Sequence record: MK962754.1
Reading direction: 5' to 3' (one strand)
Origin: Shigella phage JK36
DNA length: 64,000 bases
In this document: positions 1 to 64,000 of the stretch, piece by piece
Layout of the letters: each line of letters begins with the position of its first letter
Position numbering within the stretch: position 1 is the stretch's first letter
The notes under the pieces: generated by a model
Database searches by the model: none
The model's input: only the letters and a program-made list of their open reading frames with translations
Told to the model about the DNA's origin: nothing
Program-made: the position numbers and the translations under genes

Positions 1-824
1 CTTTAACTATTGAAGTCGAACACTTGCGCGAAGAAATGGGGCCTCGTACTTCTTTCACTACTCCAGTGTTTAGTCGTCTTTCCGGTATTGATTTAACTTT
101 GTCGCGTCAAAATGCTGACTTGGATGGCATTAAACAGTCTATTGGGTATCCTAATACGACTTCTATTATTACTACCACTAATGCAAATAGTTCAGCAATA
201 AATGACATTAATCTTGAGCTCAATCAATCAGGTGGTATTAAACCTCGTTTGACTACGGTAGAAACTGCCATTGGCGCCGATGATTTGCCTACTACAATCC
301 AAGGACGTATTAAACTCAATACTGATGCTATCGGAGCATTGAACACTGTTGTCGGCTCTGATTCTTCGTCAGGACTGCGTTTTAATGTGTCATGGTTAAA
401 TAACGTAGTTGGTGTTGACGCTTCAGGTGGGAAACCGGAACCAGACGGCTCTTTGCTTTATCGTACTCGAGAGCTTGAAGGAACTATCAGTGGGATGAGT
501 AATGACATTCAGAACATTCAAACTGATGTTGGGACTAATAGCACAGGAATTAAGGGTTCTGTAAACACATTAAATACTCTTATAAATGGCACCAACCCAA
601 ATGGTTCGACTGTTGAAGAACGCGGTATATTGCCTACAGTTAAAAGTCATGATATGACAATTAATGGTTTAACTTCTAGAATTGCTACTCTTGAAACTGA
701 TTTGGCCGCTGCAGAAGCTGAAATCCAAACTCTTAAGGACGCTGGATATATTGAAGATGCTCCTTCAGACGGTAAATTCTATGTTCGCAAAGATGGTGCA
801 TGGGTTGAACTTCCTACAGCTTAA
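1..824 (+). CDS. wac: fibritin (whisker/neck fibre), C-terminal part; 5' end lies outside window (reading frame enters at position 3)
   Basis: Open frame from window edge to stop at 824; C-terminus GYIEDAPSDGKFYVRKDGAWVELP resembles the T4 fibritin foldon; lies directly upstream of gene 13 as in T4. Confidence 0.8.
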   Translation, partial: LTIEVEHLREEMGPRTSFTTPVFSRLSGIDLTLSRQNADLDGIKQSIGYPNTTSIITTTNANSSAINDINLELNQSGGIKPRLTTVETAIGADDLPTTIQGRIKLNTDAIGALNTVVGSDSSSGLRFNVSWLNNVVGVDASGGKPEPDGSLLYRTRELEGTISGMSNDIQNIQTDVGTNSTGIKGSVNTLNTLINGTNPNGSTVEERGILPTVKSHDMTINGLTSRIATLETDLAAAEAEIQTLKDAGYIEDAPSDGKFYVRKDGAWVELPTA

Positions 825-856
825 TGAAAAGGGCCTTCGGGCCCTAAAGGATTTAT

Positions 857-1783
857 ATGTCAGGTTATAATGCACAAAACCCTAAAGAATTAAAGGATGT
901 AATATTACGTCGTTTAGGCGCTCCTATTGTAAATGTTGAATTAACTACGGACCAAATTTATGATTGTATTTCACGAGCGTTAGAACTTTATGGCGAATAC
1001 CATTTTGACGGGTTGAATAAAGGTTTCCATGTATTTTTTGTTGATGACGAAGAAAAATACCGTCACGGCGTATTTGATATGCGTGGTTCTAACGTATTTG
1101 CCGTAACAAGAATTATAAGAACAAATGTTGGCTCTATTACTTCAATGGATGGTAATGCAACTTATCCATGGTTCACCGATTTCCTTTTAGGAATGGCTGG
1201 TGTTTCAGGTGGTATGGGTAGTAATTGTGGTAAATTCTACGGTCCGAACGCTTTTGGCGCTGACCTCGGGTATTATTCTCAATTAGTATCTTATATGGGT
1301 ATGCTTCAAGATATGATTGCTCCTCTTCCAGATTTTTGGTTTAACTCTGCAAACGAGCAATTAAAAGTAATGGGTAACTTTAGACAGAAAGATGTCATTA
1401 TCGTTGAATCGTATGTTCGCTCTTATATCGAGACCCATAAGATGGTAGGAAATACAGTAGGGTACGGACAGGTTGGTCCTCGTGATTCATGGTCTATTTC
1501 TGAACGTTATGATAATCCAGACCATAATTTGGTCGGACGTCGAGTTGGTGAAGATCCTGCAACTAAACAAGGCGCATATAACAACCGCTGGGTTAAAGAT
1601 TATGCAACTGCATTAGCTAAAGAGCTTAATGGACAAATTCTTGCTAAACATCAAGGTATGATGTTACCTGGTGGCGTCACTGTTGATGGTGTTCGATTAA
1701 TTGAAGAAGCTCGTTTAGAGAAAGAAGCTTTACGAGAAGAGTTATATTTACTGGACCCTCCTGCAGGTATTTTGGTAGGTTAA
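857..1783 (+). CDS. 13: neck protein gp13
   Basis: 308-aa ORF; position wac-13-14 and length match T4 gp13 (from memory). Confidence 0.85.
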
Positions 1784-1784
1784 T

Positions 1785-2549
1785 ATGGCAACTTATGATA
1801 AAAATCTTTTCGCCAAGCTAGAAAATCGTGGTGGGTATTCTCAGACAAATGAGACCGAAATCCTCAATCCATTTGTCAATTTTAATAATTATGAGAATAG
1901 TCAGACATTAGCCGATGTTCTAGTGGCAGAAAGCATACAGATGCGCGGTATTGAATGTTTTTATGTTCCACGTGAATATGTTGCCGTGGACCTTATCTTT
2001 GGTGAGGACCTTAAAAATAAATTTACTAAAGCATGGAAATTTGCTGCATATCTGAACTCTTTTGAAGGTTATGAAGGAGCGAAATCGTTCTTCAGCAACT
2101 TCGGAATGCAAGTTCAAGACGAGGTTACATTATCTATTAACCCGGGCCTTTTCAAACACCAGGTCAACAATCAGGAGCCTAAGGAAGGTGATTTAATATA
2201 CTTCCCAATGGACAACAGTTTGTTTGAGATTAACTGGGTTGAACCATATGACCCATTCTATCAAGTAGGTAAAAATGCGATTCGTAAAATTACTGCAGGC
2301 AAGTTTATTTACTCTGGCGAAGAAATCAATCCGGTGCTTCAGAAAAATGAAGGTATCAATATACCTGAATTTAGTGACTTGGAACTTAACCCTGTTAGAA
2401 ATCTTGACGGTATCCATGACATTAATATCGATGAATATTCTGAAGTTGAGCAAATCAATTCAGAGGCAAGTGAATACGTTGAGCCGTATGTAGTAGTTAA
2501 CAACCGTGGTAGACAAAATTCACCATTTGACGATGGGTTTATGAATTAA
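1785..2549 (+). CDS. 14: neck protein gp14
   Basis: 254-aa ORF immediately after gene 13; T4 synteny. Confidence 0.85.
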
Positions 2550-2573
2550 TAAATAGATAAGATAAAGCAAACA

Positions 2574-2589
2574 CCGGTCGAAAGGCCGG
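2574..2589 (+). other. GNRA-loop hairpin (CCGGTC-GAAA-GGCCGG) between genes 14 and 15
   Basis: 6-bp stem with GAAA loop directly upstream of the gene 15 RBS; no T-run, so RNA structure rather than clear terminator. Confidence 0.3.
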
Positions 2590-2601
2590 TTAGGAGAAAT
2601 G

Positions 2602-3423
2602 ATGTTTGGTTATTTTTACAACTCGTCGTTCAGGCGATATATCACAATGATGGGCGATTTGTTTTCAAATATCCAAGTTAACCGTCAATTGTCTACAGGC
2701 AATAAATTAATTAGAGTTCCTATTACGTATGCATCTAAAGAGCACTTTATGATGAAACTTAATAAATGGACCTCTATAAACTCACAAGAAGATGTGGCTA
2801 AAGTCGAAACTATTCTACCACGTATAAATCTCCAAATGGTAGATTTCGTTTATAACCCAACGTTTAAAACGAATATATTGAATAACTCTCTTTTGAGTAA
2901 ATCGACTAAGGATATTGTAGACCAATACAACCCATCACCAATTAAAATGATTTTTGAACTGAGCATCTTTACTCGTTATGAAGATGATATGTTCCAAATT
3001 GTTGAGCAAATTATTCCATATTTTCAGCCGCATTTTAATACGACTATGATTGAGCAATATGGGCAGGATATTCCATTTGAAAGGGATATTAAAGTCGTAT
3101 GGATGGCAGCAGCAATGGATGAACAAATAGACGGTGATAATTTATCTCGTCGACGTTTAGAGTGGTCATTAACATTTGAAGTAAATGGATGGATGTATCC
3201 TCCGGTAGGCGCAGCTGAAGGCCTTATTAAAACGACTTATCTTGATTTTCATGCTAATGAACGAGACCTTCAAACAGCCGCCAGTGTTTTTGAATCAGTT
3301 GATACAGAAATTAAACCGAGAGACGTTGAAGCACAAGATTGGAATGGTGAAGTTGAACAAACTTATACTCATGATATTCCAATCCCGACTCCACCAACCC
3401 CTCCTGGTCCTAGAAAACAATAA
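2602..3423 (+). CDS. 15: tail sheath stabiliser / tail completion protein gp15
   Basis: ORF track starts at 2599 (MMFGY...); second ATG at 2602 has better spacing to AGGAG at 2592-2596; N-terminus MFGYFYNSSFRRY matches my memory of T4 gp15. Confidence 0.85.
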   Translation: MFGYFYNSSFRRYITMMGDLFSNIQVNRQLSTGNKLIRVPITYASKEHFMMKLNKWTSINSQEDVAKVETILPRINLQMVDFVYNPTFKTNILNNSLLSKSTKDIVDQYNPSPIKMIFELSIFTRYEDDMFQIVEQIIPYFQPHFNTTMIEQYGQDIPFERDIKVVWMAAAMDEQIDGDNLSRRRLEWSLTFEVNGWMYPPVGAAEGLIKTTYLDFHANERDLQTAASVFESVDTEIKPRDVEAQDWNGEVEQTYTHDIPIPTPPTPPGPRKQ

Positions 3424-5749
<2,326 letters not shown>

Positions 5750-5776
5750 AAATAAAGCAAATTAAGAGGAATTAAA

Positions 5777-7759
5777 ATGTCACTTCTCTCTCCGGGCGTT
5801 GAGCTCAAAGAAACTACCGTACAGAGTACTGTAGTTAATAACTCCACTGGTACTGCTGCCCTGGCTGGAAAATTCCAATGGGGACCTGCATTCCAGATTA
5901 AACAAATCACTGATGAAGTTGCATTAGTTGATATGTTTGGTACTCCTAATACGGATACAGCAGATTATTTCATGTCTGCTATGAACTTCCTTCAATATGG
6001 TAATGACCTTCGTGTTGTACGCGCAGTTGACCGTGATACTGCTAAGAACTCATCTCCTGTAGCAGGCAATATTGAATTCACAATCTCTGCTGCTGGTAGT
6101 AACTATGCAGTTGGTGATAAAATTATCGTTAAGTATTTGACCGAAACTGTTGAAGCAGATGGTTATGTCACTTCAGTTGATGTCGATGGTAAAATTCTTA
6201 ACATTTATATCCCAACCGGTAAAATTATTGCTCGTGCAAAAGAAATTAATGAATATCCGGCATTGGGTTCTAACTGGACCGCCGAAGTTGCCAGTTCTTC
6301 TTCTGGACTCTCTGGCGTTATTACAATTGGTTCTATCGTAACCGATTCGGGTATTCTGTTAACTGAAGTTGAAACTTCTGAAGAAGCTATTACTTCTCTA
6401 ACTTTCCAAGAATCTATTAAAAAATATGGTGTCCCAGGCGTAGTTGCTCTTTATCCTGGTGAACTTGGCGACCAGCTCGAAATTGAAATCGTATCTAAAG
6501 CAGACTACGACAAAGGTGCTTCAGCCCAGTTAAAAATTTATCCTGATGGTGGTACTCGCGCATCTACTGCTAAAGCAATATTTGGGTATGGCCCACAAAC
6601 TGATGACCAATATGCAATTATCGTTCGTCGTAACGATGCTGTAGTCCAGAGTGTAGTTCTTTCTACTAAACGCGGTGAACGCGATATTTATGGTAGTAAT
6701 ATCTTTATTGATGATTTCTTTGCTAAAGGCGCAAGCAATTATATTTTCGCTACTGCACAAGGTTGGCCAAAAGGTTTCTCTGGCGTAATCAAACTGGGTG
6801 GTGGCTTATCATCTAATGAAACGGTTGACGCTGGTGATTTAATGGAAGCTTGGGATTTGTTTGCTGACCGTGAATCTGTTAATGCGCAGTTGTTTATTGC
6901 CGGTTCTTGTGCAGGTGAATCTTTAGAAGTTGCTTCTACAGTTCAGAAACATGTTGTAGCAATTGGTGATTCTCGTCAAGATTGCTTGGTTCTTTGCTCA
7001 CCGCCACGTGCAACTATAGTCGGTATTCCTGTTAATCGTGCAGTTGATAATCTGGTTGATTGGCGTACTGCGTCAGGAACTTACACTGATAATAACTTTA
7101 ATGTAAGTTCTACTTATGCTGCTATTGACGGTAACTATAAATATCAATATGACAAATATAATGACGTGAATCGTTGGGTTCCATTAGCTGCTGATATCGC
7201 TGGTCTTTGTGCTCGTACAGACAATATTTCTCAGCCTTGGATGTCTCCAGCCGGTTATAACCGTGGACAAATTCTTAACGTTATTAAGCTTGCAATTGAA
7301 ACTCGTCAACCACAGCGTGATCGTTTGTATCAGGAAGCTATTAACCCTGTTACTGGTACCGGTGGTGATGGGTATGTTCTGTACGGTGATAAAACTGCCA
7401 CTTCTGTTCCTTCACCATTTGACCGTATTAACGTTCGTCGTTTGTTCAATATGGTTAAAACGAACATTGGTTCAGCATCCAAATATCGCCTGTTTGAATT
7501 GAACAACGCATTTACCCGTTCTTCTTTCCGTACAGAGACTTCTCAATATCTACAGGGTATTAAAGCTCTCGGTGGTGTATATAACTTTAAAGTTGTTTGT
7601 GATACTACCAATAACACCCCAGCAGTTATCGACCGTAATGAATTTGTAGCTACTTTCTACTTACAACCTGCCCGCTCGATAAATTATATTACGTTGAACT
7701 TTGTAGCAACAGCAACTGGTGCCGATTTCGACGAACTGATTGGTGCTGTAGGTGGTTAA
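5777..7759 (+). CDS. 18: tail sheath protein gp18
   Basis: 660-aa ORF; position and length as in T4. Confidence 0.9.
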   Translation: MSLLSPGVELKETTVQSTVVNNSTGTAALAGKFQWGPAFQIKQITDEVALVDMFGTPNTDTADYFMSAMNFLQYGNDLRVVRAVDRDTAKNSSPVAGNIEFTISAAGSNYAVGDKIIVKYLTETVEADGYVTSVDVDGKILNIYIPTGKIIARAKEINEYPALGSNWTAEVASSSSGLSGVITIGSIVTDSGILLTEVETSEEAITSLTFQESIKKYGVPGVVALYPGELGDQLEIEIVSKADYDKGASAQLKIYPDGGTRASTAKAIFGYGPQTDDQYAIIVRRNDAVVQSVVLSTKRGERDIYGSNIFIDDFFAKGASNYIFATAQGWPKGFSGVIKLGGGLSSNETVDAGDLMEAWDLFADRESVNAQLFIAGSCAGESLEVASTVQKHVVAIGDSRQDCLVLCSPPRATIVGIPVNRAVDNLVDWRTASGTYTDNNFNVSSTYAAIDGNYKYQYDKYNDVNRWVPLAADIAGLCARTDNISQPWMSPAGYNRGQILNVIKLAIETRQPQRDRLYQEAINPVTGTGGDGYVLYGDKTATSVPSPFDRINVRRLFNMVKTNIGSASKYRLFELNNAFTRSSFRTETSQYLQGIKALGGVYNFKVVCDTTNNTPAVIDRNEFVATFYLQPARSINYITLNFVATATGADFDELIGAVGG

Positions 7760-7770
7760 TAAGACGCCTG

Positions 7771-7792
7771 ATGGGCTATTTCGGTAGCCCAT
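7771..7792 (+). terminator. UUCG-loop hairpin after gene 18 (ATGGGCTAT-TTCG-GTAGCCCAT)
   Basis: 9-bp stem with TTCG loop just after the gene 18 stop; abuts a late promoter box. Confidence 0.45.
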
Positions 7793-7799
7793 ATAAATA
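7792..7799 (+). promoter_or_regulatory. late promoter box TATAAATA upstream of gene 19
   Basis: Exact TATAAATA in the 18/19 intergenic region. Confidence 0.55.
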
Positions 7800-7871
7800 T
7801 ACTATATCGTTTAAAAATTAATTCTATGGGCATCAGGTTAATCCTAAGCCCATATTACTACAGAGGCTAAT

Positions 7872-8363
7872 ATGTTTGTAGATGACGTAACTCGTGCCTT
7901 CGAATCAGGTGATTTCGCTCGCCCTAACCTGTTCGAAGTAGAAATCTCTTATCTTGGGCAAAACTTTAGCTTCCAGTGTCGTGCTACGGCTCTTCCTGCT
8001 GCGATTGTTGAAAAGGTTCCTGTTTCTTATATGAACCGTAAAATTAACGTGGCCGGTGATCGTACATTCGATGATTGGACTATTACAGTAATGAACGATG
8101 ATGCTCATAGCATTCGTCAGAAATTTGTTGATTGGCAAGGTATTGCAGCAGGACAAGGTAATGAAATTACCGGTGGTAAACCTGCTGAATATAAAAAGTC
8201 TGCTATCGTTCGTCAATTTGCTCGTGATGCTAAAACGGTCACTAAAGAAGTTGAAATTGTCGGTTTGTGGCCTACTAACGTTGGTGAAGTATCTCTTGAT
8301 TGGGATTCGAATAACGAGATTGAAACGTTCGAAGTAACTCTTGCTCTTGATTGGTGGGAATAA
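7872..8363 (+). CDS. 19: tail tube protein gp19
   Basis: 163-aa ORF after gene 18; T4 synteny. Confidence 0.9.
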   Translation: MFVDDVTRAFESGDFARPNLFEVEISYLGQNFSFQCRATALPAAIVEKVPVSYMNRKINVAGDRTFDDWTITVMNDDAHSIRQKFVDWQGIAAGQGNEITGGKPAEYKKSAIVRQFARDAKTVTKEVEIVGLWPTNVGEVSLDWDSNNEIETFEVTLALDWWE

Positions 8364-8411
8364 TCTGGTTGGGGAGAAATCCCCAGCTTCCCGTGATGAC
8401 GGAGAAGTCCA

Positions 8412-8419
8412 TATAAATA
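8412..8419 (+). promoter_or_regulatory. late promoter box TATAAATA upstream of gene 20
   Basis: Exact TATAAATA 29 nt upstream of the portal ATG. Confidence 0.6.
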
Positions 8420-8447
8420 TAACTATAATTCCCATTCGGAGAATACA

Positions 8448-10019
8448 ATGAAATTTAATATCTTAAGTTTGTTTGCTCCATGGGCAAAAATGGACGAACG
8501 TGATTACAAAGACCAAGAAAAAGAAAATTTAGAATCTATCACAGCACCAAAATTGGACGACGGCGCTAAAGAATACGAAGTATCTGAAAATGAAGCACAG
8601 CAAACATATAATGCCATGTTTCAGAGAATGTTCGGTAGTCAAGAACCAGGGCTCAAATCAACCCGTGAATTAATCGATACGTATCGAAATTTGATGACGA
8701 ACTATGAAGTGGATAATGCAGTCTCTGAAATAGTTTCCGATGCTATCGTGTATGAAGATGATACAGAAGTCGTTTCTATAAATTTAGACAACACAAAATT
8801 TAGTCCAAATATCAAATCAATGATGTTGGATGAATTTAACGAAGTGTTGAATCATTTATCTTTCCAACGTAAAGGTTCAGATCATTTTAGACGTTGGTAT
8901 GTGGATTCTCGAATTTTCTTCCATAAAATTATTGACCCTAAACGCCCTAAAGAAGGTATTAAAGAGCTTCGTCGTTTAGACCCACGTCAAGTTCAATATG
9001 TCCGTGAAGTTATTACAACCACTGAAGCTGGTGTTAAAATAGTCAAGGGTTATAAAGAATATTTCATTTATGACACATCACACGAATCTTATGCTTGTGA
9101 TGGTCGCATATATGAAGCGGGCACAAAAATAAAAATCCCTAAAGCCGCGATTGTTTACGCCCATTCTGGTTTAGTTGATTGTTGTGGTAAAAATATCATC
9201 GGTTATTTGCATCGGGCTATTAAGCCAGCGAACCAATTAAAACTTCTTGAAGATGCTGTCGTAATTTATCGTATTACTCGTGCTCCCGATCGTCGTGTAT
9301 GGTACGTTGATACAGGTAATATGCCTTCAAGAAAAGCAGCAGAACATATGCAACATGTTATGAATACGATGAAAAACCGTATTGCATATGATGCTACTAC
9401 AGGCAAGATTAAAAACCAACAGCATATTATGTCGATGACCGAAGATTATTGGTTACAACGACGTGATGGTAAAGCAGTAACAGAAGTTGATACATTACCA
9501 GGTGCAGATAATACCGGAAATATGGAAGATGTACGTTGGTTCCGTAATGCGCTTTATATGGCTTTACGTATTCCTATTACCCGTATTCCAAGTGACCAAG
9601 GTGGTATACAGTTTGATGCTGGTACTTCTATTACACGAGATGAATTGTCATTTGGTAAATTTATTCGTGAGCTGCAACATAAATTTGAAGAGATATTCCT
9701 AGACCCGCTTAAAACTAATTTAATTCTTAAAGGAATTATTACAGAAGATGAGTGGAATGATGAAATAAATAATATTAAGATAAAATTTCATCGGGATAGT
9801 TATTTCTCGGAATTAAAGGATGCTGAGATTCTGGAGCGTCGCATTAATATGCTTCAGATGGCCGAACCATTTATTGGTAAATATATTTCTCACAGAACAG
9901 CTATGAAAGATATTCTTCAGATGTCTGACGAGGAAATTGAACAAGAGGCTAAGCAAATTGAAGAAGAGTCGAAAGAGGCTCGTTTCCAAGACCCCGACCA
10001 AGAACAAGAGGATTTTTAA
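8448..10019 (+). CDS. 20: portal vertex protein gp20
   Basis: 523-aa ORF; N-terminus [18 protein letters not shown] and much of the body match my memory of T4 gp20. Confidence 0.92.
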
Positions 10020-10258
10020 TGGACGATTTAATTCAAGCTATTAAATCAAACGACCTCGTTGCTACTCGAAAGTTTTTTGAAAGTGCAATGGCAGAAAAAA
10101 CGGTTCGTTTGATTGAAGCACGCAAAGCAGAAATCGCTTCTCAATTTTTGATTGAAGGCGAAGAACCTGAAGAAGAAGAAAAGAAAGCTAAAGCTTCGGA
10201 AGACGACGCTGATGAAGGCGATGACGACGAAGACGAAGATGATGAGGACGATGAATAA
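10019..10258 (+). CDS. 67: prohead core protein gp67 (acidic C-terminus)
   Basis: 79-aa ORF ending in a poly-Asp/Glu tail; between 20 and 68 as in T4. Confidence 0.8.
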
Positions 10259-10683
10259 TGTATCTTATCCCTGAATCTTATGAATTGGTACTCGAAAATG
10301 TCGAAGCACTTATTCCTGAAGCACAGGGCCGAATCGATGCATTGTCTTCTGCTCTCGATATTGACGATATAAATACTATTATCGAGAACATGCTTGAAAC
10401 TGAAACGGATTTAGCTGTTGCAATGGCTTCCATTATTAATGAAGAACAGTTAAATGAGTTTATCGTTAAACATGTTTCTTCTCGTGGTGAAGTCACCCGC
10501 ACTAAAGACCGTAAAACTCGTGAACGTAACGCGTTCCAAACCACTGGTCTTTCTAAAGCAAAACGTAGACAAATCGCTCGTAAGGTCGTTAAAGCTAAAA
10601 AAGCTAACCCTTCAGGCCAAGTTAAAGGCTTGCGTAAGCGTAAAAAGGCTCTTAAACGTCGTAAAGCATTAGGATTAAGCTAA
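10258..10683 (+). CDS. 68: prohead core protein gp68
   Basis: 141-aa ORF, basic C-terminus; T4 synteny. Confidence 0.8.
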
Positions 10684-11324
10684 TGAATAAACCCGAGTTA
10701 CTTATTGAAACTTGGGGTCAACCCGGTGAGATTATTGATGGCGTTCCAATGTTGGAATCTCATGATGGAAAAGATTCTGGCTTAAAACCAGGGCTTTATA
10801 TAGAAGGTATTTTTCTTCAGGCAGAGGTTGTTAACCGAAATAAACGTTTATATCCTAAACGCGTTTTGGAAAAAGCAGTAAGTGACTATATTAAAGAACA
10901 AGTCGCAACCAAACAAGCCCTTGGAGAATTAAACCATCCACCTCGTGCAAATGTTGACCCTATGCAAGCCGCTATCATTATCGAAGATATGTGGTGGAAA
11001 GGAAACGATGTATATGGACGTGCTAGAATTATTGAAGGCGACCATGGTCCCGGCGATAAATTAGCTGCTAATATACGAGCTGGTTGGATTCCAGGTGTTT
11101 CCTCTCGTGGTCTTGGTTCTTTAACCGACACCAATAAAGGGTACCGTATCGTGAACGAAGGATTTAAATTAACCGTCGGCGTAGATGCCGTATGGGGACC
11201 TTCTGCTCCAGATGCTTGGGTTACTCCTAAACAAATATCAGAATCAGAAAATTCGGTGGAAATCACCAAAAACAGTGCTGACGAAGCATTTAAAGCTCTC
11301 GCAGAGAGTTTAAAAGCATTATAA
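10683..11324 (+). CDS. 21: prohead core scaffold protease gp21
   Basis: 213-aa ORF; position 68-21-22. Confidence 0.88.
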   Translation: MNKPELLIETWGQPGEIIDGVPMLESHDGKDSGLKPGLYIEGIFLQAEVVNRNKRLYPKRVLEKAVSDYIKEQVATKQALGELNHPPRANVDPMQAAIIIEDMWWKGNDVYGRARIIEGDHGPGDKLAANIRAGWIPGVSSRGLGSLTDTNKGYRIVNEGFKLTVGVDAVWGPSAPDAWVTPKQISESENSVEITKNSADEAFKALAESLKAL

Positions 11325-11327
11325 ATA
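11320..11327 (+). promoter_or_regulatory. late promoter box TATAAATA upstream of gene 22
   Basis: Exact TATAAATA 30 nt upstream of the gene 22 ATG. Confidence 0.55.
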
Positions 11328-11357
11328 ATAATGTAATCTAAACCACAGGACACTAAA

Positions 11358-12170
11358 ATGATCAAAGAACAACTTTTGAAAGAAGCTCAGAACATCGAGA
11401 CTTCAGTTGCTCTTAATAGTGTTTTCGAATCAGTAGAACTGTCTCCGGACGTTAAAGCTAATTTCAGCACTGTATTCGAAGCCACCGTTAAGCAGGAAGC
11501 AGTCAAACTTGCTGAATCTCATATCAAAGCCATCGCCGAAAAGGCCGAAGAAGAAGTTGAAAAGGCTAAAGAAGATGCTGAAGAGAAAGCTGATAAAAAA
11601 TTGGCTGAACAAGCTTCTAAATTCCTAGACCATCTTGCAAAAGAATGGCTCGCAGAAAACCAAATCGCAGTTGATAAAGGCATTAAAGCTGATTTGTTCG
11701 AATCCATGCTTGGTGGTCTGAAAGAACTGTTTGTTGAACATAACGTTGTTGTTCCAGAAGAATCTGTAGATGTTGTAGCAGAAATGGAAGAAGAGCTGGC
11801 CGAACATAAAGAAGAAACCGCTCGTTTGTTCGAAGAAGTTACCAAACGTGATGCATATATCAATTACGTTCAGCGTGAAACCGCTATTAATGAAAGCGTA
11901 AAAGACCTGACTGAATCTCAGAAAGAAAAAGTTATTGGCCTGGTTGAAGGTATGGATTATTCTGACGCATTTGGTACTAAGTTAACTGCTATTGTAGAAA
12001 TGGTTAAAGGTTCTACTAAAGAAGAAGCCGCTATTACCGAAAGTATAAATACAGTTGACAATGACGCTGCCGGTCTTAATTTTGTTGCCGAAGCAGTTGA
12101 CACTACCACAACTCAGGTAGAACAGAATTCTAATGTAAGTTTATATGCGAAAGTCGCATCTCGTTTCTAA
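11358..12170 (+). CDS. 22: prohead scaffolding core protein gp22
   Basis: 270-aa Glu/Lys-rich coiled-coil-like ORF directly before the major capsid gene. Confidence 0.85.
   Translation: MIKEQLLKEAQNIETSVALNSVFESVELSPDVKANFSTVFEATVKQEAVKLAESHIKAIAEKAEEEVEKAKEDAEEKADKKLAEQASKFLDHLAKEWLAENQIAVDKGIKADLFESMLGGLKELFVEHNVVVPEESVDVVAEMEEELAEHKEETARLFEEVTKRDAYINYVQRETAINESVKDLTESQKEKVIGLVEGMDYSDAFGTKLTAIVEMVKGSTKEEAAITESINTVDNDAAGLNFVAEAVDTTTTQVEQNSNVSLYAKVASRF
12044..12051 (+). promoter_or_regulatory. candidate late promoter box TATAAATA inside the 3' part of gene 22 (possible gene 23 promoter)
   Basis: Exact TATAAATA 137 nt upstream of the gene 23 ATG; assignment is inference. Confidence 0.35.
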
Positions 12171-12577
12171 TTTAAAGGTTAACACAAATGACTACTATCA
12201 AAACTAAAGCTCAGCTCGTAGACAAATGGAAAGAACTGCTGGAAGGTGAAGGCCTGCCGGAAATCGCTAATAGCAAGCAGGCTATTATCGCTAAAATCTT
12301 CGAAAACCAGGAAAAAGATTTCGAAGTATCCCCTGAATATAAAGACGAGAAAATCGCTCAGGCATTTGGTTCTTTCTTGACCGAAGCTGAAATTGGTGGT
12401 GACCATGGTTATAATGCTCAGAACATCGCAGCGGGTCAAACCTCTGGTGCAGTAACCCAAATTGGGCCGGCAGTTATGGGTATGGTTCGTCGTGCTATTC
12501 CTAATCTGATCGCTTTTGATATTTGTGGTGTTCAGCCTATGAACAGCCCGACCGGTCAGGTATTTGCTCTCCGTGCA

Positions 12578-13422
12578 GTATATGGTAAAGACCCTATCGC
12601 TGCTGGCGCTAAAGAAGCTTTCCATCCGATGTATGCTCCAGATGCGATGTTCTCTGGTCAGGGTGCTGCTAAGAAATTCCCAGCTCTGGCTGCTGACACT
12701 ACTACTGTTGTAGGTGATATCTATACTCACTTCTTCCAAGAAACTGGTACTGTATATCTGCAAGCTTCTGCTGTCGTAACACTTGATTCTGGTGCAACTG
12801 ATGCAGCTAAATTAGATGCAGAAGTTAAGAAACAAATGGAAGCTGGTGCACTGGTAGAAATCGCTGAAGGTATGGCTACTTCTATCGCTGAACTCCAGGA
12901 AGGTTTCAACGGTTCTACCGATAACCCATGGAATGAAATGGGCTTCCGTATCGATAAACAAGTTATCGAAGCTAAATCTCGCCAGCTGAAAGCTGCTTAC
13001 TCTATCGAATTAGCACAAGACCTCCGTGCAGTACACGGTATGGATGCTGATGCTGAATTGAGCGGTATTCTGGCTACAGAAATTATGCTAGAAATCAACC
13101 GTGAAGTTGTTGATTGGATTAACTACTCTGCACAGGTTGGTAAATCTGGTATGACCCTGACTCCGGGTTCTAAAGCTGGTGTATTTGACTTCCAGGACCC
13201 GATTGATATCCGTGGTGCTCGTTGGGCCGGTGAAAGCTTTAAATCTCTGTTGTTCCAGATTCATAAAGAAGCAGTTGAAATTGCTCGTCAAACCGGTCGC
13301 GGTGAAGGTAACTTCATTATCGCTTCCCGTAACGTAGTTAACGTACTGGCTTCAGTTGATACTGGTATTTCTTACGCTGCACAGGGTCTGGCTTCTGGTT
13401 TTAATACCGACACTACTAAGTC
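12578..13422 (+). repeat. tandem duplication copy 1 (845 bp) within gene 23
   Basis: Aligns to 13423..14267 at offset 845; left flank differs at 12577 (a) vs 13422 (c); by eye the only mismatch is 13262 c vs 14107 g. Confidence 0.9.
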
Positions 13423-14267
13423 GTATATGGTAAAGACCCTATCGCTGCTGGCGCTAAAGAAGCTTTCCATCCGATGTATGCTCCAGATGCGATGTTCTCT
13501 GGTCAGGGTGCTGCTAAGAAATTCCCAGCTCTGGCTGCTGACACTACTACTGTTGTAGGTGATATCTATACTCACTTCTTCCAAGAAACTGGTACTGTAT
13601 ATCTGCAAGCTTCTGCTGTCGTAACACTTGATTCTGGTGCAACTGATGCAGCTAAATTAGATGCAGAAGTTAAGAAACAAATGGAAGCTGGTGCACTGGT
13701 AGAAATCGCTGAAGGTATGGCTACTTCTATCGCTGAACTCCAGGAAGGTTTCAACGGTTCTACCGATAACCCATGGAATGAAATGGGCTTCCGTATCGAT
13801 AAACAAGTTATCGAAGCTAAATCTCGCCAGCTGAAAGCTGCTTACTCTATCGAATTAGCACAAGACCTCCGTGCAGTACACGGTATGGATGCTGATGCTG
13901 AATTGAGCGGTATTCTGGCTACAGAAATTATGCTAGAAATCAACCGTGAAGTTGTTGATTGGATTAACTACTCTGCACAGGTTGGTAAATCTGGTATGAC
14001 CCTGACTCCGGGTTCTAAAGCTGGTGTATTTGACTTCCAGGACCCGATTGATATCCGTGGTGCTCGTTGGGCCGGTGAAAGCTTTAAATCTCTGTTGTTC
14101 CAGATTGATAAAGAAGCAGTTGAAATTGCTCGTCAAACCGGTCGCGGTGAAGGTAACTTCATTATCGCTTCCCGTAACGTAGTTAACGTACTGGCTTCAG
14201 TTGATACTGGTATTTCTTACGCTGCACAGGGTCTGGCTTCTGGTTTTAATACCGACACTACTAAGTC
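13423..14267 (+). repeat. tandem duplication copy 2 (845 bp) within gene 23
   Basis: Starts immediately after copy 1 (junction 13422/13423); right flank diverges at 14268. Confidence 0.9.
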
Positions 14268-14625
14268 TGTATTTGCCGGTGTACTTGGTGGTAAATACCG
14301 CGTATACATCGACCAGTATGCTAAACAGGATTACTTCACCGTTGGTTACAAAGGCGCTAACGAAATGGATGCAGGTATTTACTATGCTCCTTACGTTGCA
14401 CTTACCCCGCTGCGTGGTTCCGATCCTAAGAACTTCCAGCCGGTAATGGGCTTTAAAACTCGTTACGGTATCGGTGTTAACCCGTTTGCTGAAAGTTCCC
14501 TGCAGGCTCCAGGTGCTCGCATCCAGTCCGGTATGCCATCTATCCTGAACAGCCTTGGTAAGAACGCTTACTTCCGCCGTGTATATGTAAAAGGCATCTA
14601 ATCTTAATTGATTAAATCTTATTTT

Positions 14626-14649
14626 GGGAGACTTCGGTCTCCCATTTTT
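14626..14649 (+). terminator. rho-independent terminator after gene 23 (GGGAGAC-TTCG-GTCTCCC plus T-run)
   Basis: 7-bp GC-rich stem with UUCG loop followed by ATTTTT, just after the gene 23 stop. Confidence 0.75.
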
Positions 14650-14653
14650 GGTT

Positions 14654-14923
14654 TTATTTCTGTGCAATTTCGATGTAAGTTTTCAAAATATTTTGCCAAT
14701 TAGGCATACCTTCTTGGACATATGCCGGAGAACCGTCTTTGTTTTTGAATGATGCAAGTTTATCAGTGGCCCAATAACCTTTAGCTCGAGCTTCAGAATC
14801 AACTTTCATCCATACTTTGTTGAAGGCATTACCATTAACTTTTGCACCATATTTTTCTACTAACTTAACTGCTTCAGCTTCCAGAACTTTTAAAGTATCT
14901 CGTAAGAAACGTGCTTTAGTCAT
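14654..14923 (-). CDS. hypothetical small early protein (89 aa), antisense to the surrounding late genes
   Basis: ATG start with GAGGAG RBS about 8 nt upstream; early-type promoter at 14954..14983; ORF ends just before the shared terminator hairpin. Confidence 0.55.
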   Translation of the reverse strand: MTKARFLRDTLKVLEAEAVKLVEKYGAKVNGNAFNKVWMKVDSEARAKGYWATDKLASFKNKDGSPAYVQEGMPNWQNILKTYIEIAQK

Positions 14924-14953
14924 TTTGTTTACTCCTCTGTAGTTGATAAGTCT

Positions 14954-14983
14954 ATAGTATCACATACCAAATACGTTGTAAAC
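14954..14983 (-). promoter_or_regulatory. early-type promoter (minus strand: GTTTAC-N18-TACTAT) for the 89-aa ORF
   Basis: Reverse complement reads GTTTACaacgtatttggtatgtgaTACTAT; same motif family recurs upstream of many minus-strand genes here. Confidence 0.55.
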
Positions 14984-14989
14984 AATCTT

Positions 14990-14997
14990 TATAAATA
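14990..14997 (+). promoter_or_regulatory. late promoter box TATAAATA upstream of gene 24
   Basis: Exact TATAAATA 28 nt upstream of the gene 24 ATG. Confidence 0.6.
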
Positions 14998-15024
14998 ATC
15001 TATATCACATAAGGAAAAAATGCA

Positions 15025-16308
15025 ATGAGTAAAATCCAAAAATTATTGCGTGAATCTACAACGTCTACTAGCAACTCAATTGGTCGCCCAAATCTCGTTG
15101 CTTTGACTCGCGCTACGACTAAATTAATATATTCTGACATTGTAGCAACACAAAGAACTAATCAACCTGTTGCTGCTTTTTATGGTATCAAATATCTTAA
15201 CCCAGATAACGAATTCACATTTAAAACCGGTGCTACTTATGCTGGCGAAGTTGGATATGTAGACCGAGAAAAAATTACTGAGCTCACAGAAGAATCAAAA
15301 GTCACACTAAATAAAGGTGATTTTTTCAAATATAATAATATCGTCTATAAAGTGTTAGAAGATACACCATTTGCAGATATTCAAGAAAGTGATCTAGAAT
15401 TAGCTCTTCAGATTGCAGTCGTTCATTTAAAGGTACGGTTATTTTCAGATGCAGCGGTAACAAGCAAATTTGAAAGCTCTGGTAGCGAAATTTCTGATGC
15501 AAGATTCCAGATTAATAAATGGCAAACTTCAGTCAAATCTCGTAAACTTAAAACTGGCCTCACGGTTGAATTAGCGCAAGATTTGGAAGCGAATGGATTT
15601 GATGCCCCTAACTTCTTAGAAGATTTGCTTGCTACTGAAATGGCTGATGAAATTAATAAAGATATTCTTCAGTCTTTAATTACTGTATCGAAACGTTATA
15701 AAGTTACTGGAATTACTGACACCGGATTTATTGACTTGAGCTATGCATCCGCTCCAGAAGCAGGTCGTTCATTATATCGAATGGTGTGTGAAATGGTATC
15801 ACACATTCAAAAAGAGACAACTTATACTGCAACGTTTTGTGTAGCCTCAGCTCGTGCAGCTGCTATTCTTGCTGCTTCTGGTTGGTTAAAACATAAGCCA
15901 GAAGATGACAAGTATCTTTCACAAAATGCTTATGGATTCTTGGCAAATGGATTACCTCTTTACTGCGATACCAACAGTCCGTTAGATTATGTTATTGTGG
16001 GTGTTGTAGAAAATATCGGCGAAAAAGAAATTGTAGGGTCCATCTTTTATGCTCCATACACTGAAGGAGTAGATTTAGATGACCCGGAACATGTCGGTGC
16101 ATTTAAAGTTGTAGTTGATCCGGAAAGTTTGCAACCGTCTATCGGATTATTGGTTAGATATGCTTTATCAGCAAATCCTTACACAGTAGCAAAAGACGAA
16201 AAAGAAGCGAGAATAATTGATGGCGGGGACATGGATAAAATGGCAGGACGTTCAGACTTGTCTGTTTTATTAGGTGTTAAGCTACCAAAAATTATCATTG
16301 ATGAATAA
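15025..16308 (+). CDS. 24: capsid vertex protein gp24
   Basis: 427-aa ORF with gp23-like fold signatures; follows gene 23 as in T4. Confidence 0.9.
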   Translation: MSKIQKLLRESTTSTSNSIGRPNLVALTRATTKLIYSDIVATQRTNQPVAAFYGIKYLNPDNEFTFKTGATYAGEVGYVDREKITELTEESKVTLNKGDFFKYNNIVYKVLEDTPFADIQESDLELALQIAVVHLKVRLFSDAAVTSKFESSGSEISDARFQINKWQTSVKSRKLKTGLTVELAQDLEANGFDAPNFLEDLLATEMADEINKDILQSLITVSKRYKVTGITDTGFIDLSYASAPEAGRSLYRMVCEMVSHIQKETTYTATFCVASARAAAILAASGWLKHKPEDDKYLSQNAYGFLANGLPLYCDTNSPLDYVIVGVVENIGEKEIVGSIFYAPYTEGVDLDDPEHVGAFKVVVDPESLQPSIGLLVRYALSANPYTVAKDEKEARIIDGGDMDKMAGRSDLSVLLGVKLPKIIIDE

Positions 16309-16314
16309 AACAAA

Positions 16315-16336
16315 GGGACCTTACGGTCCCTTTTTT
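16315..16336. terminator. bidirectional hairpin terminator between gene 24 (+) and rnlB (-)
   Basis: GGGACC-TTAC-GGTCCC followed by TTTTTT on plus; sits between convergent genes. Confidence 0.7.
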
Positions 16337-16338
16337 CG

Positions 16339-17337
16339 TTATGATACTAATTCAATCCATGCAGGACGCAGAACATCTTGCACCATTCGGACTAATTCTT
16401 TCTTAACAAGATTCGGATTATCAGATGATGTTAATACAATACCTTCGCGAGAAGTTTCTTCCAGAATATCTTGAACAGTCAATCCCATCACTTTGCCAAA
16501 ATCTTTTGGCGTTACAGCACCAATCTTAGAAATCACATTATTAATACGATTTAATGTAACATAACAAGCTAGAACATCAAGCAAGTTTTTGTCAGTTTCG
16601 GTTAATGGAACCTGAGTTTTAATAGGCTTATCAGACTTTTTCTTTTCACTGAATTTAGAGTTCTTGCACTTAATAGCTACACGAGTACCGTTTGGCAGCC
16701 ATTTAGGGAAACAAGGCTTCAGAACATAACCTTCTGCCGTATTATCGCCAATAACATTAGCATCAAATACGCAATTATTTGCTTCGACAAGGTCTTCCGA
16801 TGCCGTGGCGTTATAAGCGGCTAAGACAGAATCAAGATCGTTTGGAATCATGATAAGAGCATCAAATGTGCCACGTCCAAGCATTGGTGCCATTTTAAAA
16901 CCGAATTCATTACAGAAATCTTGCATTTCGTAATCGGTCAAATACGTATTATCACCACTTTCTGTATTGATAAGGATATCGAACACATAAAAATCTTTTT
17001 CACCGTAGTCAACACCTTTCTGGATTCCACCACCAGCGAATTCACCGAATACTTGATATGATACGGCTCGAGAACTACCCATTACTTCTTGAACGTTTTT
17101 AATAGCCTTATCATACTTCTTGAGTACGATTTCATAACCATAAAAATCTTCTGCCGGAAGAATAGGGCCTGTGCGCTTGGCGCATGTGACGTTGTCACGT
17201 TCAATTATTAACGAGAAGTTAGTCCCATGGATTTTCTCACGTGCTACCCAAACACCAGTAGTCAAACCATTAGTGTAGAGTTTTTCAATAAACTTAGAGT
17301 TGTAGTGGTTTTCAAGACTGCTGTATTTCTTAAACAT
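16339..17337 (-). CDS. rnlB: RNA ligase 2
   Basis: 332-aa ORF; N-terminus [20 protein letters not shown] and KIHGTN nucleotidyltransferase motif match my memory of T4 Rnl2. Confidence 0.9.
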
Positions 17338-17427
17338 AAATCACCATTATAAATAATAATATCAAAATAATTAGCAGAGACTCTATCTCTGACCGGATGT
17401 TTAATTTGAATGGATAGAACCTAGATT

Positions 17428-17453
17428 CATTATACCATCAAAAATTGTAAAGC
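17428..17453 (-). promoter_or_regulatory. middle-type promoter (MotA-box-like TGCTTTA, 13-nt spacer, TATAAT) upstream of rnlB
   Basis: Reverse complement reads aatATGCTTTAcaatttttgatggTATAAT. Confidence 0.5.
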
Positions 17454-17456
17454 ATA

Positions 17457-17708
17457 TTAGAACTTGATTTCTATCCAATGACCATCACGCTGGTCGTGAT
17501 TAATTTTGTACTGAAAGCCGTTATCACGAAGCCATTGACCGACTTGTTCAGTTATAGTTAAATCGTTCTTTGACGGGTAGTACGTGAATTGTGTCTGGCC
17601 TTTATCAGCGGCTTTCTCTGCCATCACAGAGAAGTTAGTAATAAAATCACTCAACAAATTAGCTTTAGTGGCCAGCGCCCTTTCTCTTAATTCCTGTGCA
17701 AAACTCAT
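17457..17708 (-). CDS. hypothetical protein (83 aa; T4 24.2-like by position)
   Basis: ATG start; start/stop overlap with upstream ORF; position between rnlB and hoc. Confidence 0.6.
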   Translation of the reverse strand: MSFAQELRERALATKANLLSDFITNFSVMAEKAADKGQTQFTYYPSKNDLTITEQVGQWLRDNGFQYKINHDQRDGHWIEIKF

Positions 17709-17899
17709 TTCTTCACCTTTTTGTTAATCAAACGTTTACGGTATACAACTTTTTCTTTTGCTTTAAACTTTGACCGAGCTATCTCGGCTTTAGTCCATAG
17801 TAATCCAACTTCTTTAGGTTGTAAACCAATTTTTTGAGCAATTTCTACGAATGAAAATCCCGCCTCATGTAATGTATAAACTTCAACTTCAGCTCTCAT
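17705..17899 (-). CDS. hypothetical small protein (64 aa) with helix-turn-helix-like segment (T4 24.3-like by position)
   Basis: ORF track start 17905 is TTG; first ATG at 17899; segment FSFVEIAQKIGLQPKEV resembles an HTH; basic C-terminus. Confidence 0.5.
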   Translation of the reverse strand: MRAEVEVYTLHEAGFSFVEIAQKIGLQPKEVGLLWTKAEIARSKFKAKEKVVYRKRLINKKVKK

Positions 17900-17980
17900 A
17901 ATCAATCCCGTACTATTTGGTTTGTGCCATTATATACATAAATCTCAAGTTGTGTTTTGTATGCTTTAAAAACGAAGAAA

Positions 17981-17994
17981 GGGGCCGAAGCCCC
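17981..17994 (-). terminator. hairpin GGGGC-CGAAG-CCCC downstream of hoc
   Basis: GC stem just 3' of the hoc stop, followed on minus strand by a T-rich run. Confidence 0.55.
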
Positions 17995-18000
17995 TTACGA

Positions 18001-19131
18001 TTATGGATATGTATAGATGATACCAGTTTCCAAAGCAGTTTTATGGATGATGTATCCATTACGTGATTCTTGAACATCAACTTCCGGATAGTCTTTCATC
18101 ATCTTCTGAAGAGTGTAACGATGCAGGTAGTATTTACTATCTGGATCTTCAGTTTTCCAATCTTTACCTTCTTCAGTCATTTTTTGGATTTCATCCATAA
18201 CCCACCATCCGCACCAGATGTAAGCTGAAGTACGATGTGGAAGAGGATGAACATAAGGTAATTCACCTTCTGGTTCTGGAGCAACTTTATCGGTTACTTG
18301 AACTTGACCTTCTGCTGTAATAGTTTTGCTATCATAATCAGTAGCAGTAACAGTTGCAGTAACTTCAATAGTTTGACTTCCAATAGATGAGGTATCAACG
18401 GTATATACATTAGTTGACCCTTCTACAGGAGAAGAATCTTTCTTCCATGAATACTCAATTTGCGCTTCTTCTGGAGCATCAGTGACATTAACGGTAAATG
18501 TAGCCGAAGCATCTTGCTGAACGTTAATAGAAGGAGGAGTCAATGTAACCTGTGGATTCATTGTCTTCTTATTAACCGTTAATGATACTTCATTCGAAGT
18601 AACTTCCTTTGCATCATAATCTGTCGCGGTTACTTGGGCTACACATTTAATTCTTTTTACTCCACTTGCAGTTGGAGTATAGCTAAATGTAGAGTTAGTT
18701 TCTCCACCAACCTGTGAATCATCTACATACCACTGATACGTAGCAGATGCGCCTGATGGCTGCGAAGCCAAAGCAGCGGTAAATTCAACAGCTGTTCCAA
18801 TCACTCCAGCCGCAGGACTAGCAGGAGTTACGGCTAAGGTAGTCGTCTGTGTCTTATTTTGAACTGTGATAGTTGTAGTAGCTTCTGCTGTTTCAGCGTC
18901 AGTATCAGGAATAGTATTTGTTGCAACAACTTTAATTGTTTTTGTTCCGGCAGGTCCTTTTAACACATAATCAAAAGTTTCTGCTGATCCTTCTTGGGGA
19001 GCATCGTCTACACTCCATGCATAGGTAATAGTTCCACCTTCAGTTTGACCACTGGGTGCAGCAGTAAACTGCTTAGTCTCATCTATAACTCCAGTAGGTG
19101 TTTTAGGAGTTATATCAACTGTAAAAGCCAT
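18001..19131 (-). CDS. hoc: highly immunogenic outer capsid protein Hoc (Ig-like domain repeats)
   Basis: 376-aa ORF with three repeated Ig-like segments and conserved C-terminal capsid-binding region; T4 position. Confidence 0.9.
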   Translation of the reverse strand: MAFTVDITPKTPTGVIDETKQFTAAPSGQTEGGTITYAWSVDDAPQEGSAETFDYVLKGPAGTKTIKVVATNTIPDTDAETAEATTTITVQNKTQTTTLAVTPASPAAGVIGTAVEFTAALASQPSGASATYQWYVDDSQVGGETNSTFSYTPTASGVKRIKCVAQVTATDYDAKEVTSNEVSLTVNKKTMNPQVTLTPPSINVQQDASATFTVNVTDAPEEAQIEYSWKKDSSPVEGSTNVYTVDTSSIGSQTIEVTATVTATDYDSKTITAEGQVQVTDKVAPEPEGELPYVHPLPHRTSAYIWCGWWVMDEIQKMTEEGKDWKTEDPDSKYYLHRYTLQKMMKDYPEVDVQESRNGYIIHKTALETGIIYTYP

Positions 19132-19140
19132 AAGTTATCC

Positions 19141-19809
19141 TTATTTTAATGTTACGAAAGAAGAATTACGAGTTTCACGAATTAGAACTGATCCATCGCG
19201 ATTAATATAATAAATTAAGCTAAATAATGTTTGGTGAGCAGAAGCGTGCACAAAACTGGTTGGACGAGATTTCCAATCTGGGGTTTCGGCTATCCATTGA
19301 TAAATCCACCAAGGAACAGTAACATATCCTGGGGCTTTGCCTAATTTAATGAGTGTAGGACTAAAATTTTCAGGCAGAACAAATTTTACTTCTTTATTTA
19401 CCTCTGTCTCAGGCTCTTTTTCAGATTCAACAACCTGAGTAATTGCTTCTTCGAATTTATCATGGTCGAATTCTTTTTCTTGTTCGACAACTTCTAATAC
19501 TTCAACTTGTTCTGTTGGAGAATCAAACAACAGAATAGCTTCTTCTTTAACTTCTTCGTTGGTGAAATTAACACCGTCCACATCATCTGCGGCAGTAATT
19601 AAATCGGTGATAGATAATCCATCGGTTTCAGGTAATGGTTCATCAGCCAGTGCGTTAAGAGCTTCTTCGATATCAATAACAATATTATCGAATGATTTTG
19701 TTTTCTTAACACTAATGCCAAATTGTTTCGCATATTCGAACAGTTTAGCTTTGGCTTCCTTTTTATCAGAAAGAGCACGTAACTCTTCAATATAGTCTTT
19801 ATCGATCAT
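19141..19809 (-). CDS. inh: inhibitor of prohead protease (Inh-like)
   Basis: 222-aa acidic ORF directly after hoc as in T4; identity by synteny. Confidence 0.65.
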   Translation of the reverse strand: MIDKDYIEELRALSDKKEAKAKLFEYAKQFGISVKKTKSFDNIVIDIEEALNALADEPLPETDGLSITDLITAADDVDGVNFTNEEVKEEAILLFDSPTEQVEVLEVVEQEKEFDHDKFEEAITQVVESEKEPETEVNKEVKFVLPENFSPTLIKLGKAPGYVTVPWWIYQWIAETPDWKSRPTSFVHASAHQTLFSLIYYINRDGSVLIRETRNSSFVTLK

Positions 19810-19822
19810 GATATTTCCTCAT

Positions 19823-19830
19823 TATAAATA
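19823..19830 (+). promoter_or_regulatory. late promoter box TATAAATA upstream of uvsW
   Basis: Exact TATAAATA 30 nt upstream of the uvsW ATG in the 50-bp inh/uvsW gap. Confidence 0.55.
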
Positions 19831-19859
19831 TAACTATATTTATTACATGGTAATTTGAC

Positions 19860-21374
19860 ATGACTGACATTAAAGTACATTTTCATGATTTTAGTCACGT
19901 GCGCATTGAATGCGACGAAAGTACGTTTTACGAACTTCGTGACTTTTTTAGCTTTGAAGCTGACGGGTATAAATTTAACCCAAAATATCGCTATGGGCAA
20001 TGGGATGGTAGAATTCGACTTTTAGATTACAACCGTTTGTTACCATATGGACTTGTAGGACAAATAAAAAAGTTCTGTAGCAATATGAGTTATTCTGTAT
20101 GGATTGACCCTAAAATCTTTGAGACCGAAGACCTTACCAGAGAAGATTTTGACGCATGGCTTTCTAAACAAGAAATTTATTCGGGCAACTCCAAAATCGA
20201 ACCACATTGGTATCAAAAAGATGCAGTATATGAAGGACTAGTTAATCGTCGTCGAATTTTAAACCTTCCGACATCAGCAGGTAAATCACTAATCCAAGCA
20301 CTTTTAGCTCGGTATTATCTAGAGAACTATGAAGGTAAAATTCTCATTATCGTCCCTACAACAGCATTGACAACCCAGATGGCTAATGATTTTGTTGATT
20401 ATCGCTTGTTTAGTCATTCGATGATTAAGAAAATTGGCGGTGGTGCTGATAAAGCAGACAAATCTAAAAACGACGCTCCAATTATTGTTGGCACATGGCA
20501 AACGGTAGTTAAGCAGCCTAAAGAATGGTTCTCTCAGTTCGGTATGATGATGAACGATGAATGCCACTTAGCAACAGGCAAAAGTATTTCTTCAATCATC
20601 GCAGGATTAAATAATTGTATGTTTAAATTCGGTTTATCTGGCTCATTAAGAGACGGAAAAGCCAATGTAATGCAGTACGTGGGTATGTTCGGCGAAATCT
20701 TCCGTCCTGTTAGCACGTCTAAATTAATGGAAGATGGACAGGTAACTGAGCTTAAGATTAATAGTATTTTCCTTCGTTATCCGGACGAATTCACTGTTAA
20801 ATTAAAAGGTAAAACATACCAAGAAGAAGTTAAAATTATTACCGGACTAAAACGTCGTACAAAGTGGATTGCTCAACTTTCAGTCAAATTGGCTAAGAAA
20901 GACGAGAACGCTTTTGTAATGTTTAAACACGTTACACACGGTAAAGAAATATTTGAAGCTATTAAAGAGCTTGGATACGAAAAAGTTTATTACGTATCAG
21001 GTGAAGTTGATACTGAAACACGTAACGCGCTTAAAGTCATGGCAGAAAATGGTAAAGGCATTATTATTGTCGCATCATATGGAGTATTCTCTACTGGTAT
21101 TTCAGTCAAGAATCTTCATCATGTTATTTTTGCCCATGGTGTTAAATCAAAAATTATCGTACTTCAAACCGTAGGTCGCGTGCTTCGCAAGCATGGTTCT
21201 AAATCTGTTGCTACAGTTTGGGATCTCATCGACGATGCAGGTGTAAAACCTAAATCATTAAATACTAAAAAGAAGTATACTCATCTTAATTACTTGTTAA
21301 AACACGGTATTGATCGTATCCAACGTTACGCTGATGAGAAATTTAACTATGTAATGAAAACAATTAATTTATAA
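19860..21374 (+). CDS. uvsW: UvsW RNA-DNA/DNA helicase (SF2)
   Basis: 504-aa ORF; N-terminus MTDIKVHFHDFSHVRIECDESTF and Walker A LPTSAGKS; DECH motif MMNDECH. Confidence 0.9.
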   Translation: MTDIKVHFHDFSHVRIECDESTFYELRDFFSFEADGYKFNPKYRYGQWDGRIRLLDYNRLLPYGLVGQIKKFCSNMSYSVWIDPKIFETEDLTREDFDAWLSKQEIYSGNSKIEPHWYQKDAVYEGLVNRRRILNLPTSAGKSLIQALLARYYLENYEGKILIIVPTTALTTQMANDFVDYRLFSHSMIKKIGGGADKADKSKNDAPIIVGTWQTVVKQPKEWFSQFGMMMNDECHLATGKSISSIIAGLNNCMFKFGLSGSLRDGKANVMQYVGMFGEIFRPVSTSKLMEDGQVTELKINSIFLRYPDEFTVKLKGKTYQEEVKIITGLKRRTKWIAQLSVKLAKKDENAFVMFKHVTHGKEIFEAIKELGYEKVYYVSGEVDTETRNALKVMAENGKGIIIVASYGVFSTGISVKNLHHVIFAHGVKSKIIVLQTVGRVLRKHGSKSVATVWDLIDDAGVKPKSLNTKKKYTHLNYLLKHGIDRIQRYADEKFNYVMKTINL

Positions 21375-21399
21375 GGGCTTCGGCCCTTAGGAGATAAAA

Positions 21400-21630
21400 A
21401 TGGTACTTGAATTTAAACAATTTTTATACGAAGCATCTATTGACGAATTCATGGGTAAAATTGCTAGTTGTCATACCCTAGAAGGGCTTGAAGAATTGGA
21501 AGCTTATTATAAGAAACGTATAAAAGAAACGGAATTAAAAGATACAGATGATATTTCTGTCAGGGATGCCTTAGCAGGTAAGCGTGCCGAACTTGAAGGC
21601 GATGATGAGGATGTGGAAGAAGACTTCTAA
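21400..21630 (+). CDS. uvsW.1: UvsW.1-like small acidic protein
   Basis: 76-aa ORF in a different frame from uvsW, with AGGAG RBS; follows uvsW as in T4. Confidence 0.75.
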   Translation: MVLEFKQFLYEASIDEFMGKIASCHTLEGLEELEAYYKKRIKETELKDTDDISVRDALAGKRAELEGDDEDVEEDF

Positions 21631-21690
21631 TTAAAAAAAAAGGCCCAACCTTTTTGGAAGGGCCAAAAACCATAGGCAAAAAAGGTAACA

Positions 21691-21858
21691 CTATAGTAAA
21701 AGTTGGGTTTCGTTCAATTGCTCTTCTGAACTTTCTGAAACCGGCAATTGTTGGACATAATTATAACAAGGACCAGGATGTGCTGGACCTTTGTCTGTTT
21801 CAACAACCAATGCAGAATCGATTGGAGTTTTACAGACAACACAAATCTTATCTGACAT
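21691..21858 (-). CDS. hypothetical small protein (55 aa)
   Basis: Below the ORF-track size cutoff; ATG at 21858 preceded by AGGAGG with about 5-nt spacing; translation MSDKICVVCKTPIDSALVVETDKGPAHPGPCYNYVQQLPVSESSEEQLNETQLLL. Confidence 0.5.
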   Translation of the reverse strand: MSDKICVVCKTPIDSALVVETDKGPAHPGPCYNYVQQLPVSESSEEQLNETQLLL

Positions 21859-21890
21859 GATTGCCTCCTAAGTTGAAATTACATATCTAT

Positions 21891-22115
21891 TTATACCACT
21901 CGCATGCACATATCGATACCCATATCTTTTGTATAAAAATACTCGTCGATGTACCCAGCAAACTTCCCTTTAATATAAAGGACGTCTTCGCCACAAGGGT
22001 GGTCTGCCAGGATACGAATATCCTGACGACGTAGACGATACTTTTCCATTAAGAATTTAATTTCAGTTTCAAATTCTTCGTCATTATTAAAGGCATCTTC
22101 AATTGAATAACGCAT
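21891..22115 (-). CDS. hypothetical protein (74 aa), uvsY-adjacent
   Basis: ORF whose start overlaps the uvsY stop; T4 has small uvsY.-1/-2 ORFs at this position. Confidence 0.65.
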   Translation of the reverse strand: MRYSIEDAFNNDEEFETEIKFLMEKYRLRRQDIRILADHPCGEDVLYIKGKFAGYIDEYFYTKDMGIDMCMRVV

Positions 22116-22528
22116 TATTGCCCCGCTTCAAATTCTCGCATATCCTGGATATGTTTAAGTGCAAAACTACGAGACTTAACTGCGTCAAGTGCACCACTAC
22201 AGAACTCAAGTAAAATTCCCCAGTATTGTAAAGTAGTCTCTATTTTAAGCACATCTTTATCTGCAGCCAGGACAGTTTTCATTTCAGATTTCTCGTATCG
22301 GTCCATACTGAATTCATCACCGTCACCTCGTCCCGAGTAGTAGTCTAATCTTGCTTTTAGAGCAGTTTTCTTCTGAGTCTCTATACGCAACATTTCTTTA
22401 CGAATAAATGAGTGCTTACGTAGCCATTTGCTGTATAACTTAACATTATTCGCCGTCTCATATTGCAACTTTGTCGTATCAATAGCTAAGTCTGCGTCTA
22501 ACTCTTCCTGTAAATCTTCCAGCTTCAT
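22115..22528 (-). CDS. uvsY: recombination mediator UvsY
   Basis: 137-aa ORF, same length as T4 UvsY, with similar LQYE...YYSGRGDGDEFSMDRYEKSEMKTVL core. Confidence 0.9.
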   Translation of the reverse strand: MKLEDLQEELDADLAIDTTKLQYETANNVKLYSKWLRKHSFIRKEMLRIETQKKTALKARLDYYSGRGDGDEFSMDRYEKSEMKTVLAADKDVLKIETTLQYWGILLEFCSGALDAVKSRSFALKHIQDMREFEAGQ

Positions 22529-22607
22529 AATATTCTCTCTTTAACTAATAATCTCCCGGCTGTATCGGAAGGACCTAAAACCATTATACATAGGTTGCCT
22601 TGAAGCA

Positions 22608-23006
22608 TTACACTCTATTGCTTGACGCTAACTGAAGTTTAATTTGTTCAATATCGTCAGGGTTGTCTACGACCGAAAATCTAATCTCTACTATAACCGT
22701 ATAGTCATCATATACTGGCGTTACACTTACAGAAAGTTTGTCGATGCGTGGCTCATAGTTACGAACAGCTGCCTGGATATTACGCTCAATCGTATCGGCT
22801 GTAAGTGGTGTCATGTTCTCGAAAAGTTCATCGACCAAATCACATCCAAATTCAGGGTCGAAGGGGCGTGAGCCTTTTCTAGTTGTCACTATACCAAGAA
22901 GACTATTTTTAATAGAACGAAGTCCTACAGAACGAGCAACGTCCTTGTTCCAATCCATACGCATTTCTGGATCGATATCTGAATAAAGTTTATTGATATT
23001 AGACAT
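22608..23006 (-). CDS. 25: baseplate wedge protein gp25
   Basis: 132-aa ORF; T4 order 26-25. Confidence 0.85.
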   Translation of the reverse strand: MSNINKLYSDIDPEMRMDWNKDVARSVGLRSIKNSLLGIVTTRKGSRPFDPEFGCDLVDELFENMTPLTADTIERNIQAAVRNYEPRIDKLSVSVTPVYDDYTVIVEIRFSVVDNPDDIEQIKLQLASSNRV

Positions 23007-23632
23007 TATAGTAACTCAAAGAATTCTTTGAGGCCTCGTATTGTGTGAACGTGTGACGCCCCACATTTGGGACATTTAATAGGGGTTGCCAGATAAATTG
23101 ACGGCGATACTAAAAGATTTTTAATATTGATCATGTCATCTTCTGTTATAAGGCCGTAAAGGTCGTTTATTTCTGCTTCAGTTAAATCTTCAACAGGGAT
23201 GGACTCTCCATTGACAAAAACGGCCTCAATACATGAAGCAATCATTAATGCGATATTTTTATCGTCAAATAATTTAGGTTGACGGAACTTAATTTTAATA
23301 CCGCTGAACGAATACCAGGGATCGGCCTGTTCATCTAATTGAGTGTGCAATAAATTCATATAGACTTGAAATGAATGCCCACAGGAACAATTCCAGGTGT
23401 GTTCTTGATTCACTTCACCTAATGAATGGGCCCACAGATTTACCAACAATAACTCGGCTTCTTGTTTAGTCAAGTTTTTAGCATTAGAGCAATTAGTGAT
23501 AATATTGTTCACTGCGGATTCAATAGTACCGGTAGCCCGCGCACCTATGAGTCCTAAATATTCTTTTAAAGTAAAGGCTCTACAATTCACTTCTTTATCG
23601 CCTAAACGTACTGTAAACGTATATTTGTACAT
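23006..23632 (-). CDS. 26: baseplate hub protein gp26
   Basis: 208-aa ORF divergent from gene 51; T4 synteny. Confidence 0.8.
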   Translation of the reverse strand: MYKYTFTVRLGDKEVNCRAFTLKEYLGLIGARATGTIESAVNNIITNCSNAKNLTKQEAELLLVNLWAHSLGEVNQEHTWNCSCGHSFQVYMNLLHTQLDEQADPWYSFSGIKIKFRQPKLFDDKNIALMIASCIEAVFVNGESIPVEDLTEAEINDLYGLITEDDMINIKNLLVSPSIYLATPIKCPKCGASHVHTIRGLKEFFELL

Positions 23633-23650
23633 GTTAACTCCTTTATTGTG

Positions 23651-23658
23651 TATTTATA
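23651..23658 (-). promoter_or_regulatory. late promoter box (TATAAATA on minus strand) for gene 26
   Basis: Plus-strand TATTTATA is the reverse complement of TATAAATA, about 19 nt upstream of the gene 26 start. Confidence 0.55.
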
Positions 23659-23662
23659 AATA
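23655..23662 (+). promoter_or_regulatory. late promoter box TATAAATA for gene 51, overlapping the divergent gene 26 box
   Basis: Plus-strand TATAAATA 18 nt upstream of the gene 51 ATG; overlaps the minus-strand box by 4 nt. Confidence 0.55.
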
Positions 23663-23679
23663 ATAGAAAAGGAGTAATT

Positions 23680-24432
23680 ATGGCTAATATAATTCGTTGT
23701 AAATTACCGGATGGTGTTCATCGTTTCAAGCCGTTCACCGTAGCGGATTATAGAGACTTTTTACTAGTTAGAAATGATATCGAACATCGTTCGCCACAAG
23801 AACAAAAAGAAATAATTGCCGATCTGATTGATGATTATTTTGGCGAGTATCCTAAAACATGGCAACCATTTATATTCCTGCAAGTTTTTGCAGGCTCTAT
23901 AGGCAAAACAAAAGTTCCCGTTATTTTCACTTGCCCTAAATGCTCTAAAGAAAAAACTGCACCATTTGAGATATATCAAAAAGAACTAGTCGAACCTGAA
24001 CTTGATGTTGCTGGTATAAAAATACGTTTTTCTTTCCCTGAAAAGTTTTATGACAACAAGGCATTAATGATAAGTGAAAACATAAAAGAAATATATTATA
24101 ATGACGAATGGTACCCATGGAATGATTTGACTGAAGAGAACCAAATCCAAGTAATAGAAGCAATAGACATTGACTCGCTCGAGAAGGTTATTGCTTCTAT
24201 GAACCCTATTAATTTGACCCTTAGATTAGGTTGTTGTGAACGACATGTTAAAACATATACTGATATCTTAGAGGTTTTTAAATTGTTAGTTAACCCTGAT
24301 GAGATTTTTACATTCTATCAGATAAACCATTCACTAGTAAAGAGTCAATACACATTGGATTCTATTATGCAAATGATTCCTGTTGAACGTGGTATTGCTT
24401 TAACATTAGTAGAAAAGGACCATAAAAAATGA
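23680..24432 (+). CDS. 51: baseplate hub assembly protein gp51
   Basis: 250-aa ORF; T4 order 51-27-28-29. Confidence 0.8.
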
Positions 24433-25601
24433 AAGTATTCCAACGTCCAGGATATCCTAACTTAAGCGTTAAATTATACCAAGATTATTCGGCTTGGCAA
24501 GAAAATAGATACGTTGAACTCGCGGCAACAATAACAACTTTAACCATGCGAGATTCGCTATATGGAAGAAATGAAGGGATTCTTCAATTTTATGACACTA
24601 AAAACATCCACACTAAAATGGACGGTAGACAGATAGTTCAAATCTCTGTTTCAAATTCAAACACACCTCTCCAAGTTAGAACTCGAATTTATGGATGTAG
24701 ACATTATTCTGTGTCTGTGGACTCAAAAGGTGACAATATTATTGCAATTGAGCTTGGAACAATACATTCTATAGAGAACCTTAAATTTGGGCGTCCATTC
24801 TTCCCGGACGCAGGCGAATCTATACGTGAAATGTTAGGTGTCATATACAAAGACCGTGCGTTAATTACTCCGCCAATAAACACTATTAATGCTTATGTTC
24901 CTGATATCCCTTGGACAAGCACATTTGATGATTATTTGGCATATGTCAGAGAATTAGGACTTGCTACAGCGAGTGATAAGTTCGTATTCGTATGGCAAGA
25001 TATTTTAGGCGTAAACATGATTGACTACGATACTCTTATTGGTCAGGAAGGCATTAAGATGATTGTAGGTGAGCCAAATACTGTAGGTCAGTATATTCAA
25101 GAGCTTGAGTATCCATTAGTATGGGATTTCACCTGGATGACTAAAGCTAACCAATTTACAAGAGACCCTATTAAAAACGCCACGATATTCGCTCATTCAT
25201 TTTTAGATACATCTATTCCGGTTATTGTTACAGGCGATGGTGATAATGCTATTCTTGTGTCAAGATCCGGTGGATATTCCGAAATGACCTATCGTAATGG
25301 ATTTGAAGAAGCAAGTCGTCTTCAGACAATGGCTCAATATGACGGATATGCTAAATGCACTACTACAGGCAATTTTAACATAACGCCTGCTACTAAAATT
25401 ATATTTGTTGACCAAAAGAACCAATTCAAATCCGAATTTTACGTAGATGAAGTTATTCATGAGTTATCAAATAACAACTCACAAACTCATCTGTACATGT
25501 TTACCAACTCAATGGTGTTAGAACCTGTTAACCCAGTTAAGGTTAAAAATGAACTTAAATCTGATTCTACCTCTAAAGAAAATAATTCTACCACAGTCTA
25601 A
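24429..25601 (+). CDS. 27: baseplate hub protein gp27
   Basis: 390-aa ORF overlapping the gp51 stop. Confidence 0.88.
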
Positions 25602-26082
25602 TAAAAAGGTAATGATTCCCAAATTAGGGCTCAAACATTATAATCTTTTAAAGGACGTTAAAGGCCCTGATGAAAACATGAAAATCTTAGCTGATTCTAT
25701 TTGTAAAAATATGAGTCCCGCAGATTTTGATTTTGCATGTCTACACATATTGGAATTTAATAACAAACTTAAGTCTGAAGTTGAAAAAGATGGATTCACT
25801 TATAAACTAGATGACGTCTATGTATGCCAACGAACAGAATTCCAATTTCAAGGTAATACTTTTTATTTTAGACCCCCAGGCAAATTTGAACAATTCGCTA
25901 CAATCAGTGAAATGCTATCAAATTGCTTAATAAAAGTTAATGACGAAGAGAAAGAAATTTCTTTCCTTGAGATGCCTGCTTTTGTAATCAAATGGGCAGA
26001 AGACCTTTCGACAACTATTGCTATTCCAGGCCCTAATGGTCCTATTAAGGGTATAGCAGAAATTATTGGATTGCTTGAATGA
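25549..26082 (+). CDS. 28: baseplate hub distal protein gp28
   Basis: 177-aa ORF; start overlaps gp27 3' end; AAGG 7 nt upstream. Confidence 0.75.
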
Positions 26083-27851
26083 AACCTGAAGAAATGAAAT
26101 CCATGCGTAGAAATAAGGTCATTGCCGATAATAAACCACAAAAAGTAGCTGCTGATGCAGCTACCGATTCATTAGAAGCATTGAATAACATTTCATCAAA
26201 ACTAGACGATGTCCAAGCCGCGTCTGAACTCACATCACAAAGTGTAGAAGATAAAGGCAATGGAATTATTGAATCAATTGGAGACTTAAAGAATTCGACA
26301 GATAATACTGCTGAAGGCACAGAGCTTATCGCAGAAGTTATTGAAAAACAAACTGAAGTCACTAAAGGTATAAACGAAGTTTCTAGTGCAATAAGCTCTA
26401 AGTTAGACCGATTAGCTACATTATTAGAGCAAAAATTACAAACATCTACCGCTATTCAAAATACAGGAGGCACCTCTCTTGAAGTAATTGAGAACGCAAT
26501 ACCTGTTAAAGTGGTTGAGAATGAAACTTCTGATGAGTTGTTTAAAGCATTCCCTACACCTGAAAAGATTGATAATAAGCCAGACGAAGATTTCTTCCCA
26601 GCACCGGTTCAAGAAAGTGCTAATTCTACTTCCGATTCTAAAGGCGGAATTAGCTTTAAATTGAGCGATAAAATTGCAATGCTCACCAAAACAGTTCAAA
26701 CCGGGTTTAATAAATCAATATCAATTTCAGACAGAATTGCTGGAATGCTTTTCAAATACACTATAACGGCTGCTATTGAAGCAGCAAAAATGGCCGCACT
26801 TATTCTTGGTATTGTTATCGGTATTGATTTATTGATAGTCCATTTCAAATATTGGACAGACAAGTTCACTTCTGCCTGGGATTTATTTGATGAAAACTTT
26901 ACTAAATTCTCCGATGAAGCTAAAGAGTGGGGTAAATTCTTAAGTGATATATTCACTTCTATTGACTCTATAAAACAATTGTGGGAAGCTGGAGACTGGG
27001 GTGGTTTAACCGTTGCTATTGTCAAAGGTGTAGGAACAGCATTAATGAACTTAGGTGAACTAATTCAATTAGGAATGGCTAAACTCTCCGCGTCTATATT
27101 GCGTGCTATAGGTTTTGGTGATACCGCGGACGAAATAGAAGGACGTGCTTTAGAAGGATTCCAAGAAACTACTGGGAACAAATTAAAGAAAGAAGACCAA
27201 GAGAAAGTCGCTAAATATCAAATGAAACGTGACGATGGGGAATTAGGAACCGTTTCTAAAGGTCTTGATATGTTACAACGCGGCAAAACATTCGTTACTA
27301 ACTGGGTTCGTGGTAATGACAATAAAGAAGAGTTTAGTACAAGCGATGAGCGTGCTGCGGAATCAGCAAAATTAAAAGAGTTACCTGAAGAGGAGCGTAA
27401 AGAGGCGTATATAAAAGCTAATGAAACTCGTGCGGCACTGGTTAGATTTGAGGATTATATCGATAAAATCGATATGACTAATCCGGAAAATGCTAAAAAC
27501 GTCGAGAAGTCTTATGCTGATTTAAGTAAACTTATTAAAGACCCTGAACTTAATAAAACTCCTGTTGTTAAAAAGGAACTAGATGCTAGATTTGAAAAGC
27601 TAAATAATAAAATGGCTGAAGCCAAAAAGGCTCAGACAACAGTTAAGCCTGAATCTTCGTCTAAATCTCCGGAAGCAAAACAAGTTCAGTCAATAGAGAA
27701 AGGACGTGCTTCTGAATCTAAACAACAGCAACCGGTAGCGGCGATTAGTAACACAAATAATGTCGTCAAAAAGAATACCGTAGTCCAGAATATGACCCCT
27801 GTAACAAGTACAACGGCTCCTGGAATTTTCCATGCCACCGGTGTTAATTAA
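26079..27851 (+). CDS. 29: baseplate hub / tail-length determinator gp29
   Basis: 590-aa ORF with internal hydrophobic segment; T4 position. Confidence 0.85.
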   Translation: MKPEEMKSMRRNKVIADNKPQKVAADAATDSLEALNNISSKLDDVQAASELTSQSVEDKGNGIIESIGDLKNSTDNTAEGTELIAEVIEKQTEVTKGINEVSSAISSKLDRLATLLEQKLQTSTAIQNTGGTSLEVIENAIPVKVVENETSDELFKAFPTPEKIDNKPDEDFFPAPVQESANSTSDSKGGISFKLSDKIAMLTKTVQTGFNKSISISDRIAGMLFKYTITAAIEAAKMAALILGIVIGIDLLIVHFKYWTDKFTSAWDLFDENFTKFSDEAKEWGKFLSDIFTSIDSIKQLWEAGDWGGLTVAIVKGVGTALMNLGELIQLGMAKLSASILRAIGFGDTADEIEGRALEGFQETTGNKLKKEDQEKVAKYQMKRDDGELGTVSKGLDMLQRGKTFVTNWVRGNDNKEEFSTSDERAAESAKLKELPEEERKEAYIKANETRAALVRFEDYIDKIDMTNPENAKNVEKSYADLSKLIKDPELNKTPVVKKELDARFEKLNNKMAEAKKAQTTVKPESSSKSPEAKQVQSIEKGRASESKQQQPVAAISNTNNVVKKNTVVQNMTPVTSTTAPGIFHATGVN

Positions 27852-27859
27852 GGATTATT

Positions 27860-28969
27860 ATGATTAGTGTAAAAGAAATAGTAGTAGATGCAAAGGATTT
27901 AAATAAAGCAATCCCAGTCTCAGAAAGTGCCGGGCAAAGCACTAAAACCGAAACAACCACTAAAACTTATGTTGCTCAATTTCCTACAGGAAGAGCAGCC
28001 GGAAATGACTCCACAGGAGACTTCCAGGTAACAGACCTTTATAAGAATGGATTATTATTTACCGCGTACAATATGTCTGCACGCGATTCAGGATCCCTCA
28101 GGAATTTACGTCCGGCGTATGCCGGGACTTCATCTAATGGTATCATATCAGATTTAACTGACAACGTGAAAGATGCAGTGACTAAATTCTCAAATGGCTT
28201 GCTTCCTGCCGGAGCTAATAAGTCTACTATAAACAAAACTCCTGTTGCTAATATACTTTTGCCACGTTCCAAATCTGATGTTGATACAACTTCACATCGT
28301 TTTAATGATATCGGTGATAGCCTTATTACTAAAGGTGGAGGTACTGCTACGGGTGTTTTAAGTAACATTGCTTCTACTGCAGTTTTTGGTGCATTAGATT
28401 CTATTACTCAAGGGCTTATGGCTGATAATAACGAACAGATTTATACGACTTCTCGTAGTATGTATGGTGGTGCTGAGAACCGTACTAAAGTCTTTACATG
28501 GGATTTAACTCCGCGTTCAACTGAAGACCTTATGGCTATTATAAACATTTACCAGTATTTTAACTATTTCTCATATGGTGAGACCGGTAAATCACAGTAC
28601 GCCCAAGAGATTAAAAGTTATTTAGACGAATGGTACCGTTCAACGTTTATTGAGCCTATGACGCCAGATGATGCAGTAAAAAATAAGACATTGTTTGAAA
28701 AGATTACTGCGTCATTAACAAATGTATTAGTTGTAAGCAACCCTACAATTTGGATGGTTAAAAACTTTGGTTATACGTCTAAATTTGATGGATTAACTGA
28801 CGTATTTGGTCCATGTCAAATTCAAAGCGTACGTTTTGATAAAACTCCAAATGGACAATTTAATGGTCTCGCTGTTGCTCCTAACTTACCATCAACATTT
28901 ACGTTAGAGATAACAATGCGAGAAATTATTACATTAAACCGTTCTTCACTTTATGCGGGGACTTTCTAA
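27860..28969 (+). CDS. 48: baseplate tail-tube junction protein gp48
   Basis: 369-aa ORF; T4 order 29-48-54. Confidence 0.85.
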   Translation: MISVKEIVVDAKDLNKAIPVSESAGQSTKTETTTKTYVAQFPTGRAAGNDSTGDFQVTDLYKNGLLFTAYNMSARDSGSLRNLRPAYAGTSSNGIISDLTDNVKDAVTKFSNGLLPAGANKSTINKTPVANILLPRSKSDVDTTSHRFNDIGDSLITKGGGTATGVLSNIASTAVFGALDSITQGLMADNNEQIYTTSRSMYGGAENRTKVFTWDLTPRSTEDLMAIINIYQYFNYFSYGETGKSQYAQEIKSYLDEWYRSTFIEPMTPDDAVKNKTLFEKITASLTNVLVVSNPTIWMVKNFGYTSKFDGLTDVFGPCQIQSVRFDKTPNGQFNGLAVAPNLPSTFTLEITMREIITLNRSSLYAGTF

Positions 28970-29931
28970 TGTACTCTTTAGAAGAATTTAATAACCAAGC
29001 TATAAATGCAGATTTCCAACGAAACAATATGTTTAGTTGTGTATTTGCTACTACACCATCGACTAAATCATCTTCACTAATTTCGTCAATTGGTAGTTTT
29101 GCTTATAATAACTTAGGGTTGGATTCCGATTGGCTAGGATTGTCTCAAGGTGATATCAATCAGGGCGTAACAACCCTGATTACAGCAGGAACACAGAAAT
29201 TAATTCGAAAATCAGGTATAAGTAAATACCTGATTGGAGCAATGAGTCAACGTACGGTACAAAGCTTGTTAGGTGAGTTCACAGTAGGAGCTTATCTGAT
29301 AGACTTCTTCAATATGGCATATAATAATACAGGTTTAATGATTTATTCTGTAAAAATGCCTGAGAACCGATTATCTTATGAAACGGATTTCAACTATAAC
29401 TCCCCGAACATCCGAATTACCGGCCGTGAAATGGACCCGTTAGTAATAAGCTTTAGAATGGATTCTGAAGCATCTAACTTTAGAGCAATGCAAGACTGGG
29501 TAAACTCGGTCCAAGACCCTGTAACAGGTCTTCGCGCTTTACCACAAGACGTCGAAGCAGATATTCAGGTTAATTTACACGCACGAAATGGTTTACCACA
29601 TACCGCTGTCATGTTCACAGGATGTATTCCTGTTAGTGTCTCTTCTCCTGAGTTAACGTATGATGGTGATAATCAGATAACAGTTTTTGATGTAACATTT
29701 GCTTATCGCGTTATGCAATCAGGTGCTGTAAATAGACAGGCTGCTTTAGAATGGCTGGAATCAGGACTTATTAGTAGTGTTTCAGGAATGTTTGGAAATA
29801 ATCAGAATGATTCTGGACTAGGAAGTGCAGTATCAAGACTTTCTAGATTAGGTGGGACTGCTGGTGGTGTGTCTAATATAAACACATTGACAGGTGTGGT
29901 GAATTCTGCGTCAAGAGTTTTAGGACTATAA
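28969..29931 (+). CDS. 54: baseplate tail-tube initiator gp54
   Basis: 320-aa ORF; start overlaps gp48 stop. Confidence 0.85.
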   Translation: MYSLEEFNNQAINADFQRNNMFSCVFATTPSTKSSSLISSIGSFAYNNLGLDSDWLGLSQGDINQGVTTLITAGTQKLIRKSGISKYLIGAMSQRTVQSLLGEFTVGAYLIDFFNMAYNNTGLMIYSVKMPENRLSYETDFNYNSPNIRITGREMDPLVISFRMDSEASNFRAMQDWVNSVQDPVTGLRALPQDVEADIQVNLHARNGLPHTAVMFTGCIPVSVSSPELTYDGDNQITVFDVTFAYRVMQSGAVNRQAALEWLESGLISSVSGMFGNNQNDSGLGSAVSRLSRLGGTAGGVSNINTLTGVVNSASRVLGL

Positions 29932-29937
29932 GAAAAA

Positions 29938-29954
29938 GGGAGACAACGTCTCCC
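29938..29954. terminator. hairpin GGGAGAC-AAC-GTCTCCC between convergent gene 54 (+) and a minus-strand ORF
   Basis: 7-bp stem, 3-nt loop, followed by TTT; sits between convergent transcription units. Confidence 0.55.
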
Positions 29955-29963
29955 TTTAGGGGT

Positions 29964-30257
29964 TTATTTACGGAATGAAAGGAATGCTGGTGCTCGGAAT
30001 GGAGTATCATCTTTAGAGTATTTAACTAATACGACCATTGGTACCTCTGTTTCTAAATGACCTGTCACCACACCGATAAAAATTTGATCAGTGTGCTCAG
30101 GGTCACGAAAGTTTTTAAGAGGTTCCATAGCAATATGGAATGCACCTGGGAATACTCGATTCAATTCGTCAATCACAGCTTCGTTAAAAACATCATCCGC
30201 TGGGATAGCATCTTCAACTACTAGTTCTTGACCATTAAAGCGAAGCATAGATTTCAT
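29964..30257 (-). CDS. hypothetical early protein (97 aa), upstream neighbour of alt
   Basis: ORF-track start 30296 reads through the promoter; ATG at 30257 has GAGGAAAA RBS; early-type promoter at 30287..30316. Confidence 0.6.
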   Translation of the reverse strand: MKSMLRFNGQELVVEDAIPADDVFNEAVIDELNRVFPGAFHIAMEPLKNFRDPEHTDQIFIGVVTGHLETEVPMVVLVKYSKDDTPFRAPAFLSFRK

Positions 30258-30286
30258 AACGTTTTCCTCATGTTGTTGATGGGATG

Positions 30287-30316
30287 ATAGTATCACACAT
30301 CCATGTGTTTGTAAAC
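30287..30316 (-). promoter_or_regulatory. early-type promoter (minus: TTTACA-N18-TACTAT)
   Basis: Reverse complement reads agTTTACAaacacatggatgtgtgaTACTAT. Confidence 0.5.
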
Positions 30317-32403
30317 TATCCTTGGATAAATTTAAACGGAACTGATTCTAAATCCATTAAAGATGCTAACAATTTCAAACCTTTAGGTGCACTAGTTTTT
30401 TCTACAAATGAGGCAAAAGATACCGGCTCATCTGATTCGATTTCACCCGTCATAGCAACTACCTCGCCTGTTTCCATGAGAACATCACCATCGTAAATGA
30501 CAGCTTCGTCCAACTGGTCCGAGGACATGACTTCAGCTTGAATAAATTTAAGGTTGGATTCTAAACCTGCACCAGTGTCAGATGACGCATCTGTAATTTT
30601 ATTTATCTGCAAGAGAATGCCTCTAGGCAAAATAATTTCTTGCTCATTAGGGTGATTACTCAACTGTCCGGGATAAATCACGTTAACTTTATGAGCGCCA
30701 TCAATAGCCCATCCAACATTAACACGAATTTGTTCTGGCGCATGCATAGCGGTACGTGCCAGGCTAGGAGAAATAGTAACACCTTCGTCATTATTGTCAA
30801 TGTTAAGCTCTTTGCGAACTTCTTCAGGAGCAAGTCCAAGGGCAACGTTCTCTTTAAACCCACCAAAAATAATAGGAGCTAATGAAGTAGAAACATAGTT
30901 TCTGAAGTAGAATACCTTATTTTTAACCATTGCTTCGTAAATAGGCATTCTGATAGACTGGGCTCTATACAACGTTAGTCCTTCAGGTAAACGGTCTCCA
31001 TTTAAAAACGCCGAATCAAGACCATCAATAGCGCGTTTAACTTCATCTTCATCTGCAACATCATAAAAATCCGGTTTATAACGGCCTAACAACATATTAT
31101 TGATATCGGTATACGCAGAAGAGGCATATTCGCGAATAGCTCGTTTTTCAGCAACAGAGTATTGTTTAGGGTCCCGATTCATTGTTATATTAAAGGTGCC
31201 TCTAGCCGATTCTCGTGCATAAGTATACATCACATTAGACAAGAACGCTGATTTACGTTGTTTCCAAGTTTTTTCAGATACTTCAGCTAAAACATCGTCG
31301 GCCAGTTGGAAATTATCACGTCTAAAATCTTCAAACCATTCGTCTTTAATTGAGTCCGCAATTTCGTTTGCAGCTTCAACAAAAGCAGCTAATGCTTTAA
31401 CAGATGTTGTTTTTTCAGTTTTAATTTTCTTAGCAAACTTTTCTAAAGTTGGCTTAATAACACTACCATAAGAAACTTCATCAGCAAATCTAAAGGATTC
31501 ATCAATACGATTATAAATCTTATTTTCGATATCAGCAACTAAAGTGCCTTTTGCTGTGGATGATGCTTGGGCTAGTACGATTTCATATGCTTCAGGAAGT
31601 AATTCGGCTGTAGCCGGGCCACTAACTTCTTTAGCAGAATTTTCGTATTTCTGGAATAACTCACCTTCTTGGCGGTCAGCTTCTAAAGATTGGCTTGCGG
31701 CAATAGCACGACGAGAAATTTTAGTACGAGCAATAACAGGCTTATCTTTACGTTTTTCTTCTACAGCAGCAATAGAACCAGCGATAGCCGTTTCTTTGGT
31801 GACTTTTTCGCCGGTCTTTTTACTCACATAAACTTCGCCAACATCAGAATCTACTTTCGTGTACAACTCTGTGTTAATGTTAGGGATGCCTTTAATATCT
31901 TCAATGTTGGCATTTTTACGAACCATCATCACATAGGTGTGTTTACCTGTGAATTGATACATTGCCGACAATACTTTAAAACGACCACCGGTTTTAGTAG
32001 AAACTAAACGAGCAAGAAGAGTTTGAAGCTGTTGTCCACGTCCTTTCAATTTCTTGGTAGGGAATCGGAACAGAACTGCATCCATACGAAGAGCTTTAAC
32101 TTGTTCATATACTGTATTGAAAATGGTGTTGATTGCATCAATAGGAGCAGGACCAAGGCCATTTTTCAATTCAGCGAGATTACCCTTTTCAGACAGACTC
32201 ATAATAACAACATGAGCGTATTTGTCGCCAAGTTTAACTTGTTTTACAGCGTCGCCTTCGGAAAGGTAAGAGAATAAACGAACTACAATATTTGTATCGA
32301 TATCACCAATTTTCCAGACTTGTGGAACTTTAGCTTTAGGGTTCAAATTGACGACAGGAAGACTGCCTTCAGATTCAAACACTTCATTTAATTGTTCAGA
32401 CAT
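30316..32403 (-). CDS. alt: Alt ADP-ribosyltransferase (virion-injected, modifies host RNA polymerase)
   Basis: 695-aa ORF at the T4 alt position next to DNA ligase; C-terminal region with R...STS...E-type ART signature (YVSTSLAP). Confidence 0.85.
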   Translation of the reverse strand: MSEQLNEVFESEGSLPVVNLNPKAKVPQVWKIGDIDTNIVVRLFSYLSEGDAVKQVKLGDKYAHVVIMSLSEKGNLAELKNGLGPAPIDAINTIFNTVYEQVKALRMDAVLFRFPTKKLKGRGQQLQTLLARLVSTKTGGRFKVLSAMYQFTGKHTYVMMVRKNANIEDIKGIPNINTELYTKVDSDVGEVYVSKKTGEKVTKETAIAGSIAAVEEKRKDKPVIARTKISRRAIAASQSLEADRQEGELFQKYENSAKEVSGPATAELLPEAYEIVLAQASSTAKGTLVADIENKIYNRIDESFRFADEVSYGSVIKPTLEKFAKKIKTEKTTSVKALAAFVEAANEIADSIKDEWFEDFRRDNFQLADDVLAEVSEKTWKQRKSAFLSNVMYTYARESARGTFNITMNRDPKQYSVAEKRAIREYASSAYTDINNMLLGRYKPDFYDVADEDEVKRAIDGLDSAFLNGDRLPEGLTLYRAQSIRMPIYEAMVKNKVFYFRNYVSTSLAPIIFGGFKENVALGLAPEEVRKELNIDNNDEGVTISPSLARTAMHAPEQIRVNVGWAIDGAHKVNVIYPGQLSNHPNEQEIILPRGILLQINKITDASSDTGAGLESNLKFIQAEVMSSDQLDEAVIYDGDVLMETGEVVAMTGEIESDEPVSFASFVEKTSAPKGLKLLASLMDLESVPFKFIQG

Positions 32404-32443
32404 AGTGTTTTCCTTTTAGTAATAATTTATATTTATGCCAAAA

Positions 32444-32459
32444 AGAGCCCGAAGGCTCT
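32444..32459 (-). terminator. hairpin AGAGCC-CGAA-GGCTCT with T-run on minus strand
   Basis: Reverse complement gives stem-loop followed by TTTTT, just downstream of the 62-aa ORF. Confidence 0.6.
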
Positions 32460-32647
32460 TAATCCACAATCGGAAGCAAAGTACGATAAACTTCAAAATT
32501 AGAGCCTTTTTCGTACTTATCGAAATTGTCCATAAAAATATGATAGGAATCGTTATTAGGAAAATCTAATATAATCTGAGAGCAAGAGGTGGAAACATCT
32601 CCACCATCCTTCTTAGCTACAATAACTGTTTCTAAATAAGCTTTCAT
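32459..32647 (-). CDS. hypothetical small protein (62 aa), translationally coupled to DNA ligase
   Basis: ATG at 32647 overlaps the ligase stop (TAATG); ORF-track start 32668 lies inside ligase. Confidence 0.55.
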   Translation of the reverse strand: MKAYLETVIVAKKDGGDVSTSCSQIILDFPNNDSYHIFMDNFDKYEKGSNFEVYRTLLPIVD

Positions 32648-34140
32648 TATAAACCTGTCTGGGACCACGGTCCAAATACGTCTTCAAACGAATCCGCTTC
32701 TGTTTTATCAAAACGGAACCCTTTAATAATTGGGAGGAAAATACCTACAGTGCCTTCACGGCCTTTAGAATGAACCCAACCATTACATTCACAATCAGCG
32801 ATACGTCCAATTAATTTACCTTCACGAGCTTCGGTCATTAATCGTTCACGGTCTAAATCATGACGCTCGTCTAAAGGAATAAGAACCTTTACACCGTCAA
32901 CTGTTTTATGAGTTGTATCTTTAAAACCTGAACCGCAATCGGTTGTAATACGACGACAACGTGATACGAGTTCGACACCACCTAATTTGTTAGGGTCTTT
33001 AGAGTGTTCATAGTATCCTACAACTTCTAAAGCGATATCAATAACTTCTTTAAATTTAATTAGGTTCTTAGAACGTTTGTTTTCCCAATACGAATCACGG
33101 TTTTTAAGGATAATACCTTCAAGACCTTGGTCAACATATTTTTTATAAACCACTTTAGCTTCGTCAAGATTACGAACTAACTGATTTTCAATTGGCTCAA
33201 TTCGTTTAAAGCCTTCAGCCATATTTTCAAGAGCAGCAAAACGAACATCGTATTTCTGACCTTTAATTTTGCCATCAGAATAGACTTCATCTAAAGGAAC
33301 ATAGTCCCAGGCTTGAAGAACCATACCTTCAGCTTCTTTAGGAGAAATAGTCCCTTGAAGAGATTTATTTGCTAAACCGTTTGAAGTGCTACGGTCCGCA
33401 ACTTGTACTTCTTCGGATTCTTCATTATCACCAAATAAGAACGACAGGTCATTTCCTGAGCTCACAGCCTTTTTAATATCAAATGAATGGTAAACTAATT
33501 CACCGTCGATTAAAACCCCATTAGGGTGTCTTTCACGAGCTTCTTTAGTCATTTCCATTAGTTCATCCGCTAATAGAGTAAGACCATGATATTCATTGCC
33601 GGCACGAGAAAAGAATTGAACACCATCATCGCGAACTTCAGCGAAACAACGAGCACCATCTGCTTTTAATTGGGCAAATGCGGGCCATTTAATATTTTTA
33701 GTAATCAATTTCTCGTCATATGCAGATGCTAACATCTGTGGTTGCAATTGAATAAGTCCAGGCCACACCTTATTCGCGATAGACACTGAAGCACCTACTT
33801 CAAGGTCGCGCATCATTACACGACGAAGGACTTCTACATCATCAGGTTTACCATCAGCGATATAACCCATGAGCTCTTTAATTGCAGCATTACCAGTGAG
33901 TTTACGAGTGGCTAATGTGAACTCAATAAAATCCAACATGTCATCTAATTCAAGAAGACCATACGCTTGAGACCTTTCACCTGGTCCTGGCCATTTCTTA
34001 ATATAATACTGGATACCACGTGCATATGTTAAACGATACACACGTTCAAGTAATTTGTTGTCCTTATTTTTCTTAAGGATTTCCTGTTTTGTTTTAGTAG
34101 AACCGATCGCAGCTATTTGGTTTAAAATATCTAAAATCAT
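32647..34140 (-). CDS. 30: ATP-dependent DNA ligase gp30
   Basis: 497-aa ORF; N-terminus MILDILNQIAAIGSTKTKQEILKKNKDN and adenylation site KADGAR match my memory of T4 DNA ligase. Confidence 0.95.
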   Translation of the reverse strand: MILDILNQIAAIGSTKTKQEILKKNKDNKLLERVYRLTYARGIQYYIKKWPGPGERSQAYGLLELDDMLDFIEFTLATRKLTGNAAIKELMGYIADGKPDDVEVLRRVMMRDLEVGASVSIANKVWPGLIQLQPQMLASAYDEKLITKNIKWPAFAQLKADGARCFAEVRDDGVQFFSRAGNEYHGLTLLADELMEMTKEARERHPNGVLIDGELVYHSFDIKKAVSSGNDLSFLFGDNEESEEVQVADRSTSNGLANKSLQGTISPKEAEGMVLQAWDYVPLDEVYSDGKIKGQKYDVRFAALENMAEGFKRIEPIENQLVRNLDEAKVVYKKYVDQGLEGIILKNRDSYWENKRSKNLIKFKEVIDIALEVVGYYEHSKDPNKLGGVELVSRCRRITTDCGSGFKDTTHKTVDGVKVLIPLDERHDLDRERLMTEAREGKLIGRIADCECNGWVHSKGREGTVGIFLPIIKGFRFDKTEADSFEDVFGPWSQTGL

Positions 34141-34406
34141 TTGATGTCCTCGATTTTGGTTACGGTTCTATTATAAGCCACTTCATCTAGAAGCGATTTC
34201 AGCGTTTTCTGATAAGTTGTAATCCATTTACCGAGTCCTTCAACATAGTATTCTGAAATGTAGATGAACCCTTGTTCAACACACTCTTTAAATATTTCTG
34301 CGTCTTTTACTGAACGAAACAATGGCCAGTCTCGAAAGAACATGTTAACGTGACCGTAGTCACGTGTGGTATTTTTGCCATCTGTAATATCATGAACTAC
34401 AAACAT
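34137..34406 (-). CDS. hypothetical protein (89 aa; 30.1-like by position)
   Basis: ORF overlapping the ligase start by 4 nt. Confidence 0.6.
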   Translation of the reverse strand: MFVVHDITDGKNTTRDYGHVNMFFRDWPLFRSVKDAEIFKECVEQGFIYISEYYVEGLGKWITTYQKTLKSLLDEVAYNRTVTKIEDIK

Positions 34407-34415
34407 AATTAACCC

Positions 34416-35240
34416 TTAACAATTTATAGACCAAGTCCATTTAGACGAATCTAAAGGAAAGTTTTGAATCGTCCACCACGGCTGCATATCAGTTGGTCCT
34501 TGGGTTCGCCAGGTGTATGGAGTACGTGTTGTCGAGGGGCCACCAATTTGATTGGGCCATGCACCTGGACTTGTTGCACCAGATTCTTTAAGCAAATCCG
34601 CCAATCGTTTTAAAAGGTCTTCACGATCTGAATCTGAATTATTCTTAGGCAGAACCAAACGAGATTCAATATCATCCCACGTGTGTACACGTTGTGCAGT
34701 ACGAGGAATGGCATCACGTTCACCACGAGCCAACCAATAAATCGGTACATTAAGAATTTCTGCCGCATGGTCACAATGATGAGCTAAATCGTCAACGTAA
34801 CAAATTACGTTATATTTTGTTTTAGCTAGTTCGAATAATTGTTCCTTTGAAGAATCATGACCACACATCATTACTTCAGAGAAAGCGCCTGGGAACAAAG
34901 CATTCAAATTAAATTGTCTATTCAATCGAGCATCAATTGAATCACCTAGCGCCGTCACGGCTACAAAATTATAGTCTTCTTTTAGTTTATTGATAACTCG
35001 AAGAGCATCAGAATAAGGCGCTAAGTAACGAATAAAATCAGAGCTATTATATTTTTCTATTAATTGTTTACCAAGGTTATCGTCGGTATTGAACAGTTTA
35101 CCAGGAGAAATAAATTTTTCGTCCTGAATCATTTTTAAAATATGTTCTAATGGAAGGTTATATTTTTGGGCAAAATAAGGAAGTCCAGATTGCCAGCTTA
35201 AACATACACCATCAATATCAGTCAAAATAGTAGGCTTCAT
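34416..35240 (-). CDS. HAD-superfamily phosphatase-like protein (30.2-like by position)
   Basis: 274-aa ORF with N-terminal HAD motif I (LTDIDGV); Pro/Thr/Trp-rich C-terminal tail. Confidence 0.6.
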   Translation of the reverse strand: MKPTILTDIDGVCLSWQSGLPYFAQKYNLPLEHILKMIQDEKFISPGKLFNTDDNLGKQLIEKYNSSDFIRYLAPYSDALRVINKLKEDYNFVAVTALGDSIDARLNRQFNLNALFPGAFSEVMMCGHDSSKEQLFELAKTKYNVICYVDDLAHHCDHAAEILNVPIYWLARGERDAIPRTAQRVHTWDDIESRLVLPKNNSDSDREDLLKRLADLLKESGATSPGAWPNQIGGPSTTRTPYTWRTQGPTDMQPWWTIQNFPLDSSKWTWSINC

Positions 35241-35695
35241 AAAGAGTCTCTTAATAGGTTTAACACGTCAATAAATTCATCTTCAGTTAGTATTGTATCA
35301 TCTTTTGTTAGGTGGCTGGCCATGCTGTGCTTCAAAATTTTTCCTTTAGAGGCTTGTAAGGCATCACGAAACCCCTTGTTTTGGATCGCGGCTTCAAAAT
35401 ATGCATTTGTGTATAATTCTTTCCACGCTTCGGAGTATCTTGAAAATGGAACTCCTAACCAGAAGAGAGTCCCACGGTCCTGAGCTCTTGCGTAAGACCT
35501 TCCAGCTTGCTGTGCAGCCAATCCAGACAACCCAAATATACGTCTTTGTTGTTCAACATTTTTCACCTTACATCCTTGGAGAAATCCTTCAAGACCTCCG
35601 AATTGAATACCATCCATAACAAAAGGCCATTGAGCAAAGTTACTTAATGCACATGACGGCCATTTGAAATTACTTCTTATTTCTAATTCAGACAT
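35237..35695 (-). CDS. hypothetical protein (152 aa)
   Basis: ORF-track start 35704 is GTG; first ATG at 35695 (MSELEI...). Confidence 0.55.
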   Translation of the reverse strand: MSELEIRSNFKWPSCALSNFAQWPFVMDGIQFGGLEGFLQGCKVKNVEQQRRIFGLSGLAAQQAGRSYARAQDRGTLFWLGVPFSRYSEAWKELYTNAYFEAAIQNKGFRDALQASKGKILKHSMASHLTKDDTILTEDEFIDVLNLLRDSL

Positions 35696-35906
35696 CTTTA
35701 ACACTTATAATTTCAACATCAGCCCAATGTCCGTATCCAGGTATACGGTCTTCGATAGATAAATTTCTGTCATTTTTAGGCATTTTAATTGACGTAACGT
35801 ATGGTTCTAAACGGTTTTCCGCGTAATATGGAAAAACGTCGGTTACACGATAAGTAACTTCAATCATTTCCGTACCAAACAATTTCTGGATTAATTTATT
35901 CAACAT
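35688..35906 (-). CDS. hypothetical protein (72 aa)
   Basis: Compact ORF in the operon-like minus-strand array, overlapping neighbours by a few nt. Confidence 0.5.
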   Translation of the reverse strand: MLNKLIQKLFGTEMIEVTYRVTDVFPYYAENRLEPYVTSIKMPKNDRNLSIEDRIPGYGHWADVEIISVKDV

Positions 35907-36093
35907 GTTTCAACCCTTTAATAGGAGATAACTCTTTACCCATACGTATGTCAGAAGTCCCATCAACCCATTGAACAGCATACGCTTCATTGATAATTCC
36001 AGCGGCAGTTTTAAATTCGTTGAGAACTTTAAAAATCATCCCAGGGATTCCAACACCTTTTAATTGGACTGTTTGTGCTATTAAAAATTTCAT
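35896..36093 (-). CDS. hypothetical protein (65 aa)
   Basis: Compact ORF in the same array. Confidence 0.5.
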   Translation of the reverse strand: MKFLIAQTVQLKGVGIPGMIFKVLNEFKTAAGIINEAYAVQWVDGTSDIRMGKELSPIKGLKHVE

Positions 36094-36147
36094 ATTTTTC
36101 CACTTACTAAAGAAATCATTATACTCTAATCCGTCCTTGGATGTACA

Positions 36148-36762
36148 CTACTTAATGAAATTAATTTCTACCGGATGAACAACAGGTTGAGCAGTGATAT
36201 ATTGAGTAATTGCTTTCATGACTAGAGCTTCAGAACCAGGATTTTTCTCAACGAATTCACGTGCTAGGTTATGAGCTTCGAGTTCACTCAATAAACCAGA
36301 ACGCTGGCATCCACGGTCTTGAGTACCCTGTTCAGATAAAAGGACTACTACATATTTTTCATCGTCGTAGGGCTTAGCCAGTTGAGCAAATGTTCCTTTA
36401 CTTCCAAAAGGAGAGTTATGTCGCCACATCACGCCGTGAGGAGTTTCAACCTTCGTATATTCGTGCGGTCCATTTTTCTTAGTTTCTTGATGTGGAACTT
36501 CATAGACCTTAGGGTTAGGACATTCAATAAAATGCTCATCTAAATCGGTCGAGAATATTAAAGTAAAACAATTACTGAATTTACCAACACCGGCCTGATA
36601 AATTTTACCTTCAGAAGTTCTAATTTCACAAACTGAGCCGGCATCAGTAACTTCTAAAACTTCAAAAGGCTCAATAAGGTCATATGAGAACATGTTTTTA
36701 AGGCGTGGAGTAATATCCCCATTTTTAAAATTCATTTTATAAAAAGTATTAACTTTAAACAT
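36148..36762 (-). CDS. hypothetical protein (204 aa)
   Basis: ORF-track N-terminus (MGAEAPTEEI) is read-through of the hairpin at 36775..36790; ATG at 36762 preceded by GAGGAAA. Confidence 0.6.
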   Translation of the reverse strand: MFKVNTFYKMNFKNGDITPRLKNMFSYDLIEPFEVLEVTDAGSVCEIRTSEGKIYQAGVGKFSNCFTLIFSTDLDEHFIECPNPKVYEVPHQETKKNGPHEYTKVETPHGVMWRHNSPFGSKGTFAQLAKPYDDEKYVVVLLSEQGTQDRGCQRSGLLSELEAHNLAREFVEKNPGSEALVMKAITQYITAQPVVHPVEINFIK

Positions 36763-36797
36763 AATTTCCTCAGTGGGAGCTTCGGCTCCCAATTAAT

Positions 36798-37163
36798 TTA
36801 GATATCAAATTCGTTAAGAACTACATCAAAGATTGCTTCAAGATGTTCAGGTTTAGCTCGGTTACTCAGGATATGACGAATCCAAGTTTTAACCAGAAGT
36901 TTACGATTAACACCATTCCAGCAAGGATGAGTACCTAAATCACGCTGACGGAAATCATCATCTAATGCAATTTTAAAATTTGAACCTTCCATCGTGATTG
37001 AAACCGTGATACCATTTTCAAATCGCATATAAACGTAATTAGGAGTCATGCACTGTTCGATTTCACAAACTGTACCGTTTTCGTGTTTCCATAAGCAAAT
37101 AACTTCAGAAGAACCAGCAATACCGTTAGAAACATATTTACGTTCGAAGTTGGTGTAGTTCAT
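36798..37163 (-). CDS. hypothetical protein (121 aa), contains CMTP motif
   Basis: ORF with early-type promoter at 37205..37233. Confidence 0.6.
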   Translation of the reverse strand: MNYTNFERKYVSNGIAGSSEVICLWKHENGTVCEIEQCMTPNYVYMRFENGITVSITMEGSNFKIALDDDFRQRDLGTHPCWNGVNRKLLVKTWIRHILSNRAKPEHLEAIFDVVLNEFDI

Positions 37164-37204
37164 TTTATTCTCCAGATGTTTAAGTTGTTTGTTGGTACAG
37201 GTCT

Positions 37205-37233
37205 ATAATAACATAACCTGTACCAAAGTAAAC
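37205..37233 (-). promoter_or_regulatory. early-type promoter (minus: GTTTAC-N17-TATTAT)
   Basis: Reverse complement reads caGTTTACtttggtacaggttatgtTATTATAGAC. Confidence 0.55.
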
Positions 37234-37237
37234 TGTT

Positions 37238-37606
37238 TTATGCAACTTTAATCCAATTGTCTAAATTTAAAACACCTTTGGCTTTCATTTTTTCGATCAG
37301 GTTATCTGCGGTAATGCGTCCATTTTGATACCATGTAACATCTTCAGAGTAACCAGTTTCTTCGTCAACATATGTTTCTGAACGAATTTTACCGGTAATA
37401 ATAGTTTTTAATTCGTATGTGTCACCTGTGAAAAAGTTTGCTAACACAATTTTCCAAGAGAAATCATCAGAAGGACCTTCAGGGGTCATACAACCTACGA
37501 ACTCAAATTGCTCTTTGTATAACATCCACTGGAATTCTTTAATTTCGATAGCTTTATAACCATCATGGTCTTTACATTTGATGTATGAGTTCAGATTGAT
37601 TTTCAT
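37238..37606 (-). CDS. hypothetical protein (122 aa), contains CMTP motif
   Basis: ORF with early-type promoter at 37649..37677. Confidence 0.6.
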   Translation of the reverse strand: MKINLNSYIKCKDHDGYKAIEIKEFQWMLYKEQFEFVGCMTPEGPSDDFSWKIVLANFFTGDTYELKTIITGKIRSETYVDEETGYSEDVTWYQNGRITADNLIEKMKAKGVLNLDNWIKVA

Positions 37607-37648
37607 TTTGTTCTCCAGGTTGTTTTATTGATTAGGTGGTACAAGTCT

Positions 37649-37677
37649 ATAGTAACACATCCTACAGGAGAGTAAAC
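37649..37677 (-). promoter_or_regulatory. early-type promoter (minus: GTTTAC-N17-TACTAT)
   Basis: Reverse complement reads atGTTTACtctcctgtaggatgtgtTACTATAGAC. Confidence 0.55.
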
Positions 37678-37713
37678 ATCTTTTTAAACTTTTTCCGCCC
37701 TAAACGCACAAAA

Positions 37714-37731
37714 GGGAGACCGAAGTCTCCC
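37714..37731 (-). terminator. terminator hairpin (minus-strand RNA GGGAGAC-UUCG-GUCUCCC plus U-run)
   Basis: Identical 18-mer to the hairpins at 14626, 51611 and 59937; followed on minus strand by TTTTGTG; directly after the 59-aa ORF stop. Confidence 0.7.
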
Positions 37732-37736
37732 TAAAA

Positions 37737-37916
37737 TTATGCAACAACCTTTCCAAAACGAGAAGCATCATCTCGAAGAACTGCACGTGCTCTGCGCATG
37801 ATCTTCTCAACTGTTTGATTAATACGAGAGTTCGACCCACGCTTGTATCCAGCGCGTTTAGAGGTACCATCAACTTTCTTTTCAACTGCTTTCTTTGCTT
37901 TAGCTTGTTTTGCCAT
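37737..37916 (-). CDS. hypothetical small basic protein (59 aa; MAKQAKAKKAVEKK...)
   Basis: Below ORF-track cutoff; ATG at 37916, Lys/Arg-rich, stop immediately before the terminator hairpin; the overlapping 61-aa track ORF (37700..37885) would run through that hairpin and is less plausible. Confidence 0.45.
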   Translation of the reverse strand: MAKQAKAKKAVEKKVDGTSKRAGYKRGSNSRINQTVEKIMRRARAVLRDDASRFGKVVA

Positions 37917-38211
37917 TATAAATTCTCTTTAAATGAAAATGCAGGACTTATTGACATTGCCTGCGCAAGCCCTCAAGGGGAACATAGGTTTTGGATATTT
38001 AACGACAGGATAACCATAAACCCGTCATCATACCAACCACGACTTAGACAGATAACCTTTTTCTGACGCGTGATAGTACAAAATACATTCAAGAGGTACA
38101 CCGTAAAACTGCCGGGGCCTTAAAACTATAATGATTCGCAAATCATTAATCAGACAGTTCGACGGCTCCTCGATTTTCTAGCCGCACTTAAGGTAGCGAA
38201 TCACCTAAAAC

Positions 38212-38460
38212 TTATTTAAGGGTAATAACAAAATGACGTACTGCTTTACGAGCTGCAGAAGCCAAAGGCTTAGCATATTTCAGTTCATCTTTTGCTTCCA
38301 GTTCAGAAGCCAAAGCTGCCTGTACCGGGTTCAGATGTTTGAAATAATGCAGGATTTCCAGTGCTTCGGCTTCAACATCAATCGACGCGCCGTAGTTTTC
38401 GTGACCGTTATTCCATGCGTTTCGTTGCAGTTCAAGAGCGTGTTGTAATTGTTTAATCAT
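38212..38460 (-). CDS. rIII: rIII lysis-inhibition accessory protein
   Basis: 82-aa ORF matching my memory of T4 rIII along its whole length (MIKQLQHALELQRNAWNNGHENYGASIDVEAEALEIL...). Confidence 0.9.
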   Translation of the reverse strand: MIKQLQHALELQRNAWNNGHENYGASIDVEAEALEILHYFKHLNPVQAALASELEAKDELKYAKPLASAARKAVRHFVITLK

Positions 38461-38576
38461 TTTAAATTCTCAATTCGAGATAATATTTAGTAGCCACGTT
38501 CGTCTGAATTTCACCTTCTTTCGACAAGTCTCTCAGTTGTAGGCTACCGCTTAGAAGAGTGTTCTCTTCATATAGT

Positions 38577-38584
38577 TATTTATA
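38577..38584 (-). promoter_or_regulatory. candidate late promoter box (TATAAATA on minus strand) upstream of rIII
   Basis: Plus-strand TATTTATA abutting the gene 31 stop; assignment is inference. Confidence 0.3.
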
Positions 38585-38917
38585 TCACTTATAAAGACAC
38601 GGAATAGCTTTATAGTGGCATGTTACGAATTTCTGTTTAATTTCTTTAGGTTGTTTAAGTCCCAAAGCCACAAATGGATGTGGAACATTTCGAATTTGTC
38701 CAACTGGTAGTGGAGTCAAATCACCGACTTCAACAAAACCTTCAGGAACATCAGGACCTACAGAATGAACTACACATAGTTCAGGAACTTCACCTTGAAC
38801 ACGTTTACCAATCACAAGTCCTGATTCGGTAACTTCTTCATCACCTGCTTGAGCGGGTTCAGAAACCAGAATGACATATTCACCAACAGCACGAATTGGG
38901 AGTTGTACTTCAGACAT
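38585..38917 (-). CDS. 31: co-chaperonin gp31 (GroES functional analogue)
   Basis: 110-aa ORF; sequence [29 protein letters not shown]... matches my memory of T4 gp31. Confidence 0.9.
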
Positions 38918-38947
38918 CTTATTTCCTTGTTGTTTGACGATAGATTA

Positions 38948-38972
38948 ATAATATCATACTAGTCGTAAAGCA
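38948..38972 (-). promoter_or_regulatory. middle-type promoter (MotA-box-like TGCTTTA, 12-nt spacer, TATTAT) upstream of gene 31
   Basis: Reverse complement reads taATATGCTTTAcgactagtatgaTATTAT; shares TAATATGCTTTAC with the rnlB promoter. Confidence 0.5.
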
Positions 38973-38974
38973 TA

Positions 38975-39271
38975 TTACATAAGAAGCAAACGTTCTACCG
39001 GAGTACCATCAACCGAAATTACTTTATCAAGGCGGAAAGAACGCCACTGACCTAACTTGGTATCGAATGCTCGAACTGATTCACGAGGTTCATAACGAAC
39101 TTCTGTTGCCGGATTGTTATTTTCATATTTGACTTCAAGTTCATCGCGCGAAGCAAACATAGTGCGTACCTCACCGTTAGCCTTTTCAAATACAACACAA
39201 TGAACGCCTACAGACAGAATAGTTTTAATACGTTCACGAAGAACCATAGTTTCTTGTTCAGTTAAAATCAT
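38975..39271 (-). CDS. hypothetical protein (98 aa)
   Basis: ORF-track start 39283 is GTG inside cd; first ATG at 39271, one nt after the cd stop. Confidence 0.55.
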   Translation of the reverse strand: MILTEQETMVLRERIKTILSVGVHCVVFEKANGEVRTMFASRDELEVKYENNNPATEVRYEPRESVRAFDTKLGQWRSFRLDKVISVDGTPVERLLLM

Positions 39272-39272
39272 A

Positions 39273-39854
39273 TTATTCACCACAAAAGTTTCGGATTTGT
39301 TCCCAATTCAGAGAACGAAGATTATTACGAGAGTACTGAATTACTTCAATACCGGCTTGTTTTAGAATGTCTGCCCAATTTTCAGGAGATCTGTCATATA
39401 ATTCTGCGTATACAACCTTTTTAATACCTGACTGTGTAATAGCTTTAGTGCAATCAGGACACGGAGAAAGCGTCGTATATAACGTAGCACCTTCAATAGA
39501 ATTACCTTTGCGAGCAGCAAACAAAATGGCATTTAATTCAGCATGGATTTCGTTATTAGCAGACCATGCACTATGAGCGGCCCGATGTTCTTTAGCCAAA
39601 ACAAAATTATCCACCCGTCCAAATGCTGTAGTGCCTTCTTTATGCCCAGCAACGATGACCGGGCTTGGTTTATTCTTCAACCAACCGTTTTCGGATGCAT
39701 GTTCGCAACAGTTTGTACCACCTGAAGGAGAGCCATTATAACCTGTAGAAATAATGCGTCCATCTTTTTCAATGACGGCGCCAACTTTCCATGAACAACA
39801 TTTTGATTCTTGAGAAATCAGATAAGCAATCTGAAGATATGTGCTAGCTTTCAT
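39273..39854 (-). CDS. cd: dCMP deaminase
   Basis: 193-aa ORF with zinc-binding deaminase motifs HAELNA and PCPDC. Confidence 0.9.
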   Translation of the reverse strand: MKASTYLQIAYLISQESKCCSWKVGAVIEKDGRIISTGYNGSPSGGTNCCEHASENGWLKNKPSPVIVAGHKEGTTAFGRVDNFVLAKEHRAAHSAWSANNEIHAELNAILFAARKGNSIEGATLYTTLSPCPDCTKAITQSGIKKVVYAELYDRSPENWADILKQAGIEVIQYSRNNLRSLNWEQIRNFCGE

Positions 39855-40090
39855 TATAGTGTTCCGTATACACGAGTTGCTTCAACTAAACCGTCACTGC
39901 CTAATTTAAGGCTAGTAATCTGGTCACCATCTTTAGGATTAACAATTATGAGAAAAGAACGTGGAGATTCTTGAATAACACGTAATGTTGCATCTTGGAA
40001 ACGTTCAGACACTTTATTGATAAGTGCTTGAGCAAATTCTTTTACTTTAATCTGAAATTCGTGCACTGTAATTGGGTTTTCACTTAGCAT
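39854..40090 (-). CDS. hypothetical protein (78 aa)
   Basis: ATG at 40090 with early-type promoter at 40117..40146. Confidence 0.55.
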   Translation of the reverse strand: MLSENPITVHEFQIKVKEFAQALINKVSERFQDATLRVIQESPRSFLIIVNPKDGDQITSLKLGSDGLVEATRVYGTL

Positions 40091-40116
40091 TTCGATTTCC
40101 TCATTTTGGTAGAGTC

Positions 40117-40146
40117 ATCATATCACAACTCCACCAGGTTGTAAAC
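40117..40146 (-). promoter_or_regulatory. early-type promoter (minus: GTTTAC-N18-TATGAT)
   Basis: Reverse complement reads tgGTTTACaacctggtggagttgtgaTATGAT. Confidence 0.5.
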
Positions 40147-40148
40147 CA

Positions 40149-40424
40149 TTAAATTGCTTTGCATTCAATTTTTTGTGTACCGAAATTGATATCACATTGG
40201 ATAACTAAATCGCCGTCAAGATCAAATACCACGATGACGTGTGCAGACCCAGGGAGAAGAGTAATAGCAATAGAATCTACTTGGTCTGGGAGCAAAGCAT
40301 TGAGTACATGAGTTACTTGAGCATGAACTCTGAGTTCGGCTGCATTATCAAGCACTTCAAACATATTATTAGCAATAATCTGACTGAAGACTACCTTTAC
40401 AATTTCAGAATAAGTTGGGAACAT
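40149..40424 (-). CDS. hypothetical protein (91 aa)
   Basis: Compact ORF in the cd-pseT array. Confidence 0.5.
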   Translation of the reverse strand: MFPTYSEIVKVVFSQIIANNMFEVLDNAAELRVHAQVTHVLNALLPDQVDSIAITLLPGSAHVIVVFDLDGDLVIQCDINFGTQKIECKAI

Positions 40425-40431
40425 AATTACC

Positions 40432-40656
40432 TCAGTGCACAGTATTTACTTTAACTCGAACAACAAATCGCTCGGTTGGTTCACCTACAGGAACAAACTC
40501 TACATGATATTCACCTTTGTAACGAGTATTCAGATCATTACGAATTCCTGCGAGTTTGTTGATTAATGTAGGACTCATATTAAGTCCCACTAGTTTACGA
40601 AGCATTTTGTATGCTTCATCTTCGATTTCATGATGTTTATCGTACATAGTTTTCAT
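40432..40656 (-). CDS. hypothetical protein (74 aa)
   Basis: Compact ORF in the cd-pseT array. Confidence 0.5.
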   Translation of the reverse strand: MKTMYDKHHEIEDEAYKMLRKLVGLNMSPTLINKLAGIRNDLNTRYKGEYHVEFVPVGEPTERFVVRVKVNTVH

Positions 40657-40828
40657 TTAACCATTCAATTGCCTGGTCGACGTTATCAAATATACCGCCG
40701 TCCAAACGTTCTTCATGCTCATAGTCCAGCACATCAATACCGAACTGTCCATTTACTAAAGGCCAGGCAACAAACAAATATTCTTTATGCTGTTCGATGG
40801 CCTCAATCACTTCATATAATCGTTTCAT
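40637..40828 (-). CDS. hypothetical protein (63 aa)
   Basis: Compact ORF immediately downstream of pseT. Confidence 0.5.
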   Translation of the reverse strand: MKRLYEVIEAIEQHKEYLFVAWPLVNGQFGIDVLDYEHEERLDGGIFDNVDQAIEWLNENYVR

Positions 40829-41915
<1,087 letters not shown>

Positions 41916-41916
<1 letters not shown>

Positions 41917-42215
41917 TATTTTATTCCTAAGAAAATTTCAAGAATACGAATGTTATGCTCGCGCCGGTCTTTATTAATTTCAGCAACGTTTTTATTAATT
42001 GACGTACTTCTAACGTTTGAAGAAATAAATTTAATCATATGACTTTTGAGTTGTTGCAAATCCAACCCTTTTTCTTTAGCAGCTTTACGAAGAGCTTTAC
42101 CTGCTTCATCTAGTGCCTTTGCTGCATCTTTGTCATAATTGCCAAGTGACATTCCACGACAGATATCAATATACTCATCAGACCGTTTGATGTAATTCTC
42201 TAGTAATGTTTTCAT
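41916..42215 (-). CDS. hypothetical protein (99 aa)
   Basis: ORF with early-type promoter at 42244..42273. Confidence 0.55.
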
Positions 42216-42243
42216 TTAGATTTCCTCAATTATCCATAGGAGC

Positions 42244-42273
42244 ATTATACTCTGCTCCTGAGAGTTTGTAAAC
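42244..42273 (-). promoter_or_regulatory. early-type promoter (minus: TTTACA-N18-TATAAT)
   Basis: Reverse complement reads agTTTACAaactctcaggagcagagTATAAT. Confidence 0.5.
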
Positions 42274-42497
42274 TATTTTACTAAAGATTCAATATACTCG
42301 TGAAGAGCTTTAGTCGCTACTGCCCACTTATTCTGATATTCATTTTTCAGATTAGCACGAGACTGAACTAACAATCGGTCATTAGTCGGAGGCAAAGATT
42401 CTAATCGTTGAATCTGGCGCCCATAAATCATAGCCGCCATTTCAGATTCATAGATAAGCCCTTTAATGTATTCATGCTGTTCTTTAGTCATTGGCAT
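42273..42497 (-). CDS. hypothetical protein (74 aa)
   Basis: ORF directly downstream of the spanin pair. Confidence 0.5.
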   Translation of the reverse strand: MPMTKEQHEYIKGLIYESEMAAMIYGRQIQRLESLPPTNDRLLVQSRANLKNEYQNKWAVATKALHEYIESLVK

Positions 42498-42778
42498 TTT
42501 TCCTCTTTTAAACCACTACGATAATAACATACCATAGTCTTCTGGTCATGTATATATCTTTTTACGTCGTTTAACCAGATACGAAATTCTTGAGAGTCTT
42601 CAAATGGCATTCCAACCCACGGATTACCATCAATAACCTTTACTTGCCATTTCTGGTTGTATTCGGAAATAGGCGTAGGCCATGAAGGATGTAAAGTTTC
42701 TTTAGGGCTTACTGGCACATCCTGAGTACATCCAACTAGGAGACCAATAGATAATACAGCCACAGTTAATTTAATCAT
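42488..42778 (-). CDS. outer-membrane spanin-like lipoprotein (o-spanin candidate)
   Basis: 96-aa ORF with signal peptide and lipobox (LLVGC); start overlaps the preceding membrane-protein ORF; T4 spanins lie between alc and pseT. Confidence 0.65.
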   Translation of the reverse strand: MIKLTVAVLSIGLLVGCTQDVPVSPKETLHPSWPTPISEYNQKWQVKVIDGNPWVGMPFEDSQEFRIWLNDVKRYIHDQKTMVCYYRSGLKEEKCQ

Positions 42779-43131
42779 TCTGAGAGCTTCCTGAGGTCTT
42801 CTGCAAAGGAATCGAAGGACCTGTTGATTTGTTTTTCGACCAATCCTGGCTTACTTGCCACCACGTTCTTCTTCTTCGAATCCTTACGGAGCTTTTCATT
42901 TTCGGCCTTAAGTTGGTCAACTAAAACACGGTTCTTATAAGTCATTTCTTCGATTGACTGATATTGAACCTTGAAGTCATCTAATACTTTAGCATTGTTT
43001 TTAGCAGTCTCTTTGACAGAAGCTAATTCAGTATTCAACGAATCAACTTTGTTGTTTAAGACAACTATTGTTACCGTAGAAACTAGAGCAAAAGCTGCTA
43101 CTATAGCGTAAATAGGATTTACTTTAAGCAT
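42775..43131 (-). CDS. inner-membrane spanin-like protein (i-spanin candidate)
   Basis: 118-aa ORF with N-terminal transmembrane helix followed by coiled-coil-like region. Confidence 0.65.
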   Translation of the reverse strand: MLKVNPIYAIVAAFALVSTVTIVVLNNKVDSLNTELASVKETAKNNAKVLDDFKVQYQSIEEMTYKNRVLVDQLKAENEKLRKDSKKKNVVASKPGLVEKQINRSFDSFAEDLRKLSE

Positions 43132-43619
43132 GTTTTAATAATCTCAATGATTTCATCTCGGGATAATCCATTGATAAGAATGGTTTTCAAACCATCACAC
43201 TGGATTTTGTACGATTCAAACAATACACACAACTCTTCTGCTGTATGATATGGACTTGAAATTCCGAGGCGGTTGAATTTGTCGGTAAGAGGGTCGCAAA
43301 TAATATAGAATTTGATACCTGCGATATGTACGTTTGGTTGACTAATATTAATGAACACATTAGCGTCATATTTAGTCAAATTGTTTTGAAGAAATTCTAC
43401 CATAGCATTAACTGCTTCTGGCATCGCTTCGCGTTTCTCTTCAGCGTATCGGGTTGAATACTCTTTTTGTTTTACTTTCTTTTTAAGATTTTTGGCCAGT
43501 GTAACACGTAGGTCAGTAAGATAACCAACTGGACGTCCTTTCTTAAAGACCCGGATTCCGTCGGTTGTGTCTCCAAAAGCGTTTACGACCATATCGTTAG
43601 TAATCAATTGCATATTCAT
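43119..43619 (-). CDS. alc: Alc transcription unfolding/termination protein
   Basis: ORF-track start 43661 reads through the promoter; ATG at 43619 (MNMQLITNDMVV...) has AGGAGAAAAT RBS; position between rnlA and spanins as in T4. Confidence 0.75.
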   Translation of the reverse strand: MNMQLITNDMVVNAFGDTTDGIRVFKKGRPVGYLTDLRVTLAKNLKKKVKQKEYSTRYAEEKREAMPEAVNAMVEFLQNNLTKYDANVFINISQPNVHIAGIKFYIICDPLTDKFNRLGISSPYHTAEELCVLFESYKIQCDGLKTILINGLSRDEIIEIIKTCLK

Positions 43620-43648
43620 AATTTTCTCCTCGTGTTGTTGATAAACCC

Positions 43649-43678
43649 ATAGTATCACCATCCTTGGTGTTTGTAAAC
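43649..43678 (-). promoter_or_regulatory. early-type promoter (minus: TTTACA-N18-TACTAT) upstream of alc
   Basis: Reverse complement reads ggTTTACAaacaccaaggatggtgaTACTAT. Confidence 0.5.
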
Positions 43679-43680
43679 CG

Positions 43681-44814
<1,134 letters not shown>

Positions 44815-44830
44815 TCAGTTAGTTTTTTTA

Positions 44831-44860
44831 AATTGTACCACAATCCTTGTGGTATGTAAA
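44831..44860 (-). promoter_or_regulatory. early-type promoter (minus: GTTTAC-N18-TACAAT) upstream of rnlA
   Basis: Reverse complement reads taGTTTACataccacaaggattgtggTACAAT. Confidence 0.5.
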
Positions 44861-45271
44861 CTACTTTTTCTTATGTTGGATATTCCAAGGCGGGTTGAAC
44901 TTTTTGATAAAAAGCGGTTCTTCAAGGTCCATTGTTGCGATGGTCATTGAACCAAGTTCGTTGGTGACTGAAAGGTCAAAACATTGGCGGGCCCAGAATT
45001 CAACCTTTTTGCCTTGCATTAAGGCATCCAAAATCATAAGTGATTTTCTTGAATCTGAAGTCTGGTCTTTTCGATTTATGGCTGTTCGATAATAGTTAAT
45101 GCGTTTCTTTAAATTCTTGGTTTTACCAATATACACAAGTTCGTCATCTATAGCAATAGCATATATGACATTTTTCTTATTAGGGACATCAACTGTTTTA
45201 ATTGTTGCATCTTCTAATAGCTCCAATTCTGTATATTTAATAAAGGAATATTCGGCGGCGATATCTTTCAT
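44861..45271 (-). CDS. denA: endonuclease II (GIY-YIG-like; degrades cytosine-containing host DNA in T4)
   Basis: 136-aa ORF, same length as T4 EndoII, with IYAIAIDDELVYIGKTKNLKKR GIY-YIG-like core. Confidence 0.85.
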   Translation of the reverse strand: MKDIAAEYSFIKYTELELLEDATIKTVDVPNKKNVIYAIAIDDELVYIGKTKNLKKRINYYRTAINRKDQTSDSRKSLMILDALMQGKKVEFWARQCFDLSVTNELGSMTIATMDLEEPLFIKKFNPPWNIQHKKK

Positions 45272-45297
45272 AATAAAGTGGGACCGAAGTCCCGTCC

Positions 45298-46488
45298 TTA
45301 GAAATATTTTTTGTATGAATTGATTACATTTTGGTCTACATCATTATCAATTTGTGCGACAAGATAAGAACTTATTTCAACTTCTTGTGGGGCTGCTTGA
45401 ACCAAATCAGAGTTCAAATACTCACGAATCCATGGAATAGGATGACGAGTTGATACGTCTTTAAGAGGACATGGCAGACCACAACTACGCATACGAGACA
45501 CGGTAAGATAATCCACAAATTCACTTAGGATTTTAACATTTAGACCTGGAAGAGCACCATCTTTAAACAAGTGTTCAGCCCATTCTTTTTCTTGAGCGTT
45601 AACTTCCATGAAAATATCAACTGCTTCTTGTTCACACTCTTGAGCAATTTTGACCCATTCATCACCGTCTTCGCCATCTTGTAAAGCACGAATAATATAT
45701 TGAGTGCCCTTGAGGTGGAGCTGTTCATCACGAGCAATGAACTTCATAATCTTGGCATTACCTTCCATGATTTCCATATTCTTGTGGAAGTTAAAGGTGC
45801 ATGCGAAAGATACATAAAAACGAATAGCTTCTAAGGCATTAATAACGTGCAAACAGAGGTAAAGAGATTTCATTAGCTCACGCTTCCAATATGTCTCATG
45901 CTCAATAGCATCTTCAATAACGTCTTCGTCTGCATTAATTTCTTTTTGGTATTCGATATCAGCTTTAGCGTTTTCCCAATAACGAGCTTTAACCAGAACA
46001 TCATCATAATATCGTCCGATAGATTCGGCACGCTTCATAATAGCTTCATCTAATACAATCTCATCAAACACCTTCGATGGATCTGTATAAAGATTTCGCA
46101 TAATATGAGTATATGAACGAGAGTGAATAGTTTCACTGAAAGTCCATGTAGCAACCCATGTATCTAATGAAGGGTCTGAAAGCAATGACATAAGTACCGC
46201 AGATGGTGCTCTACCTTGGATAGAATCTAATAATGATTGATACTTAAGGTTGTTGGTAAAGATGTCCTGTTGGAACTGTGGAAGCTTATTAAACTGGGCC
46301 GAATCCAACATCAAGTTTACTTCCTCGGGACGCCAAAAGAACGAGAGCTGCTTTTCGATAAGCTCTTCAAAAACTTTATGACGCTGAATATCATACCGTG
46401 CGAGGCCAAGACCAGAACCAAAGAACATCGGTTCATTCAAAACATCGACTTGTTGTGTGTTAAAAACTGTACTCATTATATTTCTCAC
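45298..46488 (-). CDS. nrdB: ribonucleotide reductase small subunit (uninterrupted, no intron)
   Basis: Continuous 396-aa ORF with class Ia R2 di-iron/tyrosyl radical motifs. Confidence 0.9.
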   Translation of the reverse strand: MRNIMSTVFNTQQVDVLNEPMFFGSGLGLARYDIQRHKVFEELIEKQLSFFWRPEEVNLMLDSAQFNKLPQFQQDIFTNNLKYQSLLDSIQGRAPSAVLMSLLSDPSLDTWVATWTFSETIHSRSYTHIMRNLYTDPSKVFDEIVLDEAIMKRAESIGRYYDDVLVKARYWENAKADIEYQKEINADEDVIEDAIEHETYWKRELMKSLYLCLHVINALEAIRFYVSFACTFNFHKNMEIMEGNAKIMKFIARDEQLHLKGTQYIIRALQDGEDGDEWVKIAQECEQEAVDIFMEVNAQEKEWAEHLFKDGALPGLNVKILSEFVDYLTVSRMRSCGLPCPLKDVSTRHPIPWIREYLNSDLVQAAPQEVEISSYLVAQIDNDVDQNVINSYKKYF

Positions 46489-46530
46489 TTAGTTATTAAC
46501 TCATCCATGAGTAAATTATAATAAAAAGTC

Positions 46531-48786
46531 TTAAAGCTTACAAGCAGAACAATCTTCTGCTTTAGGTGTTTCTAATTCATAGTCGTCTGTACCAGACCCA
46601 TCACGAGTGTTATGATAGTAGAGGTTTTTTCCGCCAAAGTACCAGAAGTAAAGCAGATCGTCAAGCATTACTGACATTGGCACTTTACCTTTCTCAAATA
46701 CTGCAGGGTCATAGTAAGTATTAGCAGAAGCAGATTGGCACACCCATTTCAACATGATAGCAACTTGGGTCAAATAAGGTTTATTACCTTTCTTAGCAAG
46801 TTTCCACGCGTAGTCGTAAAGACCCATGTTATGTTCGATATTAGGAACAACCTGACGGAAGTTGCCTTCTTTAGATTCTTTAATACTCACTGGACCACGC
46901 GGCGGTTCAATCCCGTTTGTAGAGTTTGATACTTGACTGCTTGACTCACAAGGCATGAGTGCAGACAACGTTGAGTTACGAATTCCATGTTCTTTGAGTT
47001 CAGCTCGAAGTTCTTCCCAATCACATACGTAGTTCGGGGCTGCGATTTGGTCAATCTTTTTATTGTACCAGTCAATAGGTAATTCGCCTCTAGACCATTT
47101 AGTGTCTGAATAATACTCGCAACATCCTTTTTCTTTGGCGAGTTTGATTGATGCTTTGATAAGGCCATATTGCAATCTCTCAAACAATTCATGAGTCAAA
47201 TCGTTAGCGTCTTCATATGAAGCAAAGTTAGAAGCTAACCATGCGGCATAGTTCGTAACACCAACACCGAGGTTTCGACGCTTTTTAGCTTTTAAAGCTT
47301 CTGGAACCGGATAATCTTGATAGTCTAACAGGTTATCAAGTGCACGTACTTGTACTTCAGCAAGTTCATTAATTTTATCTTGGTCTTGCCAATCAAATTT
47401 ATCTAATACAAAGGCAGATAACGTGCATAAACCAATTTCAGCATCAGGACCATTCACATCATTAGTTGGAATAGCGATTTCACAACATAAGTTACTCTGA
47501 CGAATTGGAGCTTTTTCACGAATAAATGGAGTGTAGTTGTTCGTGTTATCAACAAACTGTGGATAAATTCGAGCAGTGCCAGAACGTTCAGTCATGAACA
47601 ATTCAAAGAGTTCTAGTGCTTTGATTCTTTTCTTTCTGATTGTCGGGTCTTTTTCAGCTTTCTCATAAAGCTCACGGAATTTATCTTGATCTTCAAAGAA
47701 CGAGTAGTATAGTTCGCCTGACATTTCGTGAGGGCTAAATAAAGTAATATAATCATTTTTACCAAGGCGTTCCATCATAAGGTCATTAATCTGAATTCCG
47801 TAGTCCATATGTCGAATACGGTTTTCATCCACGCCTTTGTTATTTTTCAGAACTAATAGGTTCTCTACTTCTAAGTGCCACATCGGATAATACGCTGTAG
47901 CAGCACCACCACGAATACCACCTTGAGAACAAGATTTTACTGCAGTTTGGAAATGTTTCCAGAATGGAATAACACCCGTATGTCGAACTTCACCCATACC
48001 GATCTTAGAACCTTCTGCACGAAGCATACCAACGTTGATACCAATACCAGCTCGTTTAGAAATATATTCAATAATTGATGCTGAAGTTTTGTTAATAGAT
48101 TTTAACGAATCACCGGCTTCAATAACTACACAACTAGAGAACTGGCGAGTTGGAGTACGAGCACCTGCCATAATTGGGGTTGGCAATGAAACTTGATGAG
48201 TAGAAACGGCATCATAAAAACGAATAATATGTTTCAAACGGTCATGAGTTTCGTCTTGGTGTAAGGCCATGCCAATAGCCATGATAGCAAACTGGGGAGT
48301 TTCATAAATCTTCCCAGTTGTTTTATCTTTAACTAGATATTTTTCTTTAAGCTGCATAGCACCAGCATAAGTCAGGTCAAAGTCTCGTTCATGTTTAATC
48401 TGTGAATCGAGATAAATGATTTCTTCTGCTGAATATTGAGACAACAGCTCAGGGTCATATTTGCCTTCATTAACACAATAAGAAATATGGTCGATAAAAG
48501 CAGGCGGTTCAAACTGCCCATATACATCTTTACGAAGTGCAAACATTAGCCCTTTGGCGGCGACATACTGATAATCAGGTTCTTCGACAGAAATCGAGTT
48601 AGCTGCAACTTTAATACAAATCTTCTGGATATCTTTGGTGCTCATCCCGTCGACAAGATGGGTCTTAATTTCTTCATACAATTCATATGGGTCAATTTGT
48701 GTTCCTTCACATTGCCAAGTTAAGACTTGAATAATTTTCTGTGCATCAAAATTTTGTGATACACCACTGCTCTTAGTTACTTGCAT
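46531..48786 (-). CDS. nrdA: ribonucleotide reductase large subunit
   Basis: 751-aa ORF with N-terminal ATP-cone and C-terminal catalytic Cys region. Confidence 0.92.
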   Translation of the reverse strand: MQVTKSSGVSQNFDAQKIIQVLTWQCEGTQIDPYELYEEIKTHLVDGMSTKDIQKICIKVAANSISVEEPDYQYVAAKGLMFALRKDVYGQFEPPAFIDHISYCVNEGKYDPELLSQYSAEEIIYLDSQIKHERDFDLTYAGAMQLKEKYLVKDKTTGKIYETPQFAIMAIGMALHQDETHDRLKHIIRFYDAVSTHQVSLPTPIMAGARTPTRQFSSCVVIEAGDSLKSINKTSASIIEYISKRAGIGINVGMLRAEGSKIGMGEVRHTGVIPFWKHFQTAVKSCSQGGIRGGAATAYYPMWHLEVENLLVLKNNKGVDENRIRHMDYGIQINDLMMERLGKNDYITLFSPHEMSGELYYSFFEDQDKFRELYEKAEKDPTIRKKRIKALELFELFMTERSGTARIYPQFVDNTNNYTPFIREKAPIRQSNLCCEIAIPTNDVNGPDAEIGLCTLSAFVLDKFDWQDQDKINELAEVQVRALDNLLDYQDYPVPEALKAKKRRNLGVGVTNYAAWLASNFASYEDANDLTHELFERLQYGLIKASIKLAKEKGCCEYYSDTKWSRGELPIDWYNKKIDQIAAPNYVCDWEELRAELKEHGIRNSTLSALMPCESSSQVSNSTNGIEPPRGPVSIKESKEGNFRQVVPNIEHNMGLYDYAWKLAKKGNKPYLTQVAIMLKWVCQSASANTYYDPAVFEKGKVPMSVMLDDLLYFWYFGGKNLYYHNTRDGSGTDDYELETPKAEDCSACKL

Positions 48787-48873
48787 ATATTCCTCAGTAT
48801 AGGTTGATAGACATTACTCCAAACGGGATAGTATTTATCCCGTTAATTTATTATACACTTTTAAACTGAAGCG

Positions 48874-49128
48874 TTAATTATCCTCAGCAATAATTTCTTC
48901 GTATTCTTTAGGTGTCAAGACTGTGATATTGAAATAAACCAACGGTTCTTTTTCTATACCGAATCCACCACAGAATTCACGATATTCATAAATTCGTTCA
49001 TGTGAATAACAAATGAATCGTTCACCTTTAACTGTGATTTCACTATTCGGTGAAGGGATATCCAGTTCACTTGGATTTTTCATTTCAAAAATTGTGGTGC
49101 CATATGAATTAATAAAACGTAAAATCAT
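48874..49128 (-). CDS. hypothetical protein (84 aa)
   Basis: ORF between nrdA and td. Confidence 0.5.
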   Translation of the reverse strand: MILRFINSYGTTIFEMKNPSELDIPSPNSEITVKGERFICYSHERIYEYREFCGGFGIEKEPLVYFNITVLTPKEYEEIIAEDN

Positions 49129-49129
49129 T

Positions 49130-50815
<1,686 letters not shown>

Positions 50816-50817
50816 AA

Positions 50818-51066
50818 TTATTTCCTCAGATTTTTCTTAACAACTTTCCAATCGGCTTTGAACATTTCAACATCAGAGTGGCAAATCCAGAATCCTGCAC
50901 TTTCACCATCTTCGTAGAGTGGACATCCATCACATTCTTCGTTCCAACCCATTTCGCGTAAAGCTTCTTCAGCTTGTTCAAGGAGTTCAGCATCTTTACC
51001 AACGATGTTGAAGTACCATTTACCTCTAACTTCAGAATCTTTGATGCTCTGACGTTGCAATCTCAT
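50818..51066 (-). CDS. hypothetical protein (82 aa)
   Basis: ORF-track start 51129 reads through a promoter-like region; ATG at 51066 (MRLQRQ...) has AAGGAG RBS. Confidence 0.55.
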   Translation of the reverse strand: MRLQRQSIKDSEVRGKWYFNIVGKDAELLEQAEEALREMGWNEECDGCPLYEDGESAGFWICHSDVEMFKADWKVVKKNLRK

Positions 51067-51128
51067 TTTATTCTCCTTCACTTTTGATTTGATAGGGCTA
51101 CTATAACATAACCCTATCTGATTGTACA

Positions 51129-51521
51129 CTACTTTTTAAAAGTTTTTTGCAAAAGTTCGATGATTTCGTCGACGTTGGTTTCATCTACGATACAATGGAT
51201 TTTTGTTACACCTAAAGCTATACCTTCGTTAGTAGGTTGAGGCTTTACTATATCTACCTCAGTAAAGTATTTGAACTCGTCAGGATAAATCTCAAAATAA
51301 GTTTCAATTTCACCACCGGCAGAACATACAGTACCATCTTCCATAGTTACACTTAATACGTTTGACGTATCGCTATCATAATCAGGTTCCATTCCGTTTA
51401 CAACAAAACTAGGCCCGTGGAGTTCAATCAATTTTAACATCTTAGCGTTATTGTGTGGTGCTTCTTGAACAAAGTCATCTTTAAATAAAGGGTTAATGAT
51501 ATAAGATTTTCCGATTTCCAT
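51129..51521 (-). CDS. hypothetical protein (130 aa)
   Basis: ORF with early-type promoter at 51551..51579. Confidence 0.55.
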   Translation of the reverse strand: MEIGKSYIINPLFKDDFVQEAPHNNAKMLKLIELHGPSFVVNGMEPDYDSDTSNVLSVTMEDGTVCSAGGEIETYFEIYPDEFKYFTEVDIVKPQPTNEGIALGVTKIHCIVDETNVDEIIELLQKTFKK

Positions 51522-51550
51522 TTTGATTTCCTCATGTTGTTGATAGGTCT

Positions 51551-51579
51551 ATACTAACACATCCAGGGAAGAAGTAAAC
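51551..51579 (-). promoter_or_regulatory. early-type promoter (minus: GTTTAC-N17-TAGTAT)
   Basis: Reverse complement reads ttGTTTACttcttccctggatgtgtTAGTATAGAC. Confidence 0.55.
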
Positions 51580-51610
51580 AACTTTTTCGGCAATTTACAG
51601 ATACTCAAAA

Positions 51611-51628
51611 GGGAGACCGAAGTCTCCC
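51611..51628 (-). terminator. terminator hairpin after gene 32 (minus-strand GGGAGAC-UUCG-GUCUCCC plus U-run)
   Basis: Same 18-mer as the gene 23 terminator; followed on minus strand by TTTTGAG; 6 nt after the gene 32 stop. Confidence 0.75.
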
Positions 51629-51634
51629 AATTTA

Positions 51635-52537
51635 TTATAAACCAGCTAACAGGTCATCGAGGTCGCCATCATCAGAGGATGAGGTAGAGCTCATGAAGTC
51701 ATCTTCAGTTTTTGCAGAACTAAAGGCTTCCATGTCTTTATCAAAATCGTCAAGGTCAGAAGCAACTTTATCTGCAACAGAAGCTGCTGCGGCTGCTGCA
51801 CCACCAAGAGCGGCAGTACCAAGAACCTTAGCGAAAGATTCATTTAATTTTTCAAAGGATTTGAACTGGTCTTTAGCCGTCAAAGTAGTAAGGTCTACCA
51901 TCTGGTCATATAGTTCTTTCTGGAATGCTTCATCATTAATACGAGGAATTTCAGATTGACCCAAGAATTTAGATTCGTCATAGTTGCTAAAACCGGAAAC
52001 CTGCTTAGCTTTCAGAACGAAGTTGGCACCTTCAAACGGACAAGTAACATCAACTGGAGTTTCACCCATTTCGGTATCAACAGCAATCATTGCATTGATT
52101 TTGTCCCAAATCTTTTTACCGAAACGATATTTAAATACTTTACCTTCGTTATCTGGAGCTTGAGGGTCTTTAACAACCAGAATATTAGCCCAATAAGAAG
52201 TTTTACGTTTCAGTTGAGAATATTCATTTTTGTTGGTATTGTACAGGTCATTTTTACTAATGTACTGACATACAGGACAAGAGTCATAATCACCATGTGT
52301 AGAAGAGCAATTTTCAATATACCATTTACCATTTTTCTTGAAACCGTGGTTAACAAGAATTGCAAATGGTAGTGCATCATCAGTTTTTGCTGGCAAGAAA
52401 CGAATTACCGCTTGACCATTACCGGATGCATCTAGCTTCAGCTTCCATTCGCCTTTATCTTCTGAAGAGAAACCTTTGTTACCATTCAGTTTAGCCATTT
52501 GAGCAGCGAGGTCAGCAGTAGATTTACGTTTAAACAT
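51635..52537 (-). CDS. 32: single-stranded DNA-binding protein gp32
   Basis: 300-aa ORF; N-terminus [36 protein letters not shown] and acidic C-terminal tail match my memory of T4 gp32. Confidence 0.95.
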
Positions 52538-52655
52538 GGATTATTACCTTTTATTTAGATTATTTAATTTATTTACAGTTGGTTGCTACGACACTTATAC
52601 CTCGTAGCTGGTATGATTTATTTATAAAGTAATTTTAACACACAAGAAATAAAGC

Positions 52656-53309
52656 TTAATACTTACATGATTTGATTGTTTCTATGAACAATTTCTTAGC
52701 AACATTTCCATCGATTTGAAGTATTTTTCGATATGCCTTTAATTTGGTAGAATAATTTTGCCAGACTAAGTTATCGGTGAGTTCGTCGTGCTTATCTATA
52801 ATATTCAAAAACGAGTCCAACAATAAGAAAGTTTCAAATGAAATTATATTGCTTTGTAGCAATTTAAATATGTAGCTCGACTGAACGTTGTTATTATAAT
52901 CAAATATCTCTTGAAGCGCACTAACTTCAACTTTCTTACTGAAATAGTAGATGTTACGTACGTCTTCAGCAAACGTCTCCTTGGCTTGTTTGAGACGTCC
53001 AATATATTCCCTATAGAAAACTAATGCATCAGCGTCTGATATCTCACCAATCCATGCGTCTTGGTTAGCAACTAAGTTGCTTATGAATATCAAGGTGAGT
53101 TCCTTCAATTTATATTTCTCTGCTAGTTTTTCAAAGAAATATTTATCTCGGCGTTTTTGATACGCATTATCCGAAACACGCATGCACCAGTTATATTTGA
53201 TTACGTCATACCGACCATTAAAATGTTGTTTGCACATCAAGTATAGTTTGTATACCGATTTTCCGTTAATATAACGTTCTCCATCAGGAGGCATGCGTAT
53301 TTTAATCAT
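52656..53309 (-). CDS. 59: helicase loader gp59
   Basis: 217-aa ORF, same length as T4 gp59; order 32-59-33. Confidence 0.85.
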   Translation of the reverse strand: MIKIRMPPDGERYINGKSVYKLYLMCKQHFNGRYDVIKYNWCMRVSDNAYQKRRDKYFFEKLAEKYKLKELTLIFISNLVANQDAWIGEISDADALVFYREYIGRLKQAKETFAEDVRNIYYFSKKVEVSALQEIFDYNNNVQSSYIFKLLQSNIISFETFLLLDSFLNIIDKHDELTDNLVWQNYSTKLKAYRKILQIDGNVAKKLFIETIKSCKY

Positions 53310-53644
53310 AATAAGAAATCTAACGTATTAGTTTTTTCGCCACGAGCAACTGATGGGCGAAGCATGTTTTCGTCAATTGCTTCGCTTGTAATTTTTTCAA
53401 CAATTCCTGTAGGAATAAATTTAGCAAATTGTGTTTCTGGAATAGAATTTTCTTCCAAGAAAGCAGTTGTTGCTTCTAAATAAGACATACCAAATTGTTC
53501 AACCATGGATTCGATAATGAATCCGTTTTCTTGCCGGTCAAGCAATTTAGCGATATCATCTTTATCGTGTTTTACTGCTAATTCTTGTTCAGATAAACCG
53601 GCCTCATCAACCGGTTTAATATCACTTAGTGAAAACTGTGTCAT
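53306..53644 (-). CDS. 33: late transcription co-activator gp33
   Basis: 112-aa ORF, same length as T4 gp33. Confidence 0.85.
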   Translation of the reverse strand: MTQFSLSDIKPVDEAGLSEQELAVKHDKDDIAKLLDRQENGFIIESMVEQFGMSYLEATTAFLEENSIPETQFAKFIPTGIVEKITSEAIDENMLRPSVARGEKTNTLDFLL

Positions 53645-53891
53645 AAAGCTCGACTACCTCTTCGTTTTCAGCTTCAAATTGATCACGAGCGTCTTTATGA
53701 TAAAGAGCTAACAAACGATTAAACATTTTTCCATCGACACCAAGCTCTTCTTTAGCACGAGTACGAATGTCTTTAATCAGTTCATTATAACCAGAAATTT
53801 TAAGTTTGTTATCGGAAGCTTCCTTGACTAGTTTAGCCAGTTCTTCACCATGCACATCTTGATTAAATTCAACTGCTTCTTTCTTAGCCAT
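53622..53891 (-). CDS. dsbA: double-stranded DNA-binding protein DsbA
   Basis: ORF-track start 53909 overlaps rnh; ATG at 53891 (MAKKEAVEF...) gives 89 aa, same as T4 DsbA. Confidence 0.8.
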   Translation of the reverse strand: MAKKEAVEFNQDVHGEELAKLVKEASDNKLKISGYNELIKDIRTRAKEELGVDGKMFNRLLALYHKDARDQFEAENEEVVELYDTVFTK

Positions 53892-53898
53892 GTTTACC

Positions 53899-54816
53899 TC
53901 AGAATTCATTAATTACACTTGTTAATTTAGAAAGACCAGATTTTACAAAGTATGAATAAATCTTGCCTTTAGGTTGTGGTTTATATGAGTTATAATACTC
54001 TATAATGGTTGAAGCAATATTATCAGGGATATAATCAAAATCAATGAGAACCAAATTTTCTTGATACCGTTTATATTCTTCTGCACTTAATAATACTTCA
54101 GCTTGAGAACGGTCATTGGCAATTGCTTCAATAATCGTTGTTTTCATGCTCGGAGTTCGTTCACCTTCAACTCGAGTAAACCAGAAGTCACCACGAACTC
54201 GAACAGATGCAACACCATCCTTACGGTCACCTTTAAGGATTTTAGTCATGCAATCAATTTCAGCAGAACCGTTCTTAATTTTAACCCATTTTTTCTGTGG
54301 TGGCGACCACTGTTTAACGTTAGGATATTTGTGTAATTGTGTAAAGTCACCATCTGATGCAACAATACATACCTTATGACCGGCTAATGACAAATATTTA
54401 GTTAATACACCGATATGGTCATCCGCTTCATACTTGTCAATATCCATTACAACGTATGGCATGTATTTCTTAATCTCATCAACAACTTGATGGAGTGCAG
54501 TAAAATATCCTTCCCAATCCCACTTTGAAGCTTCACGATCGGTTTTACGATTTTTCTTGTAATAGTAAGCAAAGTCACGACGCCAATAACCTGAAGTAGC
54601 ATTATCCATACACAATACAAATTTTGTATAGCCTTGCTTACGGAACATCACTACGTTTTTACGAATTGAATTCAAGATTACATGGCGAACCATCGGAACA
54701 GTAATTTTATCGCCGTCTTCAAAGTTGTTTAATGCGGCTGCCAATGCAATGTTACTAAAGTCGGCAAGTGCAATACCTTCTTTGTAATCTTCATCCAACA
54801 TCATTTCTAAATCCAT
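53899..54816 (-). CDS. rnh: RNase H / 5'-3' exonuclease (FEN-1 family)
   Basis: 305-aa ORF, same length as T4 RNase H; acidic metal-binding residues typical of flap endonucleases. Confidence 0.88.
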   Translation of the reverse strand: MDLEMMLDEDYKEGIALADFSNIALAAALNNFEDGDKITVPMVRHVILNSIRKNVVMFRKQGYTKFVLCMDNATSGYWRRDFAYYYKKNRKTDREASKWDWEGYFTALHQVVDEIKKYMPYVVMDIDKYEADDHIGVLTKYLSLAGHKVCIVASDGDFTQLHKYPNVKQWSPPQKKWVKIKNGSAEIDCMTKILKGDRKDGVASVRVRGDFWFTRVEGERTPSMKTTIIEAIANDRSQAEVLLSAEEYKRYQENLVLIDFDYIPDNIASTIIEYYNSYKPQPKGKIYSYFVKSGLSKLTSVINEF

Positions 54817-54848
54817 ATGAACCTCTTGTTCAGTTAGTCAACTTGTCT

Positions 54849-54878
54849 ATAGTAACACACTCATTTGAAAGCGTAAAC
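54849..54878 (-). promoter_or_regulatory. early-type promoter (minus: GTTTAC-N18-TACTAT) upstream of rnh
   Basis: Reverse complement reads caGTTTACgctttcaaatgagtgtgtTACTATAGAC. Confidence 0.55.
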
Positions 54879-54881
54879 TGG

Positions 54882-54889
54882 TATAAATA
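54882..54889 (+). promoter_or_regulatory. late promoter box TATAAATA upstream of gene 34
   Basis: Exact TATAAATA 31 nt upstream of the gene 34 ATG, 4 nt from the divergent early promoter. Confidence 0.6.
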
Positions 54890-54919
54890 AGTATTATTGA
54901 AACAATAAAGGAAAAACGA

Positions 54920-57900
54920 ATGGCCGACATCAAACGTAAGTTCAGAGCCGAAGACGGTCTGGACGCCGGTGGCGACAAGATTGTTAACGTAGCATTAGCC
55001 GACCGTACAGTAGGTACTGATGGCGTAAACGTTGACTTCCTGGTACAAGAAAACACCGTTCAAGTATATGATTCTACGCGTGGATATAATAAAGGATTTG
55101 TTGTTCTTTATGACAACCGTTTATATCAAGCAATAAATGATATCGTGTCTCCTTCCGGGGCATTTAACCTTTTACAATGGCGTGCAGTTCGTACTGATGC
55201 ACAATGGATAACTGTCGCTTCTGGGACTTATCAACTTTCTTCAGGTGAATCGATTTCGGTTAACACTGGTGCCGGCAATGATATGGTTTTCACGTTGCCA
55301 AATGCGCCGGTTGATGGTGATACTGTTGTTTTGGCTGATATTGGTGGAAGAACCGGGACAGTTAAAGTACAGATTAACGCGTCTGTGCAGAGTATTTTAA
55401 ACTTTAGAGGTGAACAAGTTCGTACAGTTTTAATGACGCGCCCACGTTCACAACTATTGTTTGTGTTTAGTAATCGTTTGTGGCAGATGTATATTACCGA
55501 TTATGGTAAAGAATCAATCACTGTTACACCTGCGTCACCATATCAAGCACAAGCAAATGATTTTATCGTTCGTCGTTTTACTAGTGCAGCACCAATCAAC
55601 ATTACACTTCCACGTAATGCTAACAATGGTGATATAATCAGCCTAGTCGATTTAGATAGATTAAACCCACTGTATCATACAATTGTTAAAACATTTGATG
55701 ATACAACGTCTATTGGTGAAGTCGGGACTCATATTGCCGAAGGCAGAAATGACTCTGACGCGTTTTTTGTTTTTGATGCTGCAAGTAGTTTATGGCGTAT
55801 ATGGGAAGGCGACCAGAAATCGCGTCTTCGTATTATCCGTGCGGATTCAAATATTCGTCCAAATGAAGAAGTTCTTATTTTTGGCACAAATAACGCTACA
55901 GCCGGAACTATTAATCTTACGCTGCCTACAGGAATTTTGAGTGGTGACACTGTTAAAATTTCAATGAACTACATGCGTAAAGGCCAAACAGTAAAAATTA
56001 AAGCTGCCGAAGGTGATACAATTGCTTCTTCTGTTGCATTGCTTCAGTTCCCTAAACGTTCTGAATATCCACCTGATGCTCAATGGGTCTCTGTTACTGA
56101 ACTAGAATTCAATGGCACTACTTCATATGTTCCTGTATTAGAATTAGCGTATATCGAAGACACTGTTGCTGGTACAAGTTATTGGGTTGTTCAACAAAAC
56201 GTCCCAACTGTAGAACGTGTTGATGCTGGAACTGATGCTACACGAGCTCGTTTAGGTGTTATTGCTCTTGCTACTCAAGCGCAAGCAAATGTTGATTTAG
56301 AGAATACTCCAGCTAAAGAAGTGGCTATTACTCCTGAAACGTTGGCAAATCGTACAGCAACTGAAGCTCGACGTGGTATCGCTAAAATTGCTACAACAGC
56401 ACAAGTTAACCAGAATTCCACAGCATCATTTGTGGACGATACTATTGTTACGCCTAAAAAACTAAATGAGCGTACAGCAACTGAAACTCGTCGCGGTCTT
56501 GCTGAAATTGCTACTCAGACTGAAACCGATGCTGGTCTTGATGACACAACGATTATTACACCTAAGAAATTGCAGGCACGTCAGGGTTCTGAAACACTAT
56601 CAGGTATAGTTAAATATGTATCAACTACTTCTGCTACTCCTGCTGAAACTCGTGGTGCTGCAGGCACTAACGTTTATAATAAAACCGTAAATAATTTAAC
56701 TATTTCTCCTAAAGCCCTTGACCAATATAAAGCAACTTATGCTCAACAAGGTGCAGTAATTTTAGCTGTTGATAGTGAAGTAATTGCTGGTCAATCACAA
56801 GCAGGTTATTCTCACGCTGTAGTAACTCCTGAAACACTACATAAGAAAACTTCTACTGATGGACGTATTGGTTTAATTGAAATTGCTACGCAAACAGAAA
56901 CTAATGCTGGGACTGATTATACACGTGCAGTAACGCCTAAGACGTTAAATGATAGGAAAGCTACGGAAGGATTATCCGGCATAGCCGAACTTGCTACGCA
57001 AGTTGAATTTGATACTGGAACTGATGATACTCGTATCTCGACTCCACTGAAAATTAAAACTCATTTTGATTCTTCTGACCGTACCAGTGTTAATTCTGAT
57101 TCTGGACTTATTGAAGAAGGAACCTTGTGGAACCATTATACTCTTGATATTTCTAAAGCAAATGAAACACAACGTGGTACACTTCGCGTAGCGACTCAGG
57201 CAGAATCTAATGCAGGAACTTTAGATGATGTTCTTATTACTCCTAAAAAGCTTTTAGGGACTAAGTCCACTGAAACGTCTGAAGGCGTAATTAAGGTTGC
57301 TACTCAGGCTGAAACTATAACAGGAACTTCTGCTAATACTGCTGTATCTCCTAAGAATTTAAAATGGATTGTCCAGAATGAACCAACATGGGCTGCTACT
57401 ACAGCAATTCGTGGATTTGTTAAAACTTCATCTGGTTCAATTACATTCGTTGGTAATGATACAGTTGGTTCAACACAACCTTTAGAATCATATGAAAAAA
57501 ATAGCTATGCTATATCTCCATATGAATTAAACCGTGTATTAGCAAATTATTTGCCATTGAAAGCTAAAGCCGTAGATAGTAATTTATTAGATGGACTAGA
57601 TTCATCTCAGTTCATTCGTAGGGACATTGCACAGACGGTTAATGGTTCACTAACCTTAACCCAACAAACGAATCTGAGTGCCCCTCTTGTATCATCTAGT
57701 ACTGCTACGTTTGGTGGTTCGGTATCTGCTAATAGTACACTGACTATTTCTAATACGGGAACAGCTACTCGACTGATTTTTGAAAAAGGACCTCAGACTG
57801 GAACTAACCCAGCACAGACGATGACTATCAGAGTTTGGGGAAATCAGTTTGGTGGCGGATCAGATACAACACGTTCTACTGTATTTGAAGTTGGTGATGA

Positions 57901-58795
57901 AACGTCTAATCATTTTTATTCTCAACGTAATAAAGATGGGAATATAGCGTTTAGCATTAATGGTACTGTGATGCCAATAAATGTTAACGCTTCAGGCACG
58001 TTAAATGCGAATGGTGTTGCAACATTTGGTCGTTCAGTTACAGCCAATGGTGAATTCATTAGCAAGTCTGCAAATGCTTTCAGAGCAATTAGTGGTGATT
58101 ACGGATTCTTTATTCGCAATGATGGAGGCAGCACATATTTTATGCTTACTGCATCAGGTGATCAGACTGGTGGATTTAATGGATTACGTCCATTATCAAT
58201 TAATAACCAATCCGGTCAGATTACAATTGGTGAAGGCTTAATCATTGCCAAAGGTGCTACTATAAATTCAGATGGTTTGACTGTTAACTCGAGAATTCGT
58301 TCTCAGGGTACTAAAACATCTGATTTATATACCCGTGCACCAACATCTGATACTGTAGGATTCTGGTCAATCGATATTAACGATTCAGCCACTTATAACC
58401 AGTTCCCAGGTTATTTTAAAATGGTTGAAAAAACTAATGAAGTGACTGGGCTTCCATACTTAGAACGTGGCGAAGAAGTTAAATCTCCTGGTACATTGAC
58501 TCAGTTTGGTAATACACTTGATTCACTTTACCAAGATTGGATTACTTATCCAACAACTCCAGAAGCACGTACAACCCGTTGGACACGTACATGGCAGAAA
58601 ACTAAAAATTCTTGGTCAAGTTTTGTTCAGGTATTTGATGGTGGAAACCCTCCTCAACCTTCTGATATTGGTGCTTTACCTTCTGATAATGCAACAATCG
58701 GAAACTTGACAATAAGGGATTTCTTAAGGATTGGTAATGTCCGCATTATTCCAGACCCTGTGAATAAATCTGTTAAATTCGAGTGGATTGAATAA
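54920..58795 (+). CDS. 34: long tail fibre proximal subunit gp34
   Basis: 1291-aa ORF with several copies of a TPKKL...ATE..RG.AEIATQ.E motif; T4 order rnh/34-35-36-37. Confidence 0.92.
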   Translation: MADIKRKFRAEDGLDAGGDKIVNVALADRTVGTDGVNVDFLVQENTVQVYDSTRGYNKGFVVLYDNRLYQAINDIVSPSGAFNLLQWRAVRTDAQWITVASGTYQLSSGESISVNTGAGNDMVFTLPNAPVDGDTVVLADIGGRTGTVKVQINASVQSILNFRGEQVRTVLMTRPRSQLLFVFSNRLWQMYITDYGKESITVTPASPYQAQANDFIVRRFTSAAPINITLPRNANNGDIISLVDLDRLNPLYHTIVKTFDDTTSIGEVGTHIAEGRNDSDAFFVFDAASSLWRIWEGDQKSRLRIIRADSNIRPNEEVLIFGTNNATAGTINLTLPTGILSGDTVKISMNYMRKGQTVKIKAAEGDTIASSVALLQFPKRSEYPPDAQWVSVTELEFNGTTSYVPVLELAYIEDTVAGTSYWVVQQNVPTVERVDAGTDATRARLGVIALATQAQANVDLENTPAKEVAITPETLANRTATEARRGIAKIATTAQVNQNSTASFVDDTIVTPKKLNERTATETRRGLAEIATQTETDAGLDDTTIITPKKLQARQGSETLSGIVKYVSTTSATPAETRGAAGTNVYNKTVNNLTISPKALDQYKATYAQQGAVILAVDSEVIAGQSQAGYSHAVVTPETLHKKTSTDGRIGLIEIATQTETNAGTDYTRAVTPKTLNDRKATEGLSGIAELATQVEFDTGTDDTRISTPLKIKTHFDSSDRTSVNSDSGLIEEGTLWNHYTLDISKANETQRGTLRVATQAESNAGTLDDVLITPKKLLGTKSTETSEGVIKVATQAETITGTSANTAVSPKNLKWIVQNEPTWAATTAIRGFVKTSSGSITFVGNDTVGSTQPLESYEKNSYAISPYELNRVLANYLPLKAKAVDSNLLDGLDSSQFIRRDIAQTVNGSLTLTQQTNLSAPLVSSSTATFGGSVSANSTLTISNTGTATRLIFEKGPQTGTNPAQTMTIRVWGNQFGGGSDTTRSTVFEVGDETSNHFYSQRNKDGNIAFSINGTVMPINVNASGTLNANGVATFGRSVTANGEFISKSANAFRAISGDYGFFIRNDGGSTYFMLTASGDQTGGFNGLRPLSINNQSGQITIGEGLIIAKGATINSDGLTVNSRIRSQGTKTSDLYTRAPTSDTVGFWSIDINDSATYNQFPGYFKMVEKTNEVTGLPYLERGEEVKSPGTLTQFGNTLDSLYQDWITYPTTPEARTTRWTRTWQKTKNSWSSFVQVFDGGNPPQPSDIGALPSDNATIGNLTIRDFLRIGNVRIIPDPVNKSVKFEWIE

Positions 58796-58803
58796 GAGGT
58801 ATT

Positions 58804-59931
58804 ATGGAAAAATTTATGGCTAAGTTTGGACAAGGATACGTCCAAACGCCATTTTTATCGGAAAGCAATTCAGTACGATTTAAATTAAGCATAGCGGGCT
58901 CTTGCCCGCTATCAACATCTCCTGCTTATATTAAGTTCCAGGATAATCCACTTGGGTCCCAGGTTTTTTCCGTTGGATTAAACGTTCGTGTAATAAATCC
59001 TACAACGGGTGCAGTAGTTGAATCTAAGACATATAATTTCTCTACTGAAAACGACGCCACGTCAAGTGCATTTGTTACTTTCATGGACACATATTCTTCA
59101 AATTTTATATTTGCTCTTGTTACTAACGCTAAAACAAACTTTCCGCCAGAAGTTCTTGCATGGTTTAATAAAGCCGGAAGTTCTGCTATTCCATTAGCTC
59201 AACAAGTTTTAAATATAGTGGACATTTCTTATTCGGCATTTTATATTTCTGGTAAGAATGCTATAGCACTAGAACATATTAAGTATAGTAATAAGAAAAC
59301 TTCAACCGACTATAGTACACCACTTGATGTTGTGTACGACACGATCGATGATATTGGTGCTACCGGCTTCCCTAGTCGTACGTACGAATCGACAGACACA
59401 TTTTTATCTGCTGTTGGAGGTACTAATAATGAAATTAAAAGGATGCCTACAACGTCCATTATTACACCTCTCGCTGGGTATAAATTGAAGCCTGGAGATT
59501 TCCTTTATATGAAATTCCAACTAATGGCCGATGCTGATTTGTTAGCACAAGGGACGACACGACTTTCTATTCGTTTCTTTAAATCTCCTTCTACTTCACC
59601 TATTTCATTTAAGGATATAAACTTTGATGGGGGCGCAGGTGAATGGAAGATATATGAAGACTACATAGAAATTCCTGCTGGTGCTGACGGGTTCACGATT
59701 TATTGTTATCGTACAGCTCCAGTAGGGCAAGGTGGATTAAGAAACGTTATATTAACTGAAGTATCATGCAATGGAAGCGTTTCAAAACCTGCTGAGTTTG
59801 GTATAAATGGTATTCGTGTAAATTATGTTTCAGAATCTTTAAGTGCTCCAGACATAATGACATTACCTACTCAATCTTCAACTTATACCGGTAAGGTATT
59901 TGGACAAGAATTTAAAGAAGCATCAGAATAA
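58804..59931 (+). CDS. 35: long tail fibre hinge connector gp35
   Basis: 375-aa ORF. Confidence 0.88.
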   Translation: MEKFMAKFGQGYVQTPFLSESNSVRFKLSIAGSCPLSTSPAYIKFQDNPLGSQVFSVGLNVRVINPTTGAVVESKTYNFSTENDATSSAFVTFMDTYSSNFIFALVTNAKTNFPPEVLAWFNKAGSSAIPLAQQVLNIVDISYSAFYISGKNAIALEHIKYSNKKTSTDYSTPLDVVYDTIDDIGATGFPSRTYESTDTFLSAVGGTNNEIKRMPTTSIITPLAGYKLKPGDFLYMKFQLMADADLLAQGTTRLSIRFFKSPSTSPISFKDINFDGGAGEWKIYEDYIEIPAGADGFTIYCYRTAPVGQGGLRNVILTEVSCNGSVSKPAEFGINGIRVNYVSESLSAPDIMTLPTQSSTYTGKVFGQEFKEASE

Positions 59932-59936
59932 ATTTA

Positions 59937-59960
59937 GGGAGACTTCGGTCTCCCATTTTT
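59937..59960 (+). terminator. rho-independent terminator after gene 35 (GGGAGAC-TTCG-GTCTCCC plus T-run)
   Basis: Same 18-mer as the gene 23 terminator, followed by ATTTTT. Confidence 0.75.
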
Positions 59961-59961
59961 G

Positions 59962-59969
59962 TATAAATA
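59962..59969 (+). promoter_or_regulatory. late promoter box TATAAATA upstream of gene 36
   Basis: Exact TATAAATA 25 nt upstream of the gene 36 ATG. Confidence 0.6.
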
Positions 59970-59993
59970 TGGTATACATATAAGGAGACAACT

Positions 59994-60659
59994 ATGGCCG
60001 ATTTAAAAGCTGGTAGTACAACTGGCGGTGCCGTTATATGGCATCAAGGTAATTTCCCTTTAATGCCAGCAGGTGATGACGTCCTGTATAAAACGTTTAA
60101 ACTCTATTCAGAATATAATAAACCACAAGCTGCTGATAACGATTTCGTTTCTAAAGCTAATGGTGGTACTTATGCATCAAAGGTAACATTTAACAGCGGT
60201 GTTCAAATACCATATGCTATAAACAATACAAATCAATCTGGTATTTATCCTGGTAATGGAGATGCAGCTACTTTTGTTACAGCAAATATTGATATTGTTT
60301 CGTGGTATGGTATTGGTTTTAAATCATCACAAGGAACAGCGGGTAGAACTGTAGTAATCAATACACGTAATGGCGATATTAATACAAAGGGCGTTGTATC
60401 TGCTTCAGGACAAGTAAGAAGCGATATGACTGCTCCGGTTGCAGCAAATGATCTCACAAGAAAAGATTATGTTGATGGACGAATAAATATTGTTACGGAT
60501 AACGCAAATTCCCGTGTATTGCGTAAAGGCGATACCATGACTGGTACTTTAACAGCACCAAACTTTTTCTCACAGAATCCGGCGTCTGAGGCTAATCATG
60601 TTCCTCGTTTCGACCAAATCGTAATTAAGGATTCTGTTCAAGATTTCGGCTATTATTAA
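59994..60659 (+). CDS. 36: long tail fibre distal connector gp36
   Basis: 221-aa ORF, same length as T4 gp36. Confidence 0.88.
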
Positions 60660-60667
60660 GAGGACTT

Positions 60668-63600
60668 ATGGCTACTTTAAAACAAATACAATTTAAAAGA
60701 AGCAAAACCGCAGGTGCACGTCCTGCTGCTTCAGTATTAGCCGAAGGTGAATTGGCTATAAACTTAAAAGATAGAACTCTTTTTACTAAAGATGATTCAG
60801 GAAATATCATCGATTTAAGCATTTCCGCTGGCGGTAATATCAGTGGAAATATCACTCAAACTGGTGATTATACACAGACTGGAAAATTTAATTTAATTGG
60901 CCCACAGATTATAGCAAGTGGTGGATATATTGAGTTTAATTATCGTACTACTGGAAGTGGGGCTTGGTCCGGTCAACACACTGCAAAAGCTCCAATTTTT
61001 GTAGATTTAAGCTCAGCTACTTCCACATCTGAATATAATCCTATAATTAAACAGCGCTTTAAAGATGGAACTTTTTCATTAGGTACTTTAGTTTCTGAAG
61101 GTTCGTTAAAGATTCATTATATTGATGAAACTGGTCAATCTAAATATTGGACATTTGCGCGCTCAGGTAATTTTCAAGTTGATTCTGGTAATTTATTAGT
61201 ATCTGGTGGGTATTTAGTCGCTCAGAGTAATATTGAAACAAGAACAGGTTCTTTGATTGGTCCATCTGTTGTAACTAAAAATATTTCATTTGATACGAAA
61301 GCGTTTGGACAATACGATTCGCAGTCATTAGTTCAATATGTTTATCCTGGAACTGGTGAAACAAACGGAATTAATTACCTTCGTAAATTCCGTGCAAAAT
61401 CTGGTGGTACGATTTATCATGAATTAGCTTCTGCACAAACCGGAAAAAGCGATGAACTGTCTTGGTGGACCGGTAATACAGCCGTTAATAAACAAATGGG
61501 CCTTCGCAATGATGGGTCTTTAGTGTTGCGACGCTCACTCGCAATTGGTACAATTACAACAGATGAAAACATTAATAATTACGGCTCCACTGGAGCAATG
61601 GGTGAATGCTATATAGTCATTGGAGATGCCGCAACTGGTGTATCATATAAAAGATCTGGTGTATATGATTTAGTTGCTAATGGTCTTTCTATCGCGTCTA
61701 TTACTCCTGACAGTTTCCGTAGTACTCGTAAAGCATTATTTGGACGTTCAGAAGACCAAGGCGGAACATGGAATATGCCTGGAACGAACGCTGCGCTTTT
61801 ATCAGTTCAAACACAAGCTGATGGAAACTCTGCCGGTGATGGTCAAACCCACATTGGATATAATTCTGGCGGTAAAATGAATCATTATTTTCGTGGTACT
61901 GGTCAGATGAATATCAATACCCAACAAGGTATGGAAATTAATCCAGGACTGTTGAAACTAACAACCGGTACAAACAATGTAATGTTTTATGCTGATGGCG
62001 GTATTACATCCACTAAGCAGCTTTCAATATATAATGGTGTATATTTAGCAGCTAATAATTCTACTGCTGGGCTAACATTCGCTCCAACTACTACAGTTGA
62101 TGGCACTAAGCAAATTTTGTGGGAAGGCGGTACTCGTCCTGGTCAGAATAAAAGCTATGTAACTGTTAAAGCGTGGGGTAATTCATTTAACGCATCTGGC
62201 GATCGTAATCGTGAAACAGTTTTTGAAGTAGCTGACGGACAAGGTTATTATTTTTATTCCCAACGCGTAGCCCCAAGCGGCTCAGAAACTACTGGTCCTG
62301 TTGTAACCCAGTTCAATGGACAAGTTAATGCTAGAGGAAGTATTATTACTGACGGAAGTTTTAAAGTTAATGGATTAAGCACTTTAGTCGGTAATGTTAC
62401 CATGTCTAACGGTTTGTTTGTCCAAGGTGGTTCTTCTATTACTGGACAAGTAAAAATTGGTGGAACAGCTGATGCATTAAGAATTTGGAATGCCGAATAT
62501 GGTGCCATTTTCCGCCGTTCAGAAGCATCATTACATATTATCCCGACTCCTAAAGATGCCGGTGAAAGTGGTGGAATAAGTAATCTCCGCCCGTTAAGTA
62601 TTAGTCTTAATAATGGTATGGTACAAATGCGCCATTCCGTTACATTAGGTGATGATGGTGCAGGCGGTAATATGGTGACGGTTGATAATGATTCTAAAGT
62701 TATGGTAATGACGACTAATAGCCGTATTAGTCCTAACTTCCGTATGCAAATTGGACAGTCGTCTTATATTGATGTGGAATGTACTGATGCTGTGAGACCT
62801 GCTGGAGCCGGTTCTTTTGCTTCACAGAATAACGAAAACGTTCGCGCTCCGTTCTATATGAATATTGATAGAACAGATACAAGCACTTATGTTCCTATTG
62901 TGAAACAAAGATACGTTCAAAATAATAGTTGCTATTCTATTGGTACTTTAATTAATGGTGGTAACTTTAGAGTTCATTATCATGAAGGCGGTGACGGCGT
63001 TTCTACTGGTGCTATTATAAAGGATCTTGGATGGGAATTTAATAAAAACGGTGATTTTTATTCTCCTGGTAAATTAGGCGCTGGAAATATTAGAATAGGT
63101 ACTGATGGTAATATTACTGGCGGAACTGGTAACTTTGCTAACTTGAACACAACTATCGAATCATTAAAAACCGATATTGTTTCAAGTTATCCTATTGGAG
63201 CTCCTATTCCATGGCCTACAGATACTCCTCCTAATGGTTACGCTATTATGGAAGGACAGACTTTTGATAAGTCTGCATACCCAAAATTGGCTATAGCTTA
63301 CCCATCTGGAGTAATTCCTGATATGCGCGGGCAAACTATCAAAGGTAAACCAAGCGGTCGTGCTGTATTAAGCGCAGAAGCCGATGGTGTTAAGGCTCAT
63401 AGCCATAGTGCATCGGCTTCAAGTACTGACTTGGGTACTAAAACTACGTCGAGTTTTGATTATGGTACTAAGACGACAAGTAGCTTTGACTATGGCACTA
63501 AGACTAGCAATACCACAGGTAACCACTCTCATACTGTAAGCGGTACTACGAGTTCTGCTGGTGCACACCAACATGCGCGCTCAGGTCCTCAGATACAAGC

Positions 63601-63943
63601 CGGCATACCCAATAACATATTCTATGACGGATATAATAGTGTAGGTGCAAACGCCAACGCTAAATTCACTGGAACCGTGAACGGTGCTACTGCAGGGTCG
63701 AATATAGCCAAAACTTCTTCAGACGGTGCTCATACCCATACTTGGTCTGGTACTACAAGCACTACAGGTAACCATGCTCACACAGTAGGTATTGGTGCTC
63801 ATACCCATACTGTAGGTATCGGTGCCCACTCTCATTCGGTAGCGATTGGTTCCCATGGACATACAATAACTGTAAATGCCACAGGAAATACAGAAAACAC
63901 AGTTAAAAACGTTGCTTTTAACTATATCGTTCGTTTAGCATAA
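60668..63943 (+). CDS. 37: long tail fibre distal subunit gp37 (receptor-binding tip)
   Basis: 1091-aa ORF; C-terminal region with repeated G-x-H-x-H motifs and T4-type end ...[11 protein letters not shown]. Confidence 0.92.
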
Positions 63944-63948
63944 GGAGA

Positions 63949-63962
63949 GGGGCTTCGGCCCC
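63949..63962 (+). other. hairpin GGGGC-TTCG-GCCCC between genes 37 and 38
   Basis: 5-bp GC stem with TTCG loop; no clear T-run, so more likely an RNA structure than a terminator. Confidence 0.35.
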
Positions 63963-63970
63963 TTCTAAAT

Positions 63971-64000
63971 ATGAAAATATATCATTATTATTTTGACACT
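63971..64000 (+). CDS. 38: gp38 tail-fibre assembly chaperone, first 10 codons only (3' end outside window)
   Basis: ATG at 63971 with open frame to window end; MKIYHYYFDT matches my memory of the T4 gp38 N-terminus. Confidence 0.6.
   Translation, partial: MKIYHYYFDT

Follow-up and report, generated by a model that had tools for sequence, protein, structure and literature searches.

An 845-nt tandem repeat within the major capsid gene of Shigella phage JK36 is most likely an untrimmed assembly overlap

Gene 23 and its surroundings

The DNA analysed here is a 64,000-nt stretch of the Shigella phage JK36 record MK962754.1, referred to below as the window, and judged by its letters it is a Mosigvirus genome (RB69-like, Straboviridae) of an E. 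coli phage. The order of genes 20, 67, 68, 21, 22, 23 and 24 is shared with the Mosigvirus relatives, and gene 23, which encodes the major capsid protein, sits between gene 22 and gene 24 as it does in all of them (Table 1). The T4-type late-promoter motif TATAAATA stands upstream of gene 23, and the next + strand copy after the one at 12044 is found at 14990, ahead of gene 24. Throughout the window the motif occurs 17 times against 7.2 expected, a count that 0 of 100 shuffles reach, at positions that include 5742, 7136, 7792, 8412, 10368, 11320, 12044, 14990, 17348 and 19823; most copies lie on the + strand before structural genes, a pattern that agrees with late transcription of the T4 type.

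Gene 23 is interrupted by an internal tandem duplication, in which two direct copies of an 845-nt unit adjoin without a spacer and are identical at 844 of 845 positions. When each base between 12400 and 13600 was compared with the base 845 positions downstream, matches ran continuously from 12578 to 13422 with the sole exception of position 13262, and agreement dropped to the background level just beyond both edges. A repeat finder recovered the same pair at a spacing of 845, and both approaches confirm the head-to-tail arrangement; Tandem Repeats Finder is blind to the repeat solely because its longest period is 500. A repeat of 845 nt at 99.9% identity cannot be attributed to chance, and it is the only long repeat within the 64-kb window. 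An intron, a homing endonuclease or any other insert is ruled out, because the apparent insert duplicates adjacent gene sequence.

Re-translation of the sequence as written gives a discontinuous gene 23. Both of its fragments match the Gp23 family of Pfam (PF07068, gathering cut-off 24.4 bits), the first with 272.5 bits over positions 1-282 of the 376-position profile and the second with 332.6 bits over positions 74-375, and the sequence as written holds no full-length gp23 ORF (about 520 aa, covering the whole profile). Exact-protein look-ups of the two split ORFs found neither of them on record. In T4 gp23 is essential, and because the sequence as written lacks a complete version of it, a phage with such a genome could not form plaques; the consensus genome that was obtained is nonetheless of high quality. 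A motif scan found no copy of TATAAATA inside the repeat, which leaves the second fragment without a late promoter, and on that ground its independent expression is ruled out.

Once either copy is removed, gene 23 is 1569 nt long and codes for 522 aa, and only in this collapsed form is the whole Gp23 profile covered. Without copy 1, gene 23 differs from that of phage APCEc01 by 2 nt and 1 aa, and the encoded protein is identical to the gp23 of 5 of 10 public contigs (ENA, NCBI, Logan, JGI). At 1569 nt and 522 aa the collapsed gene is like gene 23 of the RB69-like Mosigvirus phages APCEc01, vB_Eco_mar005P1, JS09 and HX01, whereas the gene as written is set apart from all four by its 845-nt internal repeat and the frameshift. 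The first-pass annotation of this DNA had placed near-identical adjacent copies at 12578..13422 and 13423..14267, had given the unit as 845 nt and not divisible by 3, and had split the gene into pieces of 456 and 375 aa that would merge into a single ORF of about 522 aa upon deletion of either copy. This description holds in full: an 845-nt off-diagonal runs from 12578 to 13422 when the sequence is compared with itself, the unit length is indeed not a multiple of 3, and both pieces are recovered as ORFs.

Table 1 Features of the gene 23 region (positions in the window; aa, amino acids)
Feature	Position	Strand	Remarks
Gene 22, prohead scaffold protein (PF25623)	11358..12170	+	Intact
TATAAATA, T4-type late-promoter motif	12044..12051	+	Upstream of gene 23
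Gene 23, major capsid protein, as written	12188..14601	+	2414 nt; interrupted by internal tandem duplication
N-terminal fragment ORF	12188..13558	+	456 aa, of which 412 are native and the last 44 out of frame
Copy 1 of the 845-nt unit	12578..13422	+	gp23 codons ~131-412; carries C at 13262
Only difference between the copies	13262 and 14107	+	C, His359 at 13262; G, Asp359 at 14107; non-synonymous
Novel junction CACTACTAAGTC/GTATATGGTAAA	13411..13434	+	0 nt microhomology; probable join of two contig ends
Copy 2 of the 845-nt unit	13423..14267	+	Carries G at 14107 (Asp359), like relatives
C-terminal fragment ORF	13474..14601	+	375 aa; begins inside gp23, at Met148
Gene 24, capsid vertex protein, gp23 paralogue	15025..16308	+	Intact

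The region in relatives and the state of the window

The duplication was found in none of the collections that were searched. Among the 1042 phage records that matched a 3201-nt query (window 11800-15000), the best relatives listed hold the region in 2356 nt, that is, as a single copy, and none of the 871 phage records that matched a 200-nt query centred on the junction spans it, coverage reaching about half of the query at most. Neither the exact junction string nor two variant-bearing stretches gave an exact match in IMG/VR, and the junction region gave none in complete E. coli genomes, in PLSDB plasmids or in a scan of GTDB genome contigs. All ten contigs with an identical gp22 (ENA, NCBI, Logan, JGI) encode a 522-aa gp23. 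A metagenome scan returned only OQVO01008972.1 (1964 nt, about 98-99% identical), which does not span the junction; positions 1014-1950 of this contig match window 12003-12939 at 99.1% and its first ~1 kb is unmatched to the window region, such that this short contig might be chimeric or rearranged. A literature search found no paper on a capsid duplication in Mosigvirus.

The remainder of the window is in good order. The closest phage record over window 1-25000 is APCEc01, at 99.4% identity, and over window 39001-64000 the best identity in the phage collection is ~96% at most. By local alignment the whole window is collinear with APCEc01 at 99.4-99.5%, the exceptions being the 845-nt duplication, a segment of ~1.1 kb that is absent, and a diverged distal tail-fibre segment. 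The alignment contains 13 small indels, none of which breaks another ORF of at least 100 aa, and a noisy long-read assembly is ruled out on this count. Among ORFs of 100 aa or more, interruption inside the window is limited to gene 23, and one additional case is cut by the window edge. The two flanks of the repeat are 99.49% and 99.46% identical to APCEc01, and this equality on either side rules out a two-strain chimera across the junction.

Several features elsewhere in the window deserve a record of their own. The ~1.1-kb segment of APCEc01 (record 50258-51353) that is missing at window ~39854-39857 corresponds to APCEc01_082, annotated as a phospho-2-dehydro-3-deoxyheptonate aldolase (DAHP synthase); here the dCMP deaminase ORF (39273..39854, minus strand) directly adjoins a small ORF at 39854..40090, and APCEc01_082 is an accessory gene present or absent between very close relatives. 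In the gp37-like distal long tail fibre ORF (60668..63943, + strand, 1091 aa), positions 60850-63098 have no megablast match in APCEc01 and 63098-64000 match at only 85% identity, against more than 99% for the rest of the window, a divergence that suggests that the receptor-binding region was replaced in mosaic fashion. The exact gp37-like protein is not on record in a collection of 15 billion proteins, and an exact look-up of the gp34 protein likewise found no record. The gp34-like proximal tail fibre ORF (54920..58795) holds five copies of a 44-nt motif at 56351-57195, with 61-86% identity and irregular spacing of 120, 375, 108 and 198 nt; they are repeats within the coding sequence of the tail-fibre shaft. 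Three copies of a module of ~46 nt share 74-76% identity (30252-30297, 43614-43659 and 51516-51561). Read on the minus strand, the module looks like an early promoter of T4 (GTTTAC, ~18 nt, TACTAT) with GAGGAAA and an ATG behind it, and it may resemble the promoter-early cassettes described as mediating modular shuffling in T4-type genomes.

The junction and the origin of the repeat

The two copies abut at 13422/13423, where the junction core is AAGTC/GTATATGG. On the left, the flank of the repeat reads GCTCTCCGTGCA and leads into the unit start GTATATGGTAAA; on the right, the unit end CACTACTAAGTC is followed by TGTATTTGCCGG. Microhomology at the exact junction is 0 nt on either side, which bears out the absence reported in the first-pass annotation with one refinement: the wild-type right flank, AAGTC-T-GTATTTG, has GTAT in common with the unit start, one base out of register, a stretch that BLAST spans with a 1-nt gap. 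A microhomology event at GTAT would yield an in-frame unit of 846 nt, and the observed unit is one T shorter. We regard the out-of-register GTAT as a coincidence noticed after the fact, one whose odds are a few percent; it is the one feature that leans toward a real event, in that it could hint at a microhomology event followed by the loss of 1 nt. Genuine T4 tandem amplifications carry boundary microhomology of 6-10 bp, with a range of 2-10 bp (bioRxiv 10.1101/2022.04.14.488369).

A junction free of microhomology is also compatible with ligation-type chimeras, and a laboratory or library chimera, whether from MDA or PCR template switching or from a concatenated insert, might have entered the consensus. 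Single chimeric reads, however, seldom win the consensus at normal phage depth, and no other chimeric junction lies within the 64 kb, so that we hold such an origin to be extremely improbable; the practical conclusion is in any case unchanged from that of an end overlap. Contamination by a g23 marker amplicon is ruled out, because the codons covered by the unit do not match the amplicon of the marker primers MZIA1bis and MZIA6, from DICGVQPM to EIMLEINRE.

The repeat is best read as an untrimmed overlap left where the two ends of a circularly permuted assembly were joined, a reading to which we assign a probability of about 85% and for which the assembly history is one that we infer. T4-type genomes are circularly permuted and terminally redundant, and assemblers therefore close them into circles with an arbitrary cut. 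Circular phage contigs are indeed cut by assemblers at random positions (PMC5418689), and the Phage Annotation Guide describes an overlap artefact of this kind, with terminal repeats seen mid-sequence in submissions (PMC8785237). For JK36, the assembler would have closed the circle and cut it at an arbitrary point within gene 23, the contig would have run 845 nt beyond one full genome length, and the overlapping ends would later have been joined head to tail with no trimming. The occasion for the join may have been rotation to a conventional start, the ordering of contigs along a reference, or the circular treatment of a contig whose termini are direct repeats. The phage itself would then possess one intact gene 23 and a normal 522-aa capsid protein.

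A junction with 0 nt of microhomology is as expected for an arbitrary cut. More broadly, an over-extended contig explains the adjacency of the copies, the arbitrary edges, the out-of-frame unit, the absence from relatives, the clean collapse, the mismatch and the otherwise clean genome. The marks of an artefact are found together at this locus, namely adjacent copies of near-100% identity, a collapse that restores both collinearity and an intact gene, absence from relatives, and no microhomology, the last with the caveat of GTAT. Similarly to the artefact of the Guide (PMC8785237), the repeat is direct and near-perfect, has arbitrary edges and no microhomology, and restores the gene on collapse; unlike that artefact, it is internal and not at the record ends, it is longer than k-mer overlaps, and its link to contig ends is reconstructed. 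The internal position implies rotation or joining after assembly. As a counterpoint, an overlap of 845 nt exceeds the k-mer overlap of 55-141 nt that is left by common de Bruijn assemblers, which points to an assembler of the overlap or long-read type, or to joining by hand. Of the two explanations put forward in the first-pass annotation, an untrimmed end overlap is thus the better supported, by the absence of the repeat from relatives, its clean collapse, its standing as the sole defect in 64 kb, the lack of microhomology, and a near-junction variant that is unmatched elsewhere.

This variant is the C at 13262 in copy 1. An 81-nt query around it is exact in 0 of the 190 phage records that it matched, and the G version of the same stretch, taken from copy 2, is exact in 89 of 205; Asp359 is found in 11 of 11 relatives examined. 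Copy 2 is therefore the normal sequence, G/Asp359 being common and C occurring in no matching record. The junction follows position 13262 at a distance of 161 nt. Were copy 1 the 3′ terminus of an original contig, the site would fall within about one read length of that end, where coverage is thin and errors in the consensus are frequent, and the C would be a consensus error or a minor variant drawn from the thinly covered contig end. A single mismatch placed uniformly would fall this near the end ~19% of the time, and its position therefore lends the contig-end reading only mild support.

The same site could be taken to speak for a mis-join of two contigs or of co-assembled strain variants, in which a bubble, for example C/G at codon 359, was concatenated in reference order. 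A single differing site between the copies is what two haplotype contigs could show, and an unmerged concatenation in reference order gives an identical tandem structure. Against this, the two flanks are equally close to APCEc01 and the nt-509 variant is present in both copies, leaving no sign of two strains, and a lone SNP in 845 nt is not usually enough to break an assembly. We consider such a mis-join very unlikely, and in practice it is a subtype of the end-overlap explanation with an identical biological conclusion.

The remaining possibility is a genuine tandem duplication in the sequenced DNA, created by a recent illegitimate or microhomology-mediated recombination of 845 (or 846 minus 1) nt and giving a capsid-defective genome, which we judge to be unlikely. 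Such a genome would be short-lived, and might be sustained by complementation from co-infecting wild type or by homologous recombination between the copies, which could restore an intact gene 23 within the replicating DNA. The extra 845 nt amount to ~0.5% of the genome, within the reach of headful packaging, GTAT is present at the boundary albeit one base out of register, and the single substitution between the copies could be a post-duplication mutation. On the other hand, the only copy of an essential gene is destroyed, and the strong counter-selection that follows should keep such a genome from dominating the consensus; 845 nt of perfect homology should collapse fast in so recombinogenic a phage; and none of the relatives examined carries the duplication.

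T4-type phages readily form tandem duplications and amplifications (rII, genes 16-18, dmd-tifA) (bioRxiv 10.1101/2022.04.14.488369), and the repeat resembles the microhomology-mediated ones (rII; genes 16-18 of Hp17; dmd-tifA) in being a head-to-tail segment of sub-kilobase to kilobase size. These amplifications, however, have 2-10 bp of microhomology, hold whole genes under positive selection for dosage, and are viable (bioRxiv 10.1101/2022.04.14.488369), whereas in JK36 the exact junction has 0 bp, below the 2-10 bp range, and the unit is an intragenic fragment of an essential gene that leaves no functional capsid protein. As such, the other explanation of the first-pass annotation, a defective genome, stands as far as the head-to-tail repeat goes and fails on the missing microhomology and on a unit that contains no whole gene, which leaves it a doubtful one. 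A more specific form, a population in which the out-of-frame gene 23 duplication is dominant or at high frequency, as a cheater or defective-interfering genome that uses gp23 from wild type or from segregants, we regard as decidedly improbable.

Consequences for the record and for gp23-based work

The duplication is most likely not a biological feature. A public record that carries it would have gene 23 annotated as two pseudogene-like fragments and would overstate the genome length by 845 nt, and gp23-based phylogenies and marker surveys would inherit a truncated or duplicated marker together with a spurious D359H variant. The correction would consist of deleting 12578-13422 and keeping copy 2, with its G at codon 359 and the conserved Asp359. 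If the duplication were real, the record would hold a naturally occurring capsid-defective T4-like genome, and only then would the repeat be of biological interest.

Follow-up and report, generated by a model that had tools for sequence, protein, structure and literature searches.

The major capsid gene of Shigella phage JK36 (MK962754.1), gene 23, is interrupted in the deposited sequence by a long direct repeat whose two copies differ at one base, and that base decides between two amino acids at the same position of the protein. The locus therefore raises two linked questions: whether the repeat belongs to the phage or to the assembly of its genome, and which of the two residues is the true one. 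The analysis covered a window of 64,000 nucleotides of this record, read on one strand, and all positions given below are positions in that window. The phage is T4-like and belongs to the genus Mosigvirus (RB69-like). Over the first 25 kb of the window, identity to Escherichia phage APCEc01 is 99.4%, and collinearity with the APCEc01 genome, at 99.4-99.5% identity, extends from position 1 to 60850. In those relatives whose records begin at the conventional T4 origin, position 1 of the window maps to ~94.9-95.8 kb; this lies close to 96,001, a weak hint of the same rotation in the source record, and this point was not used as evidence.

A tandem repeat within gene 23

Comparison of gene 23 with itself, base by base at an offset of 845 positions, showed two head-to-tail copies with no spacer between them that agree at 844 of 845 positions, identity being unbroken from 12578 to 13261 and again from 13263 to 13422 (Table 1). 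The sole mismatch is C13262 in copy 1 against G14107 in copy 2. Both bases occupy the first codon position in the gp23 frame and correspond to residue 359 of the de-duplicated protein of 522 amino acids, which is read as His from copy 1 and as Asp from copy 2. The original prediction had claimed exactly this, namely two copies separated by a single C/G difference that exchanges His for Asp in the capsid protein, and had set a base-by-base alignment beforehand as the test that could refute it; in that alignment the copies do differ at the site, and no further differences had been missed. A repeat search of the 64-kb window found no other large repeat.

Table 1. Features of the gene 23 region, in window coordinates.
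Feature	Position	Strand	Description	Basis
Gene 23 ORF as written, 456 aa	12188..13558	+	Residues 1-412 native, followed by 44 out-of-frame residues; stop at 13556-13558	ORF list, translation
Duplication copy 1	12578..13422	+	Gene-23 nt 391-1235, codons 131-412; contains the aberrant C13262	Identity runs, repeat search, blastn breakpoint against APCEc01
CAT codon, His359, copy 1	13262..13264	+	C13262, 161 nt from the copy 1 end	
Novel joint	13403..13445	+	Break at 13422/13423, ...ACTAAGTC/GTATATGG...	Flank comparison
Duplication copy 2	13423..14267	+	Contains the consensus G14107	Identity runs, blastn against APCEc01
Second gp23 fragment, 375 aa	13474..14601	+	Starts at native Met148; residues 148-522	ORF list
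GAT codon, Asp359 (= T4 Asp358), copy 2	14107..14109	+	G14107, base 685 of copy 2	
Terminator-like stem-loop and T run	14625..14644	+	Just 3' of the gene 23 stop, marking the native gene end	Terminator scan

The length of the repeat is decisive for the gene in which it lies. Since 845 equals 3 x 281 + 2, the reading frame shifts at the joint between the copies, and no complete gp23 is encoded by the sequence as written; accordingly, a listing of open reading frames in 12188-14601 contained no full-length major capsid ORF on either strand. Besides the ORF that begins at the native start, the gp23 frame contains only the downstream fragment, which is missing the first 147 residues and with them the segment that is cleaved off and serves in prohead assembly. 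Neither of the two fragment proteins had an exact match in a protein look-up. Deletion of either copy restores an ORF of 522 amino acids, and joining 12188-12577 to 13423-14601, the version that carries Asp359, yields a protein that is letter-for-letter identical to one found on 75 public Mosigvirus contigs (P0121). Gene order here is gp22-gp23-gp24, as in relatives, and the single intact ORF of ~520 amino acids between gp22 and gp24, absent from the sequence as written, is present once one copy is removed.

The repeat was not found in related phages. When a 2601-nt query (12100-14700) was compared with 1040 related phage records, the best 40 of these covered it in 1756 nt, indicating that the segment is present there in single copy, with no duplication; the gp23 region had no match in E. 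coli genome and plasmid collections. Relative to APCEc01, the gp23 region differs at three sites only, 12271, 12696 and 13262, and the strain-specific difference at 12696 recurs at 13541 in copy 2, which indicates that both copies derive from one genome and not from two strains. The remaining indels relative to APCEc01, as we placed them on its annotation, are mostly in-frame or intergenic, with two single-base indels at gene ends (~17718 and ~40828), and apart from the 845-nt duplication, its one gross anomaly, the assembly is otherwise clean.

The joint itself is blunt. The left boundary of the repeat reads ...GTGCA/GTATATGG, the joint ...AAGTC/GTATATGG and the right boundary ...AAGTC/TGTATTTG, so that comparison of the flanks in register gave 0 nt of microhomology at 13422/13423. 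Slippage and illegitimate recombination usually leave short homology at a junction, and a blunt joint is the pattern expected when the ends of a sequence are pasted together. A 34-mer spanning the joint had no match in viral, genome and metagenome contig collections, a result of little weight given that a control 38-mer carrying the G allele was likewise unmatched in the viral collection (viral_contigs).

Asp or His at residue 359

Once de-duplicated, the protein aligns over its whole length with the major capsid protein gp23 of T4 (PF07068; PDB 6uzc, 7vs5, 5vf3 and 8gmo), including the stretch ...LLFQIDKEAVEIARQTGRGEGNF...; a phmmer search of PDB sequences matched residues 3-522 to residues 2-521 of T4 gp23 (E = 0, 1104.8 bits), and PF07068 was present in all 120 listed homologues. 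The protein has 522 amino acids here, in the RB69-like Mosigvirus lineage, compared with 521 in T4. This homology predicts that the product is the essential shell protein, and a phage cannot propagate without its shell protein. Set against T4 gp23, the gene as deposited is split by the 845-nt repeat and the accompanying frameshift, and its copy 1 has His at a position occupied by Asp. The aligned T4 residue is Asp358, within ...LLFQIDKEAVEIARQ... (PDB chains 6uzc, 7vs5 and 5vf3), so the statement in the original prediction that T4 has Asp, offered there as uncertain, was accurate, and it marks the His of copy 1, not the Asp, as the aberrant allele.

The comparison with close relatives, for which the original prediction had called, agrees. 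Across the best 120 homologue clusters (69-98% identity), the column of residue 359 contains Asp in 119 and Asn in one, with no His, and it lies within an invariant Q-I-D-K-E motif. At the nucleotide level, a 61-mer centred on the site occurs exactly in its G version in 133 phage records, while its C version occurs in none of the 189 records that match. The full-length His protein had no match among ~15 billion proteins, compared with 75 contigs for the Asp protein. Judged from these alignments, Asp is the true residue at position 359 of gp23 and the His in copy 1 is aberrant.

Constraint on the position is looser at greater distance. In a set of 150 more distant representatives, at 35-67% identity, the same column contains Glu in 85, Asn in 19, Asp in 10, Gln in nine and His in one, and the paralogue gp24 has Val at the corresponding position. 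This spread of residues suggests a preference for acidic or amide side chains at the position, with His physically possible, and the occurrence of His in one of the 150 leaves room for a real variant. A near-invariant Asp in close relatives, together with a C allele unseen in informative public data, favours either an error or a variant that is rare and deleterious. A 38-mer with the C allele was unmatched in viral_contigs and in genome and metagenome contig collections, but the corresponding G-allele 38-mer was also unmatched in viral_contigs despite the 133 records that contain the 61-mer exactly, and negatives from the contig collections thus carry little or no weight. The viral_contigs collection seems to be without close Mosigvirus relatives, which would make its negatives uninformative for these phages.

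An AlphaFold model of a 98% identical homologue (P0002), built with 47 aligned homologues, had a mean pLDDT of 43.9 and a pTM of 0.27, too poor to place residue 359; it hints that the residue may lie within a helix spanning 344-369, and no structural claim is drawn from it. No role for Asp358 of T4 gp23 was found in the literature, and the residue goes unmentioned in a study of T4 head expansion (PMC9546572).

Origin of the duplication and of the discordant base

T4-type phages package DNA by the headful mechanism and have circularly permuted genomes, the assemblies of which close on themselves. A circularly permuted genome could thus have yielded a contig with overlapping ends, with an overlap of 845 nt that by chance fell inside gene 23. 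Such a linear contig would have started at 13423 and ended at 13422, its ends being joined without trimming of the overlap, whether in rotating the sequence to a conventional start or in treating it as circular. The true gene 23 would then consist of 12188-12577 and 13423-14601, encoding a gp23 of 522 amino acids with Asp359. C13262 would lie 161 nt, about one read length, from the 3' end of this contig, where a poorly supported consensus could have been miscalled, and the correct G14107 would lie 685 nt into the other contig end. It could be that this single mismatch itself blocked an exact-match check for overlapping ends, so that they were left untrimmed. As for the cause of a miscall, one may speculate about a minus-strand cytosine modification or a motif-associated Illumina error.

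That the duplication is an untrimmed assembly overlap is almost certain, judging by its consequences; a biological origin is very unlikely. This assessment draws on the frameshift that leaves no intact gp23, the single copy in relatives, the blunt joint, the strain-specific difference shared by both copies and the otherwise clean assembly. The original prediction had left the interpretation open between an artefact of circularisation, marked by either a read error at a contig end or real heterogeneity in gp23, and a biological duplication whose copies had since diverged: the frameshift, the single copy in relatives and the blunt joint bear out the former, and the latter did not stand. One consideration counts against an untrimmed overlap, in that de Bruijn assemblers work with k-mer overlaps shorter than 845 nt, so that an overlap-layout or long-read assembler, or joining by hand, must be assumed. 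The combined account, in which an untrimmed end overlap was accompanied by a consensus miscall at C13262, is the one we consider probable, although by no means assured, as both the history of the assembly and the status of the base as an error are read back from the finished sequence.

Circularisation artefacts, internalised repeats and frameshift assembly errors have been described as common faults in deposited phage genomes (Turner et al., 2021; PMC8785237). The locus resembles the circularisation and untrimmed-overlap artefacts discussed there in being a near-perfect internal repeat that shifts the frame of a gene and is absent from collinear relatives. It differs from them in that the cases illustrated by Turner et al. 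(2021) are true terminal repeats that became internalised in phages with fixed ends, whereas here an arbitrary coding stretch is repeated and its copies differ at one base. The 845-nt repeat does not itself have the features of a fixed-end direct terminal repeat, lying wholly within gene 23 and being present in single copy in relatives.

The explanation that competes most closely accepts the same assembly artefact and departs only over the base. Here the C/G difference would be real, a minority D359H allele of gp23 in the lysate, with the two contig ends called from different reads. Phage lysates are populations and contig ends are called independently, and the range of residues tolerated at this column in distant gp23 proteins, together with the Val of gp24, implies that His need not be lethal. 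The substitution would, however, be a non-synonymous transversion in the first codon position, affecting a residue for which 119 of the 120 clusters (at least 69% identity) have Asp, and the C allele has no counterpart in the 189 matching phage records, nor the His protein among the ~15 billion searched; for a variant at such a site to win the consensus would be unusual. A genuine allele is on this evidence unlikely, if still well ahead of the readings that follow. Should it be real, it would be of minor interest as a case of capsid-gene polymorphism within a lysate.

That two very close Mosigvirus strains in one sample were assembled into a chimera, with one copy from each, is improbable. Related phages differ by ~0.2-1% in gene 23, a range that would accommodate one difference in 845 nt, but the difference from APCEc01 at 12696/13541 is common to both copies, C13262 is a singleton found in no other record, and the rest of the window is free of mosaic breaks.

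Least probable of all is a genuine tandem duplication within gene 23, present in the phage itself or in a large subpopulation of defective genomes, with a single mutation having arisen between the copies since it formed. T4-type phages do undergo tandem duplication, and homologous recombination between the copies could rebuild a wild-type gene, allowing transient persistence beside the wild type. The frameshift nonetheless leaves no complete major capsid gene and would be lethal on its own, and a duplication quickly lost by recombination and outcompeted should not form the consensus; it is absent in the best 40 of the 1040 relatives, its joint shows no short homology, and its sole divergence would be a non-conservative change at a near-invariant residue. 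The known classical duplications of the T4 rII region are kilobases long, unstable, and selected for restored or retained gene function. The repeat described here is head-to-tail like those, but it destroys an essential gene, offers no selective rationale and has no equivalent in relatives. The variant in which a sizeable fraction of the population carries a real duplication, one copy of it D359H, maintained by recombinational resolution or by complementation from wild type, is equally improbable; if true, it would capture, at one moment in a T4-type lysate, a defective capsid-gene duplication in the course of resolving itself.

With an untrimmed overlap as the preferred reading, the locus is a matter of data quality and not of biology. 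The record as written would lead to the annotation of two broken major-capsid fragments, inflate the genome length by 845 nt and put a false His into gp23 at a position of near-invariant Asp. Comparative and phylogenetic studies that use gp23, a standard marker for T4-like phages, could be misled. The remedy would be to delete one copy and keep the G, and hence Asp.

Other repeats and differences among relatives

Gene 23 of another Mosigvirus-like phage, Escherichia phage AV112 (OR352942.1; P0001), which is 97-98.5% identical to the window, also contains a tandem repeat. Its gp23 has 540 amino acids (locus L003, 8748-10370), and the stretch GATDAAKLDAEVKKQMEA occurs in it twice, at residues ~202-237. 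Unlike the 845-nt repeat, that of AV112 is short (18 amino acids, 54 nt), in frame and located in a variable part of the protein, and it does not interrupt the ORF. It could therefore be real, as an expansion of a surface domain, or else be another assembly slip. Two near-identical gp23 sequences from ENA metagenome assemblies have in-frame deletions, of 16 residues in one (P0005, 506 aa) and 32 in the other (P0006, 490 aa), located around ...GSTDNPWNEMGFRIDKQVIEAKS..., a highly conserved stretch; they probably reflect misassembly of metagenome data rather than viable variants.

Several other differences from relatives were observed elsewhere in the window. At ~39848-39857, ~1.1 kb of APCEc01 is missing between collinear flanks; by coordinate conversion the missing segment corresponds to approximately 50258-51353 of APCEc01 and comprises most of APCEc01_082, which encodes a hypothetical protein, and the gap has the appearance of an optional gene that some genomes carry and others lack. 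From 60850 to 63098 there was no megablast match to APCEc01, and 63098-64000 shows ~85% identity; by synteny with APCEc01_050-051, 60850-64000 corresponds to the distal long-tail-fibre region, the usual hypervariable segment associated with host range, and short imperfect tandem repeats are found in this region at 63427-63506 and 63785-63842. A segment of ~280 nt at 18291-18571, shared with APCEc01, is missing from AV112. It falls at the gene annotated in APCEc01 as large outer capsid protein (Hoc), the product of which has 283 amino acids in AV112 compared with ~376 in APCEc01 (from CDS coordinates), suggesting that relatives differ in the length of Hoc. Short imperfect repeats with a 21-nt period occur at 10202-10254, upstream of the prohead protease gene, and at 11538-11582, inside the 270-aa ORF (11358-12170) of the prohead core protein gp22; both are low-complexity coding repeats of a kind that is ordinary for such proteins.

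Follow-up and report, generated by a model that had tools for sequence, protein, structure and literature searches.

A small antisense gene with an early-type promoter at the polymorphic junction of capsid genes 23 and 24 in Shigella phage JK36 and related T-even phages

The gene 23/24 junction and its transcription signals

The locus was studied in a stretch of 64,000 nucleotides from Shigella phage JK36 (MK962754.1), referred to here as the window. The DNA around the ORF of interest is that of a T4-like phage of the genus Mosigvirus. Over positions 14500-15100 the identity with Escherichia phage APCEc01, JK42, and SCS57 was 100%, and at least 80% of this interval was covered by 120 phage records. 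An earlier note on this DNA had placed a small antisense ORF between the late genes 23 and 24, with an ATG start and a GAGGAG ribosome-binding site; the ORF list contained it exactly where it had been placed, at 14654..14923 on the minus strand, and both the start codon and the GAGGAG, 8 nt apart, were read directly from the sequence. The features of the junction are as follows.

14599..15027, gene 23/gene 24 junction from stop codon to start codon, the polymorphic slot that holds the cassette
14599..14601, plus strand, stop codon of gene 23 (major capsid)
14625..14644, plus strand, GC-rich hairpin GGGAGAC-UUCG-GUCUCCC followed by a U-run, the intrinsic terminator of gene 23 (terminator scan)
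14654..14923, minus strand, ORF, the gene of the 89-aa protein (ORF list and translation)
14656..14654, minus strand, stop codon TAA of the ORF
14923..14921, minus strand, start codon ATG of the ORF
14932..14937, minus strand (reverse complement), Shine-Dalgarno sequence GAGGAG, 8 nt before the ATG (read from the sequence)
About 14947, minus strand, predicted transcription start
14983..14954, minus strand, T4-type early (sigma-70) promoter (consensus scan)
14959..14954, minus strand, -10 element TACTAT, with a 17-nt spacer from the -35
14962..14961, minus strand, TG of the early promoter
14983..14978, minus strand, -35 element GTTTAC
14990..14997, plus strand, TATAAATA, T4 late-promoter consensus, for gene 24 (read from the sequence)
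15025, plus strand, start of gene 24 (vertex)

The early-type promoter that the earlier note had assigned to the ORF at 14954..14983 was recovered by the consensus scan, in which GTTTACA-N17-TACTAT with a TG before the -10 was the sole minus-strand promoter of the region. It has the GTTTAC(A/T), the spacer of about 17 nt, and the TGn plus TAnnnT of a T4-type early promoter, and its hexamers also fit TTTACW-N17-TAYWAT, the published consensus of the T-even PeSL promoters (PMC4122927). In the 64-kb window there were 11 matches to the pattern GTTTAC-N16-19-TANNAT, where shuffled sequences gave an expectation of 1.23, an excess of about 9-fold (n=100 shuffles; the highest shuffle count was 4 and none reached 11). 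All 11 matches were on the minus strand, and most of them shared the extended -10 TGTGATACTAT or TGTGTTACTAT. The ten other matches (minus strand; 17797-17826, 30287-30316, 37205-37233, 37649-37677, 40117-40146, 42244-42273, 43649-43678, 44832-44861, 51551-51579, and 54849-54878) are candidate early promoters of the phage, most of them with a TGTGATACTAT-like extended -10; the one at 17797-17826 falls within a 66-aa ORF (17705..17905).

On the plus strand, TATAAATA, which from established T4 knowledge we take to be the late promoter of gene 24, stands back to back with the early promoter. Since it lies only 6 nt from the early -35, the 101-nt spacer carries two divergent back-to-back promoters. 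Alignment of the upstream regions of all homologous loci showed three conserved blocks: TATTTATAAA, the presumed late promoter of gene 24 read from the opposite strand; GTTTACA; and the -10 (TACTAT, TATTAT, or CATAAT) along with GGAG and the ATG. Across three genera the -35 and -10 hexamers were conserved while the 17 nt between them diverged, and GGAG was kept at an equal distance in every T-even-type homologous locus. The complement of the late-promoter motif, TATTTATA, was conserved in every homologous junction, including that of the Tequatrovirus RB7, which has no ORF. The RB7 junction kept both the late promoter and the hairpin, but the GTTTACA element sought there was absent, which makes the early promoter a component of the cassette.

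At the other end, the hairpin starts 23 nt past the stop codon of gene 23 and finishes 9 nt before the stop codon of the ORF, in agreement with the claim that the ORF ends at the gene 23 terminator. It folds with -16.1 kcal/mol (z -4.8) on the plus strand and -13.5 kcal/mol (z -6.3) on the minus, and the homologous loci have kept it. Its minus-strand continuation is AAAAUAAG, with no U-run, and the scan called no minus-strand terminator in the junction region. Because the hairpin is without a U-run on that strand, the transcript of the ORF probably continues antisense into gene 23. Among known RNA families, none came near threshold in the junction.

Upstream of the junction, gene 23 of the window carries a tandem duplication of 845 bp, with 12578..13422 repeated at 13423..14267 (junction 13422/13423). 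The two copies differ by a single mismatch (13262 C vs 14107 G) and are not bordered by microhomology. The length of 845 bp is no multiple of 3, so that gene 23 falls into two ORFs, of 456 aa and 375 aa. Gene 23 of APCEc01 is single, with 1569 bp, and the duplication junction was spanned by none of 871 matching phage records. The duplication is probably an artefact of assembly or construction, and a phage that carried it should not make normal capsid protein.

Coding status, relatives, and predicted fold of the product

In APCEc01 the gene order is gene 23 (plus), the 270-bp CDS APCEc01_119 on the opposite strand, gene 24 (plus), and then rnlB. The ORF is 100% identical to APCEc01_119, which is annotated as a hypothetical protein, and it matched the PHROG 6003 profile significantly over its full length (E 2.1e-45, 153.6 bits, residues 1-89 on profile positions 1-90 of 90), which makes it a member of that family. 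The family is already catalogued, as PHROG 6003, APCEc01_119, JS98 orf173, and VR7ORF190c, and it carries the label "hypothetical protein" in more than 200 phage genomes. APCEc01_119, JS98 orf173, VR7ORF190c, and RB69ORF188c/189c all lie antisense between genes 23 and 24 behind a promoter of like type and form one gene family; in the literature searched, no paper named any of these four or the ORF itself.

The protein was matched by tblastn in 240 phage records, 238 of which covered at least 80% of it, and the frame was intact in 238 of the 240 (more than 98%). About 120 records were at least 80% identical and belonged to Mosigvirus, and about 120 were less than 60% identical, in the range of 30-38%, and belonged to Dhakavirus (among them JS98, JS10, and Bp7) and Gaprivervirus (among them VR7 and VR25). 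Homologues at 61-71% identity were found in metagenomic T-even contigs. In JS98, VR7, 04086, and the metagenomic contigs, the homologue lay invariably antisense between genes 23 and 24. The dN/dS ratio, calculated by the Nei-Gojobori method on unsaturated pairs, was 0.08-0.14 for JS98 against L017, LF82-3, and 04086, and 0.16 (dS 1.8) for the ORF of the window against the metagenomic copy P0006. The earlier note had named homologues that do not conserve the frame as a finding that would speak against the gene; the frame was kept at 30-71% identity with a dN/dS of about 0.1. By these ratios the amino-acid sequence is clearly under purifying selection, and the comparisons mark the ORF as a genuine protein-coding gene.

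The product has 89 aa, 10.1 kDa, a pI of 9.6, and a GRAVY of -0.56, and is hydrophilic overall. The AlphaFold2 models of the Mosig-type protein (pLDDT 88.6) and the Dhaka-type protein (pLDDT 93.7) had identical topology, with a predicted helix at residues 3-25, a second helix at 31-48, a β-hairpin, and a C-terminal helix. The residues invariant across all members include M1, K3, F6, G31, N32, N35, and Q70, and an (N/H)GNxxN motif lies in the loop joining helices 1 and 2. Two annotations in the family are worth recording: orf166 of IME08 (locus L009, 1582-1863) is annotated from an upstream ATG, which adds MRRLK before the conserved Met, and the JGI name given to P0006, "NADPH-dependent curcumin reductase CurA", is plainly mistaken.

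Searches of Pfam, NCBIfam, PADLOC, and PDB sequences, made with the protein alone as well as with profiles of the family, yielded nothing beyond inconsistent matches below threshold. Those to Ca_bind_SSO6904, DUF5380, RFC1 BRCT, and a C2 domain were rejected as noise, and so was DUF4859, which scored 17.9 bits, below its cut-off of 22.6, and was matched by only 2 of 13 members. No family of defence-system proteins in PADLOC-DB was matched at E ≤ 1. Foldseek found nothing significant in the PDB and a single match in BFVD, an 88-aa viral protein of 31% identity. The earlier reading of the ORF as a short frame unrelated to segD and without nuclease motifs was borne out: the family profile aligned with T4 SegD by hhalign at a probability of 1.4%, and neither GIY-YIG nor any other nuclease or Pfam domain was matched.

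An exhaustive HMM search of 1.84 billion representatives returned two distant members from other phage types, P0021 (E 5.5e-19) and P0022 (E 7.3e-13). The gene of P0021 is found in an array of small ORFs, all on one strand and early-gene-like, and that of P0022 beside a tail-tip gene in a contig related to 42-kb Serratia siphoviruses. Each of the two is preceded by its own sigma-70-like promoter and followed by a hairpin. These GC hairpins (L025, 3263-3280; L026, 3271-3288) lie within about 10 nt after the gene, with the T-run on the opposite strand; the orientation is that of the window, yet the neighbours are on the same strand as the gene, where a reverse-strand terminator is unexpected. 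Another contig, P0020, of 701 bp, was chimeric. Outside the family, the same search matched two giant proteins with Big_2/Ig repeats, at about 30% pairwise similarity per repeat. This link to the Ig-like fold was rejected, with a profile-profile probability of 6.3% and with residues 31-48 modelled as helical (pLDDT about 95) in both alleles. A pattern-based search of limited sensitivity through 185,579 bacterial and archaeal species (one genome each) found no relatives, and the IMG/VR search returned only sequenced genomes of T-even length.

Polymorphism of the junction and transfer of the cassette

The comparison of the junction across T4-like genomes that the earlier note had proposed revealed a polymorphic slot. 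Junctions were surveyed by distant-mode BLAST with rows sampled evenly down the ranking, which gave 20 Tequatrovirus rows. In 17 of them, for example RB7, genes 23 and 24 were about 83 nt apart with no annotated feature between them, and the flanking genes of the sampled Tequatrovirus records had 84-86% DNA identity to the window. The junctions of T4 and T6 held segD, which confirmed the position that the earlier note had given for T4 segD, here on the minus strand; those of the Mosig-, Dhaka-, and Gaprivervirus phages held the ORF family. Both genes were present in tandem in IME08 (Dhakavirus), LF82-3 (Mosigvirus), 04086, and others, with segD starting 3 nt past the ORF stop codon on the minus strand. 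This pattern of presence, absence, and replacement among relatives agrees with the view that the junction is a site for accessory genes.

Two phages had cassettes and flanks of different origin. LF82-3 (L007, 905-1850) had gene 23 and 24 flanks with 96.4% identity to the window and only 70-84% to IME08, but its cassette, a Dhaka-type ORF with segD, was 91% identical to that of IME08 and gave no BLASTN match to the window. Its upstream sequence was that of the window through GAGGAG, with the switch point directly after. The Tequatrovirus EP01 (L008, 895-1240) combined flanks 97.6% identical to RB7 with a cassette 97.1% identical to JS98. The breakpoints of exchange are located close to the ends of genes 23 and 24. 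As these chimeras show, whole cassettes have been swapped between genera through recombination there, sometimes together with segD, and the promoter and RBS travel with the gene. Homologous recombination of the ordinary kind, within the conserved capsid genes, accounts for the spread, at times with co-conversion driven by segD. The neighbourhood also varies in the copy number of gene 24: the window and T4 have one, whereas tandem paralogues 24a and 24b stand beside the cassette in Dhakavirus (L002, 335-2899) and Gaprivervirus (L003, 331-2895), as in one metagenomic T-even phage (L020, 337-2901).

The cassette shares its slot and its antisense strand with T4 segD, a free-standing GIY-YIG homing endonuclease gene. 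Upstream of T4 segD there is a similar TTTACA-N17-TATTAT preceded by TG (minus strand; L006, 7254-7282, corresponding to NC_000866, 107253-107281), at a position matching the early promoter of the window. The conservation of this promoter points to a homologous early promoter for T4 segD. Time-resolved omics of T4 placed segD early at the RNA level and detected its protein (PMC9697503, supplementary files 4-6); a 2010 review had found no segD-specific promoter identifiable and expected vanishingly low transcript levels (PMC2988022). The proteins themselves differ: SegD has 223 aa and is unrelated, while the ORF encodes 89 aa with no GIY-YIG motif and is mostly found without segD. Early expression of the ORF is a well-supported inference from the type of its promoter, the conservation of that promoter, and the T4 segD omics; in the text of PhageExpressionAtlas, no Mosigvirus transcriptome was found.

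Comeau, Arbiol, and Krisch described PeSL (promoter-early stem-loop) cassettes in T4-like phages and remarked that those inside core regions accompany plastic, non-essential adaptive genes (Arbiol 2010; Comeau 2014, PMC4122927). The window cassette resembles PeSL cassettes as a variable small ORF with an early promoter, Shine-Dalgarno sequence, and ATG inside a conserved core block, at a site of indels and replacements between close relatives. It differs in that the stem-loop upstream of the promoter that defines a PeSL was absent between the start of gene 24 and the promoter, the only hairpin being the gene 23 terminator downstream of the ORF, and in that its breakpoints fall near the ends of genes 23 and 24 rather than at PeSL motifs.

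A second likeness is to the morons of lambdoid phages, in which a promoter, a gene, and a terminator are inserted between two conserved genes. The cassette, a putatively autonomous unit, likewise lies between adjacent conserved structural genes, is present in some relatives and absent from others, and is probably not needed for virion assembly. Unlike a moron, it is found in a virulent phage with, most probably, lytic early expression rather than expression from a prophage, and it has no convincing terminator on its own strand (minus-strand hairpin of -13.5 kcal/mol, then AAAAUAAG).

Possible role of the product and competing explanations

The architecture of the cassette, its coding status, and its mobility are held with high confidence. 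In this self-contained unit an 89-codon gene follows a T4 early promoter of the sigma-70 type and a Shine-Dalgarno sequence, and the unit is opposed to the late genes 23 and 24. Its transcription would begin within minutes of infection, by host RNA polymerase that is still unmodified, and its predicted product is a small, basic, cytoplasmic protein of the helix-helix-hairpin-helix type. The protein most probably binds a macromolecule of the host, less likely one of the phage, and would act stoichiometrically, as an accessory factor that is niche-specific and serves host takeover or counter-defence. Neither an enzymatic activity nor a place in the virion is likely; against the former stand its length of 89 aa and the lack of any Pfam, NCBIfam, PADLOC, PDB-sequence, or fold match. 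The basic charge could equally suit nucleic-acid binding for another purpose. We regard the host-directed accessory or counter-defence role, proposed by analogy with other small early genes of T-even phages, as tentative and somewhat short of an even chance, while the whole account, a promoter-equipped mobile early cassette with an accessory product, is the reading we modestly favour.

The gene is probably dispensable for laboratory growth, because RB69 and mogra, in which the frame is broken, are isolated phages. In the RB69 reference record (L005, 9292-9532, corresponding to NC_004928, 109291-109531), two indels, one of +1 and one of -1, disrupt the frame alongside a cluster of mismatches, and it is annotated as two tiny ORFs, RB69ORF188c/189c. 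In phage mogra (MN850579, 65653-65918), the annotation covers no more than a C-terminal piece of 51 aa, and tblastn matched the protein there in two pieces. The broken copies are either natural knock-outs or, for RB69, perhaps the trace of old errors in sequencing, with no true pseudogenisation. As more than 98% of the records are intact, the distribution argues that the gene is useful in nature and not neutral.

A more specific version of the proposed role is that the product is an early inhibitor, with a new fold, of an immune or stress pathway of the host, and that the Mosig-type and Dhaka-type alleles, about 30% identical and traded between genera at this junction of capsid genes, reflect an arms race with different variants of the host. 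We consider this anti-defence function improbable though worth stating, and given the adjacency to gene 23, a capsid-sensing abortive-infection system is a conceivable target.

Other explanations place the function elsewhere than in a host-directed protein. In the first, the antisense transcript itself would be functional, damping premature or read-through capsid expression by interference or as an "anti-late RNA", with the ORF incidental. The promoter is conserved, its -35 lies only 6 nt from the late promoter of gene 24, and read-through against gene 23 is plausible with a hairpin that runs into AAAAUAAG and no terminator called on the minus strand. However, it is the protein that is under strong purifying selection (dN/dS about 0.1), the RBS and start codon are conserved along with the promoter, and a compact fold was predicted with confidence for both alleles. 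Furthermore, the distant homologues occur in phages in which nothing lies antisense to them, and most sampled Tequatrovirus records do without a promoter at this place. We judge an RNA function distinctly unlikely as the primary one; an RNA effect could be a side-effect of the cassette.

Nearly the same low likelihood, if marginally lower, is given to the ORF being a passenger or partner of a segD element, as a helper, an immunity factor, or a remnant, and spread by homing alone. The two genes form one minus-strand unit, with segD 3 nt past the ORF stop, in IME08, 04086, LF82-3, and others; LF82-3 gained both together, and segD fills the slot in T4 and T6. Yet each occurs without the other, the ORF without segD in about 120 Mosig-type records as well as in JS98, VR7, and EP01, and T4 segD without the ORF. 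EP01 gained the ORF cassette alone, the product has no sequence relationship to SegD, and the distant members are found in contexts without homing endonuclease genes. Co-conversion with segD is best seen as one route of transfer and not as the function of the ORF.

A role in head morphogenesis, as a chaperone, a scaffold accessory, or a minor capsid component, would explain the position between genes 23 and 24 inside the head-gene cluster, and there was a very weak match to a PHROG family of "internal virion protein" (E 0.09). The gene is, however, on the opposite strand with an early rather than a late promoter, and it is missing from most sampled Tequatrovirus records despite gene 23/24 flanks of 84-86% identity. 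RB69 and mogra, both isolated phages, carry it with a broken frame, and its homologues in the siphovirus-like contig and in the early-gene-like array are away from head genes. This role is very improbable. Finally, a chance, functionless ORF in the intergenic spacer, which its shortness, the lack of a known domain, and the split frame of the RB69 reference record might suggest, is effectively refuted by the intact frame in 238 of 240 records, the conservation across genera at 30% identity with a dN/dS of about 0.1, the conserved promoter and RBS, and the confident fold prediction.

The preferred reading, a mobile early cassette with an accessory product, describes an ordinary feature as it stands, one more uncharacterised small early gene of T-even phages that is already annotated in databases. 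The cassette nevertheless offers a clean natural case, being missing in some phages, present as one of two divergent alleles in others, and elsewhere supplanted or accompanied by a homing endonuclease, always at one fixed site, and that site falls inside the most conserved part of the genome. Since the frame-broken RB69 and mogra and the allele swaps of EP01 and LF82-3 exist, screening for a phenotype would be cheap. Should the product turn out to act against host defence, the anti-defence repertoire would gain a small fold that is new to it.
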